Origin: Candidatus Babeliales bacterium
Lineage (GTDB): Bacteria > Babelota > Babeliae > Babelales > JANWKD01
NCBI GenBank assembly: GCA_963701665.1
Contig: OY969622.1
Span: 569,159 to 633,158 of the forward strand
DNA length: 64,000 nt
Direction of reading: 5' to 3'
Shown: piece after piece, positions 1-64,000 of the stretch
How positions within the stretch are numbered: position 1 is the first letter of the stretch
How the letters are laid out: every line of letters starts with the position of its first letter
Notes under the pieces: model-generated
What the model was told of the DNA's origin: nothing
The model's input: only the letters and a program-made list of their open reading frames with translations
The model's database searches: none
Made by a program: the position numbers and the translations under genes

Positions 1-7999: not shown

Positions 8000-10381
8000 A
8001 TGTTATTCCTTATTTTAATATGCGTATATTTCAATTTACCTTTTACTTCAAACGGGATGGAGGAAGGTAATAATAATCTTCCAATCATAATTGTAAACTC
8101 CCACACTAATTCAATATCTAGATTTGATCCGCATTCACAAAGGTTTGCCAAGCATGATGCATTAACAAAAAACTTATCGCATCTTACTAGACAAGAACTA
8201 GGACAAATGTATCGGCAAGCATGTGAAATACGTGATCAAAAGATTGCTATCAATAAAGAAATAATTTTAGATGTTCATGCATATAATGCAAGCTTAAATT
8301 ATGAGCCGCTTGATAAGGTTTTCACACTTTATAACTATCACCTAGCAACACCAGATAAGAACTTGATTTCGACAGTTGATAAGTTAATTCCTATTTTTTA
8401 TACCCCTCAAGGATATTCTAACTTAACAGTAAATGCTTATGAAAGAACTATCGTTGCTCGTATTGTTGCAGACGCATTAAAAGTTAAACTACCTTATGCA
8501 ATATATGTGGAAACTATCACAGCGTACGCCGCTCAGTATTCAGAATTTAAAGAAATTGTTGCACAGGAGACTCGATGGTTTCCTTGGGCCAAAGAAAAAG
8601 TTACTGAGTGGTGCGGATTAATTAAAGGTCATTTTTATGCAAAGCACCCACTGATAAATATCGATGTGCTGAAAAAGAATATTTTAGCACATGGGTTTAA
8701 GCAGAGTTTATTGAAAATCAGTGATTCTCGTTTAAATACTTTCCCTGCCACGAATATGAAAAAAGTCGATGCTCAATGTTGTTCTGATGTAGCGCATGCG
8801 CTTGGATGGCTACAAAAGAATAAAGAATTGATCAATAAGGACATTCTATCATGTAAAAGTCTTGATGCTGTTCAAGATTATCTGAGCGGTACTCCTGTTG
8901 AGCGTAGGCTCGTGCCTTTAACAGCAAATTTACTGAATGAAATACAACACGGTATTGAATCTAAAGCTGAGCAGTCTCATCTTATGTGGTTGCAAGAATC
9001 ACTCCTGCAGTTAGATACATGTGCAGGAAAAGTATGCGCTGAAAGTTCATATGAATCAAAAGCGGCCTTAATTGGTTTGATTTCTGAAATCGAAACTCAA
9101 TTAGGTGTATTAACACGCCCAGAATTACGTAGATCGCCTTCAATGGAAAAACTTTTTGCTCCACAGACAGATTTGCTTTTTACCAGTAAAGATGTAGGAG
9201 CAATATCCTTAGCTGAGCTAAAAAAATTTTCTGGGACTCCTGAACAGAATGCTTTGAACCTGAAAATGATAGATCATGTTGAAAAAATTCATTCATGCTA
9301 TGAAAGCATAGTTGATAATGACGCTAAGCAAATTATTGAAACATATAATGCCCTCATTTCACAAGCTCATGAATTAACCAAAGATAGTTATATTACTGCC
9401 GCTGAAGGCGTTTTTACTGTTGCAAAAGACTTAGTTGAAATTGCGCTAATTGATCCTCCAGTTAATGAGATTTGTGATTATCTCGAGCAAACAGTCTCAA
9501 ATCCCCAAGATTATGTTCTCAAAACAGTCGAAGGATATAAATCAGTTGCGGGTGCTATTTTAAATGCATGTAAGTATACTTTGGAGAGACCATCGGCGGC
9601 TCCTGAGCAAAATTTTCAATTTGCATTGAATCAAAATAAAGCGATTCACGCATTCTTTGACGGGTGGGAAAAGCTCGAAGTTCAACAGAAAAAAGAATTT
9701 TTAGCACAAATTGTAGTTGATACGGCAATTAATAAAGTTGCTTATTCGCTGCCAAAATTAATTTTGAAAATAGGCGGCGGTTCCTCTGCAATCAGTTCTG
9801 CGATACAAAAAGCGGGGTCTGCTTTTGATAAAATTGATCCAGGTGCTTCAGGAGTTGTTGCAGTTGCTGTTCCTGCTAACATTGCAGAAAGCGTCGTTGG
9901 AGCCATAGAGCATGTTGCCGAAGTTGTGGGATCAATACCTGTTGCGGTTGCTACAGCAGGGATACAAGATACCGTTATGTTGTCAGAAGCGATGCAGGGT
10001 GGTGGAAATAATGTGCCTAATAAAACGTATGAATGCCCTGCTTCATGTCATTTTTTTGACAAAGAAGATAAAGTATTACGCATTATTGATAATGAAGTTA
10101 TAAAGAATATTAGAAGTGGAAGTGCTTTAAAATTAGATGCGCATCATGCATTTAATAATATGATTGATAATTATGTGGAATATGCTCAAAAATTCGAGCT
10201 CGTGGGCGATGATGGTATTAGTAGACCTTTATTCCAAATTAAAGGATCTCTAAATGGTGTCGAAGGAATCTTTGAATGGATTGTAGATCCGAATTCTTTA
10301 AATGGAGTTACACATAGATTATTCATTAAAAATGGGATTATTACTGGTAAACCAAGCATTTTTCCATCTATGAAAAAATAA
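8000..10381 (+). CDS. Large hypothetical protein with a G/A/V-rich linker and a distinct ~120-aa C-terminal module (candidate toxin/effector domain)
   Basis: 793-aa ORF starting 28 nt after the AAA gene, with a hydrophobic N-terminus (MLFLILICVYFNLPFTS). The low-complexity segment GGGSSAISSAIQKAGS...AVATAGIQ...QGGGNN is followed by a compact tail (ECPASCHFF...LDAHHAFNNMIDNY...GIFEWIVDPN...VTHRLFIKNG). Confidence 0.6.
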   Translation: MLFLILICVYFNLPFTSNGMEEGNNNLPIIIVNSHTNSISRFDPHSQRFAKHDALTKNLSHLTRQELGQMYRQACEIRDQKIAINKEIILDVHAYNASLNYEPLDKVFTLYNYHLATPDKNLISTVDKLIPIFYTPQGYSNLTVNAYERTIVARIVADALKVKLPYAIYVETITAYAAQYSEFKEIVAQETRWFPWAKEKVTEWCGLIKGHFYAKHPLINIDVLKKNILAHGFKQSLLKISDSRLNTFPATNMKKVDAQCCSDVAHALGWLQKNKELINKDILSCKSLDAVQDYLSGTPVERRLVPLTANLLNEIQHGIESKAEQSHLMWLQESLLQLDTCAGKVCAESSYESKAALIGLISEIETQLGVLTRPELRRSPSMEKLFAPQTDLLFTSKDVGAISLAELKKFSGTPEQNALNLKMIDHVEKIHSCYESIVDNDAKQIIETYNALISQAHELTKDSYITAAEGVFTVAKDLVEIALIDPPVNEICDYLEQTVSNPQDYVLKTVEGYKSVAGAILNACKYTLERPSAAPEQNFQFALNQNKAIHAFFDGWEKLEVQQKKEFLAQIVVDTAINKVAYSLPKLILKIGGGSSAISSAIQKAGSAFDKIDPGASGVVAVAVPANIAESVVGAIEHVAEVVGSIPVAVATAGIQDTVMLSEAMQGGGNNVPNKTYECPASCHFFDKEDKVLRIIDNEVIKNIRSGSALKLDAHHAFNNMIDNYVEYAQKFELVGDDGISRPLFQIKGSLNGVEGIFEWIVDPNSLNGVTHRLFIKNGIITGKPSIFPSMKK

Positions 10382-10386
10382 ACAAA

Positions 10387-10911
10387 ATGAAAATTGAAAA
10401 CATTTTTTTAAAAATTTTTAAGGAAAATAATATACCGATCTCCTGGAAAACAATTATTATAGGAAGAAAATTAGGACTTGCGGATTCTAAGCTTATAGAT
10501 GAATATGCAACCCAATATCTTCTTGATAACTATAAAATTGAAAATCCGTATATTATTGCATTAGCAAGTGGGGTAAATGATAATGAAATCGACTCTATTT
10601 TAGATAATCTTACACGATTATTAAATTTAGAAGCAACGTTAAATGCTGAACTTGAAATTAGAAAATGGAGATATGCACAATTAAAAAAACTTTTATTGAA
10701 AAAATACAAAAATAATGAATTATTATACAAAATAGAAGAAATTTATGCTGATTTCTCTTATCCTGAAGATATGCGGCATTTAATATATTATATTCCCAGT
10801 GGCAACTTTGATACATCAAAACACACTAAAGAAGAATGTCAACAACGTTTGATTAATCTCTTTTATGCATTTTTACAAAAAGAGCAATCAGAATTATCAA
10901 ATCAATGTTAA
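10387..10911 (+). CDS. Hypothetical cytoplasmic protein (candidate cognate immunity/partner of the upstream C-terminal module)
   Basis: 174-aa ORF starting 5 nt after the upstream stop. It has no signal peptide and is helical. I recognise no motif. Confidence 0.5.
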   Translation: MKIENIFLKIFKENNIPISWKTIIIGRKLGLADSKLIDEYATQYLLDNYKIENPYIIALASGVNDNEIDSILDNLTRLLNLEATLNAELEIRKWRYAQLKKLLLKKYKNNELLYKIEEIYADFSYPEDMRHLIYYIPSGNFDTSKHTKEECQQRLINLFYAFLQKEQSELSNQC

Positions 10912-10920
10912 CAAATTTTG

Positions 10921-11106
10921 ATGATGTATTCCCGCTCTTTAGATAAAATTCAAAAATTAGGAAAAAATTATGGGGTAATGATCGATTGGCAAAATAAAAT
11001 ATTATTAGATTGTTCAAATTCCATTTTTTCTGGTTTATACGAGGACATCTTAAATGTTATTTATGAGCAAAAATTATCATTTAATAACGAATGTAAAAAA
11101 ACCTAA
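10921..11106 (+). CDS. Small hypothetical protein
   Basis: 61-aa ORF with an ATG at 10921, 9 nt after the upstream stop and 9 nt before the next gene. Coding status is supported only by this tight packing. Confidence 0.3.
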   Translation: MMYSRSLDKIQKLGKNYGVMIDWQNKILLDCSNSIFSGLYEDILNVIYEQKLSFNNECKKT

Positions 11107-11115
11107 TGCATAGTT

Positions 11116-12366
11116 ATGTTCACTATCTTTTCAAGCAACTGGATTATCATGTATCGAAAATCTTTAATCTATAAGACAATAGTTATTCTTCTAATTATGA
11201 ACCATCTTTCACTGATAGGTAACACCTCTTATCAAGAGTTTCCTCCTGAATTACTTCAAGTTGCTTCTGATGAAATTTCTCGTTTATTAGCAGAAAAAGA
11301 AGAAACGTTTAAGAAAAAAAATACAGAAATATGCCTTTCAAAAAAGGACATTATTCTTGATTCAGCACTCATTACTCAATTGATTTCGCAATGTCCAGAA
11401 AGATTGAATGATATTATTAGTGCATTAATAATGCGGAATCAATTTAATGATGATATCTATCAAGAATTTATTCCGCATCATATTGTTCTTGTTGGGCCGC
11501 TTGGTGTTGGCAAAAGTAGTTTGGCCAGAGCTATTGCACAAGCAGCTTGCGTTTCTTATACCTTTATCAAATCAATGGCATTAGCTAATGAATATATTAA
11601 TTCAGGGCCAAGTAATCTTATGAGGATTTTTGATCCTATATTAGAAACAGATGAACCGTACATTGTTATTATTGATGAATTACAAACAATCATTAGAAGA
11701 AAAGATAACAATGAATTTGATATGGCAACGGCAGAAGTACTATGGATGTTGCTTGATGAATGTAAGGCAAAAAATAACATTATGATAATTGCAACTGCTA
11801 ATGATATTTCTGATTTGCCCGAACAGCTAAAAAGCCGTTTTGCAAAAAGTGTCTATGAAATAAAATTGCCAGGTTTATTAGCGCGTGAACGCATTATTAG
11901 TCATTATATAGAAAACAGTAAGGCAGATAGCAGCAATATTACTCATGCAGTTATTAAAAATTTAGCGCAAAAAACAAGAGGTTTTTCACCGCGTAATTTA
12001 GAAGATCTTATTGAAATAGCTTTTTCACGAGCATTTTTTAGAGCTAAACGAGAAAATGACTTTGTCATATCTCTTACTAAAAAAGATTTAGACATAGGAT
12101 TTGCTCATATTAAAAAACAGAAAGGAAGCTCGTACGGTATACCAACATGGTGTAAAAATTTCGTAAAATTATTGGGTCCTGTGGCTACTATTTCATTGGG
12201 ACTTACTGTGCTTCAGATAACGATACAATGTTTTCTGCAATATTATGATCATCAGCGATATTTATCTTTGATACAGCAACATCATAATGATTTTGTACGC
12301 ATTAATGGACAGCATAACAAAGCAATATTACAGCAGAATGAAAGATTTCATCAAGCAAAAATGTAA
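11116..12366 (+). CDS. Classic-clade AAA ATPase, paralog of 6355-7971, with hydrophobic N- and C-terminal segments
   Basis: Walker A is IVLVGPLGVGKSSLARAI, Walker B is IVIIDELQ, and the SRH-like region is IIATANDISDLPEQLKSRF. The N-terminus is SLIYKTIVILLIMNHLSLIG, the C-terminal TM is LLGPVATISLGLTVLQITIQCFL, and the tail is Q/H-rich. Confidence 0.8.
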   Translation: MFTIFSSNWIIMYRKSLIYKTIVILLIMNHLSLIGNTSYQEFPPELLQVASDEISRLLAEKEETFKKKNTEICLSKKDIILDSALITQLISQCPERLNDIISALIMRNQFNDDIYQEFIPHHIVLVGPLGVGKSSLARAIAQAACVSYTFIKSMALANEYINSGPSNLMRIFDPILETDEPYIVIIDELQTIIRRKDNNEFDMATAEVLWMLLDECKAKNNIMIIATANDISDLPEQLKSRFAKSVYEIKLPGLLARERIISHYIENSKADSSNITHAVIKNLAQKTRGFSPRNLEDLIEIAFSRAFFRAKRENDFVISLTKKDLDIGFAHIKKQKGSSYGIPTWCKNFVKLLGPVATISLGLTVLQITIQCFLQYYDHQRYLSLIQQHHNDFVRINGQHNKAILQQNERFHQAKM

Positions 12367-12396
12367 TAATTTTTCAATCATAAAAAGGATTTTCTT

Positions 12397-14070
12397 ATGC
12401 AAAAGAGAATGCCATTGAGCTTTTTCATAATTATTATGATTAGTTTTAAGCTCTGTGCCTGGGCAAAAGATAATGGTAAAAAAGATGCAGATTTTATAAA
12501 GAGGTTTGGAGAAGAATATTTTAAGGTACCTGTTGAGAAGGATGATAATAACGATCTATATATTAATGCATGTGAATTAATAAATCTTTTCCAAACAATT
12601 GTCTTTGAAACAATGAATGATATATTTGCTGAAATAACAGATGAAAGGCTTGAAGGATTTCAGATTGAGCAATCCCCTACTAAGCAACCTGAAAAGGTGA
12701 CTCTATATACAAGTGTAGCAGAGCAAAATAATAAAACGGGGCATGAAAAAATTGTACAATTAATTTCTACTATTTTAATGCAAAAAAGTTTAAAGGAAAC
12801 AGTCAATTTTGTTAAACAAATATCGCCAGAAACAAAAAAGGTCATTAAAGAAATAATTAATACTCCTGATAAACATTGGAGTAATACATTTTTACACAAA
12901 GCTTCAACCGCTTTGGAAGTAGAGCAACTTTTGTTACTTGGAGCAGATCCTGAAATAAAAAATGAGTTAGGGCGAACACCATTAATGGCGTTACTTTTTG
13001 ATGGTAAATGTGAAGCAGCCAAGATGCTTATTTCGAAATTACCTTCATTTGATTTTTCTATGGTAGATAATGAAGGTGCAAATTTAACACTATGTGCTGT
13101 TCGCAGTGGTGATACTAAAATTGTAGATTTATTCTTGAAAAAAGGTGGGAGTTTAAATAGCGAAGTAGGCGGAGTAACACCTTTACTGATAGCCGTAGGT
13201 GCAAGAAATATACCAATGGTTAGGTATTTATTAAAGTTAGGAGTTGATGTTAATCAGGCGATTACCGCTACAGATTTTTCGGATTCTAATCGGGAAAATC
13301 TGCCTGATACCTCTGATATTATAGGGGTAACGCCGCTTATGATGGCAGCCTCAAATGACGATGGTGAGATGGTAAGATTATTATTAAAAGCAGGAGCGAA
13401 TGTTAATGCAATGTGCCTAGATGGTTCAACAGCATTGATAAAATCTTTGGCAGGATCAAATGTGTTTAAGATCCTAATTGATGCTGGTGCAAATGTTAAT
13501 GTAACAACACATAATGGGTTTACGGCTTTATTAGCTGCAACAATAATACAGCCAAATGCTATTATGCCATTATTGAAAGCTGGGGCGTTGGCTAATAGTG
13601 AAATTTCTAAGGACTATTTTATTCCCGATATGCCTTCTGTTAATTTGCAAGGGTTAACGCCATTATTAATGGCGATAAAAAATGCACCAGATACTGTACT
13701 GTTTCTTATTGATGCTGGTGCAAATATCAACCACAGAACAGATGAAGGACTTACACCTCTCATGATGGCGGTCATTTCAAACAACATTGATTTAATTTCT
13801 CAGTTACTTGAAAAAGGAGCGCAAGTAAATTGTGCAATGATATGTGACAGTCCGTATCTAAAAGTGCTGTTGCAAGATTGTTTATCATCAAAATTTGATG
13901 CAGACACAACAGGATTAACGCCACTTATGATAGCAACAATTTTAGATGAAGCGCCTACCGTTACTATTTTGCTAAAGCATGGTGCTGATAGAAATGTAAA
14001 AAATGCAAAGGGACTTACTGCTTTGAATATGGCAATCATGAAAAATATTGCAGAGATATTATCAGTTTAA
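12397..14070 (+). CDS. Secreted ankyrin-repeat protein
   Basis: The N-terminus is signal-like (MPLSFFIIIMISFKLCAWA). At least 8 ANK units are present, for example GVTPLMMAASNDDGEMVRLLLKAGANVN and GLTPLMIATILDEAPTVTILLKHGADRN. Confidence 0.85.
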   Translation: MQKRMPLSFFIIIMISFKLCAWAKDNGKKDADFIKRFGEEYFKVPVEKDDNNDLYINACELINLFQTIVFETMNDIFAEITDERLEGFQIEQSPTKQPEKVTLYTSVAEQNNKTGHEKIVQLISTILMQKSLKETVNFVKQISPETKKVIKEIINTPDKHWSNTFLHKASTALEVEQLLLLGADPEIKNELGRTPLMALLFDGKCEAAKMLISKLPSFDFSMVDNEGANLTLCAVRSGDTKIVDLFLKKGGSLNSEVGGVTPLLIAVGARNIPMVRYLLKLGVDVNQAITATDFSDSNRENLPDTSDIIGVTPLMMAASNDDGEMVRLLLKAGANVNAMCLDGSTALIKSLAGSNVFKILIDAGANVNVTTHNGFTALLAATIIQPNAIMPLLKAGALANSEISKDYFIPDMPSVNLQGLTPLLMAIKNAPDTVLFLIDAGANINHRTDEGLTPLMMAVISNNIDLISQLLEKGAQVNCAMICDSPYLKVLLQDCLSSKFDADTTGLTPLMIATILDEAPTVTILLKHGADRNVKNAKGLTALNMAIMKNIAEILSV

Positions 14071-14081
14071 AGTTGTTCAAA

Positions 14082-14106
14082 AGGATGAATGTGCAACATT
14101 CATCCT
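14082..14106. terminator. Hairpin between convergent genes
   Basis: 10-bp stem AGGATGAATG / CATTCATCCT with a 5-nt loop, between the ANK gene (+) and the flavodoxin-like gene (-). There is no strong U-tract. Confidence 0.45.
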
Positions 14107-14115
14107 CTAATGAAA

Positions 14116-14784
14116 TTAAATAACTAACTCATCAACTAACTTTTTAATTGTCTCAAGATGTGCATGATATGATGTTGGATTTATTTTATAGACATCATGA
14201 ATCATGTAGTTTTTAATATAAGGGACGCCCATAAATCTAAATGTGTCAGTTATTTGCCGTTGTGCTGGATGTTCAATGAAAAAAGCATACCAGGGTCTTT
14301 TAGCGATTGCGGAGTTTACAGAAAGAACTTTAGTAATATGATGCAGTGGTTCTGCATGTACACCGCTCTTATATGCCCACGCATAGTTTGTTATAAGATC
14401 GATCCATGCTTTAACAATTGCGGGTGTTGAATACCAATACACAGGAAAAAAGAGGATAACTCTATCAGCTTGCAAAATTAATTCTCTATTCTGTTTAAAG
14501 AAATGGGATTCTTCTAGAAATTCAGGATCATGGCGATAAAAAGGGATTTCTGCGGCATAATCGTAAAGATCTAAATTGAGTAGCTCAACCGTATGTTTTG
14601 TCGCTAAATAGTCAGAAATTGCATCATAGAGCGAATAGGTTAATGATTGCTTAATGTCATGGGCAACGACGAGCAGAACTTTGACTCGTCCCGCGTGTGC
14701 ATGTTCGAGCGATAGTGCATATGCACTCGTTTGGTAGCCAAAAAAGCTAAACAAAATAATAAAAATAATATTTTTCAAAACCAT
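14116..14784 (-). CDS. Flavodoxin-like fold NAD(P)H:quinone oxidoreductase family protein with an N-terminal signal-like extension
   Basis: VKVLLVVAH..., RVILFFPVYWYSTPAIVKAWIDLI matches the Flavodoxin_2 family motif (FP.wW...Pa.lKgwiD). A ~30-aa N-terminal extension precedes it (MVLKNIIFIILFSFFGYQTSAYA). Confidence 0.7.
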   Translation of the reverse strand: MVLKNIIFIILFSFFGYQTSAYALSLEHAHAGRVKVLLVVAHDIKQSLTYSLYDAISDYLATKHTVELLNLDLYDYAAEIPFYRHDPEFLEESHFFKQNRELILQADRVILFFPVYWYSTPAIVKAWIDLITNYAWAYKSGVHAEPLHHITKVLSVNSAIAKRPWYAFFIEHPAQRQITDTFRFMGVPYIKNYMIHDVYKINPTSYHAHLETIKKLVDELVI

Positions 14785-14991
14785 GCAAATATCCTTTCTT
14801 GGGGTGATTCATTACTGATGCGTCAACCATAAAAATTATATCTTTTTAAAGTAGCAAAAACGTATCATGAACTTGCAAAAAAGACAATGATACTGCGCTA
14901 TGTTTTTTGGTTTTTAAAAATCGCTTTTAAAACTATTTAATCAATCGGAAAATATATTGGCAGATAAACCGGATCGTAAACAATCGGGGTT

Positions 14992-15330
14992 TCAATAGGC
15001 ATTGTGTACATAGGTATACGTCGTTGTTAAAGGAGTTATATAAAAATTATTATTCGAATCAAAAGTTTTAATAGAACCACTGGAAGACCCCATAGTCTTT
15101 GGTTTACAGGATCCAAGAATTATTGAAAGCACCATTAATAGTGCTGCCGCTACTTGAAAATGAAGCGAAGAAGAATCCAGGTTCAAAATATGCCCTGTTC
15201 CTGCAAGTGTTGACGACAACGCAGGCTGCATATTTTCATATAATCCGCGTATCTTCTTATCAATATTCAAAGACTGGCAGTATGACTGTGTCCCAACGAA
15301 TAACGAAAGTACTAATAGAATTTTTTTCAT
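14992..15330 (-). CDS. Small hypothetical secreted protein
   Basis: 112-aa ORF with a signal-like start MKKILLVLSLFVGTQSYC. No motif recognised. Confidence 0.35.
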   Translation of the reverse strand: MKKILLVLSLFVGTQSYCQSLNIDKKIRGLYENMQPALSSTLAGTGHILNLDSSSLHFQVAAALLMVLSIILGSCKPKTMGSSSGSIKTFDSNNNFYITPLTTTYTYVHNAY

Positions 15331-15455
15331 TTTTCTATAATTAATAGTGGTTTTTAGTTAAAAGTACCACCTCTATGAATGCATGTAAAGCACTTTTTTG
15401 AAGAATTTTATTGGTAACCTGAGCCGTGGCTATAATGGGCATCCACGGCGGAGAA

Positions 15456-15842
15456 TTAGTCGTTTTTGGGGGATTTTGGTTTTGAAACCACTACTATTCT
15501 CATTTTCGAGCGTGATGTTTGAGGGCTGTCCGATTCTTCAAAAACAGGGGGTTCCTCGCCTGGGTTCCAGGGCTTTCTGGACGTTTGGGGAGACGAAGGG
15601 TTGCTTTGAGGTGAATGCGGACTTTTTGGGGAGCCTTTTTTGTGAAAAACGGGAGGATTAGAAGGGACATCTAGCCTATCATGATCAGGCATGAGACGTT
15701 CAAAAATCTCCTGAATAAGTTTTTCTTCGCGACTTGGTGTTGCTTCTGGTGCATCGTCTTCCATTGCATGCGCAGCATGGATGAAAATAAGTGTTGCGCA
15801 GTAAGCCTTCAAAAGGAATGCCATCTTTGTGACAGTGTTCAT
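15456..15842 (-). CDS. Hypothetical secreted Pro/Ser-rich repeat protein
   Basis: 128 aa. After the hydrophobic N-terminus (AFLLKAYCATLIFIHAAHA) comes a disordered region with repeated PPVF (x2), SPQTSR (x2) and an SPKSPHSPQS run. Confidence 0.45.
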   Translation of the reverse strand: MNTVTKMAFLLKAYCATLIFIHAAHAMEDDAPEATPSREEKLIQEIFERLMPDHDRLDVPSNPPVFHKKGSPKSPHSPQSNPSSPQTSRKPWNPGEEPPVFEESDSPQTSRSKMRIVVVSKPKSPKND

Positions 15843-16070
15843 TGAGTTGTCCCCCCTACAATGTGACTGATAAATTATAATTGAAAATATTATGCAATAT
15901 TTTAATGAGCTGTTCTTAATAGTATCATTATTTTTAGAATATTCCCAGAGTTATGCTTTCTGGCAGTTGTTTGCCAAATTAGGTTATTTTAACTACACTC
16001 ATCGAAAATACCCAATGGAAACGCGTTTTCCATCATAGGTTTTTTTAATACGTTCGCAAGAAGGACACTT

Positions 16071-17465
16071 ATGAAAAAAAAATTAGTGACAAGTTATATT
16101 GCTGGAGTTTTTGATCAAGCCCATGGTGAAAGTTATTGGAATATTTTAACCTATTTTGTTCCCGAGTTCATTTCTTCATTAGTCCTTTTATTATTGTTGA
16201 TAGATGCACAATGGGTATCCATGCTCAAATCAACGTCTATGTATGCCACCGTAGGTACCACTAATACGCTGTTGCATGTAATTACCAAATTAGCAGAAGG
16301 TTTTTGCGTTGGTACTATTATTATGACGGGTCATTTTAATGGTCTTGAAGATTATAAGCAAGCAGGTAGAACACTCGTTGATGCCTTCTGGGTTACCTTT
16401 ATATGTGGAGCCCTCGTTGCGGGATTTCTTTTTTTTGGTGCTTATTGGATTTTTTATTATTATGGTGTACCAACAAAAATGATTGCCTTAGGAGTGCCAT
16501 ATTTACGTCTCAAAGCGCTCAGTATTTTTTTCATGTTTATATATTTTGGTGTGATCGGTTTTTTACGAGGCATCAAAAAGCCTCGCGTGCTCATGCAGAT
16601 TTTCATGCTTGGTGCTGCTCTTTATTTGTTTTTTGATTATGTGTTGATTTTTGGCAAATTAGGCTTTCCCGAAATGCAATTACAAGGATCGGCAATTGCT
16701 TCGGTGATTCAATATGCTGTTATGCTTCTTGCATCATTTCTCTTTATCTTTTTTGATCGAGAAAATCGCAAATATGGCATTGCACTTTTTTCACCGTTGC
16801 AAGATTTGGGCCGTATTAAAGAACTATTCATCCTCATGCTGCCTGTAATGATTGATAAAGCAACGTTAGCGGCAGCCTATATGTGGCTTGGTTACATGAT
16901 CAATCCAATGGGTATTAGCGCGATTGCAAGTTTGACGGCAATCAAAGACCTCGAACGGTTTGCTATTTTGCCGGCAGCTGCTTTTGCGAATGTAATCACT
17001 TTTTTGGTAAGCAATGCCTACGGACGTCATGATTGGGATGGCATAAAATGCAATATTAAAAAAACGGTGTTCCTTTCTGCGCTCTTTGTCTTTTCAATTT
17101 TGCTTATCTTTTCCTTATGGCCATCCTACTTTATTGGCATATTCGATTCAAAAAATAAATTTACCGCATTTTCGGCACGTATTTTCCCGATGCTGAGTGT
17201 ACTTGTGTTTTTTGATTTGTTACAATTGATTTTATCTGGAGCCTTACGAGGCGCTGCAAATGTCAATGCCGTTATGTGGGTGCGATTGGCAGTCTGTGTA
17301 TTTTATTTTATGCCTGTATCATGGATTATAGCGCATATGCCTCTTGAACGTTTGACCCTTAAATTTCTATTAGTCTACAGTTCCTTCTACATCGGCAGCG
17401 CTTTAATGAGTGTTATTTATGTTTATAGATTTCGTGGCGAGCGTTGGCAAAAAAAGAGTATTTAA
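16071..17465 (+). CDS. MATE-family efflux transporter
   Basis: 464 aa with about 12 hydrophobic helices in two repeated halves. The overall length and the LRGAANVNAVMW-type loop fit the MATE (NorM/DinF) architecture. Confidence 0.7.
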   Translation: MKKKLVTSYIAGVFDQAHGESYWNILTYFVPEFISSLVLLLLLIDAQWVSMLKSTSMYATVGTTNTLLHVITKLAEGFCVGTIIMTGHFNGLEDYKQAGRTLVDAFWVTFICGALVAGFLFFGAYWIFYYYGVPTKMIALGVPYLRLKALSIFFMFIYFGVIGFLRGIKKPRVLMQIFMLGAALYLFFDYVLIFGKLGFPEMQLQGSAIASVIQYAVMLLASFLFIFFDRENRKYGIALFSPLQDLGRIKELFILMLPVMIDKATLAAAYMWLGYMINPMGISAIASLTAIKDLERFAILPAAAFANVITFLVSNAYGRHDWDGIKCNIKKTVFLSALFVFSILLIFSLWPSYFIGIFDSKNKFTAFSARIFPMLSVLVFFDLLQLILSGALRGAANVNAVMWVRLAVCVFYFMPVSWIIAHMPLERLTLKFLLVYSSFYIGSALMSVIYVYRFRGERWQKKSI

Positions 17466-17483
17466 CATTTGATGAGGATAGTC

Positions 17484-17774
17484 ATGCAAACCATTTCTAA
17501 AGAAGAACTTCTGCATCTTGCTCGTTTATCGCGATTAGAGTTAGATGAGCATGAAATTACGTCATTAATAAAACAAATTGAATCAGTGTTGCAGTATGCA
17601 AAACGCGTGCAAGAAATTGCTCATGGTGATAGCCTTCCGCTTGAGCTGAAAAAAAATAGTAATGTCATGCGTGAAGATGTAGTCATACCTACCAATTCTG
17701 CCACTATTTTAGGACAAGCTCCTGAATGTGAGCAAAACTACTTTGTTGTCCCGGTCATCTTAGAAAATAATTAG
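17484..17774 (+). CDS. gatC: Asp/Glu-tRNA(Asn/Gln) amidotransferase subunit C
   Basis: ISKEELLHLARLSRLELDEHEITSLIKQIESVLQYA is the typical GatC N-terminus. The ATG at 17484 is preceded by GAGGA, and gatA lies directly downstream. Confidence 0.85.
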   Translation: MQTISKEELLHLARLSRLELDEHEITSLIKQIESVLQYAKRVQEIAHGDSLPLELKKNSNVMREDVVIPTNSATILGQAPECEQNYFVVPVILENN

Positions 17775-17788
17775 GAAATTTAGCTGCT

Positions 17789-19234
17789 ATGAATACGCTT
17801 GCTTTTGCTACTATACAACAATTGCGTGATCAACTTGCGACCAAACAACTATCGCACGGTGAGATGCTTGATTTTTTTCTAGAAAGATTTGCCCGTTATG
17901 ATAAAAAATTAGGTTCCGCGCTTGAAATTTTTTCACGCGAGTCAATTCTTGCCGATTATGTTCCCCATGGCATCTTACAAGGGATCCCTGGTCTTATTAA
18001 AGATAATATTTGTCAGCAACAACGTATTACCTCCTGTGCTTCTAAAATGCTTGAGAATTTCAAATCGACGTACGATGCAACGGCAATTGAGCGTTTAAAG
18101 ATAGAAGGTGCTTTGTGCATTGGCCGTGCAAATATGGATGAGTTTGCCATGGGCAGCTCAACAGAAACATCTGCTTTTCAAAAAACAGTAAACCCGTGGA
18201 ATAGCGCGTGCGTTCCTGGCGGTTCGAGTGGCGGTTCAATTGCTGCTGTTGCCGCGGGACTCATTCCGTGGGCGCTCGGTTCTGAAACGGGTGGGTCGGT
18301 ACGCCAGCCGGCGGCATTTTGCGGGATTGTCGGTTTAAAACCGACGTACGGTCTTATTTCACGGTACGGATTAGTTGCGTACGCATCATCATTTGATCAA
18401 ATTGGCATTGCAACGCGCACGGCATATGATAATGCACTCGTTTTGAGTGCTATTGCGGGTGTTGATCCTAAAGATTCAACCACGATCATGGTGGAGAAAA
18501 AAGATTATACCCAAGCACTGAAAGGTGGTATGCCCGAGGGTTTGAGAGTGGGGGTTATTGATAATGCCCTCAATGCTGAAGGCGTTGATGCGCAAGTTCA
18601 TAAAGCTATTTCTACTGCGATCACCTATTTTGAAAAAAAGGGTGCTTCTGTTCAAAAAGTTTCAATTCCCAGCATGGATTATGGTGCTGCTATTTATTTT
18701 ATTTTAAGTCGCGCGGAAGCTGCATCAAATTTAGCGCGGTTTGATGGCGTACGTTATGGATTGCGCGATAAAAAAGCGCACACATTACTTCAACTTTACG
18801 AAAAATCACGAAAAGCTGGTTTTGGTAAGGAAGTGAAAGCGCGTATTATGATTGGCAATTATGTGCTTTCAGTAGGACACGCTGCAGAATTCTATACCAA
18901 TGCAAAAATTGCACAACATCGCATGCGCCAAGAATTTGAAGAAATTTTCAGGCACGTCGATATTCTCGTTTGCCCAACCACGCCGACAACGGCATTCAAA
19001 TTTGGTGCCTTCGATGACAATAAATTACAAATGGATTTACAAGACTACTTTACATGTTCTATGAATATTACTGGTATTCCTGCATTGTCCATTCCTTGTG
19101 GTTTTTCAACGGATAACATGCCAATTGGTTTCCAGCTTGTTGGCCCGCATTTAAGTGAAGAAATGTTGTTACGTGTTGCACATGCCTATGAAATGGACCA
19201 TGAATGGCATTTGCAGCATCCTAAAGGTTTTTAA
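17789..19234 (+). CDS. gatA: Asp/Glu-tRNA(Asn/Gln) amidotransferase subunit A
   Basis: 481 aa with the amidase signature GGSSGGSIAAVAAG...GSETGGSVRQPAAFCGIVGLKPTYG. Confidence 0.95.
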   Translation: MNTLAFATIQQLRDQLATKQLSHGEMLDFFLERFARYDKKLGSALEIFSRESILADYVPHGILQGIPGLIKDNICQQQRITSCASKMLENFKSTYDATAIERLKIEGALCIGRANMDEFAMGSSTETSAFQKTVNPWNSACVPGGSSGGSIAAVAAGLIPWALGSETGGSVRQPAAFCGIVGLKPTYGLISRYGLVAYASSFDQIGIATRTAYDNALVLSAIAGVDPKDSTTIMVEKKDYTQALKGGMPEGLRVGVIDNALNAEGVDAQVHKAISTAITYFEKKGASVQKVSIPSMDYGAAIYFILSRAEAASNLARFDGVRYGLRDKKAHTLLQLYEKSRKAGFGKEVKARIMIGNYVLSVGHAAEFYTNAKIAQHRMRQEFEEIFRHVDILVCPTTPTTAFKFGAFDDNKLQMDLQDYFTCSMNITGIPALSIPCGFSTDNMPIGFQLVGPHLSEEMLLRVAHAYEMDHEWHLQHPKGF

Positions 19235-19252
19235 AAAAGATTGAGGTGAAAT

Positions 19253-19918
19253 ATGATTGCTTTTTCTTTTTTGTGTCTTGTTCTTTTTGTGAATGTGGTG
19301 AGTATTTGTCATTCTATGGATAGCATTCAAAAAAGAGTTAGTACTTGGTGTTACAAAGGCCCCGAATTTACCATTGAGGTAAAAACAATGGGGAAAGTGC
19401 ATAGTTTAACAAGGCAAGATGAAAACAAGATTTTACGTTGGCTAAAAGAGAAAAATATTGATGAGGAACAAGAAGAATTTATAAGAGCGAGTCTCTTCGT
19501 TTTTATAAATGCACAAATTCAGGAAAAACCTGAAGTTATAGATGCTATTGATCGACGGCATAACAATTATCTATTTCGCTTATTTAATATTCGTAAAAAT
19601 GATGTGATATATAAGGCTACGATACATCATTGTGCACAGGTTGCTTCGTGGTTAAAGCGCCGTGGCATGCAAAAACATTGTGGTGAAAAAGAACGTATAA
19701 AAATTGTAAATCATGGCCCATACATTTCTTTACGCGCAAAAAACATAGGACGTTATAAAGAAGTTGTACCTAACAATACGTATAGACAAGCACTTTTAGA
19801 AAGAAATAAATTTATTGCTTTGCTCAGTACGACTGTGGCAGGTGAAGATATTACGAGTGAAGCATTATCACAAGCGACGCTTCAATTTCATTTTGAACGC
19901 CATATCAAAAATAATTAA
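19253..19918 (+). CDS. Hypothetical protein (signal-like N-terminus)
   Basis: 221-aa ORF starting 18 nt after gatA. The N-terminus is MIAFSFLCLVLFVNVVSICHS. No motif recognised. Confidence 0.5.
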   Translation: MIAFSFLCLVLFVNVVSICHSMDSIQKRVSTWCYKGPEFTIEVKTMGKVHSLTRQDENKILRWLKEKNIDEEQEEFIRASLFVFINAQIQEKPEVIDAIDRRHNNYLFRLFNIRKNDVIYKATIHHCAQVASWLKRRGMQKHCGEKERIKIVNHGPYISLRAKNIGRYKEVVPNNTYRQALLERNKFIALLSTTVAGEDITSEALSQATLQFHFERHIKNN

Positions 19919-20008
19919 CAGTTTGTTAATTTATCAAAAATCGTTGCCTCAAACTTTTCTATAATTATATACTGAGTGTCTAGGGGATAGACACGTTACC
20001 TTTCATTC

Positions 20009-20875
20009 ATGAAAGGTGGGTATATGATTTGGGGACGATATTTACTCATTTTTTTTGTGATAATGATGCCATTCTGTGGTTATGCATATCGAAATTGCCA
20101 CAAAAAACATTATGTACATGCGCATTGCAAAAGATTTAAGCAGAAACAAAAGAAGAAAAGGCTGCCATATAGAATTGTGAATGGCATCGGTACGCTTGTG
20201 CAGGAAGCAATTTTATTGAATAGAAATTTGTTTAGTATTGATACGGTAAAGGTATTTACTGCTTTTACACCGCTCTACATTACAACACGTATGGCAGATG
20301 AATCGCTCCATGGGAAGTTTTATGATGCTGAGCATCATAAAAATAAATATCAAATGCCGCATACGTTTATTAAAGTTATTAATAATTTTGGTGATGTTGG
20401 TATCATTACCTTGACGAGTCTAGCATTTTTCGCATCAGATGAGCAATTACGGTTAACCGCGCGCATATTTGGTATTGGTGCAGTATCAGCACTCGCTGCA
20501 AAAGATATTGTAAAAAAAATGCGCGTGAAAGCTTGTATTAGGCCTTATAGCGAAAAATTTGAACCCACGCCAGCGTATGGAGGTTTTCCTTCGGGACATA
20601 TGATCGAAGTAGCCTACATGGCAACATTATGGGGACTACAATACGGCTTAAAAGCAGGAATACCATTGGGGATTTTGGCAGCATTGTCATTTGGCGTTCT
20701 TGTTGGTAGTAATCGCCATTTTATTTCTCAGGTTGTTGCTGGTACTGGGTTTGGTGTTATCTATGCATTAGCTGCTAATACGCTCATTAATACAAAAATT
20801 GCTGAAACAATAACGTTTGGTTGTACCCTTAATAATAACGCTCTTCCGACATTTTCTCTTGCGTACAATTTTTAA
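20009..20875 (+). CDS. PAP2-superfamily-like membrane protein (degenerate motifs)
   Basis: PSGH (motif C2) is present, followed by ...SNRHFISQVVAG, which aligns to the H..(S)D..AG C3 motif with Q in place of D. An upstream K...IRP is also present. The protein has multiple TM segments. Confidence 0.45.
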   Translation: MKGGYMIWGRYLLIFFVIMMPFCGYAYRNCHKKHYVHAHCKRFKQKQKKKRLPYRIVNGIGTLVQEAILLNRNLFSIDTVKVFTAFTPLYITTRMADESLHGKFYDAEHHKNKYQMPHTFIKVINNFGDVGIITLTSLAFFASDEQLRLTARIFGIGAVSALAAKDIVKKMRVKACIRPYSEKFEPTPAYGGFPSGHMIEVAYMATLWGLQYGLKAGIPLGILAALSFGVLVGSNRHFISQVVAGTGFGVIYALAANTLINTKIAETITFGCTLNNNALPTFSLAYNF

Positions 20876-21349
20876 TTACAGCCTACTTCCCAGAAAAATG
20901 AGTAACTTAATAACTGTTTTAAGCACAAATGCTTTGACTATGATCTCAACTGAATCAAGAAAAAAGCTTGTATGTTTTGGTGCATTAATAATATTGCTTG
21001 GAATATAGGTAAGGATAGTTTCCTTCAATCCTCCCTTGTTAAGTGGCATATTTTCTGTGCCATAAATTTCTCCGTGCTTTTCATAAATTTTATACGAGCA
21101 ATAAGTAAACATCCCCAAATTTAATCCATAACTTGAAAGAAATTTACTCATTTTTCTAAATCGTTTTTTTAATGTCGTAGTTGTGGGCTTTTCATATTCA
21201 CGTTCAGAAAGAAAATGTTGTAAATAGGGCTTTTCAAAATAAAGTTGAGCGGCATGCTGCTCGATACTTTTTTCTGGGCAAGATGCAGGGAAAAGAGTAA
21301 AAGGGATGATTAATATAATCACCCCTTGCACAAACTGTGTTATGTTCAT
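20876..21349 (-). CDS. Hypothetical secreted/membrane protein
   Basis: 157-aa ORF. Its start overlaps the upstream stop by 4 nt (ATGA at 21346-21349), so it is the last gene of a three-gene minus-strand unit. Confidence 0.45.
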   Translation of the reverse strand: MNITQFVQGVIILIIPFTLFPASCPEKSIEQHAAQLYFEKPYLQHFLSEREYEKPTTTTLKKRFRKMSKFLSSYGLNLGMFTYCSYKIYEKHGEIYGTENMPLNKGGLKETILTYIPSNIINAPKHTSFFLDSVEIIVKAFVLKTVIKLLIFLGSRL

Positions 21350-22266
21350 TCAGCCATCATAGATGTGGAGCCGGAGTCGGTTTCTTGAATTCCTTCAGCC
21401 TGTATGCGACTTAAACGGGGTACAAATTTATCATGAATAATCTCGGTGCTATAATCATTAATCCACGCGTGCAGAACATCTTTGAAAAAAACGAGTCGTT
21501 TGATTTTTACTTTTGCTGTCGCGATTTCTTTTTCGTAGCCTGGGAAGAGATATGATAATTTTGTGTAGGAAAGCCACTCATGCAATTGCAAAAATTTATT
21601 TAACTTATTTAATTCGCGATCAACGGCATTATTGAATTTTACCATAGGCGTCATCATATCAGTGTTATTCGCAGGAAGATAAGTTGATTTTATGGTATTG
21701 AAAAGTTCTTCAGCTACTTCCTGATGGGGAACTTCTATCATTACTTCTAAAGGTATATGTTCTTTCCACGTTGACCATGTATTTCTTTTGAGTGCGTAGT
21801 GAGATAAATTATACATTTTAATTTGATAAACAGCATAGACTGCCAGTAGGGCTCCGATAGTTATAGTGACGGGATTAATCGTGGAAAAAGTATTTTTAAT
21901 AAATGTCGAAATATTACTAAATGAAGGGGCGTTCGAACGGTATGATGGTGTTGCTTCTTGTTGAGGTGTTACAAAATATACAGGCGATTGAACATTGCCA
22001 TCTTGTGTAGGTAGTTCAAAGTTTGTTGCTGGTTGTTGCAATGTATGTAAGGGTATTGCCAAATATGTGGGGGGTTGCTTGCCAGTGCGATGTGGTTGCT
22101 GGTAGTGGCCACGTGATTGTTCGATGCCATTAGAGCTCTTGCTATAACTTGAACTTTTAGTTGAGATATGAACGGTGAAATTTTTGCCCGGTTGAATTTT
22201 TTCATCTTCGGCGATCAAGCTGTTGAAGGCAAGAAGTGAACATAAGAGTGTATGCTTCATGTACAT
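21346..22266 (-). CDS. Hypothetical protein with a signal peptide and one internal TM segment
   Basis: 306 aa. The N-terminus is MKHTLLCSLLAFNSLIA, followed by a Q/P-rich region, and the TM is VTITIGALLAVYAVYQI. Confidence 0.5.
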   Translation of the reverse strand: MYMKHTLLCSLLAFNSLIAEDEKIQPGKNFTVHISTKSSSYSKSSNGIEQSRGHYQQPHRTGKQPPTYLAIPLHTLQQPATNFELPTQDGNVQSPVYFVTPQQEATPSYRSNAPSFSNISTFIKNTFSTINPVTITIGALLAVYAVYQIKMYNLSHYALKRNTWSTWKEHIPLEVMIEVPHQEVAEELFNTIKSTYLPANNTDMMTPMVKFNNAVDRELNKLNKFLQLHEWLSYTKLSYLFPGYEKEIATAKVKIKRLVFFKDVLHAWINDYSTEIIHDKFVPRLSRIQAEGIQETDSGSTSMMAE

Positions 22267-22284
22267 CCTTTTTTTAAATGGTAC

Positions 22285-22899
22285 TTAAGAAAATTTTTCT
22301 TCGATATATTTTTTATATTCTTGTTCTTCCTTTTCAAGTGCATTGCGAGCGTTTTTGTGACAATCAAAGCTAACCATAATGCCATAGGCGAGTGGAAGGG
22401 GTAAAAAAACTAAATCAAAAATGGCATCTTTAACAGCATTTTTATAATAATCAGCATCCCCATTTTCTTTGATCAAGAGAAGCTTATTAAATTGTTCTTT
22501 AATGCTTTGGGGCCAACGTTGTTGTTCAGATTCACTAAGATGAACAAGTAAATCATGCCATTCTTGTTCGGTGAATAATGAAAGGAACTCTTCATATTCA
22601 GTTCGATTTAAGTTTTTTATAAAAGTGCTACGATGTTGTTTTGATAATTTTTGTAATAATTTTTTTCTTTTTTTATTAGTTGTTGCTTGCAAACAGTCTT
22701 TGAGTGCCGTGCCACTTTTGCATTCGGCGCAGCGCATTTTTTTAGGCGGTGGAGGAAAGATCACACTGCTATTTGCTTCTTGTTTATTTTCAACAATGAG
22801 ATTGATGATCGTGTTGTCAGATTCATTTGGTGCTTTTTGTTCACCGTGCACACGCATGCCCGTACTTATTAAAAGAATACAGAGCCATTTTTTTTGCAT
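22285..22899 (-). CDS. Hypothetical secreted protein with a basic KKRKK patch
   Basis: The start was chosen at MQKKWLCILLISTG (ATG 22899, preceded by a GAAGGGGA RBS). The sequence contains PPPPKK and NKKRKKLLQK. Confidence 0.5.
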   Translation of the reverse strand: MQKKWLCILLISTGMRVHGEQKAPNESDNTIINLIVENKQEANSSVIFPPPPKKMRCAECKSGTALKDCLQATTNKKRKKLLQKLSKQHRSTFIKNLNRTEYEEFLSLFTEQEWHDLLVHLSESEQQRWPQSIKEQFNKLLLIKENGDADYYKNAVKDAIFDLVFLPLPLAYGIMVSFDCHKNARNALEKEEQEYKKYIEEKFS

Positions 22900-23104
22900 A
22901 ATTCCCCTTCTTGTCCCTAGCGTCACCTATTTTTACTCGGTTATAGCCAAAATAGTGGCTAAAATACAATATTTGGCCAAATATTGGTGAATAATGGATG
23001 GTTATTGTCGCTTTCATTTATTTATGGTAAAATAAAGATATTTCATAAATAAAATTTAATCTTATTTGAATAAGTAAATATGAATAAAAAAGAGGATTAG
23101 CCGC

Positions 23105-25684
23105 ATGAAAAACCAGGCAAAAGACAAAAAATTTACTAGCTGGATTTCCATTATGGGGGCGAGGGAACACAATTTAAAAAATATTGATGTTACCATCCCC
23201 AAAGGCGCGTTTACTGTTATAACAGGCCCCTCGGGTTCTGGTAAGAGTACCCTCGCTTTGGACATATTATATACCGAGGGAAAGCGGCGCTATATGGAAT
23301 CGCTTTCTTCCTACGCGCGTCAATTTCTTGGTATTGCCAAAAAACCTGATTTTGACCGAATTGAAGGATTGTGCCCCTCGATAGCCATAGAGCAAAGAAC
23401 TGTGGGCAACAACCCTAGGTCCACTGTAGGAACGATCACTGAGATCTATGATTATTTGCGTGTGCTTTTTGCACGTATTGGGCGAGCGCATTGTCCTAAA
23501 TGTTTGCTTCCTATTCAAGCTGAGTCGCCAGAAAATATAACCGAGATGGTGCTTAAAAAATTTAATGAAAAAACCATCACCATAGCGGCACCCGTTGTTA
23601 TTGAGAAAAAAGGTGAATTTCATAACCAGCTAGAACAGCTTTTTGGCCAGGGGTATTATCGGTTTGTCATCGATGAAAAAAAATACAAATTTCAAAACGT
23701 CGATGAAATAAAACGGTTAAAGCTTGGAAAAACCTATAAACACTCCATAGACGTGCTTTTAGACATCATTGATGTATTGCCCGCAGAACGTTCACGATTA
23801 CAAGAAGGGGTCGAGCGTGCATTTTCATTAGCACAAGGGTTTTGCAAGCTTATCGTTGGTAATCAAAAACATATGTATTCTTCTAGCCGCATTTGCTTAA
23901 AATGTGCCACCTCATTTCCTGAGCTTGAACCACGTCTATTTTCATTCAATTCACCATTCGGGGCATGTAATCAATGTCATGGCTTAGGGGTAATGCATGT
24001 CATACCTTGGATGAAAGAAACGCCACACGAGTGGAAAGAAGGATACGAGCATTTTTACTCAATGTATGGGAATCCGCTTTGTAAGCAATGCAGAGGTAAA
24101 AGACTCAATACTCATGCCTTATCAGTTACAATCCAAGATAAAACAATTTATGATATTGCAGATCTTTCGGTAAAACATGCGCTTGAATTTTTTAACAAAC
24201 TTACCATAACAGACACTGAAAAATTAATTGCGCAAGCATTGTTAAAAGAAATTATTACGCGTCTTACCTTCCTACAAAATGTAGGTCTTTCCTATCTTTC
24301 CCTGATGCGCACCGCGCGTACCTTATCGGGCGGCGAAGGTCAGCGTATCAGATTAGCAACACAAATTGGATCAGCATTAACGGGCGTTCTCTATATTCTT
24401 GATGAACCAAGTATTGGCTTGCATCAACGAGATAACGATCGTTTGCTCGATACCCTCAAAAAGTTGCGCGATCAAGGTAACACTGTCGTTGTTGTTGAAC
24501 ACGATCTTGATACTATTTCCCAAGCAGATTATCTCATTGATATGGGCCCTGCAGCAGGAATTTTAGGTGGCCAAGTGACGGCTGTGGGTAATCCTAAAGA
24601 GCTTGCACGAAATCCAGCTTCGCTTACGGGAGCATTTTTAGCCGGTAAGCGTACCATTGCAATGCCTGATCATATTCGAAAAGCGCAAGGCTATTTAACG
24701 TTGCAGCATGCGCAAAAAAATAATTTAAAAGATTTGAACGTGAAATTTCCTCTTGGGGTAATGTGTTGTGTGTCAGGCGTATCGGGATCAGGTAAAAGTA
24801 CCCTCGTTCTTGATGAATTAGTGCCTGCCATTGAACGCGCGCTTGCAAGTCGAGGGAAATCTAAAACGATCATGCAAACAGATGACAATTTGACCGGTGC
24901 TGATGCACTCGAGTCATTAGTGGTGATCGATCAATCGCCGATCGGTAAAACGCCGCGCTCAAATCCAGCAACCTATTTAGGTATTTTTGATGAAATTCGC
25001 GCGCTTTTTGCATCATTGCCTGAAAGTAACGCGCGCGGTTATAAAGTAGGTCGTTTCAGCTTTAACGTGGAAGAAGGGCGTTGCTTTGAATGCCGTGGAG
25101 AAGGTACACTCACCGTTGCAATGCAATTTTTAGCAGATGTCATCATAACGTGTAAAGTCTGTAGCGGGAAACGCTATAATAAAGAAACGTTAGATATTCA
25201 GTATAAGCAAAAAACAATCGCTGATGTGTTAGCATTATCTGCACGTGAGGCAGTCAACTTTTTTGCATCACATAAATCAATCGCAAAGCGATTACAGCTT
25301 CTGTGTGATGTTGGCCTTGATTATTTAACCTTGGGCCAACCTTCAACAACACTCTCAGGTGGTGAAGCACAGCGCATTAAATTAGTTAATGAGCTTGCAA
25401 AGCGTGGCAGCAAAACGCTCTATATTCTTGATGAACCTACAACAGGATTACATTCAAGTGATATCGATAAGCTGATTCAAGTACTCAATAATCTCATTAA
25501 TAAAGGTAACTCAATGGTGATCATTGAACATAACCTTGATGTGCTCAAAATTGCCGACCATATTATCGATTTAGGCCCTGAAGGTGGTGATGAAGGTGGT
25601 ACAATTGTTGCGCAAGGTACGCCACAAGAAATAGCACGATCAGCTAAAAGTCACACCGGTAAATATTTGAAGAAGCTACTTTAG
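23105..25684 (+). CDS. uvrA: Excinuclease ABC subunit A, short form lacking most of the insertion domain
   Basis: There are two ABC modules (GPSGSGKSTLALD and GVSGSGKSTLV, with signatures LSGGEGQR and LSGGEAQR). All four Zn-module CxxC pairs are present. The product is 859 aa against my recollection of ~940. Confidence 0.95.
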   Translation: MKNQAKDKKFTSWISIMGAREHNLKNIDVTIPKGAFTVITGPSGSGKSTLALDILYTEGKRRYMESLSSYARQFLGIAKKPDFDRIEGLCPSIAIEQRTVGNNPRSTVGTITEIYDYLRVLFARIGRAHCPKCLLPIQAESPENITEMVLKKFNEKTITIAAPVVIEKKGEFHNQLEQLFGQGYYRFVIDEKKYKFQNVDEIKRLKLGKTYKHSIDVLLDIIDVLPAERSRLQEGVERAFSLAQGFCKLIVGNQKHMYSSSRICLKCATSFPELEPRLFSFNSPFGACNQCHGLGVMHVIPWMKETPHEWKEGYEHFYSMYGNPLCKQCRGKRLNTHALSVTIQDKTIYDIADLSVKHALEFFNKLTITDTEKLIAQALLKEIITRLTFLQNVGLSYLSLMRTARTLSGGEGQRIRLATQIGSALTGVLYILDEPSIGLHQRDNDRLLDTLKKLRDQGNTVVVVEHDLDTISQADYLIDMGPAAGILGGQVTAVGNPKELARNPASLTGAFLAGKRTIAMPDHIRKAQGYLTLQHAQKNNLKDLNVKFPLGVMCCVSGVSGSGKSTLVLDELVPAIERALASRGKSKTIMQTDDNLTGADALESLVVIDQSPIGKTPRSNPATYLGIFDEIRALFASLPESNARGYKVGRFSFNVEEGRCFECRGEGTLTVAMQFLADVIITCKVCSGKRYNKETLDIQYKQKTIADVLALSAREAVNFFASHKSIAKRLQLLCDVGLDYLTLGQPSTTLSGGEAQRIKLVNELAKRGSKTLYILDEPTTGLHSSDIDKLIQVLNNLINKGNSMVIIEHNLDVLKIADHIIDLGPEGGDEGGTIVAQGTPQEIARSAKSHTGKYLKKLL

Positions 25685-25723
25685 CTTGAACTCGATTTGA
25701 CTGTGCCGCAGGTAATGCATATT

Positions 25724-25852
25724 GGAAAACAGAATCGTCATTGCGAGCGAATGCGTGGCAATCCAATTATAAAATTAGTTCATTAAAGGAATTAATTAAA
25801 GTTTGGATCCCCACGGCTAAAGCCTCGGGATGACATTCTTGTGTTTATCAAG
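25724..25852. repeat. Structured palindromic intergenic repeat, copy 1 (MITE/REP-like)
   Basis: About 90% identical to 32397-32527. The left arm TCGTCATTGCGAGCGAATGCGTGGCAATCCAA pairs imperfectly with the right arm TTGGATCCCCACGGCTAAAGCCTCGGGATGACA around an AT-rich centre. The element starts 40 nt after the uvrA stop. Confidence 0.85.
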
Positions 25853-25858
25853 TTCACG

Positions 25859-26338
25859 TTATTTAACCTTAAGATGCTTTTTTCTAGCATTATCGCGTCT
25901 ACGATTATCAGCTTTGATTGCTCTATACCAATTTTTATCATTAGATGATTGTGCTTGTCGCTTCAAAAAGGTCTTTGAAGGACCTTTGTTCATTGCTAAT
26001 GTAGGTACTGATTGAGGTTTATTATTATCAAAATAATAATTATATCCCACTGCTGCAATAGTACCGGCAACAATTTGAGTTCCAATAAAAGCAGCATATC
26101 CTTCAGAAATTGGATCTGGATGGTGATGTTCTTGTGCGATACTACTTATTCGCGCATAGGCATAAGTCGATAAACCGGTAGCACCTGTAAAAAATGAAAA
26201 GATATAGAGTGCTTTTGACAAAGTTTCATGTGAGCAGTTACATGCGTTTACAGCATTTTCTTCTTCGTCCATGGAAAAACTGAACATAGGGCATAGCATG
26301 CATAAAACTACAAAAGACCAATTAAGAAGTTTTTTCAT
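25859..26338 (-). CDS. Hypothetical membrane protein with a basic C-terminal tail
   Basis: The start was chosen at MKKLLNWSFVVLCMLCPMFSFS. Two further hydrophobic segments are present, and the tail is RRRDNARKKHLKVK. Confidence 0.5.
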   Translation of the reverse strand: MKKLLNWSFVVLCMLCPMFSFSMDEEENAVNACNCSHETLSKALYIFSFFTGATGLSTYAYARISSIAQEHHHPDPISEGYAAFIGTQIVAGTIAAVGYNYYFDNNKPQSVPTLAMNKGPSKTFLKRQAQSSNDKNWYRAIKADNRRRDNARKKHLKVK

Positions 26339-26555
26339 GATGAACCCTTTCTGTAAAAGTTTTTCTATAAGAATAAAATATAATTTTTTTTTATTCTTGT
26401 AAATCACAATCTTTTTTTGATGTTTCTAATAATTTACCGTTTTCTTTACATTTTTTATGAGCTATTTTATCATTATCATCGATTACTAAAGGCTTTTTTA
26501 TTTAATTTTGTTTTCTATTAGGATATTCACTCATAGTATATAAAGGTTTACGCAT

Positions 26556-27524
26556 TTGAAGATAAACAAGACAACGCTATCATTATTGCTAGTAAGTACA
26601 GCGCTTTACGGAACCGAGCAGGCTATTACGTTTGCATCAATTGATGAATCGGTCATCCACAACTATGTACAAAAAATCACCTCAGAATTTAAAACCAATA
26701 ATGTACAAAAAAAAGTTATTTACGGGGCAGCGTTATTAGGACTTGGCTATGTTACCTATCAATGTTTCTATGGCGGCCAAACGCCAACACCAATTCCTGT
26801 TAAAACTGATGTCCCCGTGCCATTGATTGCTTCCGAAGAAATTGCTCAACCAAGGAAGCTTGAACTTTCTCCTGCTGCTATTGCTCAGTTAAATAAGGAG
26901 GCGTTAGACAGAGCAGTAAAAGATAACCTTTCATTTATACCGGCAATGTACCATTGGACAAAAGAAAATTTTTCCATACTTGCACAACAAACACTCGTTC
27001 TTGCAATATTCACTGGCCTTAATAATTCACTCGGGCCAATTGCAAAATACATTTCCGTTCTTGATGGTGCACTCGACAAAGTATTAACGCGTGTTTTCCA
27101 TGAATGGGATATTTCATGGTTTCTGAAACAGCACACGCAATTGCCTATTTTGTTCTCGACACTCGAATATCATGCTAAGGAACTTGCTCAAGATGCGACG
27201 CAAGAATTTCACCTGCTGCAGTTGCAACGCACATGGAATATCATGATACATCAATTTGAATATGCTTTTGCATTTATGCACTATTCAACGATAAGCAAAC
27301 CATGGTATTCGCTCGCAATATTACAAGTACAAGCATTGCAAGATACAATGAAAACTGAGTTGCATAAGGTTGCTCACAACCTTGAAGTTCAACTTGACGA
27401 GCTTGTTAATCAAAAAAATAACACCAATGCTGAATCAATAGTGAATACGATACAAGAGCTGCGCAAAATCCTCTTTCAAGATTTTGATGCATTTAAAGAT
27501 CTTGAAAAATTGAAACCGTATTAA
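26556..27524 (+). CDS. Hypothetical secreted/membrane protein
   Basis: 322-aa ORF with an apparent TTG start. The N-terminus is signal-like (TTLSLLLVSTALYG) and a TM follows (VIYGAALLGLGYVTYQCF). Confidence 0.5.
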   Translation: MKINKTTLSLLLVSTALYGTEQAITFASIDESVIHNYVQKITSEFKTNNVQKKVIYGAALLGLGYVTYQCFYGGQTPTPIPVKTDVPVPLIASEEIAQPRKLELSPAAIAQLNKEALDRAVKDNLSFIPAMYHWTKENFSILAQQTLVLAIFTGLNNSLGPIAKYISVLDGALDKVLTRVFHEWDISWFLKQHTQLPILFSTLEYHAKELAQDATQEFHLLQLQRTWNIMIHQFEYAFAFMHYSTISKPWYSLAILQVQALQDTMKTELHKVAHNLEVQLDELVNQKNNTNAESIVNTIQELRKILFQDFDAFKDLEKLKPY

Positions 27525-27538
27525 AAAGATTAAAAAAA

Positions 27539-27569
27539 AGGAGTACCAAATTTGGTACTCCTTTTTTTT
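27539..27569. terminator. Bidirectional rho-independent terminator
   Basis: The stem is GGAGTACCA / TGGTACTCC, flanked by an A-run upstream and a T-run downstream. It sits between convergent genes. Confidence 0.8.
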
Positions 27570-27578
27570 ATTAATTCA

Positions 27579-29132
27579 TTATGAGAAGGCAAATCCACCT
27601 TTGATCCACACAGCCCATTGACTGAGTGCGAAGTTCTTACGCCCACAAAATTCTACTTCGCCGCCAATACCGAGGAATGGACTATAATCACAATCATCCC
27701 ACGTATAGCTGATGTTAGCAAAAACTTTATGCGACATTGCTGTTGGGTTGACAGCCGAATCGATAGAAAGACTGTTATTACTGATGTATACATTATCCGC
27801 ATTTGAAGTTCCATCAAAAGCACCTGCATTTGCACCACTGATGGTTGTCATGCTTGCGGTTCTATTAACATCAGCACTTCCAGCCGTTCCAGAGTCACCA
27901 GCTACGCCGTATGTATTAGCAGGAATTTGTTGAGTGACGACAATTTTATCTTTCGTTCTCGCCCAAAATTCATAACCAATATCAATATAAAATCCACAGC
28001 GTGAGTAATCAAAGAGTGCAATGACGTTTGCTTGTACAGTATTGCTCACTTTGCATTGAAGCGCTAGGACGTTCGGGCCAAATAAAACTTCACCGGCGTA
28101 TACGTTATTTGCGTATTTTTTTATAAGCAAGCGGCTGCTACCAACATTTTGTGTGCCATCTGCATTGAGTAAATCAAAAATTCTGCGTTGTTTTGCTTTA
28201 AAAAAGTGATACACAGCACCTTGGAGCCATCCACTAAATGAAGAATCACAGCAATTGTTCCAGAATTCATAGTGTGCATTTACGCTACCGCCAATTGCCC
28301 AATGCCTACCATTACCAGCAATTGGTTCAAAAAGAAATTTTGATTCAGGTCTGTTGCCGGTCGGAAATACACCGCGGACATCAACACCGAGATGATACAT
28401 TTCACAACACAAGAAATTATAACCGGCGACTAGCTCAACATCTGCTACACTGACTTTCGATTTTCTGCCGCTGGCTGTATCATCGTCAACACGACCGAAC
28501 TGCAATGTCTCCGATAAATCAGGAAAATCAGCACTTAAAGTTTGACCGTTATAAGCGGTTATAATATCACCGATTGGGGAACTGAGAGCGGCTGTATTAC
28601 CAAGTTGGTCTGCAGCAATACTTTGCCCTGTTGAATTTACCGTTTGATCAAATGACATAGCCCAACGTGTCCAATTTATTGGCACATAGAGTTCTGCATA
28701 AATTCCTGTTACCCATTCATCAAAATTGACGCGCACTTGAAAATCTAAAACAAAATTTTCAACTTTTGGAAGCGCGGTTATCACGCCGTTGAACTGATCA
28801 TTGAGGAAGAAGTTACGTGCGAATACATCGATGCCCGGCGTATCTTCGGTACCAAAGGTCATAGTATTGGTGCCATTATAGAAGAAATAGGTGCCAATAC
28901 GATCACGATCAAATGAACGCATATAGGATGGTACGACACCAAAATAACCATTTAAACAATCGGTATCGCAGGGAACAAGAAATTGTGGCGTTACACCAAC
29001 TAATCTTTTAGCAAAATCGTTCCCTTGAGAATGTTGTGAAAGAAATGTGTGTCCGAAATCAAGAGCATCACCGTACGCAGACGTGCATACTAATAATGAT
29101 AGAATCGATATATTGAATATTTTTTTTCTCAT
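27579..29132 (-). CDS. Putative outer-membrane beta-barrel porin, Cys-containing (MOMP-like)
   Basis: The start was chosen at MRKKIFNISILSLLVCTSAYG. Amphipathic strands alternate along the whole protein, which is aromatic-rich, and the C-terminus is ...WIKGGFAFS. CC pairs occur at FLCCEMY and WNNCCDSS. Confidence 0.6.
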   Translation of the reverse strand: MRKKIFNISILSLLVCTSAYGDALDFGHTFLSQHSQGNDFAKRLVGVTPQFLVPCDTDCLNGYFGVVPSYMRSFDRDRIGTYFFYNGTNTMTFGTEDTPGIDVFARNFFLNDQFNGVITALPKVENFVLDFQVRVNFDEWVTGIYAELYVPINWTRWAMSFDQTVNSTGQSIAADQLGNTAALSSPIGDIITAYNGQTLSADFPDLSETLQFGRVDDDTASGRKSKVSVADVELVAGYNFLCCEMYHLGVDVRGVFPTGNRPESKFLFEPIAGNGRHWAIGGSVNAHYEFWNNCCDSSFSGWLQGAVYHFFKAKQRRIFDLLNADGTQNVGSSRLLIKKYANNVYAGEVLFGPNVLALQCKVSNTVQANVIALFDYSRCGFYIDIGYEFWARTKDKIVVTQQIPANTYGVAGDSGTAGSADVNRTASMTTISGANAGAFDGTSNADNVYISNNSLSIDSAVNPTAMSHKVFANISYTWDDCDYSPFLGIGGEVEFCGRKNFALSQWAVWIKGGFAFS

Positions 29133-29295
29133 AAATGGCTCCTTTTTGCTGGATAATTTTTTGTTCTCTAGATCAAAAAACGCTAGTATATTTCGCATTA
29201 TTCGTCAACTAGTTTTTGCCGACAGATCGACGCGTAAGATAAAATCATCTATACTTCGTGCATAGCTGATCGATCTTTTGTGCATAAGGATATTC

Positions 29296-30087
29296 ATGCT
29301 TGATGTAGCTCTTTTTATCGAAACATTATCTTTATTATTAGAACCTTTTCCTATCAGCAGTTCAGGTCACGCACACTTGGTACGTACGCTGGTTGTTTGT
29401 TTTACCAATCTTGATGTGCAAACGTCGCCTTCTTACTACGCATATCTTATGCATGGACCCACAGCACTTGTGCTGTTGCTCTTTTTTTGGTCTCCATGGC
29501 TTAATGTAATCAAAAATAAAAACGTGCATTTCATTATGCATCTTATGGAAGCAGGAATTGTTGCTGAAAGTATGACGGCACTGCTGTATGGTATTTTTTC
29601 CTATACATCAACATCGTTTTTTCCCCTATGGTTAGGATTTTTCATATCAGCATGTGCATTGTGGTCATTGAAAAAATGTCCAACGCGTGCGATTAATAAT
29701 CCTTTTTCATATTCTACTGCGGCAGTATTGGGATTAGTGCAAGGCATTGCATTATTGCCTGGCATATCACGTTTTGGCGCAACATTTGTAGCTGCACGAT
29801 GGTTGAAATTTTCTTCGCGTGATGCCTTTATATATTCCTTTTTGATCGAATTCCCGATTAGTGTTGCCGGTTTTTTAAAAGGTGTTTACAAAATGCAGGG
29901 AGCGCACGTGAATATGATGGAAATATTGAATCCACCTCTATGCTTCAGTATTCTTATAGCAATGGGGGGCGCATATGCAGGATTTTATGCGGTGCAAAAA
30001 ATAGTCAATCAACAATCTTTGTGGGTTTTTAGCATCTATTTGTGCGTGCTTTCATGGTTGAGCATAGTGATAACTGCAGTTTGTTAA
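29296..30087 (+). CDS. uppP: Undecaprenyl-diphosphatase
   Basis: The motifs EPFPISSSGH and LLPGISRFGATF (compare the family's PGiSRSG) are present, with 7-8 TM segments. The ATG at 29296 follows AAGGA. Confidence 0.8.
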   Translation: MLDVALFIETLSLLLEPFPISSSGHAHLVRTLVVCFTNLDVQTSPSYYAYLMHGPTALVLLLFFWSPWLNVIKNKNVHFIMHLMEAGIVAESMTALLYGIFSYTSTSFFPLWLGFFISACALWSLKKCPTRAINNPFSYSTAAVLGLVQGIALLPGISRFGATFVAARWLKFSSRDAFIYSFLIEFPISVAGFLKGVYKMQGAHVNMMEILNPPLCFSILIAMGGAYAGFYAVQKIVNQQSLWVFSIYLCVLSWLSIVITAVC

Positions 30088-30098
30088 AGGAGTGGTAT

Positions 30099-32351
30099 AT
30101 GTTTAAAATTCTGAAATTGAGCGTTTTTGCACAAGCATTGCCGCCACTTACCATGCGTTTGTTATATGCTGGTTTTATAGCATTTTTTTCTTGCTGGTTA
30201 GCAGGGGCATTATGGTCTTTTGATAAAAATGATGCATCATTTCTTTTTTTAACATCACATGCAGTAAGCTGTACAAACTACTGCGGCATATGGGGAGCTC
30301 ATGTTGCGGCATTGCTCTTTTTTTTATGCGGAACTGCTGCGTTTATTATCGTTCCATTTCTTTTTTTTACGGCTCATTCGATTTTTAAAAAACGAAGTTT
30401 ACGCTATACCTGGGATGCTTGGTTAGCTTATAACACTGCATTTCTTGCAATGGCCGGATTATGTAACGGATGTTTAGGCGATCTCTACAATGCTGCAGTG
30501 CCTGGCGGTGTTATGGGATACATTATTTTTACAACGTTAACCTTATGTGCTGATACTTTTTTAATCACCTTGTTTCTGTCACTCGTTTTGTGCGCAAGCA
30601 TAGTGCTTGTGACGAGGATCTCTTTTGTTGTTGTTGGTATGTATGCAGTGTCGTGCATGCGCATGCTGTATCAAACTTTTGCTTGGATACATCCATGGCT
30701 ATGGTATGGAGCCGCGTGTGTTAAGAAATTGATAAAGGCGATATATAAACTGTTGAATGGTACAGAAGTGCAAGAGAGTTCGTCATCTATCGTTGATTTT
30801 GAATTGGGCAATGATGGCGACGATGATGCGGCAAAAGCACTTGAAGAATTTTGGGCACAACGATTTGCACGTACCATTGAACAACCAAAACCTTCATGGG
30901 TGATGCATGATGAACAGGAGCCATATGTTTCCTTTGAAAATACCGTGATCCCAAAAAAAGAAATTATATATACCGTGCCATCGGTAGGATTATTTTCAGC
31001 AACTGATACGCAGAACCATCTTCAAGATAACCTGAAAAATAATCAATTACTTGCAAGGGTGCTCGAAGAAAAATTAGCGCGCTTTGGTATTCAAGGTACG
31101 GTGGTTTCTATCAAAGTTGGTCCGGTTATTACCCTTTTTGAATACCAACCACATATCGATACAAAAATTAGTAAGATTATTGCACTCGAAGATGATTTAG
31201 CGCTCGCTTTGCAAGCAGTAAGCATACGCATTATTGCACCAATCCCCGGTAAATCCGTCGTTGGTTTTGAAGTTGCAAATAAATATCGGCGCAATGTGTT
31301 GCTTGGCAAAGTGCTGCAGTCAGATGAATTTAAAAATTCTTCGCATTACATACCGCTGGTGCTTGGTGAAGATAGTATTGGCTCAACGGTGATCGTTGAT
31401 TTAGCAACAATGCCACATTTATTAGTTGCCGGTTCAACCGGTTCGGGTAAATCAGTTGCGCTTAATGCAATGTTAATCAGTTTGTTGTGCAAATTTTCTC
31501 CGGAAAAATTAAAATTAATTCTCGTCGATCCAAAAAGACTTGAATTTGCGGCGTATGCTGATATTCCTCATTTATTGGTGCCTATCGTGACCGATCCGCG
31601 CAAAGCGTCGCCAGTATTGCGATGGGTTGTAACGCTGATGGAAGAGCGATATGCACACATGGAGCAATGGAAAGTGCGTAACATTTTTGATTATCATCTA
31701 TTGAGTCAGCACAATCCTGAATTAGAACCAATGCCATTTTTAGTTATTGTTATTGATGAATTATCTGATTTAATGATGACTGCTGCAAAAGATACAGAAG
31801 ATTTAATCGCGCGCATAACACAGATGGCGCGTGCAGCAGGTATTCATATGATTGTGGCGACGCAACGACCTTCAGTGGATGTCATAACAGGGCTTATAAA
31901 AGTTAATTTCCCAAGCAGAATTTCTTTTAGAGTGACGTCTAAAATTGATTCACGCACTATTTTAGATTGTGGCGGCGCAGATAAGTTGCTCGGTAAGGGC
32001 GATATGTTATTCCTTGATTCAGCATCACGCATTTCGCGCGCGCATGGCGCTTTTGTTTCGGACATTGAACGCGCGCATTGCATCGATTTTATTAAATCAC
32101 AAGGCACACCAGACTACGTTGATATTGCCGATAAAATTTCATCAGGCACCACTGATATTTTTCAAGAAGACGAGCAATTGTATAAAGACATTATAGAATT
32201 CATCGGATCTGTTGATGAGATATCAATTTCGTTGCTACAACGCAAATTTAGAATTGGATATAACCGTTCTGCACGCCTTATTGAGCGTCTACAAGCAGAA
32301 GGAATTATATTACAAGAACCAGGCGGCAAAACGCGCAAAGTTTTGAAGTAA
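30099..32351 (+). CDS. ftsK: DNA translocase FtsK
   Basis: An N-terminal polytopic membrane domain is followed by the motor (Walker A GSTGSGKSV, Walker B VIVIDELSDLM, ATQRPSVDVI). The C-terminal gamma winged helix is SISLLQRKFRIGYNRSARLIERLQAEGI. The ATG at 30099 follows AAGGAG. Confidence 0.95.
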   Translation: MFKILKLSVFAQALPPLTMRLLYAGFIAFFSCWLAGALWSFDKNDASFLFLTSHAVSCTNYCGIWGAHVAALLFFLCGTAAFIIVPFLFFTAHSIFKKRSLRYTWDAWLAYNTAFLAMAGLCNGCLGDLYNAAVPGGVMGYIIFTTLTLCADTFLITLFLSLVLCASIVLVTRISFVVVGMYAVSCMRMLYQTFAWIHPWLWYGAACVKKLIKAIYKLLNGTEVQESSSSIVDFELGNDGDDDAAKALEEFWAQRFARTIEQPKPSWVMHDEQEPYVSFENTVIPKKEIIYTVPSVGLFSATDTQNHLQDNLKNNQLLARVLEEKLARFGIQGTVVSIKVGPVITLFEYQPHIDTKISKIIALEDDLALALQAVSIRIIAPIPGKSVVGFEVANKYRRNVLLGKVLQSDEFKNSSHYIPLVLGEDSIGSTVIVDLATMPHLLVAGSTGSGKSVALNAMLISLLCKFSPEKLKLILVDPKRLEFAAYADIPHLLVPIVTDPRKASPVLRWVVTLMEERYAHMEQWKVRNIFDYHLLSQHNPELEPMPFLVIVIDELSDLMMTAAKDTEDLIARITQMARAAGIHMIVATQRPSVDVITGLIKVNFPSRISFRVTSKIDSRTILDCGGADKLLGKGDMLFLDSASRISRAHGAFVSDIERAHCIDFIKSQGTPDYVDIADKISSGTTDIFQEDEQLYKDIIEFIGSVDEISISLLQRKFRIGYNRSARLIERLQAEGIILQEPGGKTRKVLK

Positions 32352-32396
32352 CATGAATTCAATAAATAACATATTTTTGTCTAGGAAATTGAACAC

Positions 32397-32527
32397 TGAA
32401 AACAAATCGTCATTGCGAGCGAAGCGTGGCAATCCAATTATAAAATTATTTCATTAAAGGAATTAATTAAAGTTTGGATTCCCACGGCACAAGGTGCCTC
32501 GGAATGACAATTTTGTGTTTATTAAAT
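32397..32527. repeat. Structured palindromic intergenic repeat, copy 2
   Basis: This is the same element as 25724-25852 and starts 46 nt after the ftsK stop. The arms GTCATTGCGAG...GTGGCAATCCAA and TTGGATTCCCAC...CTCGGAATGAC are present, with an internal mini-hairpin GGCAC-AAG-GTGCC. Confidence 0.85.
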
Positions 32528-32670
32528 AACGTTCATGCGACATATAATTCTATTCTTTTATAATTATTTTTTTATATTACTTGACAACTGATCAAAAAAT
32601 AGCCATTTTGTCCTCAAGTAAAAGTTCTTTGCACACATGTTTAAAAAAATAAAAAAGCGGAGATTTATCG

Positions 32671-34143
32671 ATGCGTTTGAGCGAGCATTTTCTAAAAAAT
32701 GCATTACCGGAAATTTCATTTGTATCTGAAATTTTTCCAGATTTTGCAAATTTTTCAACAGATACACGAACATTGCAGCAGGGTGATGTTTTCATAGCGC
32801 TAGAAGGTCCTCATTTTGACGGACACACTTTTCTTGAGGAAGCACTAGCAAAGGGTGCCATTGGTTTTTTCATTGCAGAAGCAAAAAAAGATTATTTAAA
32901 GAAACTTAATCAAACTATTCTTAAAAAATTATGCATTGCGCTCGTTCCAAATACAAGAACCGCGCTTATCAAATTAGCCACCGCATGGCGCGCGCAATTT
33001 ACGTATCCCGTTGTTGGTATAACTGGTTCAGTGGGAAAAACATCAACACGCGAGCGTCTAACAACAATCTTAGATCATAATAAAACAAACTATGTTGCAA
33101 CGGTCGGCAATCAAAATAATATTATCGGCGTTGCACTCAGCGTCCTCAGGATGCGTCCTGAACATGAGCTTGCAGTGTTTGAGCTCGGTATTAATAAACG
33201 TGGGGAAATGGCGCAACTCGTGTCGATTGTAAAACCGACAACAGCGCTCATTACCTGCATCGGCCATGCTCATATGGAAGGGCTTGGTTCTATCGTTGAT
33301 ATTGCGGCAGAAAAAAGAGACATTTTCTCGCTATTCAAAGAAGATAATATTGGCATTATTAATGGTGATCAATTATTACTTTCCACCATTGCTTATCGGC
33401 ATCCTGTCATAAAATTTGGTTCAAAAACAACGAACCAGGTGCAAGCACGCAAGATACGTATTACAAGTGATCATACATCATTCATTTTAAAATTGTATCA
33501 TGAAAAATATAAGGTTGATTTACAATCAAGTCATTCAGGTGCTGTTTTCAATGCGCTCGCTGCTATAACTATTGCACACCATTTAAGAATACCAACGCCA
33601 ATTATTTTGGAAGCAATACAAAAGAAATTCGTTGTTGAGCGTCGTTTTGAACAATTGCCATTGAAAGCTGGCAGAGGTGTTGTGATCGACGATTGTTATA
33701 ATGCAAGTCCAGAAAGTATGAAGGCAGCATTATTAGCATTACAAAAATTAGAAACAAAAGCGCAAAAAGTTGCCGTTCTAGGTGATATGCTTGAGCTTGG
33801 TGTTAACAGTCCATTTTGGCATCGTCAACTTGGAAGATTTTTGCGTAAAGTTCCTACACTTAAAAAAGTATATTTAGTTGGCAATTTAGTTGAGTGGACA
33901 AAAAAGACGGTGCCCGTTGGCCTCGCTGTTGAACATGCTGCAACGTGGCAAGATGCGCTGAATATGGTAAAATCTGATTTGAAGGATGAGTCAGTTGTGT
34001 TAGTAAAAGGATCAAATGGTGTTGGCCTAGGTAATTTAGTGCAAGCAATGACACAGGAAAAAGTAAACTTGAAAGATGATACTGCGTTAGTAAATGGTTT
34101 TGGTCTTGGCAATGTAATGCACGCAACACAGGAATCCGCATAA
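32671..34143 (+). CDS. murF: UDP-N-acetylmuramoyl-tripeptide--D-alanyl-D-alanine ligase
   Basis: The Mur ligase P-loop VVGITGSVGKTSTRE is present, and the N-terminal FSTDTRTLQQGDVFIAL...DGH motif is typical of MurF. The product is 490 aa. Confidence 0.9.
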   Translation: MRLSEHFLKNALPEISFVSEIFPDFANFSTDTRTLQQGDVFIALEGPHFDGHTFLEEALAKGAIGFFIAEAKKDYLKKLNQTILKKLCIALVPNTRTALIKLATAWRAQFTYPVVGITGSVGKTSTRERLTTILDHNKTNYVATVGNQNNIIGVALSVLRMRPEHELAVFELGINKRGEMAQLVSIVKPTTALITCIGHAHMEGLGSIVDIAAEKRDIFSLFKEDNIGIINGDQLLLSTIAYRHPVIKFGSKTTNQVQARKIRITSDHTSFILKLYHEKYKVDLQSSHSGAVFNALAAITIAHHLRIPTPIILEAIQKKFVVERRFEQLPLKAGRGVVIDDCYNASPESMKAALLALQKLETKAQKVAVLGDMLELGVNSPFWHRQLGRFLRKVPTLKKVYLVGNLVEWTKKTVPVGLAVEHAATWQDALNMVKSDLKDESVVLVKGSNGVGLGNLVQAMTQEKVNLKDDTALVNGFGLGNVMHATQESA

Positions 34144-34146
34144 TTC

Positions 34147-35040
34147 ATGATCTATCATAAATCAGTTTTAGTGCATGAAGTCCTTGAATATTTAGGGCCT
34201 AAACCTCAAGGGGTTTATGTTGATGCTACTTTTGGAGGTGGCGGCCATACGCGCGCTATTTTAAAAGCAGAGCCAACGTGTAGTGTGATTGCATTTGATT
34301 GGGATGCCGTTGCACTTGAAAAGAATGGCTATCCATTACAAGAAGAATTTCCAGGGCGGTTAACGCTGCTCTGGTCAAATTTTGCTCAGATTGACAAAAA
34401 GTTAAAGAAAGAAGGTATTGAACATGTTGATGGGATACTTGCTGACTTTGGAACATCCCAATACCAATTAACGGAACGAGCAGGATTTTCTTTTTATCAA
34501 GATTCGCCGCTCGATATGCGCATGTCGCCATCGCATCAAAAGGTAACGGCGCAAGAGTTAATAAACAAAGGTTCAGAAGAAAAGCTGTATGAGATTTTTG
34601 CTTATTTAGGTGAAGAACGCCGTGCACGTTTTTTTGCACGATTGATTATAGAAGAGCGTACCAAGAAACCAATTCAAACTACACGTCAATTAGCAGTGCT
34701 TATTGAACGCGCGGCAGGCTCTTCCGCTCGCCAAAAAAAGATTCATCCTGCTACTAAAATTTTTCAAGGTCTGCGCATTTATGTTAATAAAGAACTTGAA
34801 AATATTCGCTCATTTTTAGTGGCAAGCGCTCGGCTTTTAAATCCTGAGGGTCGCTTGGTTTGTATTAGTTTTCATTCGTTAGAAGATCGTCTTGTAAAAG
34901 AGTTTTTTAAGAATGAATCGAGTCTGACGATACTTACCCCAAAAGTGGTCATTGCAAGCCCACAAGAACTTCAGCTGAATCCCTCGGCCCGATCGGCAAA
35001 ATTGCGCGCAGCGCAAATGAAAAACGACGGTACTAAATAA
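34147..35040 (+). CDS. rsmH: 16S rRNA (cytosine1402-N4)-methyltransferase RsmH (MraW)
   Basis: The motifs HKSVLVHEVLEYL...GVYVDATFGGGGHTRAIL, DFGTSQYQL and SFHSLEDR are present. Confidence 0.95.
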   Translation: MIYHKSVLVHEVLEYLGPKPQGVYVDATFGGGGHTRAILKAEPTCSVIAFDWDAVALEKNGYPLQEEFPGRLTLLWSNFAQIDKKLKKEGIEHVDGILADFGTSQYQLTERAGFSFYQDSPLDMRMSPSHQKVTAQELINKGSEEKLYEIFAYLGEERRARFFARLIIEERTKKPIQTTRQLAVLIERAAGSSARQKKIHPATKIFQGLRIYVNKELENIRSFLVASARLLNPEGRLVCISFHSLEDRLVKEFFKNESSLTILTPKVVIASPQELQLNPSARSAKLRAAQMKNDGTK

Positions 35041-35041
35041 G

Positions 35042-35069
35042 TTGACAAAAGCCAATGGGATGATACATT
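35042..35069 (+). promoter_or_regulatory. Candidate sigma70-type promoter upstream of spoVG
   Basis: TTGACA (35042-35047), a 16-nt spacer, then TACATT (35064-35069). It lies about 65 nt upstream of the spoVG ATG. Confidence 0.35.
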
Positions 35070-35134
35070 AGCTTTAGTTGCCATTGCAAGCAACAAAAAG
35101 TGAGATAGTAACGAACCTTTGTAAGGGCATGCAG

Positions 35135-35419
35135 ATGAAAATAACCGAGGTAAAAGTTTATCCAGCTAAAGAGAATGGGAGACTTAAGGCATATGCAACA
35201 GTGGTCTTTGATGACTGTTTTATCGTAAGAGATTTGAAAGTTATCGAAGGAGAAAAAGGATTGTTCATTTCAATGCCTTCGCGTCGAAGAAAAGATGGCT
35301 CATTTCGGGATATAGTTCATCCTCTCAATGCCGACACTCGCAAGATGATTGAAGATGCAATTATCAAAGAGTTTAACAAAGCGGTCGAGTCTGGTTTCAG
35401 TACTGAAGCTGAAGAGTAA
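35135..35419 (+). CDS. spoVG: Regulatory protein SpoVG
   Basis: MKITEVKVYPAKENGRLKAYATVVFDDCFIVRDLKVIEGEKGLFISMPSRR is the canonical SpoVG N-terminus. The ATG at 35135 was chosen, and 35129 is also possible. Confidence 0.9.
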   Translation: MKITEVKVYPAKENGRLKAYATVVFDDCFIVRDLKVIEGEKGLFISMPSRRRKDGSFRDIVHPLNADTRKMIEDAIIKEFNKAVESGFSTEAEE

Positions 35420-35461
35420 AAAACAATACTCATCATTTCTTATAGTTGTGATTTTCTTACT

Positions 35462-35536
35462 TGGGGCGTCGCCAAGTGGTAAGGCACCGGGTTTTGGTCC
35501 CGGCATTCGGAGGTTCGAATCCTTCCGCCCCAGCCA
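35462..35536 (+). tRNA. tRNA-Gln (anticodon UUG), CCA encoded
   Basis: I folded the cloverleaf by hand. The acceptor stem is TGGGGCG/CGCCCCA and the anticodon stem is CCGGG/CCCGG with loop TT-TTG-GT. The T arm is GGAGG-TTCGAAT-CCTTC, followed by discriminator G and CCA. Confidence 0.9.
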
Positions 35537-35673
35537 TATTATTAACATGCTTTTGCATGTATCTTTTTTTTAAATATTTTTTAGTAAGGGGGATTTGAAA
35601 AAAAGCTATTCTATACTTTTTATATATATCGCAATCTTTGATTTTTAGCTCAAAATTAAACTGGGACAACTAT

Positions 35674-44494: not shown

Positions 44495-44884
44495 ATGAAA
44501 AATATAAAAAGTTTTGTGATAATATTTTCATTGTTCTTGGTTGAGTGTTCTTATATGAATGCTATGGATTATGAAACACAAAAAATTATGGTGCTTCTTA
44601 CTCCTTGGATAGAGAGAAAAGAACTTGCATTACAATACATGGATGAGGCAATACAATCAAACAGCGTCAAAAAAGTTGAAGAAACTATTCAAAAAATCAA
44701 AGTAATAACAATCTTTAATCCTGAAACAAAAATTATAGATCTTCAAGTTGGTCAATTATCTGATAGTATAGAATATTCATTATTTATGAGATGGCTTGAT
44801 TTAGCAAATAATACTGAAGAACCGCAAAAAAAAGCTGATTCAATAGCAAAAAATTCATCGAGCTGGTGGTGTTCTTTGCAATAA
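44495..44884 (+). CDS. Hypothetical secreted protein
   Basis: 129-aa ORF with a signal-like start (KSFVIIFSLFLVECSYMNA), followed by a terminator. Confidence 0.45.
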   Translation: MKNIKSFVIIFSLFLVECSYMNAMDYETQKIMVLLTPWIERKELALQYMDEAIQSNSVKKVEETIQKIKVITIFNPETKIIDLQVGQLSDSIEYSLFMRWLDLANNTEEPQKKADSIAKNSSSWWCSLQ

Positions 44885-44906
44885 ATTTAATTCAAGTAAT
44901 TATGGT

Positions 44907-44937
44907 AGAGCTCTTTTTTCAAAGAGCTCTTTTTTTC
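44907..44937. terminator. Rho-independent terminator (usable in both directions)
   Basis: The stem is AGAGCTCTTT / AAAGAGCTCT, followed by TTTTTTT. It sits between convergent genes. Confidence 0.75.
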
Positions 44938-44938
44938 T

Positions 44939-45406
44939 TTAATTCAAAACACTTTTTTTATCAGGTTTCCACTGTTTTAAAATTTCTTTTAAAAGCGCAT
45001 CTTGCAAAGATTCTTTTGATGAATCTTCATCAAGTTTTGAACTTGCTTTTACAAGACTTGATTCAACCATTTCATTGGTACAAATGGTGGCATCGAGATG
45101 ATTAAGCGCCGGAATTAAATTTCTTTCTACAGTCTTTTTTACCCCAAGCTCATTTGTTGTTTCATGAAGAAGTATATCAAGCAAACTTAAAAAATCAGCG
45201 ATGCTATTTTGAATATGTGCATCTGAAGTTTGTAATTCGATAGTGTCATCAGTTTTTTCAATTGAATCACGAAACCCTTGGCGTACGGCACGTGCAATAA
45301 TTTTCTTTAAGGCTTCAGCTTCATGATCAACAAGCCATTGGAGCAAATACAAAAGCTCATAGGAGAGTACAAATTGTCCGTTATTAGTATTAAATGAATC
45401 AGGCAT
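44939..45406 (-). CDS. Hypothetical acidic helical protein, third gene of the hspR-htpX unit
   Basis: 155-aa ORF starting 11 nt after the htpX stop, on the same strand. No motif recognised. Confidence 0.5.
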   Translation of the reverse strand: MPDSFNTNNGQFVLSYELLYLLQWLVDHEAEALKKIIARAVRQGFRDSIEKTDDTIELQTSDAHIQNSIADFLSLLDILLHETTNELGVKKTVERNLIPALNHLDATICTNEMVESSLVKASSKLDEDSSKESLQDALLKEILKQWKPDKKSVLN

Positions 45407-45417
45407 GCTTTACCTCC

Positions 45418-46302
45418 TTAATAGTGTTTGTTTAACATTTTTCGTAATCGTTCAACACGCTGTTGTACCGGTGGATGTGTGGAAAATAAATTACTCCACT
45501 GCATTGTGGTAAATGGATTGACGATAAATAATGAAGCAGTAGCAGCTTTAGCTGGTTCTTTTTGTGCATCAAAATGCTCACGTTGTACGTTGGTCTGTAA
45601 TTTTTCTAGTGCTGATGCGAGCGCAAGGGGTTCGCGCGAATAATGTGCACCCGATTCGTCAGCCATAAACTCTCGGGACCTAGAGATGGCAAATTGAATG
45701 AGTGCAGCAGCAATAGGCATAAGCACGGCAACAATAATCATAACGATCGGATTGCTCCCTCTTTTATTTGAGCGAGAGTTGCTGAGGGTACCCCAAAATG
45801 CTGCGTGTTGCATCATATTTGCTAAATAGCCAATAGCAGTTGCCATGGTTGCAGCAATAGTGCTGATCAGAACATCTCTATTTTTAATATGCGATAATTC
45901 GTGTGATAAAACACCGCGCAATTCATCTTCATTTAAGATGCCCAAAATTCCTGTGGTGAGCGCAACAGAAGCATGGCTAGGGTTTCTACCTGTTGCAAAT
46001 GCATTGGCAACGGGAGTAGGTACAAGCCATAATTTAGGCATTGGGATGTTCATGGTATGGGTGAGTTCTTGTACCATCGCATAAATATAGGAATATTTCG
46101 TAGCATCAAGCGGCTGCGCGCGATACATTGATAACACAATTTTTTCTGAAAAAAAATAGGTTATAAAATTCATAATAAGCGAGAGAACGAGTGCAATTTT
46201 CAATCCTTGAGCACCGCCGAATAAGCTGCCGAGTGCAAGGAGGATGCCGCTCATTAAAGCAAGCAACATAACTGTTTTAAAGGTATTGAGTATCATAGGC
46301 AA
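45418..46302 (-). CDS. htpX: Zinc metalloprotease HtpX (M48)
   Basis: The zinc motif is HELSHIKNRD (HExxH). The protein has four TM segments, a downstream REFMADE glutamate and a typical length of 294 aa. Confidence 0.9.
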   Translation of the reverse strand: MPMILNTFKTVMLLALMSGILLALGSLFGGAQGLKIALVLSLIMNFITYFFSEKIVLSMYRAQPLDATKYSYIYAMVQELTHTMNIPMPKLWLVPTPVANAFATGRNPSHASVALTTGILGILNEDELRGVLSHELSHIKNRDVLISTIAATMATAIGYLANMMQHAAFWGTLSNSRSNKRGSNPIVMIIVAVLMPIAAALIQFAISRSREFMADESGAHYSREPLALASALEKLQTNVQREHFDAQKEPAKAATASLFIVNPFTTMQWSNLFSTHPPVQQRVERLRKMLNKHY

Positions 46303-46314
46303 CCTCTTAAGTAA

Positions 46315-46779
46315 CTATTCATCATAATCTATTTTCCATTGAACAAGATCAACAGTTTCGTCCAATGGCGTATTTGTTTCTTGGTTTCTTGCATGTATTT
46401 TTTGTAACATTGGTGTTTGTTTCATATACATTAATTTTTTAGCATTTTCTTGTGCATTTATTTTGCAAACCATGCTTTCTTTAGTAAGTGCATCATTAAC
46501 ATCGTCAAATACAAGGTTCATCTGTTTTTGCAATTTTTGTACTTTTTTTTGTAATTTTAATATCATTTCCACTCCTGCCAAGTTAATGCCAAGTTGATGG
46601 GTTAAGTAGATAATTTCTTCCAGTCTATTAACATCCTCTTCAGAAAAAAGACGTGTATTACCCTCAGATCGTTTTGGGGTAATAAGACCTTCTTTTTCAT
46701 AGAGCCGAATAGTCTGTTGGTGTACTGAAAACATTTCAGCAACAGCCGATATTGAAAAATATCCTTTTTTTCTTTTCAT
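46315..46779 (-). CDS. hspR: MerR-family heat-shock regulator (HspR-like)
   Basis: The N-terminal HTH is YFSISAVAEMFSVHQQTIRLYEKEGLITPKRSEGNTRLFSEEDVNRLEEI. It lies directly upstream of htpX. Confidence 0.75.
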   Translation of the reverse strand: MKRKKGYFSISAVAEMFSVHQQTIRLYEKEGLITPKRSEGNTRLFSEEDVNRLEEIIYLTHQLGINLAGVEMILKLQKKVQKLQKQMNLVFDDVNDALTKESMVCKINAQENAKKLMYMKQTPMLQKIHARNQETNTPLDETVDLVQWKIDYDE

Positions 46780-46805
46780 AGGTTTTTCCCGTTATGAACA
46801 AGTAT

Positions 46806-46850
46806 CTACCTTTATTGGTAGTATGCGCATAAAGCTACTCTATTTTACCA
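46806..46850 (-). promoter_or_regulatory. Candidate hspR promoter (extended -10) with operator-like palindromes
   Basis: Read on the minus strand, TGGTAAAAT (46850-46842) has the TGn+TAAAAT extended -10 form. Just downstream are a perfect 10-bp palindrome TATGCGCATA (46822-46831) and the inverted repeat CTACC-N6-GGTAG (46806-46821), 27-70 nt upstream of the hspR ATG. Confidence 0.3.
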
Positions 46851-47064
46851 CAATTTTTTAAAGAAAGCATTGCATTCGTATGGCCTATCATCAATATTTA
46901 TTCCATAAAATTTCAATCTGAAATTTTGAGGGTTGGTTTTTAATTTTTCAATATTCTTGTATTTAAAGAATACTGTTTGATAAGAAATAAAATAGCCAAT
47001 GTATGCTCTACCTTCATTGACTATTTGTATGAAATAATAGGTTCACAAGGATAAGGAAAGTCTC

Positions 47065-48882
47065 ATGAACATAAGAATGATAGGTGTTTTCCTGGTATGG
47101 CTTTTACCTTGCTTTGGTATGGTACATAATTCAGAAATCAAAAAAGATCTGGCTGTTCTTACCCAGAAATTACAAGCTTTGGGCCTCAATAAAGAAGAAA
47201 GAAAAGGAACTGTCAGATTTACTTCTGAGACCTTGGCAAGTTTAAAAGATTTTGCTCAACGACATGGCATTAGCGACCTTAATGAGGCATTAAGATTAGC
47301 CCTATCAGGGGCGGGTGAAGCGACCGGAGGCCCAGGACCTATACCGAGCTTTCAACCTGTGCCAACCCTAGGCCCTGTGATGCCACCTCCGCCTCCTCCG
47401 CCAGCTCCTCCTGTAGCAGAAGTTAAAACTGGGCCCCCAGTGCTTTCGGCTATAGAAGAAATTGTTGCCGGTGGCAAGAAGCTTAGTCATGTTGGTGGTG
47501 AGAAAAAAGAGTATTCCAAAGAAGAAAAACTAATTTCTGATACAGAATTTTTGAAAGCATTTGATGCCAACACATTTGAAGAGCTCCTGGATAATATAAG
47601 GAATCTACGGGCTGATCCAAAGTATTTAAAAAAAGAGTCGATTAAAGAACCAATAAGGCTAGACCAACCGATAAATCTTGATTTAAATGAGATGCTGACG
47701 ATGAGCAGAACTCTTTTAGCTCTGCTTGAAAAAAAAAATAAAGTTTCCCTTAAACAGATTAATCATGGCTATCTAAAGAGTTATATGTTTGATCCTTCAT
47801 TGTTTGACGAAGGGTATTTTGAAAAACTGAATAATTTGGTTGGTGCTGAATCCGTCAGCCCAAAAAAAACGGAAGTTGCTTATAGTGCGTTTAAAGAAAT
47901 TATGCGTGAACTTATTAATGAAGCGCCTAATCTAGATTATCTTTTAGATGTCATTAAAAATCTGCCTTCTAATCAGAAAAGGATTGTTGTACCCCTTGAA
48001 AAAGCTAAATTTTTGACATTGGAGGGAAAGGATTTTAATACTTTTGAAGCTTTGAAAAATTATAGCAATGCTGGGCGAGATGAAAACTTTGTTAAGGAAC
48101 TAAAAAAGATTGTAAAAGGGTATGAACAAGAAGAAGAAAAAATAGATACACTTTTAGCCAATTATTTAGTCTATGTTAAGTTTGATAGTGCTGTTATGAA
48201 TATCTTTAGAGATAAAGGAATAACGTCAAGTCGCGAAGTTTACGATGCGCTTCAGGAACTGAATGTTGATGAAAAATATGATAAAGCGGTTATACAACCT
48301 TTACTAAAAAAACTTACGGCATTGAAACGTACTCCTCAAAAAATTTATCTTCTGTTAAAACAACGTATAAAACATTCACATCTTGTTGAAAATATAGAAC
48401 AGGATATTAGAAAAAAAATAGAACCATATGGATTATTAGTAATGTTGCTGAAATTTTTCAATAAATATTTTGCAAACAATAATGATCCTCAATTTCGTCT
48501 GATATGTGTAAAAGCGCTGAAAACAGCACTTTCAGATTTACATGAGCATGGTAGCTTTATTAACGTAATTAAAAAAATGAAAAAGAAATTAAATAAAGGG
48601 AATGAGACTCTCAATAGGAATATTATTGCGATGAGTGATGATTTTCAGAAATTTCTAAAAAAGACATCGGGTAATAAAGAGAGCTATAAAAAAGGGACTA
48701 TTAATCCAATGTTAAATTATTTGATTCCTGAAGCTCTTAATGCACTTAATGAAGCTAAATCAGATGCTTTTACTAACGCCGTCGGTGGTTTTATTGCCAA
48801 CGCTAAAATGCCTGGATTGCTGGAAAAATATAATGCTTTTGCTGCACTATTTGATAAGAATTTAGCAAAGGCGTTTGCATAA
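47065..48882 (+). CDS. Secreted protein with a polyproline tract and a WH2-like motif (candidate actin-targeting effector)
   Basis: The N-terminus is signal-like (MIGVFLVWLLPCFG). MPPPPPPPAPP (47380-47412) is followed 8 aa later by PVLSAIEEIVAGGKKLSHV (47438-47493). The rest of the protein is helical and K/E/N-rich. Confidence 0.6.
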   Translation: MNIRMIGVFLVWLLPCFGMVHNSEIKKDLAVLTQKLQALGLNKEERKGTVRFTSETLASLKDFAQRHGISDLNEALRLALSGAGEATGGPGPIPSFQPVPTLGPVMPPPPPPPAPPVAEVKTGPPVLSAIEEIVAGGKKLSHVGGEKKEYSKEEKLISDTEFLKAFDANTFEELLDNIRNLRADPKYLKKESIKEPIRLDQPINLDLNEMLTMSRTLLALLEKKNKVSLKQINHGYLKSYMFDPSLFDEGYFEKLNNLVGAESVSPKKTEVAYSAFKEIMRELINEAPNLDYLLDVIKNLPSNQKRIVVPLEKAKFLTLEGKDFNTFEALKNYSNAGRDENFVKELKKIVKGYEQEEEKIDTLLANYLVYVKFDSAVMNIFRDKGITSSREVYDALQELNVDEKYDKAVIQPLLKKLTALKRTPQKIYLLLKQRIKHSHLVENIEQDIRKKIEPYGLLVMLLKFFNKYFANNNDPQFRLICVKALKTALSDLHEHGSFINVIKKMKKKLNKGNETLNRNIIAMSDDFQKFLKKTSGNKESYKKGTINPMLNYLIPEALNALNEAKSDAFTNAVGGFIANAKMPGLLEKYNAFAALFDKNLAKAFA

Positions 48883-48898
48883 GGGAGAACCGGGTATT

Positions 48899-50011
48899 TT
48901 ACACATTAAACTTGATGTTGATGATATCGCCATCCTGAACAATGTATTCTTGGCCTTCAGTTTTCATTTTGCCTTTTTCTTTTACCTTAGCTTCACTGCC
49001 TAAAGCAAAAAGATCTGCGCAATTAAAAACATCAGCACAGATAAACCCTCGTTCAAGATCCGAGTGAATTTCGCCGCCCGCTTGGCGTACTGTTTTCCCT
49101 CGCGTGAATGGCCACGCGTGTATTTCTTTTGGCCCGCACGTAAAGAAGGTTATGAGCCCGAGGTTGCTGTATGTTTTTTTAATAATTTCATCAAGGCCGC
49201 GCGCTTTAATGCCCATAAAACCCATCATTTGTTCAGCTTCATCATCGGGTAATTGCGAAAGTTCGTATTCCAATTTTGCACTGATTGGAATTACTTTCTC
49301 TGGTCCAAATTTTTTCACCAAAGATTGGTAATATGTATTTGATTCATAACCGCCTTGTTCAGCTTCGTGCTCAGCAATATTGGCAACGATCAGGAAATTT
49401 TTTGTAGTAAGTAGTGGTACTGTGGCCACCGCATGCTGTTTTATGGTGGCTTGAACAGATTCTAACGTTCCTTGATTGAGCTCTTTCATCAAAGCTTCTA
49501 AAAGTTGTAACTCTGCCGTAAGTTCTTTAAATTCAGCAGGCTTATTTTTTGCTGATTTTAAAAGATGCTGTACTTTTTCGATGCGTTTGCTGACTGACTC
49601 AATATCTTTGAGCATAAGTTCGGCATTAATAATATCGAAATCGTTAAGTGGATCTATATCAGCACTCGTGTGAATAATATTAGGATCAGAAAAACAACGT
49701 ACGACATGAATAATGAGATCAACTTCACGAATATGACTAAGAAATTGATTGCCAAGCCCCTCGCCTGAAGCTGCCCCTTTAACAAGGCCTGCAATGTCAA
49801 CAAAACTAACCGTGGCAGGGATCTGTTTTTGGCTGTTATAGATTTTTTGAAGTTTTGTAAGACGCTCATCTGGCACATTGGTTATGGCAACATGAGGATC
49901 AATGGTGCAAAAAGGATAATTTTCTGCGGGTACCGCAGATTTTGTCAATGCATTAAAAAGGGTTGATTTTCCAACATTGGGTAATCCAACAAGGCCAGCG
50001 CGTATACTCAT
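48899..50011 (-). CDS. ychF: Ribosome-binding ATPase YchF
   Basis: The G1 motif is GLVGLPNVGKSTLFNALT, followed by PFCTIDP, DIAGLVKGAS and the C-terminal TGS-like EYIVQDGDIINIKFNV. The start was chosen at MSIRAGLVG (ATG 50011). Confidence 0.95.
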   Translation of the reverse strand: MSIRAGLVGLPNVGKSTLFNALTKSAVPAENYPFCTIDPHVAITNVPDERLTKLQKIYNSQKQIPATVSFVDIAGLVKGAASGEGLGNQFLSHIREVDLIIHVVRCFSDPNIIHTSADIDPLNDFDIINAELMLKDIESVSKRIEKVQHLLKSAKNKPAEFKELTAELQLLEALMKELNQGTLESVQATIKQHAVATVPLLTTKNFLIVANIAEHEAEQGGYESNTYYQSLVKKFGPEKVIPISAKLEYELSQLPDDEAEQMMGFMGIKARGLDEIIKKTYSNLGLITFFTCGPKEIHAWPFTRGKTVRQAGGEIHSDLERGFICADVFNCADLFALGSEAKVKEKGKMKTEGQEYIVQDGDIINIKFNV

Positions 50012-50186
50012 GGGAAATAATATCCTTAGCAAATAAAACAATATCACTTCTAGTCTGCTTTAAAAAACAAATTTTATCAAATAACGCATCATAGTAATTT
50101 TATAAATTGAAATTATTGATTTTAAATTAATGTCTTTTGTATTCTATTAATAACTATAAAGGGCAGAGTAATTTTTGAGGAACAGT

Positions 50187-53108
50187 ATGATAAAAAAGCG
50201 GTATATTCTTGGGCTTTTGTTGAGTGTTATTTGTATTACCGTATTAGAAACCATGGTTGCAGGTGAACGTGTTGTTGAAGAAAAACCATGGAAACCTGCT
50301 GAAGAGCCGAAATCTGTTGAGGAAGCGAAAAGGCTTCAAGAAATAGCTCGTAAAGAAGAATTGGCGGCAGAAAAGAAGCTTGAAGAAGCAAAAAAGGCAA
50401 AAGACACCGAGGAGATGCGTAAACAACAGGCTCTTGTGGATAAAGCACAATTTGATTGGAATACTGCTGATGCAGTTATAACTAATTTAGGTGTACTGCA
50501 AGATCCTGCTCAATCTAAAGAAATGAAAAAATCCGCACAGGAAACATTGGAGAATCGAAAAATTGAGATAACCCAAAAGATTAGAGAATATGAAAAAGCA
50601 TTAGCAGGAACTGGTACATCTACAGGAACGGGCACTCAAAATGCCGTTAAGAGCTATCAAGAAAAAGTTGCAACTGAATTACAAGGACTCTCAGAGAAAC
50701 AAATCTTGGGAGAATTAAAAGCAGAGATTGATGCTCTTGTATCAGGTGGTTATTCATCTACAGCAAAAAAACAGGGAAGAGATATTCCCTATAGTGAGCG
50801 TAAGGCTATGCTTGAGTTCCTAGAAAATACACTCAATGCACGAGTAAAAACGCAAAGTCCCGAAGTTGCTGCATTGAAAAACAGTATTGTTGATACGATT
50901 GAGAATATTGATAATCTCGGTAAACAAAAACCTATTGCTAATAATGCCATAGATAAAAAGTTTGATCTTTCAGAAAAGATCACGGCAGATCAGATTAGGC
51001 TTTTAAGAAAGCAATTAGTGAAAGATGTTTTTGAAAAAGATTTTAAAACACCTGCAGAACGATTAAAAGCGTTGAATGAAATGCAAAAAATTGTTGATAC
51101 CTATGATATTTACGATGATAAGATTCAGCCCGTGATGGATAAAATTGCCCATCAACCTGATATTGTTGAAGCAAAATTAAAAGAGATTGAGATTGCTAAA
51201 ACTATTGCAGCAAAATTTAATGACGCTTTTGTGACATTAAATGATATGTATGAAAGAATTAAATCGTTAAAATATAACGAGCAAGCGACAATGTTAAAGG
51301 ATTTCCAAAATATGTACAATAAATTTCTTCAAGCCAATGAGAAATCTCCAACATTGGATGCCCAGCAACAATCTGCGCTTAAACAAAAATACGATGACGT
51401 TGTGCGACATGCACAAGAAGTCGATGCATTCTTAAAAAATCCAAAGCAGACAAATCAAACGGCCCTAGAAAAAGATTTAAAATTAGCGGAAAAAATCCCT
51501 TCTGATCAAATTAAAGCCATCATGGATCGTATAGAACTCTTTGGTTATACTAATGCAAGGGAATTAACAGCAAAAGATATTGCTACGTTGAAGGATATAC
51601 GAGACGCTATGGATCATTTCAAATTACAAAAAGAGTACTCTGATGAATATGGGTTCATTGATGATCTTATTAAAGATGCCACAAAATCTGTTATTTCTCT
51701 GCCAGAAGGTCTTACCAAAGAAGATGTTGCATCGACATCCATATTGGGTGAAATTGGTGAAAAAATTACGAGTGGTGTGCAAAACATTAAAGATTTTTTT
51801 GTTAAAGATGGTGCCATAATCGTTAAAAATGCCGCTGAGATTGTAGTATATCCAGCGAAAAAAATTGCAGAAGGCTTTAGTTATATAATTCGCGAGACAG
51901 GGAAGTTTTTACAAAAAACATTCACGGCACCTGAGTTTGTTAATAAAATGGCGGATGCCCCAGAGATGCTTGATGATGTATTAACGAGCATAGCTAATCT
52001 TGATACCGCAGGTGGCGGTGTTGTTAAAGGAGTGCTCCGAGCTGATATTGGCATACAACAAGTTTTATTAACCGTTGTTGGACAACAAGATGTAGCTGAT
52101 GCATTAGGTGAATTTGCTAAGATTTCTTATAAAGAGCATGTCAATGATCCTATGGTGCAAAAAATTAAAAGATATGTTGATAAAGTTGGCACTGTTGGCA
52201 AAACGCTTAAATCAATCATGGAATTCCCTAAATATATCGGTGAAAAATTAGAGCAAAGTGTAAGAACCAAAAAAGAAACAGCGTCGTTGAGAGAAATAGA
52301 TGAAACGCAGCGACTGATTGAAGAAGAACGTGCGAATATTACATTAGCAAAAGGAGAAGCTAATAAAGAGATTCCAGGTATTAAGCAGTTAGGCGATTTA
52401 CTATTCAAACTGTCGAACTATGTCAGTGATCGTGTATATAACACTAATAAAAGTATTGAAACGGCACAACAAGACTATGAACAAGCGCGCAAAGACTACT
52501 TCGTGGCATTGGGAGTTGATTATAGTGCAAACTTAACACCACAACAGATTGCCGGGAGAATTGAACAAATGAAATTAAGTAGAAATGATAATTTCATTCA
52601 AGCAACAAATAAATTGGCTGACGCGGTTGATCAGTTGGCTTTTGCCTACGAAGTATTGGTTAATAAATTAACGAGTGTTGAGACTAATTTGAAATTCGTT
52701 GTTGATGCATGGGATATGATTATTATATCCCCCGATGGGCAAAATACAGAGCTTCCGGTAATAATAAAAAGTATTTTTACGCTCCGCGACCTTAAATTAG
52801 CTTATTTAGAGGCAACGAGAAATGGCGTTTTACAAATGCAATCTGACGTTGCTAAATTTAAAGATTCTCCATCAGGATTATTGGCTGATGATGCAGTAAC
52901 GCGCTATAGAAGAGTTGTTGATGATAAAATATTTGAGACAATTCAAGAATATGCAAATGCCATGAATCAAATTGATAGAGCAATTGCAGGGCAAAAAGAA
53001 TTTATTGAATCAAAGTTACCAAAAGTAGTGGATGAAACATCAGGCTCAAGCAGTACTGGCACAGGAAACGTACCACCACCAGATACCGGTGGCGGTGGAT
53101 GGGATTAA
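50187..53108 (+). CDS. Large secreted coiled-coil protein
   Basis: 973 aa with the N-terminus MIKKRYILGLLLSVICITVL. Long K/E/Q-rich helical segments are present, along with a GTGTSTGTGT tract, and the C-terminus is SSSTGTGNVPPPDTGGGGWD. Confidence 0.6.
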   Translation: MIKKRYILGLLLSVICITVLETMVAGERVVEEKPWKPAEEPKSVEEAKRLQEIARKEELAAEKKLEEAKKAKDTEEMRKQQALVDKAQFDWNTADAVITNLGVLQDPAQSKEMKKSAQETLENRKIEITQKIREYEKALAGTGTSTGTGTQNAVKSYQEKVATELQGLSEKQILGELKAEIDALVSGGYSSTAKKQGRDIPYSERKAMLEFLENTLNARVKTQSPEVAALKNSIVDTIENIDNLGKQKPIANNAIDKKFDLSEKITADQIRLLRKQLVKDVFEKDFKTPAERLKALNEMQKIVDTYDIYDDKIQPVMDKIAHQPDIVEAKLKEIEIAKTIAAKFNDAFVTLNDMYERIKSLKYNEQATMLKDFQNMYNKFLQANEKSPTLDAQQQSALKQKYDDVVRHAQEVDAFLKNPKQTNQTALEKDLKLAEKIPSDQIKAIMDRIELFGYTNARELTAKDIATLKDIRDAMDHFKLQKEYSDEYGFIDDLIKDATKSVISLPEGLTKEDVASTSILGEIGEKITSGVQNIKDFFVKDGAIIVKNAAEIVVYPAKKIAEGFSYIIRETGKFLQKTFTAPEFVNKMADAPEMLDDVLTSIANLDTAGGGVVKGVLRADIGIQQVLLTVVGQQDVADALGEFAKISYKEHVNDPMVQKIKRYVDKVGTVGKTLKSIMEFPKYIGEKLEQSVRTKKETASLREIDETQRLIEEERANITLAKGEANKEIPGIKQLGDLLFKLSNYVSDRVYNTNKSIETAQQDYEQARKDYFVALGVDYSANLTPQQIAGRIEQMKLSRNDNFIQATNKLADAVDQLAFAYEVLVNKLTSVETNLKFVVDAWDMIIISPDGQNTELPVIIKSIFTLRDLKLAYLEATRNGVLQMQSDVAKFKDSPSGLLADDAVTRYRRVVDDKIFETIQEYANAMNQIDRAIAGQKEFIESKLPKVVDETSGSSSTGTGNVPPPDTGGGGWD

Positions 53109-53198
53109 TCTTAAAACCAAAACTATTGCATATTCAGGCAGTTTATGCAATCATATTTTTTGTTGTTATATAACTGTCATCATAAGAAAGGAGATGAT

Positions 53199-53441
53199 AT
53201 GCATTCACCAATGAAATTTGTTTATTATTTAATTGTTTTTCTTGCAGCATTAGGTTCAATTCATCTTGGATTACTTGCATCAGGCTATGATATTCTCGCT
53301 ATGGCAAATATTTCACACTTATCAAAAGCGTTGTACACAACGTTTGGTGTTTGTGGAGTTTTAACCGTTATTATGTTGTTCATGCATTGCAGTGGCCATT
53401 GCCATGCAGGGTCATGCAACAGCTCATGCGGATGCAAATAA
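53199..53441 (+). CDS. DUF378-like small membrane protein with a Cys/His-rich tail
   Basis: LIVFLAALGSIHLGLLASGYDILAM...LSKALYTTFGVCGVLTVIMLF resembles the DUF378 pattern (GglNWGLvg.f.fDlva...lsr.vY.lvGlaal). The tail is HCSGHCHAGSCNSSCGCK. The ATG at 53199 follows AAGGAG. Confidence 0.55.
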   Translation: MHSPMKFVYYLIVFLAALGSIHLGLLASGYDILAMANISHLSKALYTTFGVCGVLTVIMLFMHCSGHCHAGSCNSSCGCK

Positions 53442-53466
53442 AACTGCAAGTTTTAAAAATAATGAA

Positions 53467-53501
53467 AGAGGTCTGTTACTGTTTACAGGCCTCTTTTTTT
53501 T
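53467..53501. terminator. Rho-independent terminator overlapping the psd 3' end
   Basis: The stem is AGAGGTCTGT / ACAGGCCTCT, with one G-U pair, followed by TTTTTTTT. Confidence 0.65.
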
Positions 53502-54474
53502 GAACTCTATGGCCGATTGATTGTCCCATTTTAATAGGTGTTTCTTTACCTTGTTGTGAATGGTGCACATATTCCTGGCAAAGCTTTATACTTCCCTTTT
53601 TGAATACTAACACGATAGTTGAGCCCCCAAAGCAAAAATATCCCGCTTCATCACCTTTATTATAGTTTTTTTCAGCGACATATGTTTCTTTAATAGCACC
53701 GACAAATAATGCACCAACGCTTACCATGCATACTGGATCGCGGGAATTAGTTTTTAAGAATATGATATGACGCTCGTTTTGTGTGAGCGGCTGTATGCCA
53801 CATAGATATGCTATTGGATTTACGGATTCATAGATACCTTTTATTCGCTGCGCTTTTGATGGTATGCATGAAATAGGAAAATGAAATCGATGATAATCCC
53901 ACGGCGCCAATCTCAAGAGAACGAGTGTTCCGCCTTCATAGTCGTGTGCCAAGCGCGCGTTTGCCAAAAATGTTGCCAGATTAAAATGACATTCTTTTAC
54001 AGGAAAACCCATAGTTTGTGAGATATTTTCAAAGACAAAAATAGTGCCATCTGCAGGAGAAATGATGACATCAGGATTTTTATCAATAGGGCGTGCGCTA
54101 GATTTGAGCTTGCGAATAAAAAATTCATTAAACGTTTTATACGTTGCAAGAGGTTCTTGTGCTTCATGCATATTAATATGATAGCTTTTGACAAACGAGG
54201 GTATCCACCACGAACTTAGTTTGCGATCGCAAAACCATCCAGCGAGTGAGCTTGCCCATGATTTGATCAAACATGAGCGCATTATTTTACCAATGCTATT
54301 GGTATATAAAAAGGAAAGCATAGAAGGTGTTTTTTCAGTGCTCACCGTTGTGCTCATGTTTTTTTTATCTAAAAAAGTTTTTTTATGTATGCTTTTGCTA
54401 TGCATTAAAAAGCAGGCGATAAACAGTATAAAAGCTACTAATTTTTTTTTATTTTTATAACTTTTTTGTGTCAT
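53476..54474 (-). CDS. psd: Phosphatidylserine decarboxylase proenzyme
   Basis: The self-cleavage region is GYFCFGGSTIVLVF (G-S-T), with an upstream DYHRFHFP motif and an N-terminal membrane anchor. The start was chosen at MTQKSYKNKKKLVAFILFIACFLM to avoid overlapping the upstream gene. Confidence 0.85.
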   Translation of the reverse strand: MTQKSYKNKKKLVAFILFIACFLMHSKSIHKKTFLDKKNMSTTVSTEKTPSMLSFLYTNSIGKIMRSCLIKSWASSLAGWFCDRKLSSWWIPSFVKSYHINMHEAQEPLATYKTFNEFFIRKLKSSARPIDKNPDVIISPADGTIFVFENISQTMGFPVKECHFNLATFLANARLAHDYEGGTLVLLRLAPWDYHRFHFPISCIPSKAQRIKGIYESVNPIAYLCGIQPLTQNERHIIFLKTNSRDPVCMVSVGALFVGAIKETYVAEKNYNKGDEAGYFCFGGSTIVLVFKKGSIKLCQEYVHHSQQGKETPIKMGQSIGHRVQKKEACKQ

Positions 54475-54517
54475 CCTCACCCGGCCGCTGATGTGTTTTA
54501 GTTCTGCGGTTCTTGCT

Positions 54518-55771
54518 TTAAAATAGTTTTGATTTTCTAGATTCTTGCTGTAATTTTTTTTGAAACTCAAGCATGTCTAGCTTATTTACACTTCTTGATG
54601 TGGCGTCTTCTATTTGTGACGATATTTTATGTATGGTATCTGATATCGTATTTAAATCTTGTTCCAATAAAGCTATAGATTCAATTATGTGTGAATCATT
54701 ATTGAATTTCTTGCATGTTTTAAATGTAGCATAAAGAGCTTTTTGTTTTTCTATTATTTTCGGTAATGTTGTTAACTCATTTAAGGTCATACCTTTTTGA
54801 GCACCTTTTTTAAATACACTATTTGCATCTGCAAAAAATGAAATATAAAATATTGGATTAATAGGATATAAATGTTCCATTTTAAAAACTCTTTGACAAA
54901 GTTTAACTTGTTTTTTGGAAGATTGAGCAGCGCAAAATTTAGAGATGAATTGGCCAAATTTTAACTCAGCTGCGCAGCGTAATTTAGCAAGTTCATTGTT
55001 CGACAAAAAGATTTTTTTGGCTATCACAATTTTTGGATTTTGTTCTTTATTACAATCAATGCCAGATAAAGCTTTTTTAAGTTTATCTTGTGATGCATAG
55101 GGATCTACATGGAGAACACTATATGGCGATTCATCAGGATAACAAGTAAGCCATAGTTGTGAGAAAGAAATTGCCTCTCTTTTTTTATTATTATTATCAT
55201 AATCAATGCTAATTGGCTGCTCCCCCATTGGATACAATAATGCCTTAAGGTACAAAGCAAGATCTGCATAAAAGGCAAGCAATAATGGTGAGAAAGATAA
55301 TGATGATGCAAAACGTATATTATAACATTTATTTAATTGTGACGTTACTTCATTGTAGAATGCAGCGCCTTCATTATTCGACGAAAGGATTTTTTTGGCT
55401 ACCAGAATTTTTGAATTTTGCTCGTTATTACAATCGATTTCAGATAAAGCTTTTTTAAGTTCTTCTTCTGGCGCATGGGTATCTATGTTGAGAGCACTGT
55501 ACGGTGATTCATTGGGATAACAAGTAAGCCATAGACGTGAGAAAGAAGGTCCCGCTATTTTATTATCCCTGTTAGTTTTTGGTTCATTTAAGACTTTGAG
55601 TGTAGCATGAAGAATGTTTAAAAGACTTATCTCTTTTTTATCATCACATCTACGGTTTTGCTTCTCATCCATTGGATATAATAATGCATTAAAGAAAATA
55701 ATTGTGGTAAGAACAACATACTTCTGAGATCTTATTTTTATCATAAAAATGCCTCGCAATACATGAATCAT
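54518..55771 (-). CDS. Hypothetical protein with an internal tandem duplication of a degenerate J-domain-like unit
   Basis: 417 aa. Two ~145-aa repeats are present: LLYPMDEKQ...FSRLWLTCYPNESPYSALNIDTHAPEEELKKALSEIDCNNEQNSKILVAKKIL and LLYPMGEQP...FSQLWLTCYPDESPYSVLHVDPYASQDKLKKALSGIDCNKEQNPKIVIAKKIF. Confidence 0.55.
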   Translation of the reverse strand: MIHVLRGIFMIKIRSQKYVVLTTIIFFNALLYPMDEKQNRRCDDKKEISLLNILHATLKVLNEPKTNRDNKIAGPSFSRLWLTCYPNESPYSALNIDTHAPEEELKKALSEIDCNNEQNSKILVAKKILSSNNEGAAFYNEVTSQLNKCYNIRFASSLSFSPLLLAFYADLALYLKALLYPMGEQPISIDYDNNNKKREAISFSQLWLTCYPDESPYSVLHVDPYASQDKLKKALSGIDCNKEQNPKIVIAKKIFLSNNELAKLRCAAELKFGQFISKFCAAQSSKKQVKLCQRVFKMEHLYPINPIFYISFFADANSVFKKGAQKGMTLNELTTLPKIIEKQKALYATFKTCKKFNNDSHIIESIALLEQDLNTISDTIHKISSQIEDATSRSVNKLDMLEFQKKLQQESRKSKLF

Positions 55772-55783
55772 ATTTTATTATCT

Positions 55784-55819
55784 GGATTGCCACGCCAACT
55801 GCGTTGGCTCGCAATGACA
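55784..55819. repeat. Solo arm of the palindromic repeat family (inverted orientation)
   Basis: The reverse complement TGTCATTGCGAGCCAACGCAGTTGGCGTGGCAATCC equals the left arm of the 25735/32407 elements. An inserted mini-hairpin CCAAC-GCA-GTTGG distinguishes it. Confidence 0.7.
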
Positions 55820-55950
55820 TCCCTGCATTCTATTATCTACTGTTACTTTTATTATACCATTTATACTTCGTGACGCCTAAAAAGATTTCTATTACACTAA
55901 ACAAATCACTGCTCTACAAGCTCTAGTTATTTAAAAAGGTACTTTTTTGT

Positions 55951-58518
55951 ATGTCATTGGATTTTGCGTCAACACAAGCACTCACACCTTTAATGCAACA
56001 GTATTTTGAAATAAAAAATCAGTATGTCGATGCTTTGGTGCTCTTTCAAGTCGGTGATTTTTATGAACTGTTTTATGATGACGCAAAAAAAGCTGCAGCA
56101 TGTCTTGCCATTGCGCTCACCGCGCGTGGAAAAAATAATGGCGAACCAATTCCTTTGTGTGGCGTGCCTGTGCATGCCATTAATCATTATCTAGCTAAAT
56201 TGGTTTGCGCGGGCTTTAAGGTTGTGCTCTGTAATCAGCTTGAACCTGCAACGCCAGGAAAAGTTGTCGCACGCGGCGTGACGCAAGTTTTTTCGCCAGG
56301 TACGCTGACTGATGCAGCACTTCTCGATGAAAAAAAACCTTCCTATTTATTTTCTTTTTTTCCCGGAAATACGGCACATGCATTACTTTTTGGCGAATTG
56401 CTGACAGCACAATTATGGGCGACCACGATTGCTGCGAATAATACGTATCACGTTGAAACAGAGCTGCAGCGGTTTATGCCCGATGAAGTGTTGCTGCCCT
56501 CGATGAAAGAATCGAAAGAATTTGAAGCTTTTTTTAAAAAATTAGGATATTACACGACAATCATTACACGCGATGATGAAGCGTATGCGCGCGCTACGCA
56601 GTGGATTTCGCCACTGCTTTCAAAAAAAAATGTGAATGGTCATCATGACATTCTATATAATGCGCTCGCACAATTTCACTCGTATATAAAAACTTCGCAC
56701 GCGGCATCGCTCGATCAATTTCAAACACTCGAGTTATATTCACCACAAGAATTTTTAAGTATTGATAGTGCAACGCAAAGAAATCTTGAACTGGTAAAAA
56801 ATATGCATGACGGCACGGTAAAAAATTCGTTATTTCACGTGATGGATGGTGCTGTAACGGCGATGGGTTCCAGGACTATAAAAAAATGGATCGCGCGTCC
56901 GCTTATTGATCGCGAAGCCATTGTGCAACGTCAAGATGCGGTGGAACATTTTGTGTATCACGTTAGCTTTTTGCAAAAAATCCGCACGCTTTTACAACGC
57001 GTGGGAGATGCCGAGCGCATTATTGGGCGCATCATCGTCATGCGAGGGACTATTCATGATTATCGTTCGTTACTTTCTATCTTGGAAACATTGCCCTCGT
57101 TTGCTGCCGGTTTGTCAGATGCATCATTGCCGCTCTTATTGCGCATGATTGGTGCTCTGCTGCAACAAGCTGATTCGCTCGCGCACTATTTAGCCCAAGC
57201 ACTTTCAATTGACAGTACGCAAGAATGGCTTATTGCGCCAAAGTTTGATGCACAGCTTGATGCGTATCGTTTGCTTGTTGAAAAAAGTACCCAGGTATTA
57301 CTTGAATTTGAAAAACGTGAACAAGAGAAAACAAGAATCTCTTCACTCAAAGTTCGGTTTAATTCTGTGCATGGCTATTATATTGAAATTACGCATGCGA
57401 ACGCTCATTTAGTTCCTACTGATTATATGCGCACACAAACGCTCGTTGGCAAAGAACGATACACAACACTCGAATTGAAAAAACTTGAAATCCAGGTGAA
57501 TGAAGCGCGTGCCAACATTGATCAATTAGAAAAGAATATTTTCGCGCGTCTCAAAGCAGAAGTGCACGCGCATGCACCCACACTGCGTCGCATTGCGCGC
57601 GCGTTATCGCAGCTTGATGCATTATTTGGTTTGGCATATATCAGTTATGCACATGGTTTTATACGGCCGACTTTTAATGACACGGCGAATGTGAGCATCA
57701 AACAAGGTAAACATCCGGTGGTAAGTGCGCACGTGAAGACACATTTTATTCCTAATGATACGGCGCTTGATGATGAACACTCTCTGTGGATTATTACTGG
57801 TCCTAACATGGGTGGCAAATCAACCTACTTACGGCAGGTAGCATTAATTAGCGTTATGGCACAATGTGGCTCATTCGTTCCCGCTGCTCATGCGGAGTTG
57901 CCGATTTTTGATAAAATTTTTTCACGCATAGGCGCAGGCGATAATGTTGCTGCAGGAAAAAGTACCTTCTTAATGGAAATGGAAGAAACTGCATTTATCT
58001 GTGCACACGCAACGAACAAAAGTCTTGTAATTTTTGATGAAATTGGGCGAGGGACGAGTACCTTTGATGGGCTTGCACTCGCGCAGGCTGTCCTTGAATA
58101 TGTGCATACGGTGATACGCGCGCGGTGCCTTTTTGCAACCCATTATCATGAATTAACGGCGTTGGCACATCAGTTGAAGGGTATTGTATGTTACCATGCT
58201 GCAAGTAAAAAAACGGCAACAGGTATCTCATTGCTTTATTCAATTTTGCCAGGTTCTGCTGATGGCAGTTTTGGCATTGAAGTGGCAAAAATTGCTCACG
58301 TACCTGATATGATTATTCAGCGTGCGCAAGAACTTGTAACGCAATTAGGCATGCACGTGCCTACTGCATCGAGGGAACATGAAGCGAGTGCCGTAAAAGT
58401 GGATGCGCGTGCATCTGAGCTTTGCGCACTCGTTGAAAAAATAGATTATAATAATTTGTCGCCTAAACACGCGTTTGATATTCTGTGGGCGATGAAAGAA
58501 ATGGTTGAAAAAAAATGA
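55951..58518 (+). CDS. mutS: DNA mismatch repair protein MutS
   Basis: The N-terminal mismatch-binding motifs are TPLMQQYFEIKNQY and FQVGDFYELFYDDA. Walker A is ITGPNMGGKSTYLRQ, followed by STFLMEMEE and DEIGRGTST. The product is 855 aa. Confidence 0.97.
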   Translation: MSLDFASTQALTPLMQQYFEIKNQYVDALVLFQVGDFYELFYDDAKKAAACLAIALTARGKNNGEPIPLCGVPVHAINHYLAKLVCAGFKVVLCNQLEPATPGKVVARGVTQVFSPGTLTDAALLDEKKPSYLFSFFPGNTAHALLFGELLTAQLWATTIAANNTYHVETELQRFMPDEVLLPSMKESKEFEAFFKKLGYYTTIITRDDEAYARATQWISPLLSKKNVNGHHDILYNALAQFHSYIKTSHAASLDQFQTLELYSPQEFLSIDSATQRNLELVKNMHDGTVKNSLFHVMDGAVTAMGSRTIKKWIARPLIDREAIVQRQDAVEHFVYHVSFLQKIRTLLQRVGDAERIIGRIIVMRGTIHDYRSLLSILETLPSFAAGLSDASLPLLLRMIGALLQQADSLAHYLAQALSIDSTQEWLIAPKFDAQLDAYRLLVEKSTQVLLEFEKREQEKTRISSLKVRFNSVHGYYIEITHANAHLVPTDYMRTQTLVGKERYTTLELKKLEIQVNEARANIDQLEKNIFARLKAEVHAHAPTLRRIARALSQLDALFGLAYISYAHGFIRPTFNDTANVSIKQGKHPVVSAHVKTHFIPNDTALDDEHSLWIITGPNMGGKSTYLRQVALISVMAQCGSFVPAAHAELPIFDKIFSRIGAGDNVAAGKSTFLMEMEETAFICAHATNKSLVIFDEIGRGTSTFDGLALAQAVLEYVHTVIRARCLFATHYHELTALAHQLKGIVCYHAASKKTATGISLLYSILPGSADGSFGIEVAKIAHVPDMIIQRAQELVTQLGMHVPTASREHEASAVKVDARASELCALVEKIDYNNLSPKHAFDILWAMKEMVEKK

Positions 58519-58544
58519 AGAGCGAAGGTTACTTCGCTCTTTCA
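58518..58544. terminator. Hairpin terminator shared by mutS (+) and the first secreted paralog (-)
   Basis: The stem is GAAGAGCGAAG / CTTCGCTCTT(T)C with loop GTTA. An A8 run on the plus side gives a U-tract for the minus-strand transcript. Related hairpins recur at 59423-59450 and 60261-60294. Confidence 0.7.
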
Positions 58545-58558
58545 TCAATGTTTCTTGC

Positions 58559-59341
58559 TTATGAATTTACTGGGTATAGGGGTAATGCTGGCGTAGTTTG
58601 GGTTGGATTTTGCTCTCTGGGTGTATTTACTGGAATTTGCAGGTTATATTTGTAAATAATTAATTGACCCAGCGCATACGATATAAATTGTTGCTTTTTA
58701 CTAGGTTCTGTTGGAGTTATAACGCCACCAACACCAATTTGTGCGGGAATATCAGTTAAAAGCAAGTCTGATTTAACCCATGAATGTGCTTGTTCTATAA
58801 AATCGCCGGCGTCTGAAATAAATTTGAAAGTTTTTCCAACAATACCTTCATCAAAGCCTAAACCTTGACCTCTTTTAATACCTGCATACGTTTGGCCATT
58901 GTATAACCATGTTAACAATGTAATAAGCTTATCAACATCGTTTGAAGTTAAACGAACGATATTATTTACTGAAGGAATTCCTGCAAGTATATTTTCTAAT
59001 TGTTGCACGGCTATCGTGTGAAGGCTCTTTAAACGAACGATCGCAATTTGCGCGTTCTGCAACTTAATGAGTGATGCAGATTTAATAGATTTTTCGATTT
59101 TGTCTAAGGCATCAATATAGGGTTGGTCACTGACTCCTTTTTGTGGCCCAGGAACCGGCTTCTGTTTAAAGATATCCCTTATAATTTTTTCTATATCAAG
59201 GGGCTTGTTTGGATTGCTGATAGGAGATGTTGGGATCTTATCAACGGTATAATTTGTAGGCGCTTCACCACCCTGAGCAAAAAGTGAATTTGCCATACAG
59301 AATGCCATTATGGCAGTTAAAGCTAGTAATTGATTCTTCAT
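58559..59341 (-). CDS. Secreted protein, tandem family member 1
   Basis: 260 aa with signal MKNQLLALTAIMAFCMANSLFA. The shared family core is IKSASLIKLQN...VDKLITLLTWLYNG...GKTFKFISDAGD...LGQLIIYKYN. Confidence 0.65.
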   Translation of the reverse strand: MKNQLLALTAIMAFCMANSLFAQGGEAPTNYTVDKIPTSPISNPNKPLDIEKIIRDIFKQKPVPGPQKGVSDQPYIDALDKIEKSIKSASLIKLQNAQIAIVRLKSLHTIAVQQLENILAGIPSVNNIVRLTSNDVDKLITLLTWLYNGQTYAGIKRGQGLGFDEGIVGKTFKFISDAGDFIEQAHSWVKSDLLLTDIPAQIGVGGVITPTEPSKKQQFISYALGQLIIYKYNLQIPVNTPREQNPTQTTPALPLYPVNS

Positions 59342-59422
59342 TATAAATCCTTTTTTTTCTTAAATTTAAATACAAAATAATTTTTTTTTCAAATAAGCAT
59401 ATGTTCAACGGTAGAAAGAATG

Positions 59423-59450
59423 AAGAGAGCGAGGGTTGGCTCGCTCTTTC
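59423..59450 (-). terminator. Hairpin downstream of family member 2
   Basis: The stem is AAGAGAGCGAG / CTCGCTCTTT and belongs to the same hairpin family as 58518-58544. It lies 30 nt beyond the stop of 59480-60196. Confidence 0.5.
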
Positions 59451-59479
59451 ATAAGAATACCGATTGATGGAGGAATATT

Positions 59480-60196
59480 TTATTTTCTTTGTGCGGCAGC
59501 TTTTGCTCTATCTTTAGCTTCTTGCATTTTTTTCTGTGCTGTCTTTTCTGAAATTGTTGGAAGATTGTTTTTGTAAATCTCTAACTTACCAATAGCAAAT
59601 GCTATAAAGTGTTTCATTTTCTCTTCAGATGGCATTAAAACACCACCACCGTGAGCAGCAATACCATCAGCTGGTAATAATGGTTTCAAGTGAGTGTGTA
59701 AGCTTTGCATAATATTTCCAGCGTTAGCGATGAATACAAAAAGTTTACCAACTTTACTTGTGTCTAATCCGGCAAGACTATAAAGAAGTGCATTAGCAGT
59801 TTCACCATTATATAATCTTGTTAATAATTTAGTAAGTTGATCAACTTCTCTGTCATCTAATTGAGCTTTATCAATTTGAGCATCTAATTGATTCATTGTA
59901 CCCATAAATGATTCTTTTAATGTTGATCCTGCGATTGCTTCATTCTTGAGGTTGGTTAATGACGCAGATTTGATACCACTTACAATTTTCTCAATATCAC
60001 CAGCATTTACAGGCGGATTATAAACACCTGTTTTTCCTGGGATAAGGGTTTGATTCCAAATTTGTTTAACATCTTGTGTAAGTTGCTTAGCTTCAAGAAG
60101 TTTGTTTGAGTCAAGTGGCTGTAAATTGAGCATAGCAACTGAGTTCGATGCAAATAATGCTAATAAAGCGGTTAAAACTAATAATTGTTTTTTCAT
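59480..60196 (-). CDS. Secreted protein, tandem family member 2
   Basis: The start was chosen at MKKQLLVLTALLALFASNSVA, because the track's 32-aa N-terminal extension runs through the upstream terminator hairpin. The family core is IKSASLTNLKN...VDQLTKLLTRLYNG...GKLFVFIANAGN...IGKLEIYKNN. Confidence 0.7.
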   Translation of the reverse strand: MKKQLLVLTALLALFASNSVAMLNLQPLDSNKLLEAKQLTQDVKQIWNQTLIPGKTGVYNPPVNAGDIEKIVSGIKSASLTNLKNEAIAGSTLKESFMGTMNQLDAQIDKAQLDDREVDQLTKLLTRLYNGETANALLYSLAGLDTSKVGKLFVFIANAGNIMQSLHTHLKPLLPADGIAAHGGGVLMPSEEKMKHFIAFAIGKLEIYKNNLPTISEKTAQKKMQEAKDRAKAAAQRK

Positions 60197-60260
60197 AGTA
60201 AATCCTTTTTTAATATACAGAATAAATTTTTTAAATAAGCATATGTTCAATGCTAGAAAG

Positions 60261-60294
60261 AATGAGGAGCGAAGGATTACCTCGCTCCTCATTA
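60261..60294 (-). terminator. Hairpin downstream of family member 3
   Basis: A 14-bp stem AATGAGGAGCGA(A)GG / CCTCGCTCCTCATT with loop ATTA, 11 nt beyond the stop of 60305-61105. Confidence 0.6.
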
Positions 60295-60304
60295 AGAAAT
60301 ACTG

Positions 60305-61105
60305 TTATTGATGAATAGTTTCTCCTGCAGCAGCTTTTGCTTTGTCTTTAGCTGCTTGCATTTCTTTCATTTGATCGATCATTGACTTTTCTGAAGCGGG
60401 CAGTTCGCTTTGTGCCTTTTCATAAGCCTTAGGTAAGCCTTTGTAAATAATTAATTTACCAATTACATAGGCAATATACTGTTGCATTTTGTTTTCCAAG
60501 GGGAAGGCGCGGGATGTTGGGGTCATAACGCCACCACCGTGAGCAGCAATACCATCAGCTGGTAATAATGGTTCTAAGTGAGTATGTAAGGTTTGAATAA
60601 CGTTTGCACTATTAGCAATGAATGCAAAAAGTCTACCAACGGGACCTTCTTTAAATCCGGGCAATGGCTTGCCTCCTGGCATTGGATTGTTCATGATTGT
60701 ATTAGCGCTATCGCCAAAATATAATCTTGTTAATGCAGCAGTAAGTAGATCAACTTCTTTTGCATTTAAATTCGCTTTGTCAATTTGAGCATCTAATTGA
60801 TCAATGGTAGACATATATAATTCTTTTAATGTTGATGACGCTATTGCCTCGTTCTTCAGGTTGATTAATGACGCAGATTTGATACCACTTACAAATTTCT
60901 CAATATCACCAGCATTTACAGGCGGATTATAAACACCTGTTTTTCCTGGGATAAGGGTTTGATTCCAAATTTGTTTAACATCTTGTGTAAGTTGCTTAGC
61001 TTCAAGAAGTTTGTTTGAGTCAAGTGGCTGTAAATTGAGCATAGCAACTGAGTTCGATGCAAATAATGCTAATAAAGCGGTTAAAACTAATAATTGTTTC
61101 TTCAT
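60305..61105 (-). CDS. Secreted protein, tandem family member 3
   Basis: 266 aa. Its first ~70 aa are identical to member 2 apart from one residue, and the rest has diverged. The family core is IKSASLINLKN...VDLLTAALTRLYFG...GRLFAFIANSAN...IGKLIIYKG. Confidence 0.7.
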   Translation of the reverse strand: MKKQLLVLTALLALFASNSVAMLNLQPLDSNKLLEAKQLTQDVKQIWNQTLIPGKTGVYNPPVNAGDIEKFVSGIKSASLINLKNEAIASSTLKELYMSTIDQLDAQIDKANLNAKEVDLLTAALTRLYFGDSANTIMNNPMPGGKPLPGFKEGPVGRLFAFIANSANVIQTLHTHLEPLLPADGIAAHGGGVMTPTSRAFPLENKMQQYIAYVIGKLIIYKGLPKAYEKAQSELPASEKSMIDQMKEMQAAKDKAKAAAGETIHQ

Positions 61106-61353
61106 AGTAAATCCTTTCTAATACATAAAATTTTTAATGGGCTATGAAACCCACAAAATAACGTTAAAAACAGCGTTTTTTGTCTATTAAGGGCAGAGTA
61201 GGCATTTTTTGGATAACCAAAGCAATCCAGTATCCCTATAAATCCTTCTTTAGAGGGCTTATAGTTATTATAAGGATAACTTAAAAAAGACCGTATTTTC
61301 AAGGGTTTTTAGGGATTTGCCCCCTATCATAAACAATACTATGAAGGCAAGGT

Positions 61354-61752
61354 TTATTTCTGTTTTTGTTGGATAAATGGGGGTTTTTGAAGGGATTTCT
61401 TAGCGTTATTTTTATAGGACGCTAATGTATCAATTGCATGCTTTATAACATCTTTTTTAGGATTATCGTTAATGACACGAGGTTGTAAACTATAATTTCC
61501 TGCGGCAGCAATTAATGTAAAAAGTATGCCAACGTTACTTTCTCTGAACCCGAAGCTTTGCTTGTTAATAATAGATGAGTAGCTTGCACCGTTATATAAC
61601 ATTTTTAACACTTCGGTAAGCTTATCAATTTCATTTGAATTTAACATAGCGTGGCTAATTGCATTATCCATTTGCTCAGTAGCTTGAGCAACCACTGAAT
61701 TAGCTGCAAATAATGTTAATAAAACAAGTAAGCCCAAGAGTAGTCTTTTCAT
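61354..61752 (-). CDS. Secreted protein, tandem family member 4 (short form)
   Basis: 132 aa with signal MKRLLLGLLVLLTLFAANSVVA. It keeps only the C-terminal family half (IDKLTEVLKMLYNG...GILFTLIAAAGN...IDTLASYKNN). Confidence 0.6.
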   Translation of the reverse strand: MKRLLLGLLVLLTLFAANSVVAQATEQMDNAISHAMLNSNEIDKLTEVLKMLYNGASYSSIINKQSFGFRESNVGILFTLIAAAGNYSLQPRVINDNPKKDVIKHAIDTLASYKNNAKKSLQKPPFIQQKQK

Positions 61753-61946
61753 GGTGAATCCTTTTTCTAAATAATTATTTATTCAAATTGAATTTTAGGG
61801 TTTTTGTTTTTATTATAAGGATAGCTGAAAAAGAGCCCTATTTTCAAGGGTTTTAGGGATTTATACCTACCATAAAACCCAGCCTATAAGGGCAATGGAT
61901 AGAGAGGGGTGATTTTATGGGCCTCCAGGCTTATTTTAAAAAGAAA

Positions 61947-61972
61947 AAGGGCCGCCCTTAAGGCGACCCCTT
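61947..61972 (-). terminator. Rho-independent terminator of 61993-62478
   Basis: A GC-rich hairpin AAGGGCCGCC / GGCGACCCCTT with an internal mismatch. On the minus strand it is followed by TTTTTCTTTTT. Confidence 0.6.
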
Positions 61973-61992
61973 ATTAGATTGTTATGGTAGGC

Positions 61993-62478
61993 TTATTCAT
62001 CTTGAAACACAGAATTGTGTAACTCTTGATTGGTGTTGTTACAATCTTTTGTGCAAACCGAGAAAAATGGTGACATATGATGCGGTGTTCCAGTGTTGCG
62101 AAGGAAACTATGTGCCGCGCTATTTATACCAAGAGCGCCTAATGCTGTTGAAATATAGGGTAGAATACCTAATCCTTTATGATTTTGGGTTAATCGTTTA
62201 AACATAGAAAAACCGCAAATATTAACAAAGGCTGAAGAAAGGAAAGGGTGAGAATAACAGAATTGTGCAAATGCAGTTTTGCCAGGGTGTTTATCCGCAT
62301 ATGACTGCTGAAAAGATATATTTCTTATTGTACGATTCAATACCTTACCTGCAGAGGTGGTCGCTTGATAGCAACTGTCCTTTAATTCTTGCCAAGATTC
62401 AGGTAATTTACCCTGTAAAGCAGAGAAGCTCATGGTGAAAAATAAACTGCTTATAATTATTTTTTTTGCTATAGCCAT
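61993..62478 (-). CDS. Hypothetical secreted/membrane protein
   Basis: 161 aa with the N-terminus MAIAKKIIISSLFFTMSFSALQG and later hydrophobic segments. No motif recognised. Confidence 0.5.
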   Translation of the reverse strand: MAIAKKIIISSLFFTMSFSALQGKLPESWQELKDSCYQATTSAGKVLNRTIRNISFQQSYADKHPGKTAFAQFCYSHPFLSSAFVNICGFSMFKRLTQNHKGLGILPYISTALGALGINSAAHSFLRNTGTPHHMSPFFSVCTKDCNNTNQELHNSVFQDE

Positions 62479-62717
62479 ACATCCTCCATTGATTATTGCT
62501 ATTTTAAAATAAGTGATTCAAGAATAAGGTATCATTTTTGACTAATAGTGTCAAATTGGCATAAATAATAAGATTATATAAAAGTATATATATTTCTATA
62601 AGAATTTTTCAGGGATAGACATGACACCTGTTAGACTCTGGCTTTTTTGAATATATATCTGGTATAATTATTACAAATAGAATGATTTTTAAGTTTCTTA
62701 TATCTTAAAGGATTGTT

Positions 62718-62844
62718 ATGAAAACTATAAAAACAATTGCTTTTACCATGCTACTTTCTGCTATAAGCAGTAATGTATATTGTGCTGCTTATACTGTTAC
62801 TAATAATGCAAATGAGCCTATAAAAATGTATTTTTTCATATTAA
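62718..62844 (+). pseudogene. 5' fragment of a secreted-protein gene interrupted by the IS
   Basis: ATG 62718 opens MKTIKTIAFTMLLSAISSNVYCAAYTVTNNANEPIKMYFFIL, which runs straight into the IS left end. Joining it to 63812 onward restores one continuous frame. Confidence 0.75.
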
Positions 62845-62946
62845 GAGCCTATCTGAAAACTCTAAGTACTTGAAAAAATAAATAAAAAAAATAAAATCCC
62901 TCTTGAAGTTATCACACAAACAAAAAGGGATTTTTTCATATGAAGC

Positions 62947-63028
62947 ATTTAAATTACAAAGAAATGATACCATCAAAATATGTCATAATTTAAATTACAA
63001 AGAAATGATACCATCAAAATATGTCATA
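62947..63028 (+). repeat. Perfect 41-bp tandem duplication at the 5' end of the transposase gene
   Basis: ATTTAAATTACAAAGAAATGATACCATCAAAATATGTCATA occurs twice back to back (62947-62987 and 62988-63028). Each copy carries the ATG of MIPSKYVI. Confidence 0.95.
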
Positions 63029-63793
63029 TCTGACGAACTTTTACAAGAATTTCATAACGTTATATCAACAAATATTCCACCAAGTAAAATAGGCCGGCCA
63101 CGTTCTGATGATGGCCCATTAATTGCTGGGATATATTATTTGCTTAGAACAGGATGCCAATGGGATGCGCTTCCCAAGTGCTTTGGCCCCGCAAAGACTG
63201 TTTATCATAGATTTAGAGAATTGGTCAAAGCTAATGCTTTTCAAAAAATTTGGAAATCGGTTTTAACGCACTATGATCGAACCAAAGGACTTTGTCTTGA
63301 AAATCAATCTATGGATTCATGTCATAAAAAGGCTCCGCTTGGAGGAGATAAAACAGGGATCAGCCCGGTTGATAGAAGAAAATTAGGTTCAAAATTAAAT
63401 CTTGTTGTAGAAGAATATGGACTACCTCTTGGTGCTACACTTGCAAGTGGAAATCGACATGACACGCAATTATTTGTTTCCCTTGTCGATAATTTACAGC
63501 ATCAAATTCCACAATCAAGAAATCATTATCTTCGAACCGATAAGGGCTTTGTTTCTAAAAAAAATAAGGCAGAAGCTATTAAAAGAAACTTCACGCCTAT
63601 CATGCCATTAAAAAAACCAAAAAATAAACCTCGAGTTACGCAAAAAAAAGATCCAATACGATGGGTCGTTGAAAGAACATTTTCTTGGATGAATCGATTC
63701 AGGCGTGTTTTTATTCGTTATGACAAGCTATCTAAAAATTTTCTTGGATTAGTTCAATTCGCTTGTCTAGTCATTGTTTTCAGAAAAATTTAG
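63005..63793 (+). CDS. IS5-family DDE transposase
   Basis: The N-terminal HTH region is GRPRSDDGPLIAGIYYLLRTGCQWDALPKCFGPAKTVYHRFRELV. The DDE region is MDSCHKKAP ... LRTDKGF ... VERTFSWMNRFRRVFIRYDK. The start was placed at the ATG in the second copy of the 41-bp duplication. Confidence 0.85.
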   Translation: MIPSKYVISDELLQEFHNVISTNIPPSKIGRPRSDDGPLIAGIYYLLRTGCQWDALPKCFGPAKTVYHRFRELVKANAFQKIWKSVLTHYDRTKGLCLENQSMDSCHKKAPLGGDKTGISPVDRRKLGSKLNLVVEEYGLPLGATLASGNRHDTQLFVSLVDNLQHQIPQSRNHYLRTDKGFVSKKNKAEAIKRNFTPIMPLKKPKNKPRVTQKKDPIRWVVERTFSWMNRFRRVFIRYDKLSKNFLGLVQFACLVIVFRKI

Positions 63794-63808
63794 TTTTCAG
63801 ACAGGCTC

Positions 63809-64000
63809 TAAGTGTAAATTCGTTAGGATTTGTTACTGGAACAAGTACTGTGAGTGCTGAAGTTCAACCTGGAGAAACTACTAACAAAGGTTTAAATGTA
63901 GGCGGAGGGAAATATGTCGACTTTGTTTATCTTGCAAAGCCAAATGGACAAAATCTTGAACAGATAGCTTATAAACCTGGGATGTATATTGGTGATAATA
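63809..64000 (+). pseudogene. 3' portion of the IS-interrupted secreted-protein gene, running off the window
   Basis: After the right-hand TAA the frame continues as (S)VNSLGFVTGTSTVSAEVQPGETTNKGLNVGGGKYVDFVYLAKPNGQNLEQIAYKPGMYIGDN with no stop before nt 64000. Confidence 0.7.

Follow-up and report, generated by a model that had tools for sequence, protein, structure and literature searches.

A probable polymorphic toxin system with an Ntox19-type tip, an Imm38 immunity gene and an undescribed helical carrier in a Babeliales bacterium

Genes at the locus and the carrier protein

The window analysed here is a stretch of 64 kb from a Candidatus Babeliales genome. The following features make up the locus and its flanks:

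6355-7971, plus strand: AAA+ ATPase of 538 aa with an N-terminal signal-like segment (Pfam AAA, E 2.6e-25)
8000-10381, plus strand: putative toxin ORF of 793 aa, ending in TAA
8000-8056, plus strand: predicted Sec-type signal peptide, residues 1-19 (MLFLILICVYFNLPFTSNG, followed by MEEG; from hydropathy and homologues)
8057-9754, plus strand: helical carrier scaffold, residues 20-585, no known domain
9755-10009, plus strand: G/A/V-rich pre-toxin segment, residues 586-670, ending at the GGG junction (from hydropathy and conservation)
10010-10381, plus strand: exchangeable toxin tip, residues 671-793 (from motifs, alignments and the AF2 core)
10073-10369, plus strand: conserved Ntox19-type domain, approximately residues 692-790 (from family alignments)
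10387-10911, plus strand: Imm38 (DUF2247) immunity protein of 174 aa, cytoplasmic, 5 nt (acaaa) after the toxin ORF (from Pfam, adjacency and covariation)
10921-11106, plus strand: small ORF of 61 aa with its ATG at 10921, 9 nt after the 174-aa ORF
11116-12366, plus strand: second AAA+ ATPase of 416 aa, the conserved downstream flank (Pfam AAA, E 1.5e-22)

The ORF layout described in the sequence-only reading (793, 174 and 61 aa with gaps of 5 and 9 nt) proved exact against the ORF list and the raw DNA; an alternative TTG start at 10918 would give the small ORF 62 aa. Within the window, GC content reaches its minimum at the stretch of tip and immunity gene (10010-10911), where it is 0.276 against a mean of 0.368. 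Less than 1% of the 900-bp windows within the 64 kb are as low in GC, and the ten lowest all lie at the toxin/immunity locus. Together with the DUF2247 match of the 174-aa protein and the recurring adjacency of tail and DUF2247 (see below), this GC minimum indicates that the layout is not due to chance. In tblastn searches no second copy of the scaffold or of DUF2247 was found within the window, and a promoter scan was uninformative (33 sites seen, 38 expected). The genome has a size of about 1.3 Mb, and its bearer is probably a host-dependent bacterium. Signal-peptide-bearing ankyrin, AAA and WD40 proteins are encoded in the surroundings of the locus.

The hydropathy of the toxin N-terminus peaks at residues 1-2 (1.55 in a 19-residue window), and all scaffold homologues possess a hydrophobic N-terminus that ends in A, G or C followed by ME and then D or E. 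The putative signal segment has no basic n-region and was judged from hydropathy and conservation alone. It is absent from the NCBI gene call, which starts at M20 (P0045, 774 aa); no contig matched this product in an exact look-up.

Neither Pfam nor NCBIfam contains a match to the scaffold. The scaffold family, defined by the N-terminal 670 residues, is rare, with 18 representatives among 1.84 billion proteins. A word-indexed protein search returned just two relatives, irrespective of whether a single sequence or an alignment was used, and a metagenome scan with a single scaffold protein returned none; among the named genomes retrieved, a Babeliales MAG was the sole relative. Conserved motifs include RRxxPxxANLxNEI, RPExxxSPSxExL, G-T-x-EQN and F-x-x-G-W-x-x-L-x-x-QQKKEF. 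The full-length AF2 model (16 sequences; pLDDT 52.7, pTM 0.29) supports only the all-helical nature of the scaffold. Judging from these searches, the carrier scaffold is an undescribed family that appears restricted to a few bacteria with small genomes.

The pre-toxin segment is moderately hydrophobic (hydropathy 1.2-1.7 over residues 615-662) and disordered or of low confidence in the AF2 model. Position 9760, from which the sequence-only reading had the protein change character, corresponds to residue 587 and thus to the onset of the G/A/V-rich stretch (KLILKIGGGSSAISS...MQGGGNN, residues 586-670). That a change affects the last ~200 aa holds for the tail (671-793), which is variable, but not for the linker, which shares the conservation of the scaffold (P0028 matches it at 80% identity) and lies outside the variable module. 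A PT-TG identity of the linker was considered and dropped, as the linker has no Pfam match to PT-TG or anything else.

The closest solved relatives of the 538-aa ATPase are AAA domains of the p97/CDC48 type. In each of the five full-length-scaffold loci examined (the window, L086, L087, L090 and L091) the gene immediately before the toxin encodes an AAA paralogue. As a conserved upstream neighbour, the ATPase is a possible partner of the scaffold toxin; the association of this scaffold with an AAA+ ATPase has not been described before. The 416-aa ATPase downstream is 45% identical to the AAA protein downstream of the L087 toxin locus, and its region matches the end of L081 at 81.6% DNA identity.

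The C-terminal tip and its Imm38 neighbour

The tail contains the five signature motifs of Ntox19: D713, H716, D738xxxR742, E759 and H772xxF775 (D43, H46, D68xxxR72, E89 and H102xxF105 in tail numbering). Among the relatives each of these residues is either invariant or conserved to at least 90% (alignments A1 and A6). Ntox19 was described as a domain of about 100 aa with an alpha+beta fold, the motifs D, H, DxxxR, E and HxxF, a predicted function as a metal-independent two-histidine RNase and Imm38 or Imm40 as partners (Zhang et al. 2012, Biol Direct 7:18). D713, H716, D738, R742, E759 and H772 are candidate catalytic residues. Altogether 128 genomic relatives of the tail were recovered, and the same tail occurs elsewhere on MafB, RHS and filamentous-haemagglutinin/DUF637 carriers, matching the carrier range reported for Ntox19.

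In the AF2 model the core of the tail (pLDDT >90) consists of a helix and four antiparallel strands. Its best structural matches were giant-virus ankyrin proteins. Among PDB entries, Foldseek ranked unrelated carotenoid-protein domains first, at E 0.24, and when PDB chains were searched by sequence or profile, neither the whole toxin nor the tail profile had a meaningful match. Neither the tail nor linker plus tail matched Pfam or NCBIfam, and Ntox19 itself has no model in either database. The assignment of the tip to Ntox19 is based on its motifs, its partner, its carrier range and the giant-virus matches; in place of the archetype NMW_1482, a MafB-borne homologue in Neisseriaceae and the giant-virus ankyrin proteins served for comparison. 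A BECR (barnase-EndoU-colicin E5/D-RelE) fold of the tip is putative; hhalign, used to seek a shared BECR profile, found no relationship between the tail family and Ntox35-like tips (probability 0.6%). RNase activity is a prediction from the literature, a search of which found no enzymatic or toxicity data for Ntox19.

From the His-rich motifs the sequence-only reading had taken a hint at an AHH/HNH nuclease. The tail would then be a DNase of the HNH/EndoVII type (Tox-AHH), and indeed it has AHH at residues 714-716 and a later conserved histidine; furthermore, Imm38 also partners an HNH-fold toxin, NGO1392-like (Zhang et al. 2012, Biol Direct 7:18). However, the HNH, AHH and Ntox models of Pfam remained without a match even at E up to 10. 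The first of the two histidines, H715, is variable and only the second is conserved (xxHAF), the CxxC motifs of NGO1392-like nucleases are absent, and the predicted helix with a four-stranded sheet contains no beta-beta-alpha-metal finger. The conserved pair H716 and H772 fits the two-histidine signature of Ntox19 rather than AHH, and we consider a DNase of this kind extremely improbable.

The 174-aa protein belongs to DUF2247 (PF10004; E 2e-27, 96.2 bits against a cut-off of 25, residues 11-166). DUF2247 is the published immunity family Imm38, which pairs with Ntox19 and with HNH toxins of the NGO1392-like kind; its members are mostly alpha-helical and share a conserved tryptophan on the N-terminal side and, close to the other end, an aromatic residue (Zhang et al. 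2012, Biol Direct 7:18). Besides scoring above the gathering threshold, the 174-aa protein has a tryptophan, W20, that is nearly invariant in the family alignment (A3) and aromatic residues (LFYAF) near its C-terminus; the conserved W20, G26 and P126 are all intact. It lacks an N-terminal hydrophobic segment. The reading of the downstream ORF as a cognate immunity gene without signal peptide is supported, and the SUKH family that had been suggested for it gives way to Imm38. Neither the 174-aa protein nor its profile had a meaningful match among PDB chains.

In 73 of the 80 related loci a DUF2247 gene, scoring as such in every one of the 73, abuts the same tail. These loci are spread over many phyla and groups (Bacillota, Pseudomonadota, Bacteroidota, Babeliales and others) and have unrelated carriers. 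Beyond this set an adjacent DUF2247 gene was found at L081, L085 and L088, and tail and DUF2247 also abut on a viral contig. The sequence identities of tips and immunity proteins covary (Mantel r 0.82, reached in 0 of 2000 permutations), to which shared phylogeny may contribute. We infer from these patterns that the 174-aa protein binds and neutralises the adjacent tip.

One could argue that the tail is a domain for structure or binding rather than catalysis and that its DUF2247 neighbour is functionally unrelated, since an experimental function is known for neither family and significant matches to solved structures are missing. Such a domain would hardly keep the DUF2247 gene at its side in 73/80 loci across phyla and on unrelated carriers, or retain invariant charged and histidine residues, and in scaffold relatives the recognised toxin domains Ntox21 and Ntox35 take the same position. 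We therefore give this reading next to no weight.

Exchange of tips among scaffold relatives

If the C-terminus were uniformly conserved in N-terminal homologues, the tips would not be polymorphic. The opposite was found: the scaffold relatives bear at least six different tips, namely Ntox19-like, Ntox35, Ntox21 and at least three unnamed types. The downstream genes change with them:

Ntox19-like tip, followed by DUF2247: the locus of the 64-kb window, L088, L001
Ntox21 tip, followed by three CdiI_N genes: L089
Ntox35 tip, followed by a family of 223/238 aa: L091, L081
Other tips, followed by genes of 103, 113 or 304 aa

This supports the interpretation of the locus as a polymorphic toxin/immunity pair, as the tips vary and the downstream gene, here of a published immunity family, varies with them.

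The exchange can be located to the base. The DNA identity of 84.7% to L092 stops at base 10005, inside codon G669, so that the breakpoint lies at G669/N670. Past the GGG junction there is no homology to relatives that match at 80% protein or 84.7% DNA identity before it. L081 is syntenic with the window locus; there, an Ntox35-like tip and the immunity gene belonging to it are followed by an orphan Imm38 (DUF2247) gene. At L087, DUF2247 genes occur along with a homologue of the Ntox35-type immunity gene. The 61-aa ORF, which has no Pfam match, resembles the N-terminus of a 113-aa ORF that stands directly after a P0035-type tip at L090 (45% over 40 aa, E 1e-9 in a small local ORF set), and is otherwise confined to near-identical assemblies. 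It is probably the truncated, orphan remnant of an immunity gene belonging to another tip type. Alternative tips on a conserved carrier, immunity genes that change with the tip and orphan immunity genes, three hallmarks of polymorphic toxins, occur among these loci. The sequence comparisons support the view that the tip and the immunity gene, both low in GC, are transferred together as a single cassette.

The tight coupling of the toxin gene and the 174-aa gene could also be that of an intracellular addiction module resembling toxin-antitoxin systems, whose type II often employs RNases of the BECR type (Zhang et al. 2012, Biol Direct 7:18), and fragmented copies in some assemblies could mean that the locus is a decaying relic without function. 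Yet the tip is fused to a signal-peptide-bearing carrier of 670 residues that is conserved across deep divergence, and neither the toxin signature nor the three conserved immunity residues have been lost. In the assemblies with fragmented copies, 8.5 kb aligned at 99% identity contain 9 gap openings, and two further assemblies are intact and 99.9-100% identical; the fragments are likely assembly errors rather than true decay. Both variants are, in our view, very improbable.

Proposed function and relation to known systems

The locus very probably is a polymorphic toxin system with a secreted carrier, an exchangeable RNase tip predicted to be of the Ntox19 type and Imm38 as the antidote. A Sec-type signal peptide, the lineage-restricted all-helical scaffold and the pre-toxin segment would carry a C-terminal toxin of about 100 residues. 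The tip would act as a metal-independent endoRNase through H716 and H772, assisted by D713, D738/R742 and E759. The immunity gene is probably co-transcribed with the toxin gene; its cytoplasmic product would shield the producer from toxin that it has made but not yet exported, and would also guard against toxin delivered by siblings. Recombination at the GGG junction would replace tip and immunity gene together, and displaced immunity genes, probably including the 61-aa remnant, would persist as orphans.

A different target is conceivable with the same parts. The toxin could enter a eukaryotic host (protist or amoeba) and cut host RNA, with Imm38 protecting only during synthesis. The genome size of about 1.3 Mb is in line with such an effector, as are the ankyrin, AAA and WD40 proteins around the locus, which are typical of host-manipulating bacteria, the Babeliales origin of the sole scaffold relative in a named genome and the giant-virus ankyrin proteins among the structural matches of the tip; in addition, mimivirus has Ntox19, and so do effectors from endosymbionts of amoebae (Zhang et al. 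2012, Biol Direct 7:18). Against this stand the orphan and mixed immunity genes (L081, L087, the three CdiI genes of L089, the 61-aa remnant) and the rapid replacement of tips, which are hallmarks of conflict between bacteria, where resistance to the toxins of other strains is selected. Moreover, host-directed toxins of similar architecture, e. g. Ntox43, have no adjacent immunity genes (Zhang et al. 2012, Biol Direct 7:18). A host-directed role is thus possible but rather unlikely.

The polymorphic toxin system proposed here most resembles MafB/MafI of Neisseria, the signal-peptide 'T2SS (MafBN)' class in which Ntox19 was first defined (Zhang et al. 2012, Biol Direct 7:18). The two share a conserved carrier at the N-terminus, C-terminal tips that can be exchanged and include Ntox19, an immunity gene directly downstream and orphan cassettes; the Sec signal peptide of the MafB class would have its counterpart in the predicted one of the 793-aa protein. 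A Neisseriaceae MAG locus (L011) joins MafB to the same tail and DUF2247. The 793-aa protein differs in lacking a MafB/DUF1020 domain; its carrier belongs to a helical family without annotation, its junction is a GGG motif following a hydrophobic G/A/V-rich segment, and an AAA+ ATPase is conserved upstream.

As in CdiA-CT/CdiI and Rhs-CT/RhsI, tip and cognate immunity gene are replaced by recombination at a short junction, which is VENN in CdiA, PxxxxDPxGL in Rhs and GGG in the 793-aa protein, and displaced orphan immunity genes stay downstream. The same tail is found elsewhere on carriers of these kinds (filamentous-haemagglutinin/DUF637 and RHS), and the scaffold relative L089 bears a CdiA-CT of the E. 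cloacae type (Ntox21) before its three CdiI_N genes. In contrast to CdiA and Rhs, the 793-aa protein has neither FHA nor RHS repeats nor VENN, and its carrier is helical and much shorter. With Pfam no FHA/DUF637 plus VENN, RHS, LXG or MafB N-terminal domain was detected. Regarding the Ntox19/Imm38 pair itself, the motif signature, DUF2247 pairing, carrier range and phyletic spread agree with the published description, as do the giant-virus relatives fused to ankyrin repeats (Zhang et al. 2012, Biol Direct 7:18); nothing found contradicts membership.

The toxin/antidote pair is therefore of a known kind, predicted in 2012 (Zhang et al. 2012, Biol Direct 7:18), whereas the carrier protein is undescribed. 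The pair is compact and well delimited (about 100 aa and 174 aa) with its signature intact, and so is suited for a first test of the Ntox19/Imm38 prediction. The evidence for cassette exchange is unusually clean, comprising a breakpoint at base level, an orthologous locus with a replaced tip and orphan immunity genes.

The host organism is unexpected, as its genome of about 1.3 Mb resembles that of an obligate associate of eukaryotic cells, and our literature search found no paper that ties Dependentiae to polymorphic toxins. A speculative extension, which we regard as unlikely at present, is that scaffold, pre-toxin segment and upstream AAA+ ATPase form an undescribed delivery system for polymorphic toxins in host-dependent bacteria of the Babeliales/Dependentiae kind, with several differently tipped loci per genome, which would exclude rival strains within one host cell or attack the host. 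If true, strains of such bacteria would compete, or manipulate their hosts, with interchangeable RNases, and the AAA+ ATPase conserved upstream would become a candidate for a new component of toxin handling.

Gene layout and the C-terminal tip

The layout described in the sequence-only reading was recovered as described: a 793-aa protein (the predicted toxin), a 174-aa protein and a 61-aa ORF follow one another with gaps of 5 and 9 nt. Genes for AAA+ ATPases lie on either side.

Features of the locus
6355-7971: AAA+ ATPase of the classic clade, upstream of the toxin
8000-10381, + strand: toxin ORF, 793 aa
10387-10911, + strand: immunity ORF, 174 aa, starting 5 nt past the toxin stop
10921 (ATG) to 11106, + strand: small ORF, 61 aa, 9 nt past the 174-aa ORF
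11116-12366: AAA+ ATPase, downstream flank

In the toxin, a moderately hydrophobic G/A/V-rich segment (residues 586-670; KLILKIGGGSSAISS...SEAMQGGGNN), here called the pre-toxin segment, leads into a compact tail (residues 671-793), the tip. The tail matched nothing in Pfam or NCBIfam and has no relative among the PDB sequences; a search of 5.8 billion proteins returned 26 relatives at 43-68% identity. The toxin-domain family Ntox19, predicted to adopt the BECR fold, has the signature 'D, H, DxxxR, E, HxxF' (Zhang et al. 2012, PMC3482391). These residues occur in the tail in the same order: D713, H716 (LDAHHAF), D738-G-I-S-R742, E759 (IFEWIV) and H772-R-L-F775. In the tail alignments the positions of D713, H716, D738/R742, E759 and H772/F775 are invariant or at least 90% conserved. 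The first histidine of 'AHH' is variable, and together with the missing Pfam match this speaks against the AHH/HNH-type nuclease hinted at earlier.

An AlphaFold2 model of the tail, built from a 27-sequence alignment, reached a mean pLDDT of 77, with a core above 90. It contains short helices, four strands in antiparallel arrangement and a helix spanning tail residues 49-58, a predicted topology that would be compatible with the BECR fold. Foldseek found nothing significant for the model in the PDB, and profile-profile comparison revealed no relationship of the tail family to Ntox35-like tips. Among viral predicted structures, the best matches were to ankyrin-repeat proteins encoded by Bodo saltans virus and by megaviruses (probability 0.99, E 0.04-0.07, 76 residues, rmsd about 3 Å). 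The match fits, independently, the Ntox19-ankyrin repeat fusion published for mimivirus (Zhang et al. 2012, PMC3482391).

A large number of tail homologues stand alone as short proteins (110-205 aa) starting with MGG/MGA...GG.FG (P0002, P0005, P0007, P0010, P0012, P0013, P0015-P0018, P0021, P0022). In several, the toxin domain is preceded by a Gly/Ala-rich helical segment (IPGLDTF...IPVDLARGDF...VPFVGEIADTAKLAK). These short proteins resemble orphan toxin cassettes, or may form a short carrier class of their own.

The partner of the tip

The 174-aa protein lacks an N-terminal hydrophobic segment, in keeping with the earlier remark that it has no signal peptide. It matches Pfam DUF2247 over almost its full length (E 2e-27, 96 bits, cut-off 25). 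It thus belongs to Imm38, the name of DUF2247 in Zhang et al. 2012 (PMC3482391), and not to the SUKH family considered before. Imm38 is a family of largely alpha-helical immunity proteins, paired with Ntox19 toxins and with NGO1392-like HNH nucleases (Zhang et al. 2012, PMC3482391). No solved structure of any DUF2247 member was detectable by sequence and profile searches.

Scanning one genome per species for the tail yielded 128 loci, of which 80 were kept. Their sources include Bacillota, Pseudomonas, Vibrio, Neisseriaceae, Moraxella, Endozoicomonas, Bacteroidota, Rickettsiales and Babeliales, among others. In 73 of the 80 loci the tail is directly adjoined by an ORF of 101-202 aa (gaps -47 to +68 nt). 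All 73 ORFs score as DUF2247 in Pfam; homology to the 174-aa protein was detected for 69 by direct phmmer and for 73 by jackhmmer. The pair of tail and DUF2247 was also present on a contig from a viral collection. The more alike two tips are, the more alike are their immunity proteins (pairwise identities; Mantel r 0.82, 0/2000 permutations), a correlation part of which may be due to shared ancestry. With 40-62% identity to the window for tips and 18-35% for immunity proteins, the tips are much more conserved. The role of the family, the adjacency of the two genes and their correlated divergence lead us to infer that Imm38 would neutralise the tip by binding to it.

Carriers of the tail in other genomes include RHS repeats, MafB and filamentous haemagglutinin with DUF637, and the architectures bearing the window-type tail are the carrier range reported for Ntox19 (Zhang et al. 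2012, PMC3482391). Because of its motifs, partner, carrier range and giant-virus structural match, we class the tail as a putative Ntox19-type tip; its BECR fold and its RNase chemistry are predictions. Ntox19 was still given as uncharacterised in a 2023 review. The identity as an AHH/HNH nuclease was rejected in favour of this Ntox19-type predicted RNase. With this correction, and with Imm38 as the partner, the earlier interpretation as a toxin/immunity pair is supported.

Tip exchange on a conserved scaffold

A search of 1.84 billion clustered proteins with the first 660 residues of the toxin gave only 18 representatives. Aligned, they share a signal-like N-terminus and a helical scaffold in which several motifs are conserved; the G/A/V-rich segment comes next, then a Gly-rich junction. 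As expected from the sequence-only reading, distinct sequence classes follow past the junction, and the downstream gene changes with the tip type (homologous proteins are numbered P, loci of relatives L).

Tip classes and the genes that follow them
Ntox19-like: window, P0040, L001 (Babeliales MAG; 37% identity over residues 280-792); DUF2247 follows in the window, L088 and L001
Ntox35: P0033 above the Pfam threshold, P0036 at 20.1 bits, just under the 23.6-bit cut-off; P0027, P0031, P0032, P0034 and P0046 are of the same class and alike; mutually homologous 223/238-aa proteins follow in L091 and L081
Ntox21: P0041; three tandem CdiI_N genes follow in L089
Unnamed, first type: P0028/P0038; a 103-aa gene follows in L086 (P0038 type)
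Unnamed, second type: P0030; in L087 a 304-aa DUF2247-containing protein, a 176-aa DUF2247 and, further on, an Ntox35-type immunity homologue
Unnamed, third type: P0035; a 113-aa gene follows in L090

P0028 is 80% identical to the window toxin through residue ~659 and unrelated beyond; in DNA, its contig is 84.7% identical over 9315-10005, and homology stops inside the codon of G669. A conserved carrier bears exchangeable tips, each with its own downstream gene, and exchange occurs at the GGG junction. L081, the orthologous locus of a related organism, is homologous to the window at the DNA level in the scaffold region, in the Imm38 gene and where the AAA gene downstream begins. Here an Ntox35-like tip and a 238-aa gene are inserted before a retained 176-aa DUF2247 (44% identical to that of the window), a pattern typical of tip replacement. 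The 61-aa ORF can be aligned with the N-terminal 41 residues encoded by the 113-aa gene in L090 (45% over 40 aa; E 1e-9, computed against a small local ORF set). On this one short match it is best read as a putative truncated orphan immunity gene.

In L087 (8057-8971) the 304-aa protein with the DUF2247 match follows the unnamed P0030 tip, and the canonical 176-aa DUF2247 comes next. The former may be a new immunity module fused to DUF2247; alternatively, DUF2247 may act against a third type of toxin.

Of the named genomes retrieved, only a Candidatus Babeliales MAG shares the scaffold. By tblastn the 64-kb window holds no other copy of the scaffold or of DUF2247. In a conspecific assembly, 99.0% identical to the window over 8.5 kb, another scaffold toxin (P0038), which has a different tip, is encoded about 440 kb away, and P0030 and P0041 lie on one JGI contig; a genome can therefore carry several differently armed loci. 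At this second locus (L086 5001-8413; ENA ERZ25039540 contig_2269, ~1.10 Mb) P0038, of 1029 aa, has an unnamed tip with an LQHELTES motif, and a 103-aa ORF and a WD40 protein follow it. The Ntox19/Imm38 domain pair is already known; neither the scaffold nor its junction nor the neighbouring AAA gene is described in Pfam or in the literature searched.

Genomic setting and possible mode of action

From 6355 to 14070 every gene is on the same strand with intergenic gaps of 5-30 nt. A strong terminator-like hairpin (17-bp stem and T-run, 6198-6236, +) follows the gene of a 218-aa membrane protein and is the only such site in 6100-14300. This is consistent with co-transcription and suggests a single transcription unit made up of the AAA-toxin-immunity-AAA-ankyrin block. 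The cassette of tip and immunity gene has the lowest GC in the window (GC3 0.17-0.19 versus ~0.25 for its neighbours).

An AAA+ ATPase gene lies directly upstream in all five loci with the full-length scaffold (window, L086, L087, L090, L091) and is missing in both loci sharing only the pre-toxin part (L088, L089). These ATPases are paralogues (24-59% identical), and the complete ones begin with a signal segment of the same kind as the toxin's. A second AAA gene lies downstream in the window, L087 and L081. The upstream ATPase may handle the toxin, or be merely a co-located effector.

An NCBI contig of 1.34 Mb has the identical protein on record, and near-identical loci occur in three other assemblies. 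Since UvrA, FtsK, Mur ligase, MutS and GatA are also encoded in the window, the locus is chromosomal. In one assembly (L082 1654-3995) the toxin is broken into pieces of 140, 67 and 569 aa, and in others the immunity gene appears as 71- and 81-aa fragments. Aligned over 8.5 kb, L082 and the window show 9 gap openings; the fragmented copies are likely assembly indels and not true pseudogenes.

The public gene call of the toxin (P0045, 774 aa) begins at M20 and leaves out the conserved hydrophobic N-terminal segment (8000-8056); a Logan assembly has the 793-aa form as its gene call. About 12 of the ~30 signal-like ORFs in the window have Met exactly at the presumed mature start, e.g. TLA|MNPEGEQ, SNG|MEEG, IFS|MEEKK and LYP|MDEKQ. 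They are the ORFs at 6355, 8000, 19253, 25859(-), 36837, 38195, 39499, 47065, 50175, 54518(-), 59480(-) and 60305(-). On other contigs, homologues of the scaffold toxin and the AAA proteins encoded next to them have this feature too. The pattern may mark an export or cleavage signal peculiar to the lineage, or it may come from initiation at two sites, which would yield a secreted and a cytosolic isoform.

Many signal-bearing ankyrin and orphan proteins are encoded in the window. Three signal-bearing ORFs of 444, 435 and 390 aa are in tandem at 36837-40671, the first confirmed as an ankyrin-repeat protein. The 444- and 435-aa ORFs share a post-signal motif, N(D/N)AVLPRAIFNQ, which suggests tandem paralogues. 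No Pfam domain was found at E <= 1e-5 in the 1072-aa (38-3256), 605-aa (47065-48882) and 977-aa (50175-53108) ORFs, the latter two with signal-like N-termini.

The toxin would be exported by Sec through its N-terminal signal, and the hydrophobic pre-toxin segment might help in membrane passage or tip release. The tip would then cut RNA by a two-histidine, metal-independent mechanism, as predicted in the literature. Its target could be the eukaryotic host, an explanation kept alive by the lifestyle and by the giant-virus relatives of the tip. Orphan immunity genes and immunity arrays favour conflict between bacteria.

Follow-up and report, generated by a model that had tools for sequence, protein, structure and literature searches.

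We tentatively read ORF605, the 605-aa product of a gene from a Babeliales bacterium, as a candidate effector in host interaction that is exported by Sec and diversifies rapidly, a reading to which we give slightly less than an even chance. Judged from sequence and model, its polyproline tract is under strong constraint within a disordered linker, whereas the WH2-like string that follows the tract is poorly conserved and its assignment as a WH2 motif is not supported. The window, by which we mean the whole analysed stretch of 64,000 nucleotides, belongs to a contig of ~1.3 Mb from a Babeliales/Dependentiae (TM6) bacterium with a small, host-dependent genome. Among named organisms, the best relatives of its UvrA come from Candidatus Babeliales/Dependentiae.

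Gene, locus and domain layout

Table 1. Features of ORF605 and its locus, in window positions.
Feature	Position	Strand	Remarks
hspR, MerR-family heat-shock repressor	46315..46779	-	conserved left border of variable slot
ORF605	47065..48882	+	605 aa, exported-looking, fast-evolving, uncharacterised family
Signal-peptide-like leader, residues 1-22	47065..47130	+	MNIR, 13-residue hydrophobic core, GMVH; by inspection
Small helix-turn-helix mini-domain, residues 47-85	47203..47319	+	invariant G68 and E74; AF2 and family alignment
Strain-variable cassette	47331..48897	+	no DNA similarity to L083
Polyproline tract, P107-P113 plus A-P-P	47383..47412	+	best conserved region of the family
WH2-like string PVLSAIEEIVAGGKKLSHV, residues 125-143	47437..47493	+	family-specific short motif in predicted disordered linker
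Family module, residues 158-262	47536..47850	+	SDxxFLxAF...NPxYLKKExL...DYLKxYLFxPxxF
C-terminal all-helical domain, residues 270-605	47872..48879	+	AF2
ychF GTPase	48899..50047	-	conserved right border of variable slot

The reading frame, with its polyproline tract and a further string eight residues on, is present as the first-pass annotation described it, and the signal-like N-terminus also held up on inspection. It reads MNIR-MIGVFLVWLLPCF-GMVH and looks like a Sec signal, comparable leaders occur in all full-length homologs, and AF2 predicts a leader helix at residues 3-16. By inspection, the hydrophobic core of ~13 residues is more in keeping with a cleavable signal than with a membrane anchor. 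Beyond the Sec leader, no secretion-system or dedicated translocation signal was found in ORF605.

The whole protein has no match in Pfam or NCBIfam. In the AF2 model residues 83-147 are predicted to be disordered (pLDDT <50 across 83-108 and 114-147) and the remainder to be folded and helical. The mini-domain gave ribbon-helix-helix matches at sub-threshold level only (CopG_antitoxin 0.0045, NikA-like 0.019, MatP 0.0098), and we did not accept that identity. The family module has six invariant residues (S158, D159, L181, Y187, L221 and Y240), and its profile matched none of the PDB sequences; a villin-headpiece identity for its 'SDEEFLKAF...LKKE' portion was rejected, as the spacing differs and neither the PDB nor Pfam returned a match. 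The C-terminal domain is modelled mostly at high confidence, with pLDDT of at least 85 in most 10-residue blocks. A Foldseek search of the PDB with the ORF605 model gave a best E of 0.058 and no recognisable fold relative, FH2 included.

By inspection, the order of the parts, a polyproline directly upstream of a large helical domain, recalls the FH1-FH2 of formins. ORF605 might accordingly be a formin-like mimic in which the tract serves as FH1 and the ~450-residue helical body downstream as an FH2-like actin elongator, as in Rickettsia Sca2; the weak ribbon-helix-helix-like matches hint that the mini-domain could dimerise. We rejected such mimicry on the Foldseek and Pfam results and hold it to be very improbable: Pfam has no FH2 match, no formin or Sca2 appears among the top 50 Foldseek matches listed, and the helical domain is dispensable, being wholly missing from another allele.

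That allele comes from the L083 genome, where the DNA flanking the gene is ~98% identical and the flanking proteins are 97-100% identical, and where residues ~89-605 are replaced by a different cassette that has no C-terminal helical domain at all. The homologs P0002, P0003, P0004, P0005 and P0009 occupy the same slot between hspR and ychF, which in more distant relatives is taken by different exported, WD40, ankyrin and MYND-type proteins. Inverted repeats seen in the spacer between hspR and ORF605 are not conserved in relatives. Orthologs of ORF605 are 27-39% identical, and neighbouring proteins 80-100%. A polymorphic toxin, in which a constant N-terminus is joined to a variable toxin at the C-terminus and accompanied by an immunity gene, was also considered and rejected, since the variable parts of both alleles are homologous family modules and not toxin domains unrelated to each other. 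The within-species cassette swap agrees with diversifying selection acting on a protein that faces the host, and the replacement is equally compatible with a surface antigen.

The family is tiny: a search of 1.84 billion cluster representatives yielded 9 real members, so that all conservation statistics given here rest on few sequences. Word-indexed homolog searches with ORF605 returned almost no matches, the polyproline having probably swamped the word index, and a scan of metagenome contigs with the module alignment found no family members. The only full-length, fully syntenic ortholog is P0003 (621 aa).

The polyproline tract

Bases 47380-47493 encode residues 106-143, MPPPPPPPAPPVAEVKTGPPVLSAIEEIVAGGKKLSHV. 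Within the family the tract is 75% identical and free of gaps, compared with 20-43% identity in other regions, and P107, P110 and P113 are invariant throughout. ORF605 itself has M-P7-A-P-P, and the short-form homologs carry P7 to P11. The L083 allele keeps PPPPPPPAPPV with synonymous codon differences only, while the sequence around it diverges. The codons of the tract are mixed, which rules out a slippage repeat, and among window ORFs of at least 100 aa there is no other run of five or more prolines (the DNA has 36.8% GC). The tract is thus more than a chance occurrence.

Features looked for in a profilin ligand, namely an uninterrupted run of ~6 or more prolines, a small or hydrophobic residue before it and a predicted flexible region, are all found here, and tracts of this sort are typical of effectors that act on the host cytoskeleton. 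The tract is pure polyproline following G, A, L, V or M and has no consistent FPPPP, PPxY or PxxPx[KR] signature, which makes profilin the best-fitting partner. Going by this pattern, we suggest that the tract is probably a ligand of profilin or of another host proline-recognition module.

Bacterial envelope proteins also contain proline-rich spacers, TonB among them. ORF605 could instead be an envelope or surface protein, with the polyproline as a rigid PPII spacer that holds the helical body off an N-terminal anchor or partner, the variability as diversification of a surface antigen or receptor, and the WH2-like string as a product of chance. This would agree with a Sec leader that has no dedicated translocation signal, with cassette replacement as is typical of surface-exposed loci, and with the linker-level conservation of the string. 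As a rule, envelope spacers alternate (EP/KP/AP) and tolerate sequence drift, whereas the uninterrupted P7-P11 run is conserved at each residue and has come through synonymous change intact. The leader core suits a cleavable signal and not an anchor, the lineage is host-dependent with many Sec-tagged eukaryote-like proteins, and a USP deubiquitinase, for which bacteria offer no substrate, is part of one homolog. Weighing both sides, we consider an envelope role unlikely.

The WH2-like string

In residues 125-143 the first-pass annotation had seen a WH2-like actin-monomer-binding motif, to be checked by HMM, by ELM and by conservation; none of these checks bore it out. PF02205 found nothing at E<=10 in ORF605 as a whole, in fragments of 90 and 30 aa or in any of the homologs, and the 11 genuine WH2 peptides used as positive controls, including the divergent CAP1 and thymosin beta-4, were detected at 14-51 bits. 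A proxy local WH2 HMM run unfiltered (--max) scored the string at 1.0 bit, which is background as given by random window ORFs, and P0002 and P0006 likewise at -0.9 and -1.1, compared with 36-52 bits for genuine WH2s. Searches of PDB chains with the motif profile and phmmer gave no WH2 or actin-binding peptide, the sole matches of the profile being designed helical repeats and RAIDD, and an ORF605 fragment found no actin-binding relative among the PDB sequences. BLASTP of the motif against the CAP1 WH2 produced no alignment, and Pfam and NCBIfam searches with ORF605, its fragments and all homologs detected no WH2, FH2, VHP or other actin-related domain.

The string ends in L-S-H-V, with no basic residue where one is expected after the leucine, and hence does not conform to L-[KR]-x-[VTA]. 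A WH2 regex in the style of ELM matched 42 times in the window ORFs against 40.8 +/- 7.6 in shuffles and did not match residues 125-143. Relaxed to admit LSHV, the regex gave 21 matches where 13.9 were expected per 18.5 k residues, and a relaxed match within 30 residues past the tract has a chance of ~2%. The string alone does not exceed chance. Its segment is 21% identical, at the level of linkers and among the least conserved parts of the protein, in contrast to the conserved proline tract and the conserved modules downstream of the string; this is largely the pattern that had been named beforehand as speaking against a WH2.

Known WH2s are highly degenerate, and residues 125-143 might still be a real if degenerate G-actin-binding WH2 that, together with a profilin-recruiting tract, feeds or nucleates actin in the manner of RickA, TARP, VopL, BimA and Ena/VASP. 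Like the WH2s (PF02205) of WASP, WAVE, WIP, CAP and thymosin-beta, the string is short, lies in predicted disorder and adjoins a proline-rich tract, with exactly 8 residues (VAEVKTGP) between APP and PVLS. By inspection V126, L127 and I130 (also I133 and V134) fit the hydrophobic triad of an LLxxI-type amphipathic helix, and a gapless overlay by eye on the CAP1 WH2 (ALFAQINQGESITHALKHV) places L-x-H-V at an identical spacing of 9 residues. AF2 shows no helix here (pLDDT <50), as would be expected if the motif folds on binding. A loose register, [ED][ED][IL]-x6-L-[KRS]-x-[TVA], is present in five of the six short homologs and was observed once against 0.045 expected by chance; homologs show canonical endings in this register, namely GLKKT, GLRTT, GLRSV and ELKKA, and L[KR]x[TVA] occurs in four of them. 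The V-C-A-looking tail of P0009, described below, would also agree with a genuine WH2.

Against this stand the silent PF02205, the background scores, the negative PDB and BLASTP searches, the missing basic residue and the low conservation. Further, the hydrophobic triad is missing in P0002, P0004 and P0005, homologs with good LKKT endings have no hydrophobic helix upstream, and the two parts are never both good in one member. Neither part is clear in P0003, and the long forms P0008-P0011 are without the motif. We therefore regard a genuine WH2 as improbable. The string belongs to a loose family motif and may be a second short binding motif. The proposed arrangement of a polyproline next to a WH2 survives only in its first half, the constrained tract in a disordered linker. 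Genuine WH2s pass the profile and motif tests and the string does not, so the WH2 claim should stay out of the annotation.

Relatives, host dependence and significance

The distant homolog P0009 (E 4e-4 to ORF605) has an N-terminal USP/UCH deubiquitinase of eukaryote type (PF00443, E 8e-42) and a WASP-like, V-C-A-looking acidic tail with tryptophan, LLEQIRRQG...ALAAGFAALEGRL...SEEEEVSDSDSEWELVD. The pattern of this tail had 0 occurrences in 200,000 shuffles; Pfam and a PDB search did not recognise it, and BLASTP against the N-WASP VCA gave no alignment. The tail and the deubiquitinase belong to P0009 and are absent from ORF605, which ends in ...FDKNLAKAFA with no acidic/W tail or C/A region. 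To our knowledge bacteria have no ubiquitin system, hence the expected site of action of the P0009 USP domain is the interior of a eukaryotic cell; having no bacterial substrate, the domain counts toward the effector reading.

ORF605 resembles the actin-assembly effectors RickA, Sca2, TARP, VopL/VopF, BimA and Wolbachia Wbm0076 (PMC9980815) in being an exported-looking protein of a host-dependent intracellular bacterium, with a disordered polyproline followed by a short amphipathic motif, and the tail of P0009 adds to the likeness. Unlike them it has no C/A region, no detectable WH2, no homology to these proteins and no autotransporter or T3SS/T4SS context, export being apparently Sec-dependent only. 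The central helix and acidic W tail of WASP-family and RickA NPFs are not found in ORF605, and only the P0009 tail resembles them.

A further parallel lies in the same phylum-level lineage. The Sec-signal-bearing ORFan and ankyrin candidate effectors of Dependentiae, as described for Chromulinavorax destructans (PMC6561590) and in TM6 comparative genomics (PMC4776705), share with ORF605 a signal peptide, the absence of known domains, nearby ankyrin-repeat genes and a small host-dependent genome; the ankyrin proteins encoded in the window have leaders similar to that of ORF605. Of the Chromulinavorax CDS 44% have signal peptides, ankyrin proteins proposed as effectors included, and the effectors proposed for the phylum are Sec-signal-bearing proteins (PMC6561590). 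The phylum also has a conserved type II secretion system (PMC4776705). ORF605 shows the traits of such Sec-dependent candidates in its genome, its leader, its lack of housekeeping homology and its rapid divergence. The effector reading is plausible, and we treat the family as an uncharacterised candidate effector family. Of the host-cytoskeleton role first proposed, the exported look, the host-dependent lineage and the USP-fused homolog remain in favour, and the WH2 does not.

As a candidate effector, ORF605 would begin with a signal peptide and a short helical mini-domain, continue through a ~65-residue linker predicted to be disordered and end in a helical body specific to the family. Within the linker, the constrained run of 7-11 prolines would be the ligand for a host proline-recognition module, with profilin favoured, and the host-facing cassette would be exchanged within a conserved slot that holds differing exported proteins in relatives. 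Secretion into the host, the partnership with profilin and any effect on actin are steps that we infer. We find no description of the family, the proline tract or the cassette variability in the available excerpts of PMC6561590 and PMC4776705, nor did literature searches find one.

Further, we speculate that these proteins might form an undescribed Dependentiae family of actin-cytoskeleton effectors, combining an invariant profilin-recruiting polyproline with a degenerate, lineage-specific G-actin motif, with a full WASP-like V-C-A nucleation-promoting tail joined to a deubiquitinase in some members and with cassettes exchanged between strains in an arms race with protist hosts; this extension we consider doubtful. 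If true, ORF605 would give the phylum its first proposed effector that manipulates actin. Dependentiae live as obligate parasites of protists and are widespread; we know of no effector mechanism shown for them. The family is tiny and phylum-restricted, with an invariant polyproline, a cassette replaced within one species and a relative that joins a eukaryote-type deubiquitinase to a WASP-like tail, which makes it a specific and inexpensive starting point for testing whether Dependentiae manipulate the host cytoskeleton or ubiquitin.

A proline tract conserved in a divergent family

ORF605, the 605-aa protein under study, begins with MNIR, a 13-residue hydrophobic core and GMVH. This start resembles a Sec signal, in agreement with the signal-like N-terminus claimed in the first-pass annotation, and the full-length homologs start with equivalent leaders too. 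Residues 106-143 are MPPPPPPPAPPVAEVKTGPPVLSAIEEIVAGGKKLSHV, and the gap of eight residues quoted between the proline tract (P107-P113 and A-P-P) and the proposed actin-binding, WH2-like segment (residues 125-143) was exact. The tract is the only run of at least five prolines in window ORFs of at least 100 aa. Its proline codons are mixed (cca cct ccg cct cct ccg cca), and in a window of 36.8% GC about 50% local GC is reached only across the G/P-rich stretch of ORF605. The best named relatives of the window UvrA are Candidatus Babeliales and Candidatus Dependentiae, at 67-73% identity.

A word-indexed search returned only ORF605 itself, on a 1,337,192-bp contig. Exhaustive phmmer against 1.84 billion cluster representatives gave eight real relatives (P0002-P0006 and P0008-P0010); P0007 was rejected as a spurious repeat protein, and P0011 was gained by a profile search. 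The family layout is a leader with a coiled helix, a small helix-turn-helix mini-domain with invariant G68 and E74, the tract with invariant P107, P110 and P113 (interrupted in P0009), a variable linker and at least one copy of the module 'SDxxFLxAF...NPxYLKKExL...DYLKxYLFxPxxF', with a C-terminal helical domain in the longer forms. Among six short-form members the identity to the query was 75% without gaps in the tract, 43% (gaps 11%) in the mini-domain, 39-41% (gaps 0-1%) in the two module parts and 20-23% (gaps 14-26%) in the plain linkers, against 21% (gaps 18%) in the WH2-like segment, a comparison that went against the WH2 proposal.

In the AF2 model, built from a 9-sequence alignment (mean pLDDT 71.9), residues 83-147, with tract and motif, lack secondary structure and have pLDDT mostly under 50; three helices occupy residues 150-195 (pLDDT 81-88), and residues 270-605 form a helical domain of mostly high confidence (most 10-residue blocks at pLDDT of at least 85). 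The mini-domain has the pattern 'xIxLSPETxxxLxxxAQxxGxSxxExLKxAL' and ribbon-helix-helix-type matches that are all sub-threshold (CopG_antitoxin 0.0045, NikA-like 0.019, MatP RHH in the PDB 0.0098); it may be a dimerisation unit.

The WH2-like segment

A WH2 regex in the style of ELM, scanned on the 48 larger window ORFs, gave 42 matches against 40.8 +/- 7.6 in shuffles, and missed residues 125-143 because LSHV has no [KR] after the leucine. A relaxed regex admitting LSHV gave 21 matches against 13.9 expected (18.5 k residues), which puts the chance of a single match lying within 30 residues of the tract at about 2%. Considered by itself, the WH2-like string is no more than chance. The Pfam WH2 profile PF02205 had no match at E<=10 in whole ORF605, in its 90-aa or 30-aa fragments, or in any of eight homologs or their isolated motifs. 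With the same tool the N-WASP WH2 scored 31.7 bits, and ten further genuine WH2 peptides (WASP, N-WASP-1, WAVE1, CAP1, WIP, MIM, thymosin beta-4, Las17, Vrp1 and Lmod2) were detected at 14-51 bits. As weak matches can be hidden by HMMER filters, a proxy WH2 HMM built from the validated peptides was run with --max; genuine WH2s scored 36-52 bits, and the query motif (1.0 bit), P0002 (-0.9) and P0006 (-1.1) scored as random window ORFs. Neither the fragment nor a family-motif profile retrieved a WH2 or actin-binding peptide from PDB chains, and BLASTP gave no alignment of the query motif with the CAP1 WH2; overlaid by eye, the query fits CAP1 gapless as [LV][FL]xxI-x9-L[KS]HV.

The architecture of ORF605 works like the proline-rich and WH2 regions of RickA, TARP, VopL and BimA, and those of Wolbachia Wbm0076 (PMC9980815) are likewise comparable. 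Set against the WH2 family, however, ORF605 fails on both the profile and the LKKV feature, so the first-pass assignment was not supported, and we consider a genuine WH2-mediated actin function unlikely. ORF605 itself has neither a C/A region nor an FH2, and mimicry of formins seems very improbable indeed. Our literature searches gave no paper connecting Dependentiae to WH2 motifs and no description of an actin-directed effector in this phylum.

A loose register at the segment recurs in five of the six short forms (query EEIVAGGKKLSHV, P0002 EDILTQREGLKKT, P0004 WEILAGKRGLRTT, P0005 EDIGVARRGLRSV, P0006 EELMKKATELKKA) and would seldom arise by chance (1 match observed, 0.045 expected), hence the family probably has a short motif of its own here. 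Where a homolog has a good LKKT-like end, the hydrophobic helix upstream of it is absent; in the query the helix is present and the basic end is missing. Neither is clear in P0003 (621 aa), the only full-length ortholog with fully conserved gene order, and the long forms are without the motif.

Within-species replacement of the ORF605 cassette between hspR and ychF

Positions of features in the window
Feature	Position	Strand	Remark
Tandem paralogs	36837-40671		three genes
75-bp element (approximate length)	39429-39506, 40695-40768, 41347-41477		at or just upstream of starts of consecutive + genes 39499, 40775, 41417
hspR	46315..46779	-	one border of slot
Conserved hspR upstream sequence	46780-46880		L082 1858-1950, L085 7759-7850
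ORF605	47065..48882	+	605 aa
Mini-domain	47203-47319		residues 47-85
Segment unmatched in L083	47331-48897		counterpart L083 10096-11642
Tract and WH2-like segment	47380-47493		residues 106-143
ychF	48899..50047	-	other border of slot
ORF977	50175-53108		977 aa
ORF with 197-bp repeat	54518-55771	-	417 aa
197-bp direct repeat	54992-55188, 55370-55566
Shared leader ending	8000, 36837, 38195, 39499, 47065, 54518		N-termini

The slot between hspR and ychF holds P0003 in L082, where gene order is identical from orf155 to mutS, P0002 in L084 (whose contig covers the ychF side alone), P0005 in L085 and L086, P0004 in L083 and, in L081, P0009 (1351 aa). Among relatives further removed (YchF at 64-66% identity), ychF/hspR have WD40 and ankyrin proteins nearby; the space between the two genes encodes unrelated exported proteins in L001, and glycosidase-like and MYND-type proteins in L003. 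The ORF605 orthologs are 27-39% identical, against 80-100% for neighbouring proteins.

The 1.32-Mb ENA contig L083 is 98.1% identical in DNA to window 37266-47330 and 98.7% to 48898-57600, and has no DNA match to the segment between. The left breakpoint falls near residue 89, a little before the tract starts; the right one coincides with the stop codon of ychF. Leader and mini-domain are the same in the L083 allele, and PPPPPPPAPPV is identical, its codons differing by synonymous changes only. The linker behind it is divergent, one module follows, and the protein stops at about 285 aa; an exported HExxH (M50-like) protein of 253 aa is encoded next in an ORF of its own. It should be noted that the L083 assembly has frameshifts of a kind typical for long-read error. 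The tract, retained through synonymous codons, is thus subject to purifying selection across deeply diverged alleles, with the remainder of the protein exchangeable.

Several other features were seen. The conserved sequence directly upstream of hspR (about 100 bp; ...ATGAACA.GTA...GTATG.ACATAA...TTTTACCA..TTTTTTAAGAAAGCAT) probably serves as promoter or operator of hspR; inverted repeats closer to ORF605 (TATTCTT-N7-AAGAATA; AAAATTTC-N5-GAAATTTT) were unconserved in relatives. In many exported-looking proteins, P0003, P0005, P0006, P0010 and L081 12101-12694(-) among them, the hydrophobic core is followed at once by [G/S/A/P]-M-[H/E/D/N] at the end of the leader (for example FGMVHNS, FSMEEKK, LSMHDIK, VGMNHDK, NGMEEGN, YPMDEKQ, YGMHRND), perhaps a motif for cleavage or sorting that is specific to the lineage. 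ORF977, a neighbouring exported helical ORFan with orthologs in L082, L084 and L085, is fast-evolving (26-28% identity to L082/L085, against 83% for YchF), keeps a 'W-x-P-A-x-E-P' motif near its N-terminus and has an S/T/G-rich tail with an aromatic-acidic ending (GGGGWD, EEGPYD, GDGEYNG). The tandem paralogs are linked by 65-71% DNA cross-matches, the first two having leaders and N-terminal sequence in common (...NDAVLPRAIFNQ...); their L083 counterparts have ankyrin-repeat Pfam matches, and the region looks like a locally expanding effector-like cluster. Copies of the 75-bp element, from off-diagonal blastn, are 85-93% identical, and the 197-bp repeat (about 82% identity) lies within an exported-looking ORFan without family match.

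A possible role in the host

P0009 (L081 1431-5486), flanked by ankyrin-repeat genes, has a signal leader fused straight to a USP/UCH deubiquitinase (PF00443, E 8e-42). To our knowledge bacteria have no ubiquitin system, so one would expect this enzyme to work inside eukaryotic cells, and for this reason we think that the host is where the ORF605 family acts. P0009 is weakly linked to the query (E 4e-4), but synteny supports the link. That ORF605 instead serves as an envelope spacer or surface antigen strikes us as rather doubtful. The P0009 C-terminal end (SLLEQIRRQGQSGLRP - 20 aa - ALAAGFAALEGRL - SEEEEVSDSDSEWELVD) has LLEQIRRQG..., an amphipathic helix and then SEEEEVSDSDSEWELVD, and by eye resembles V-C-A of the WASP type; it went unrecognised by Pfam, by PDB search and by BLASTP. 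In 200,000 shuffles of P0009, with patterns defined post hoc on the sequence already seen, the helix pattern had a frequency of 5.7e-4 within the last 90 residues and the acidic-tryptophan tail 1e-5, and the two never occurred together.

Ankyrin-repeat proteins with leaders like that of ORF605 are also encoded in the window. PMC6561590 gives signal peptides for 44% of CDS in Chromulinavorax (Dependentiae), including ankyrin proteins proposed as secreted effectors, and PMC4776705 describes a type II secretion system conserved in Dependentiae. In the reading that we find likeliest, ORF605 would be exported by Sec and reach the host, perhaps by one of the routes proposed for Dependentiae, type II secretion or outer-membrane vesicles; there the exposed tract would bind a host proline-recognition module. 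Profilin would be the best-fitting partner, as the tract consists purely of P7-P11, follows G/A/L/V/M and is without a consistent FPPPP, PPxY or PxxPx[KR], the signatures of other proline-ligand classes. The downstream short motif and helical modules would add further contacts, and everything after the tract may have been reshaped by diversifying recombination. As a whole this reading is quite possible, and we hold it tentatively, ahead of the alternatives. The ORF605 family is best filed as an uncharacterised Dependentiae candidate-effector family with a eukaryote-type proline ligand.
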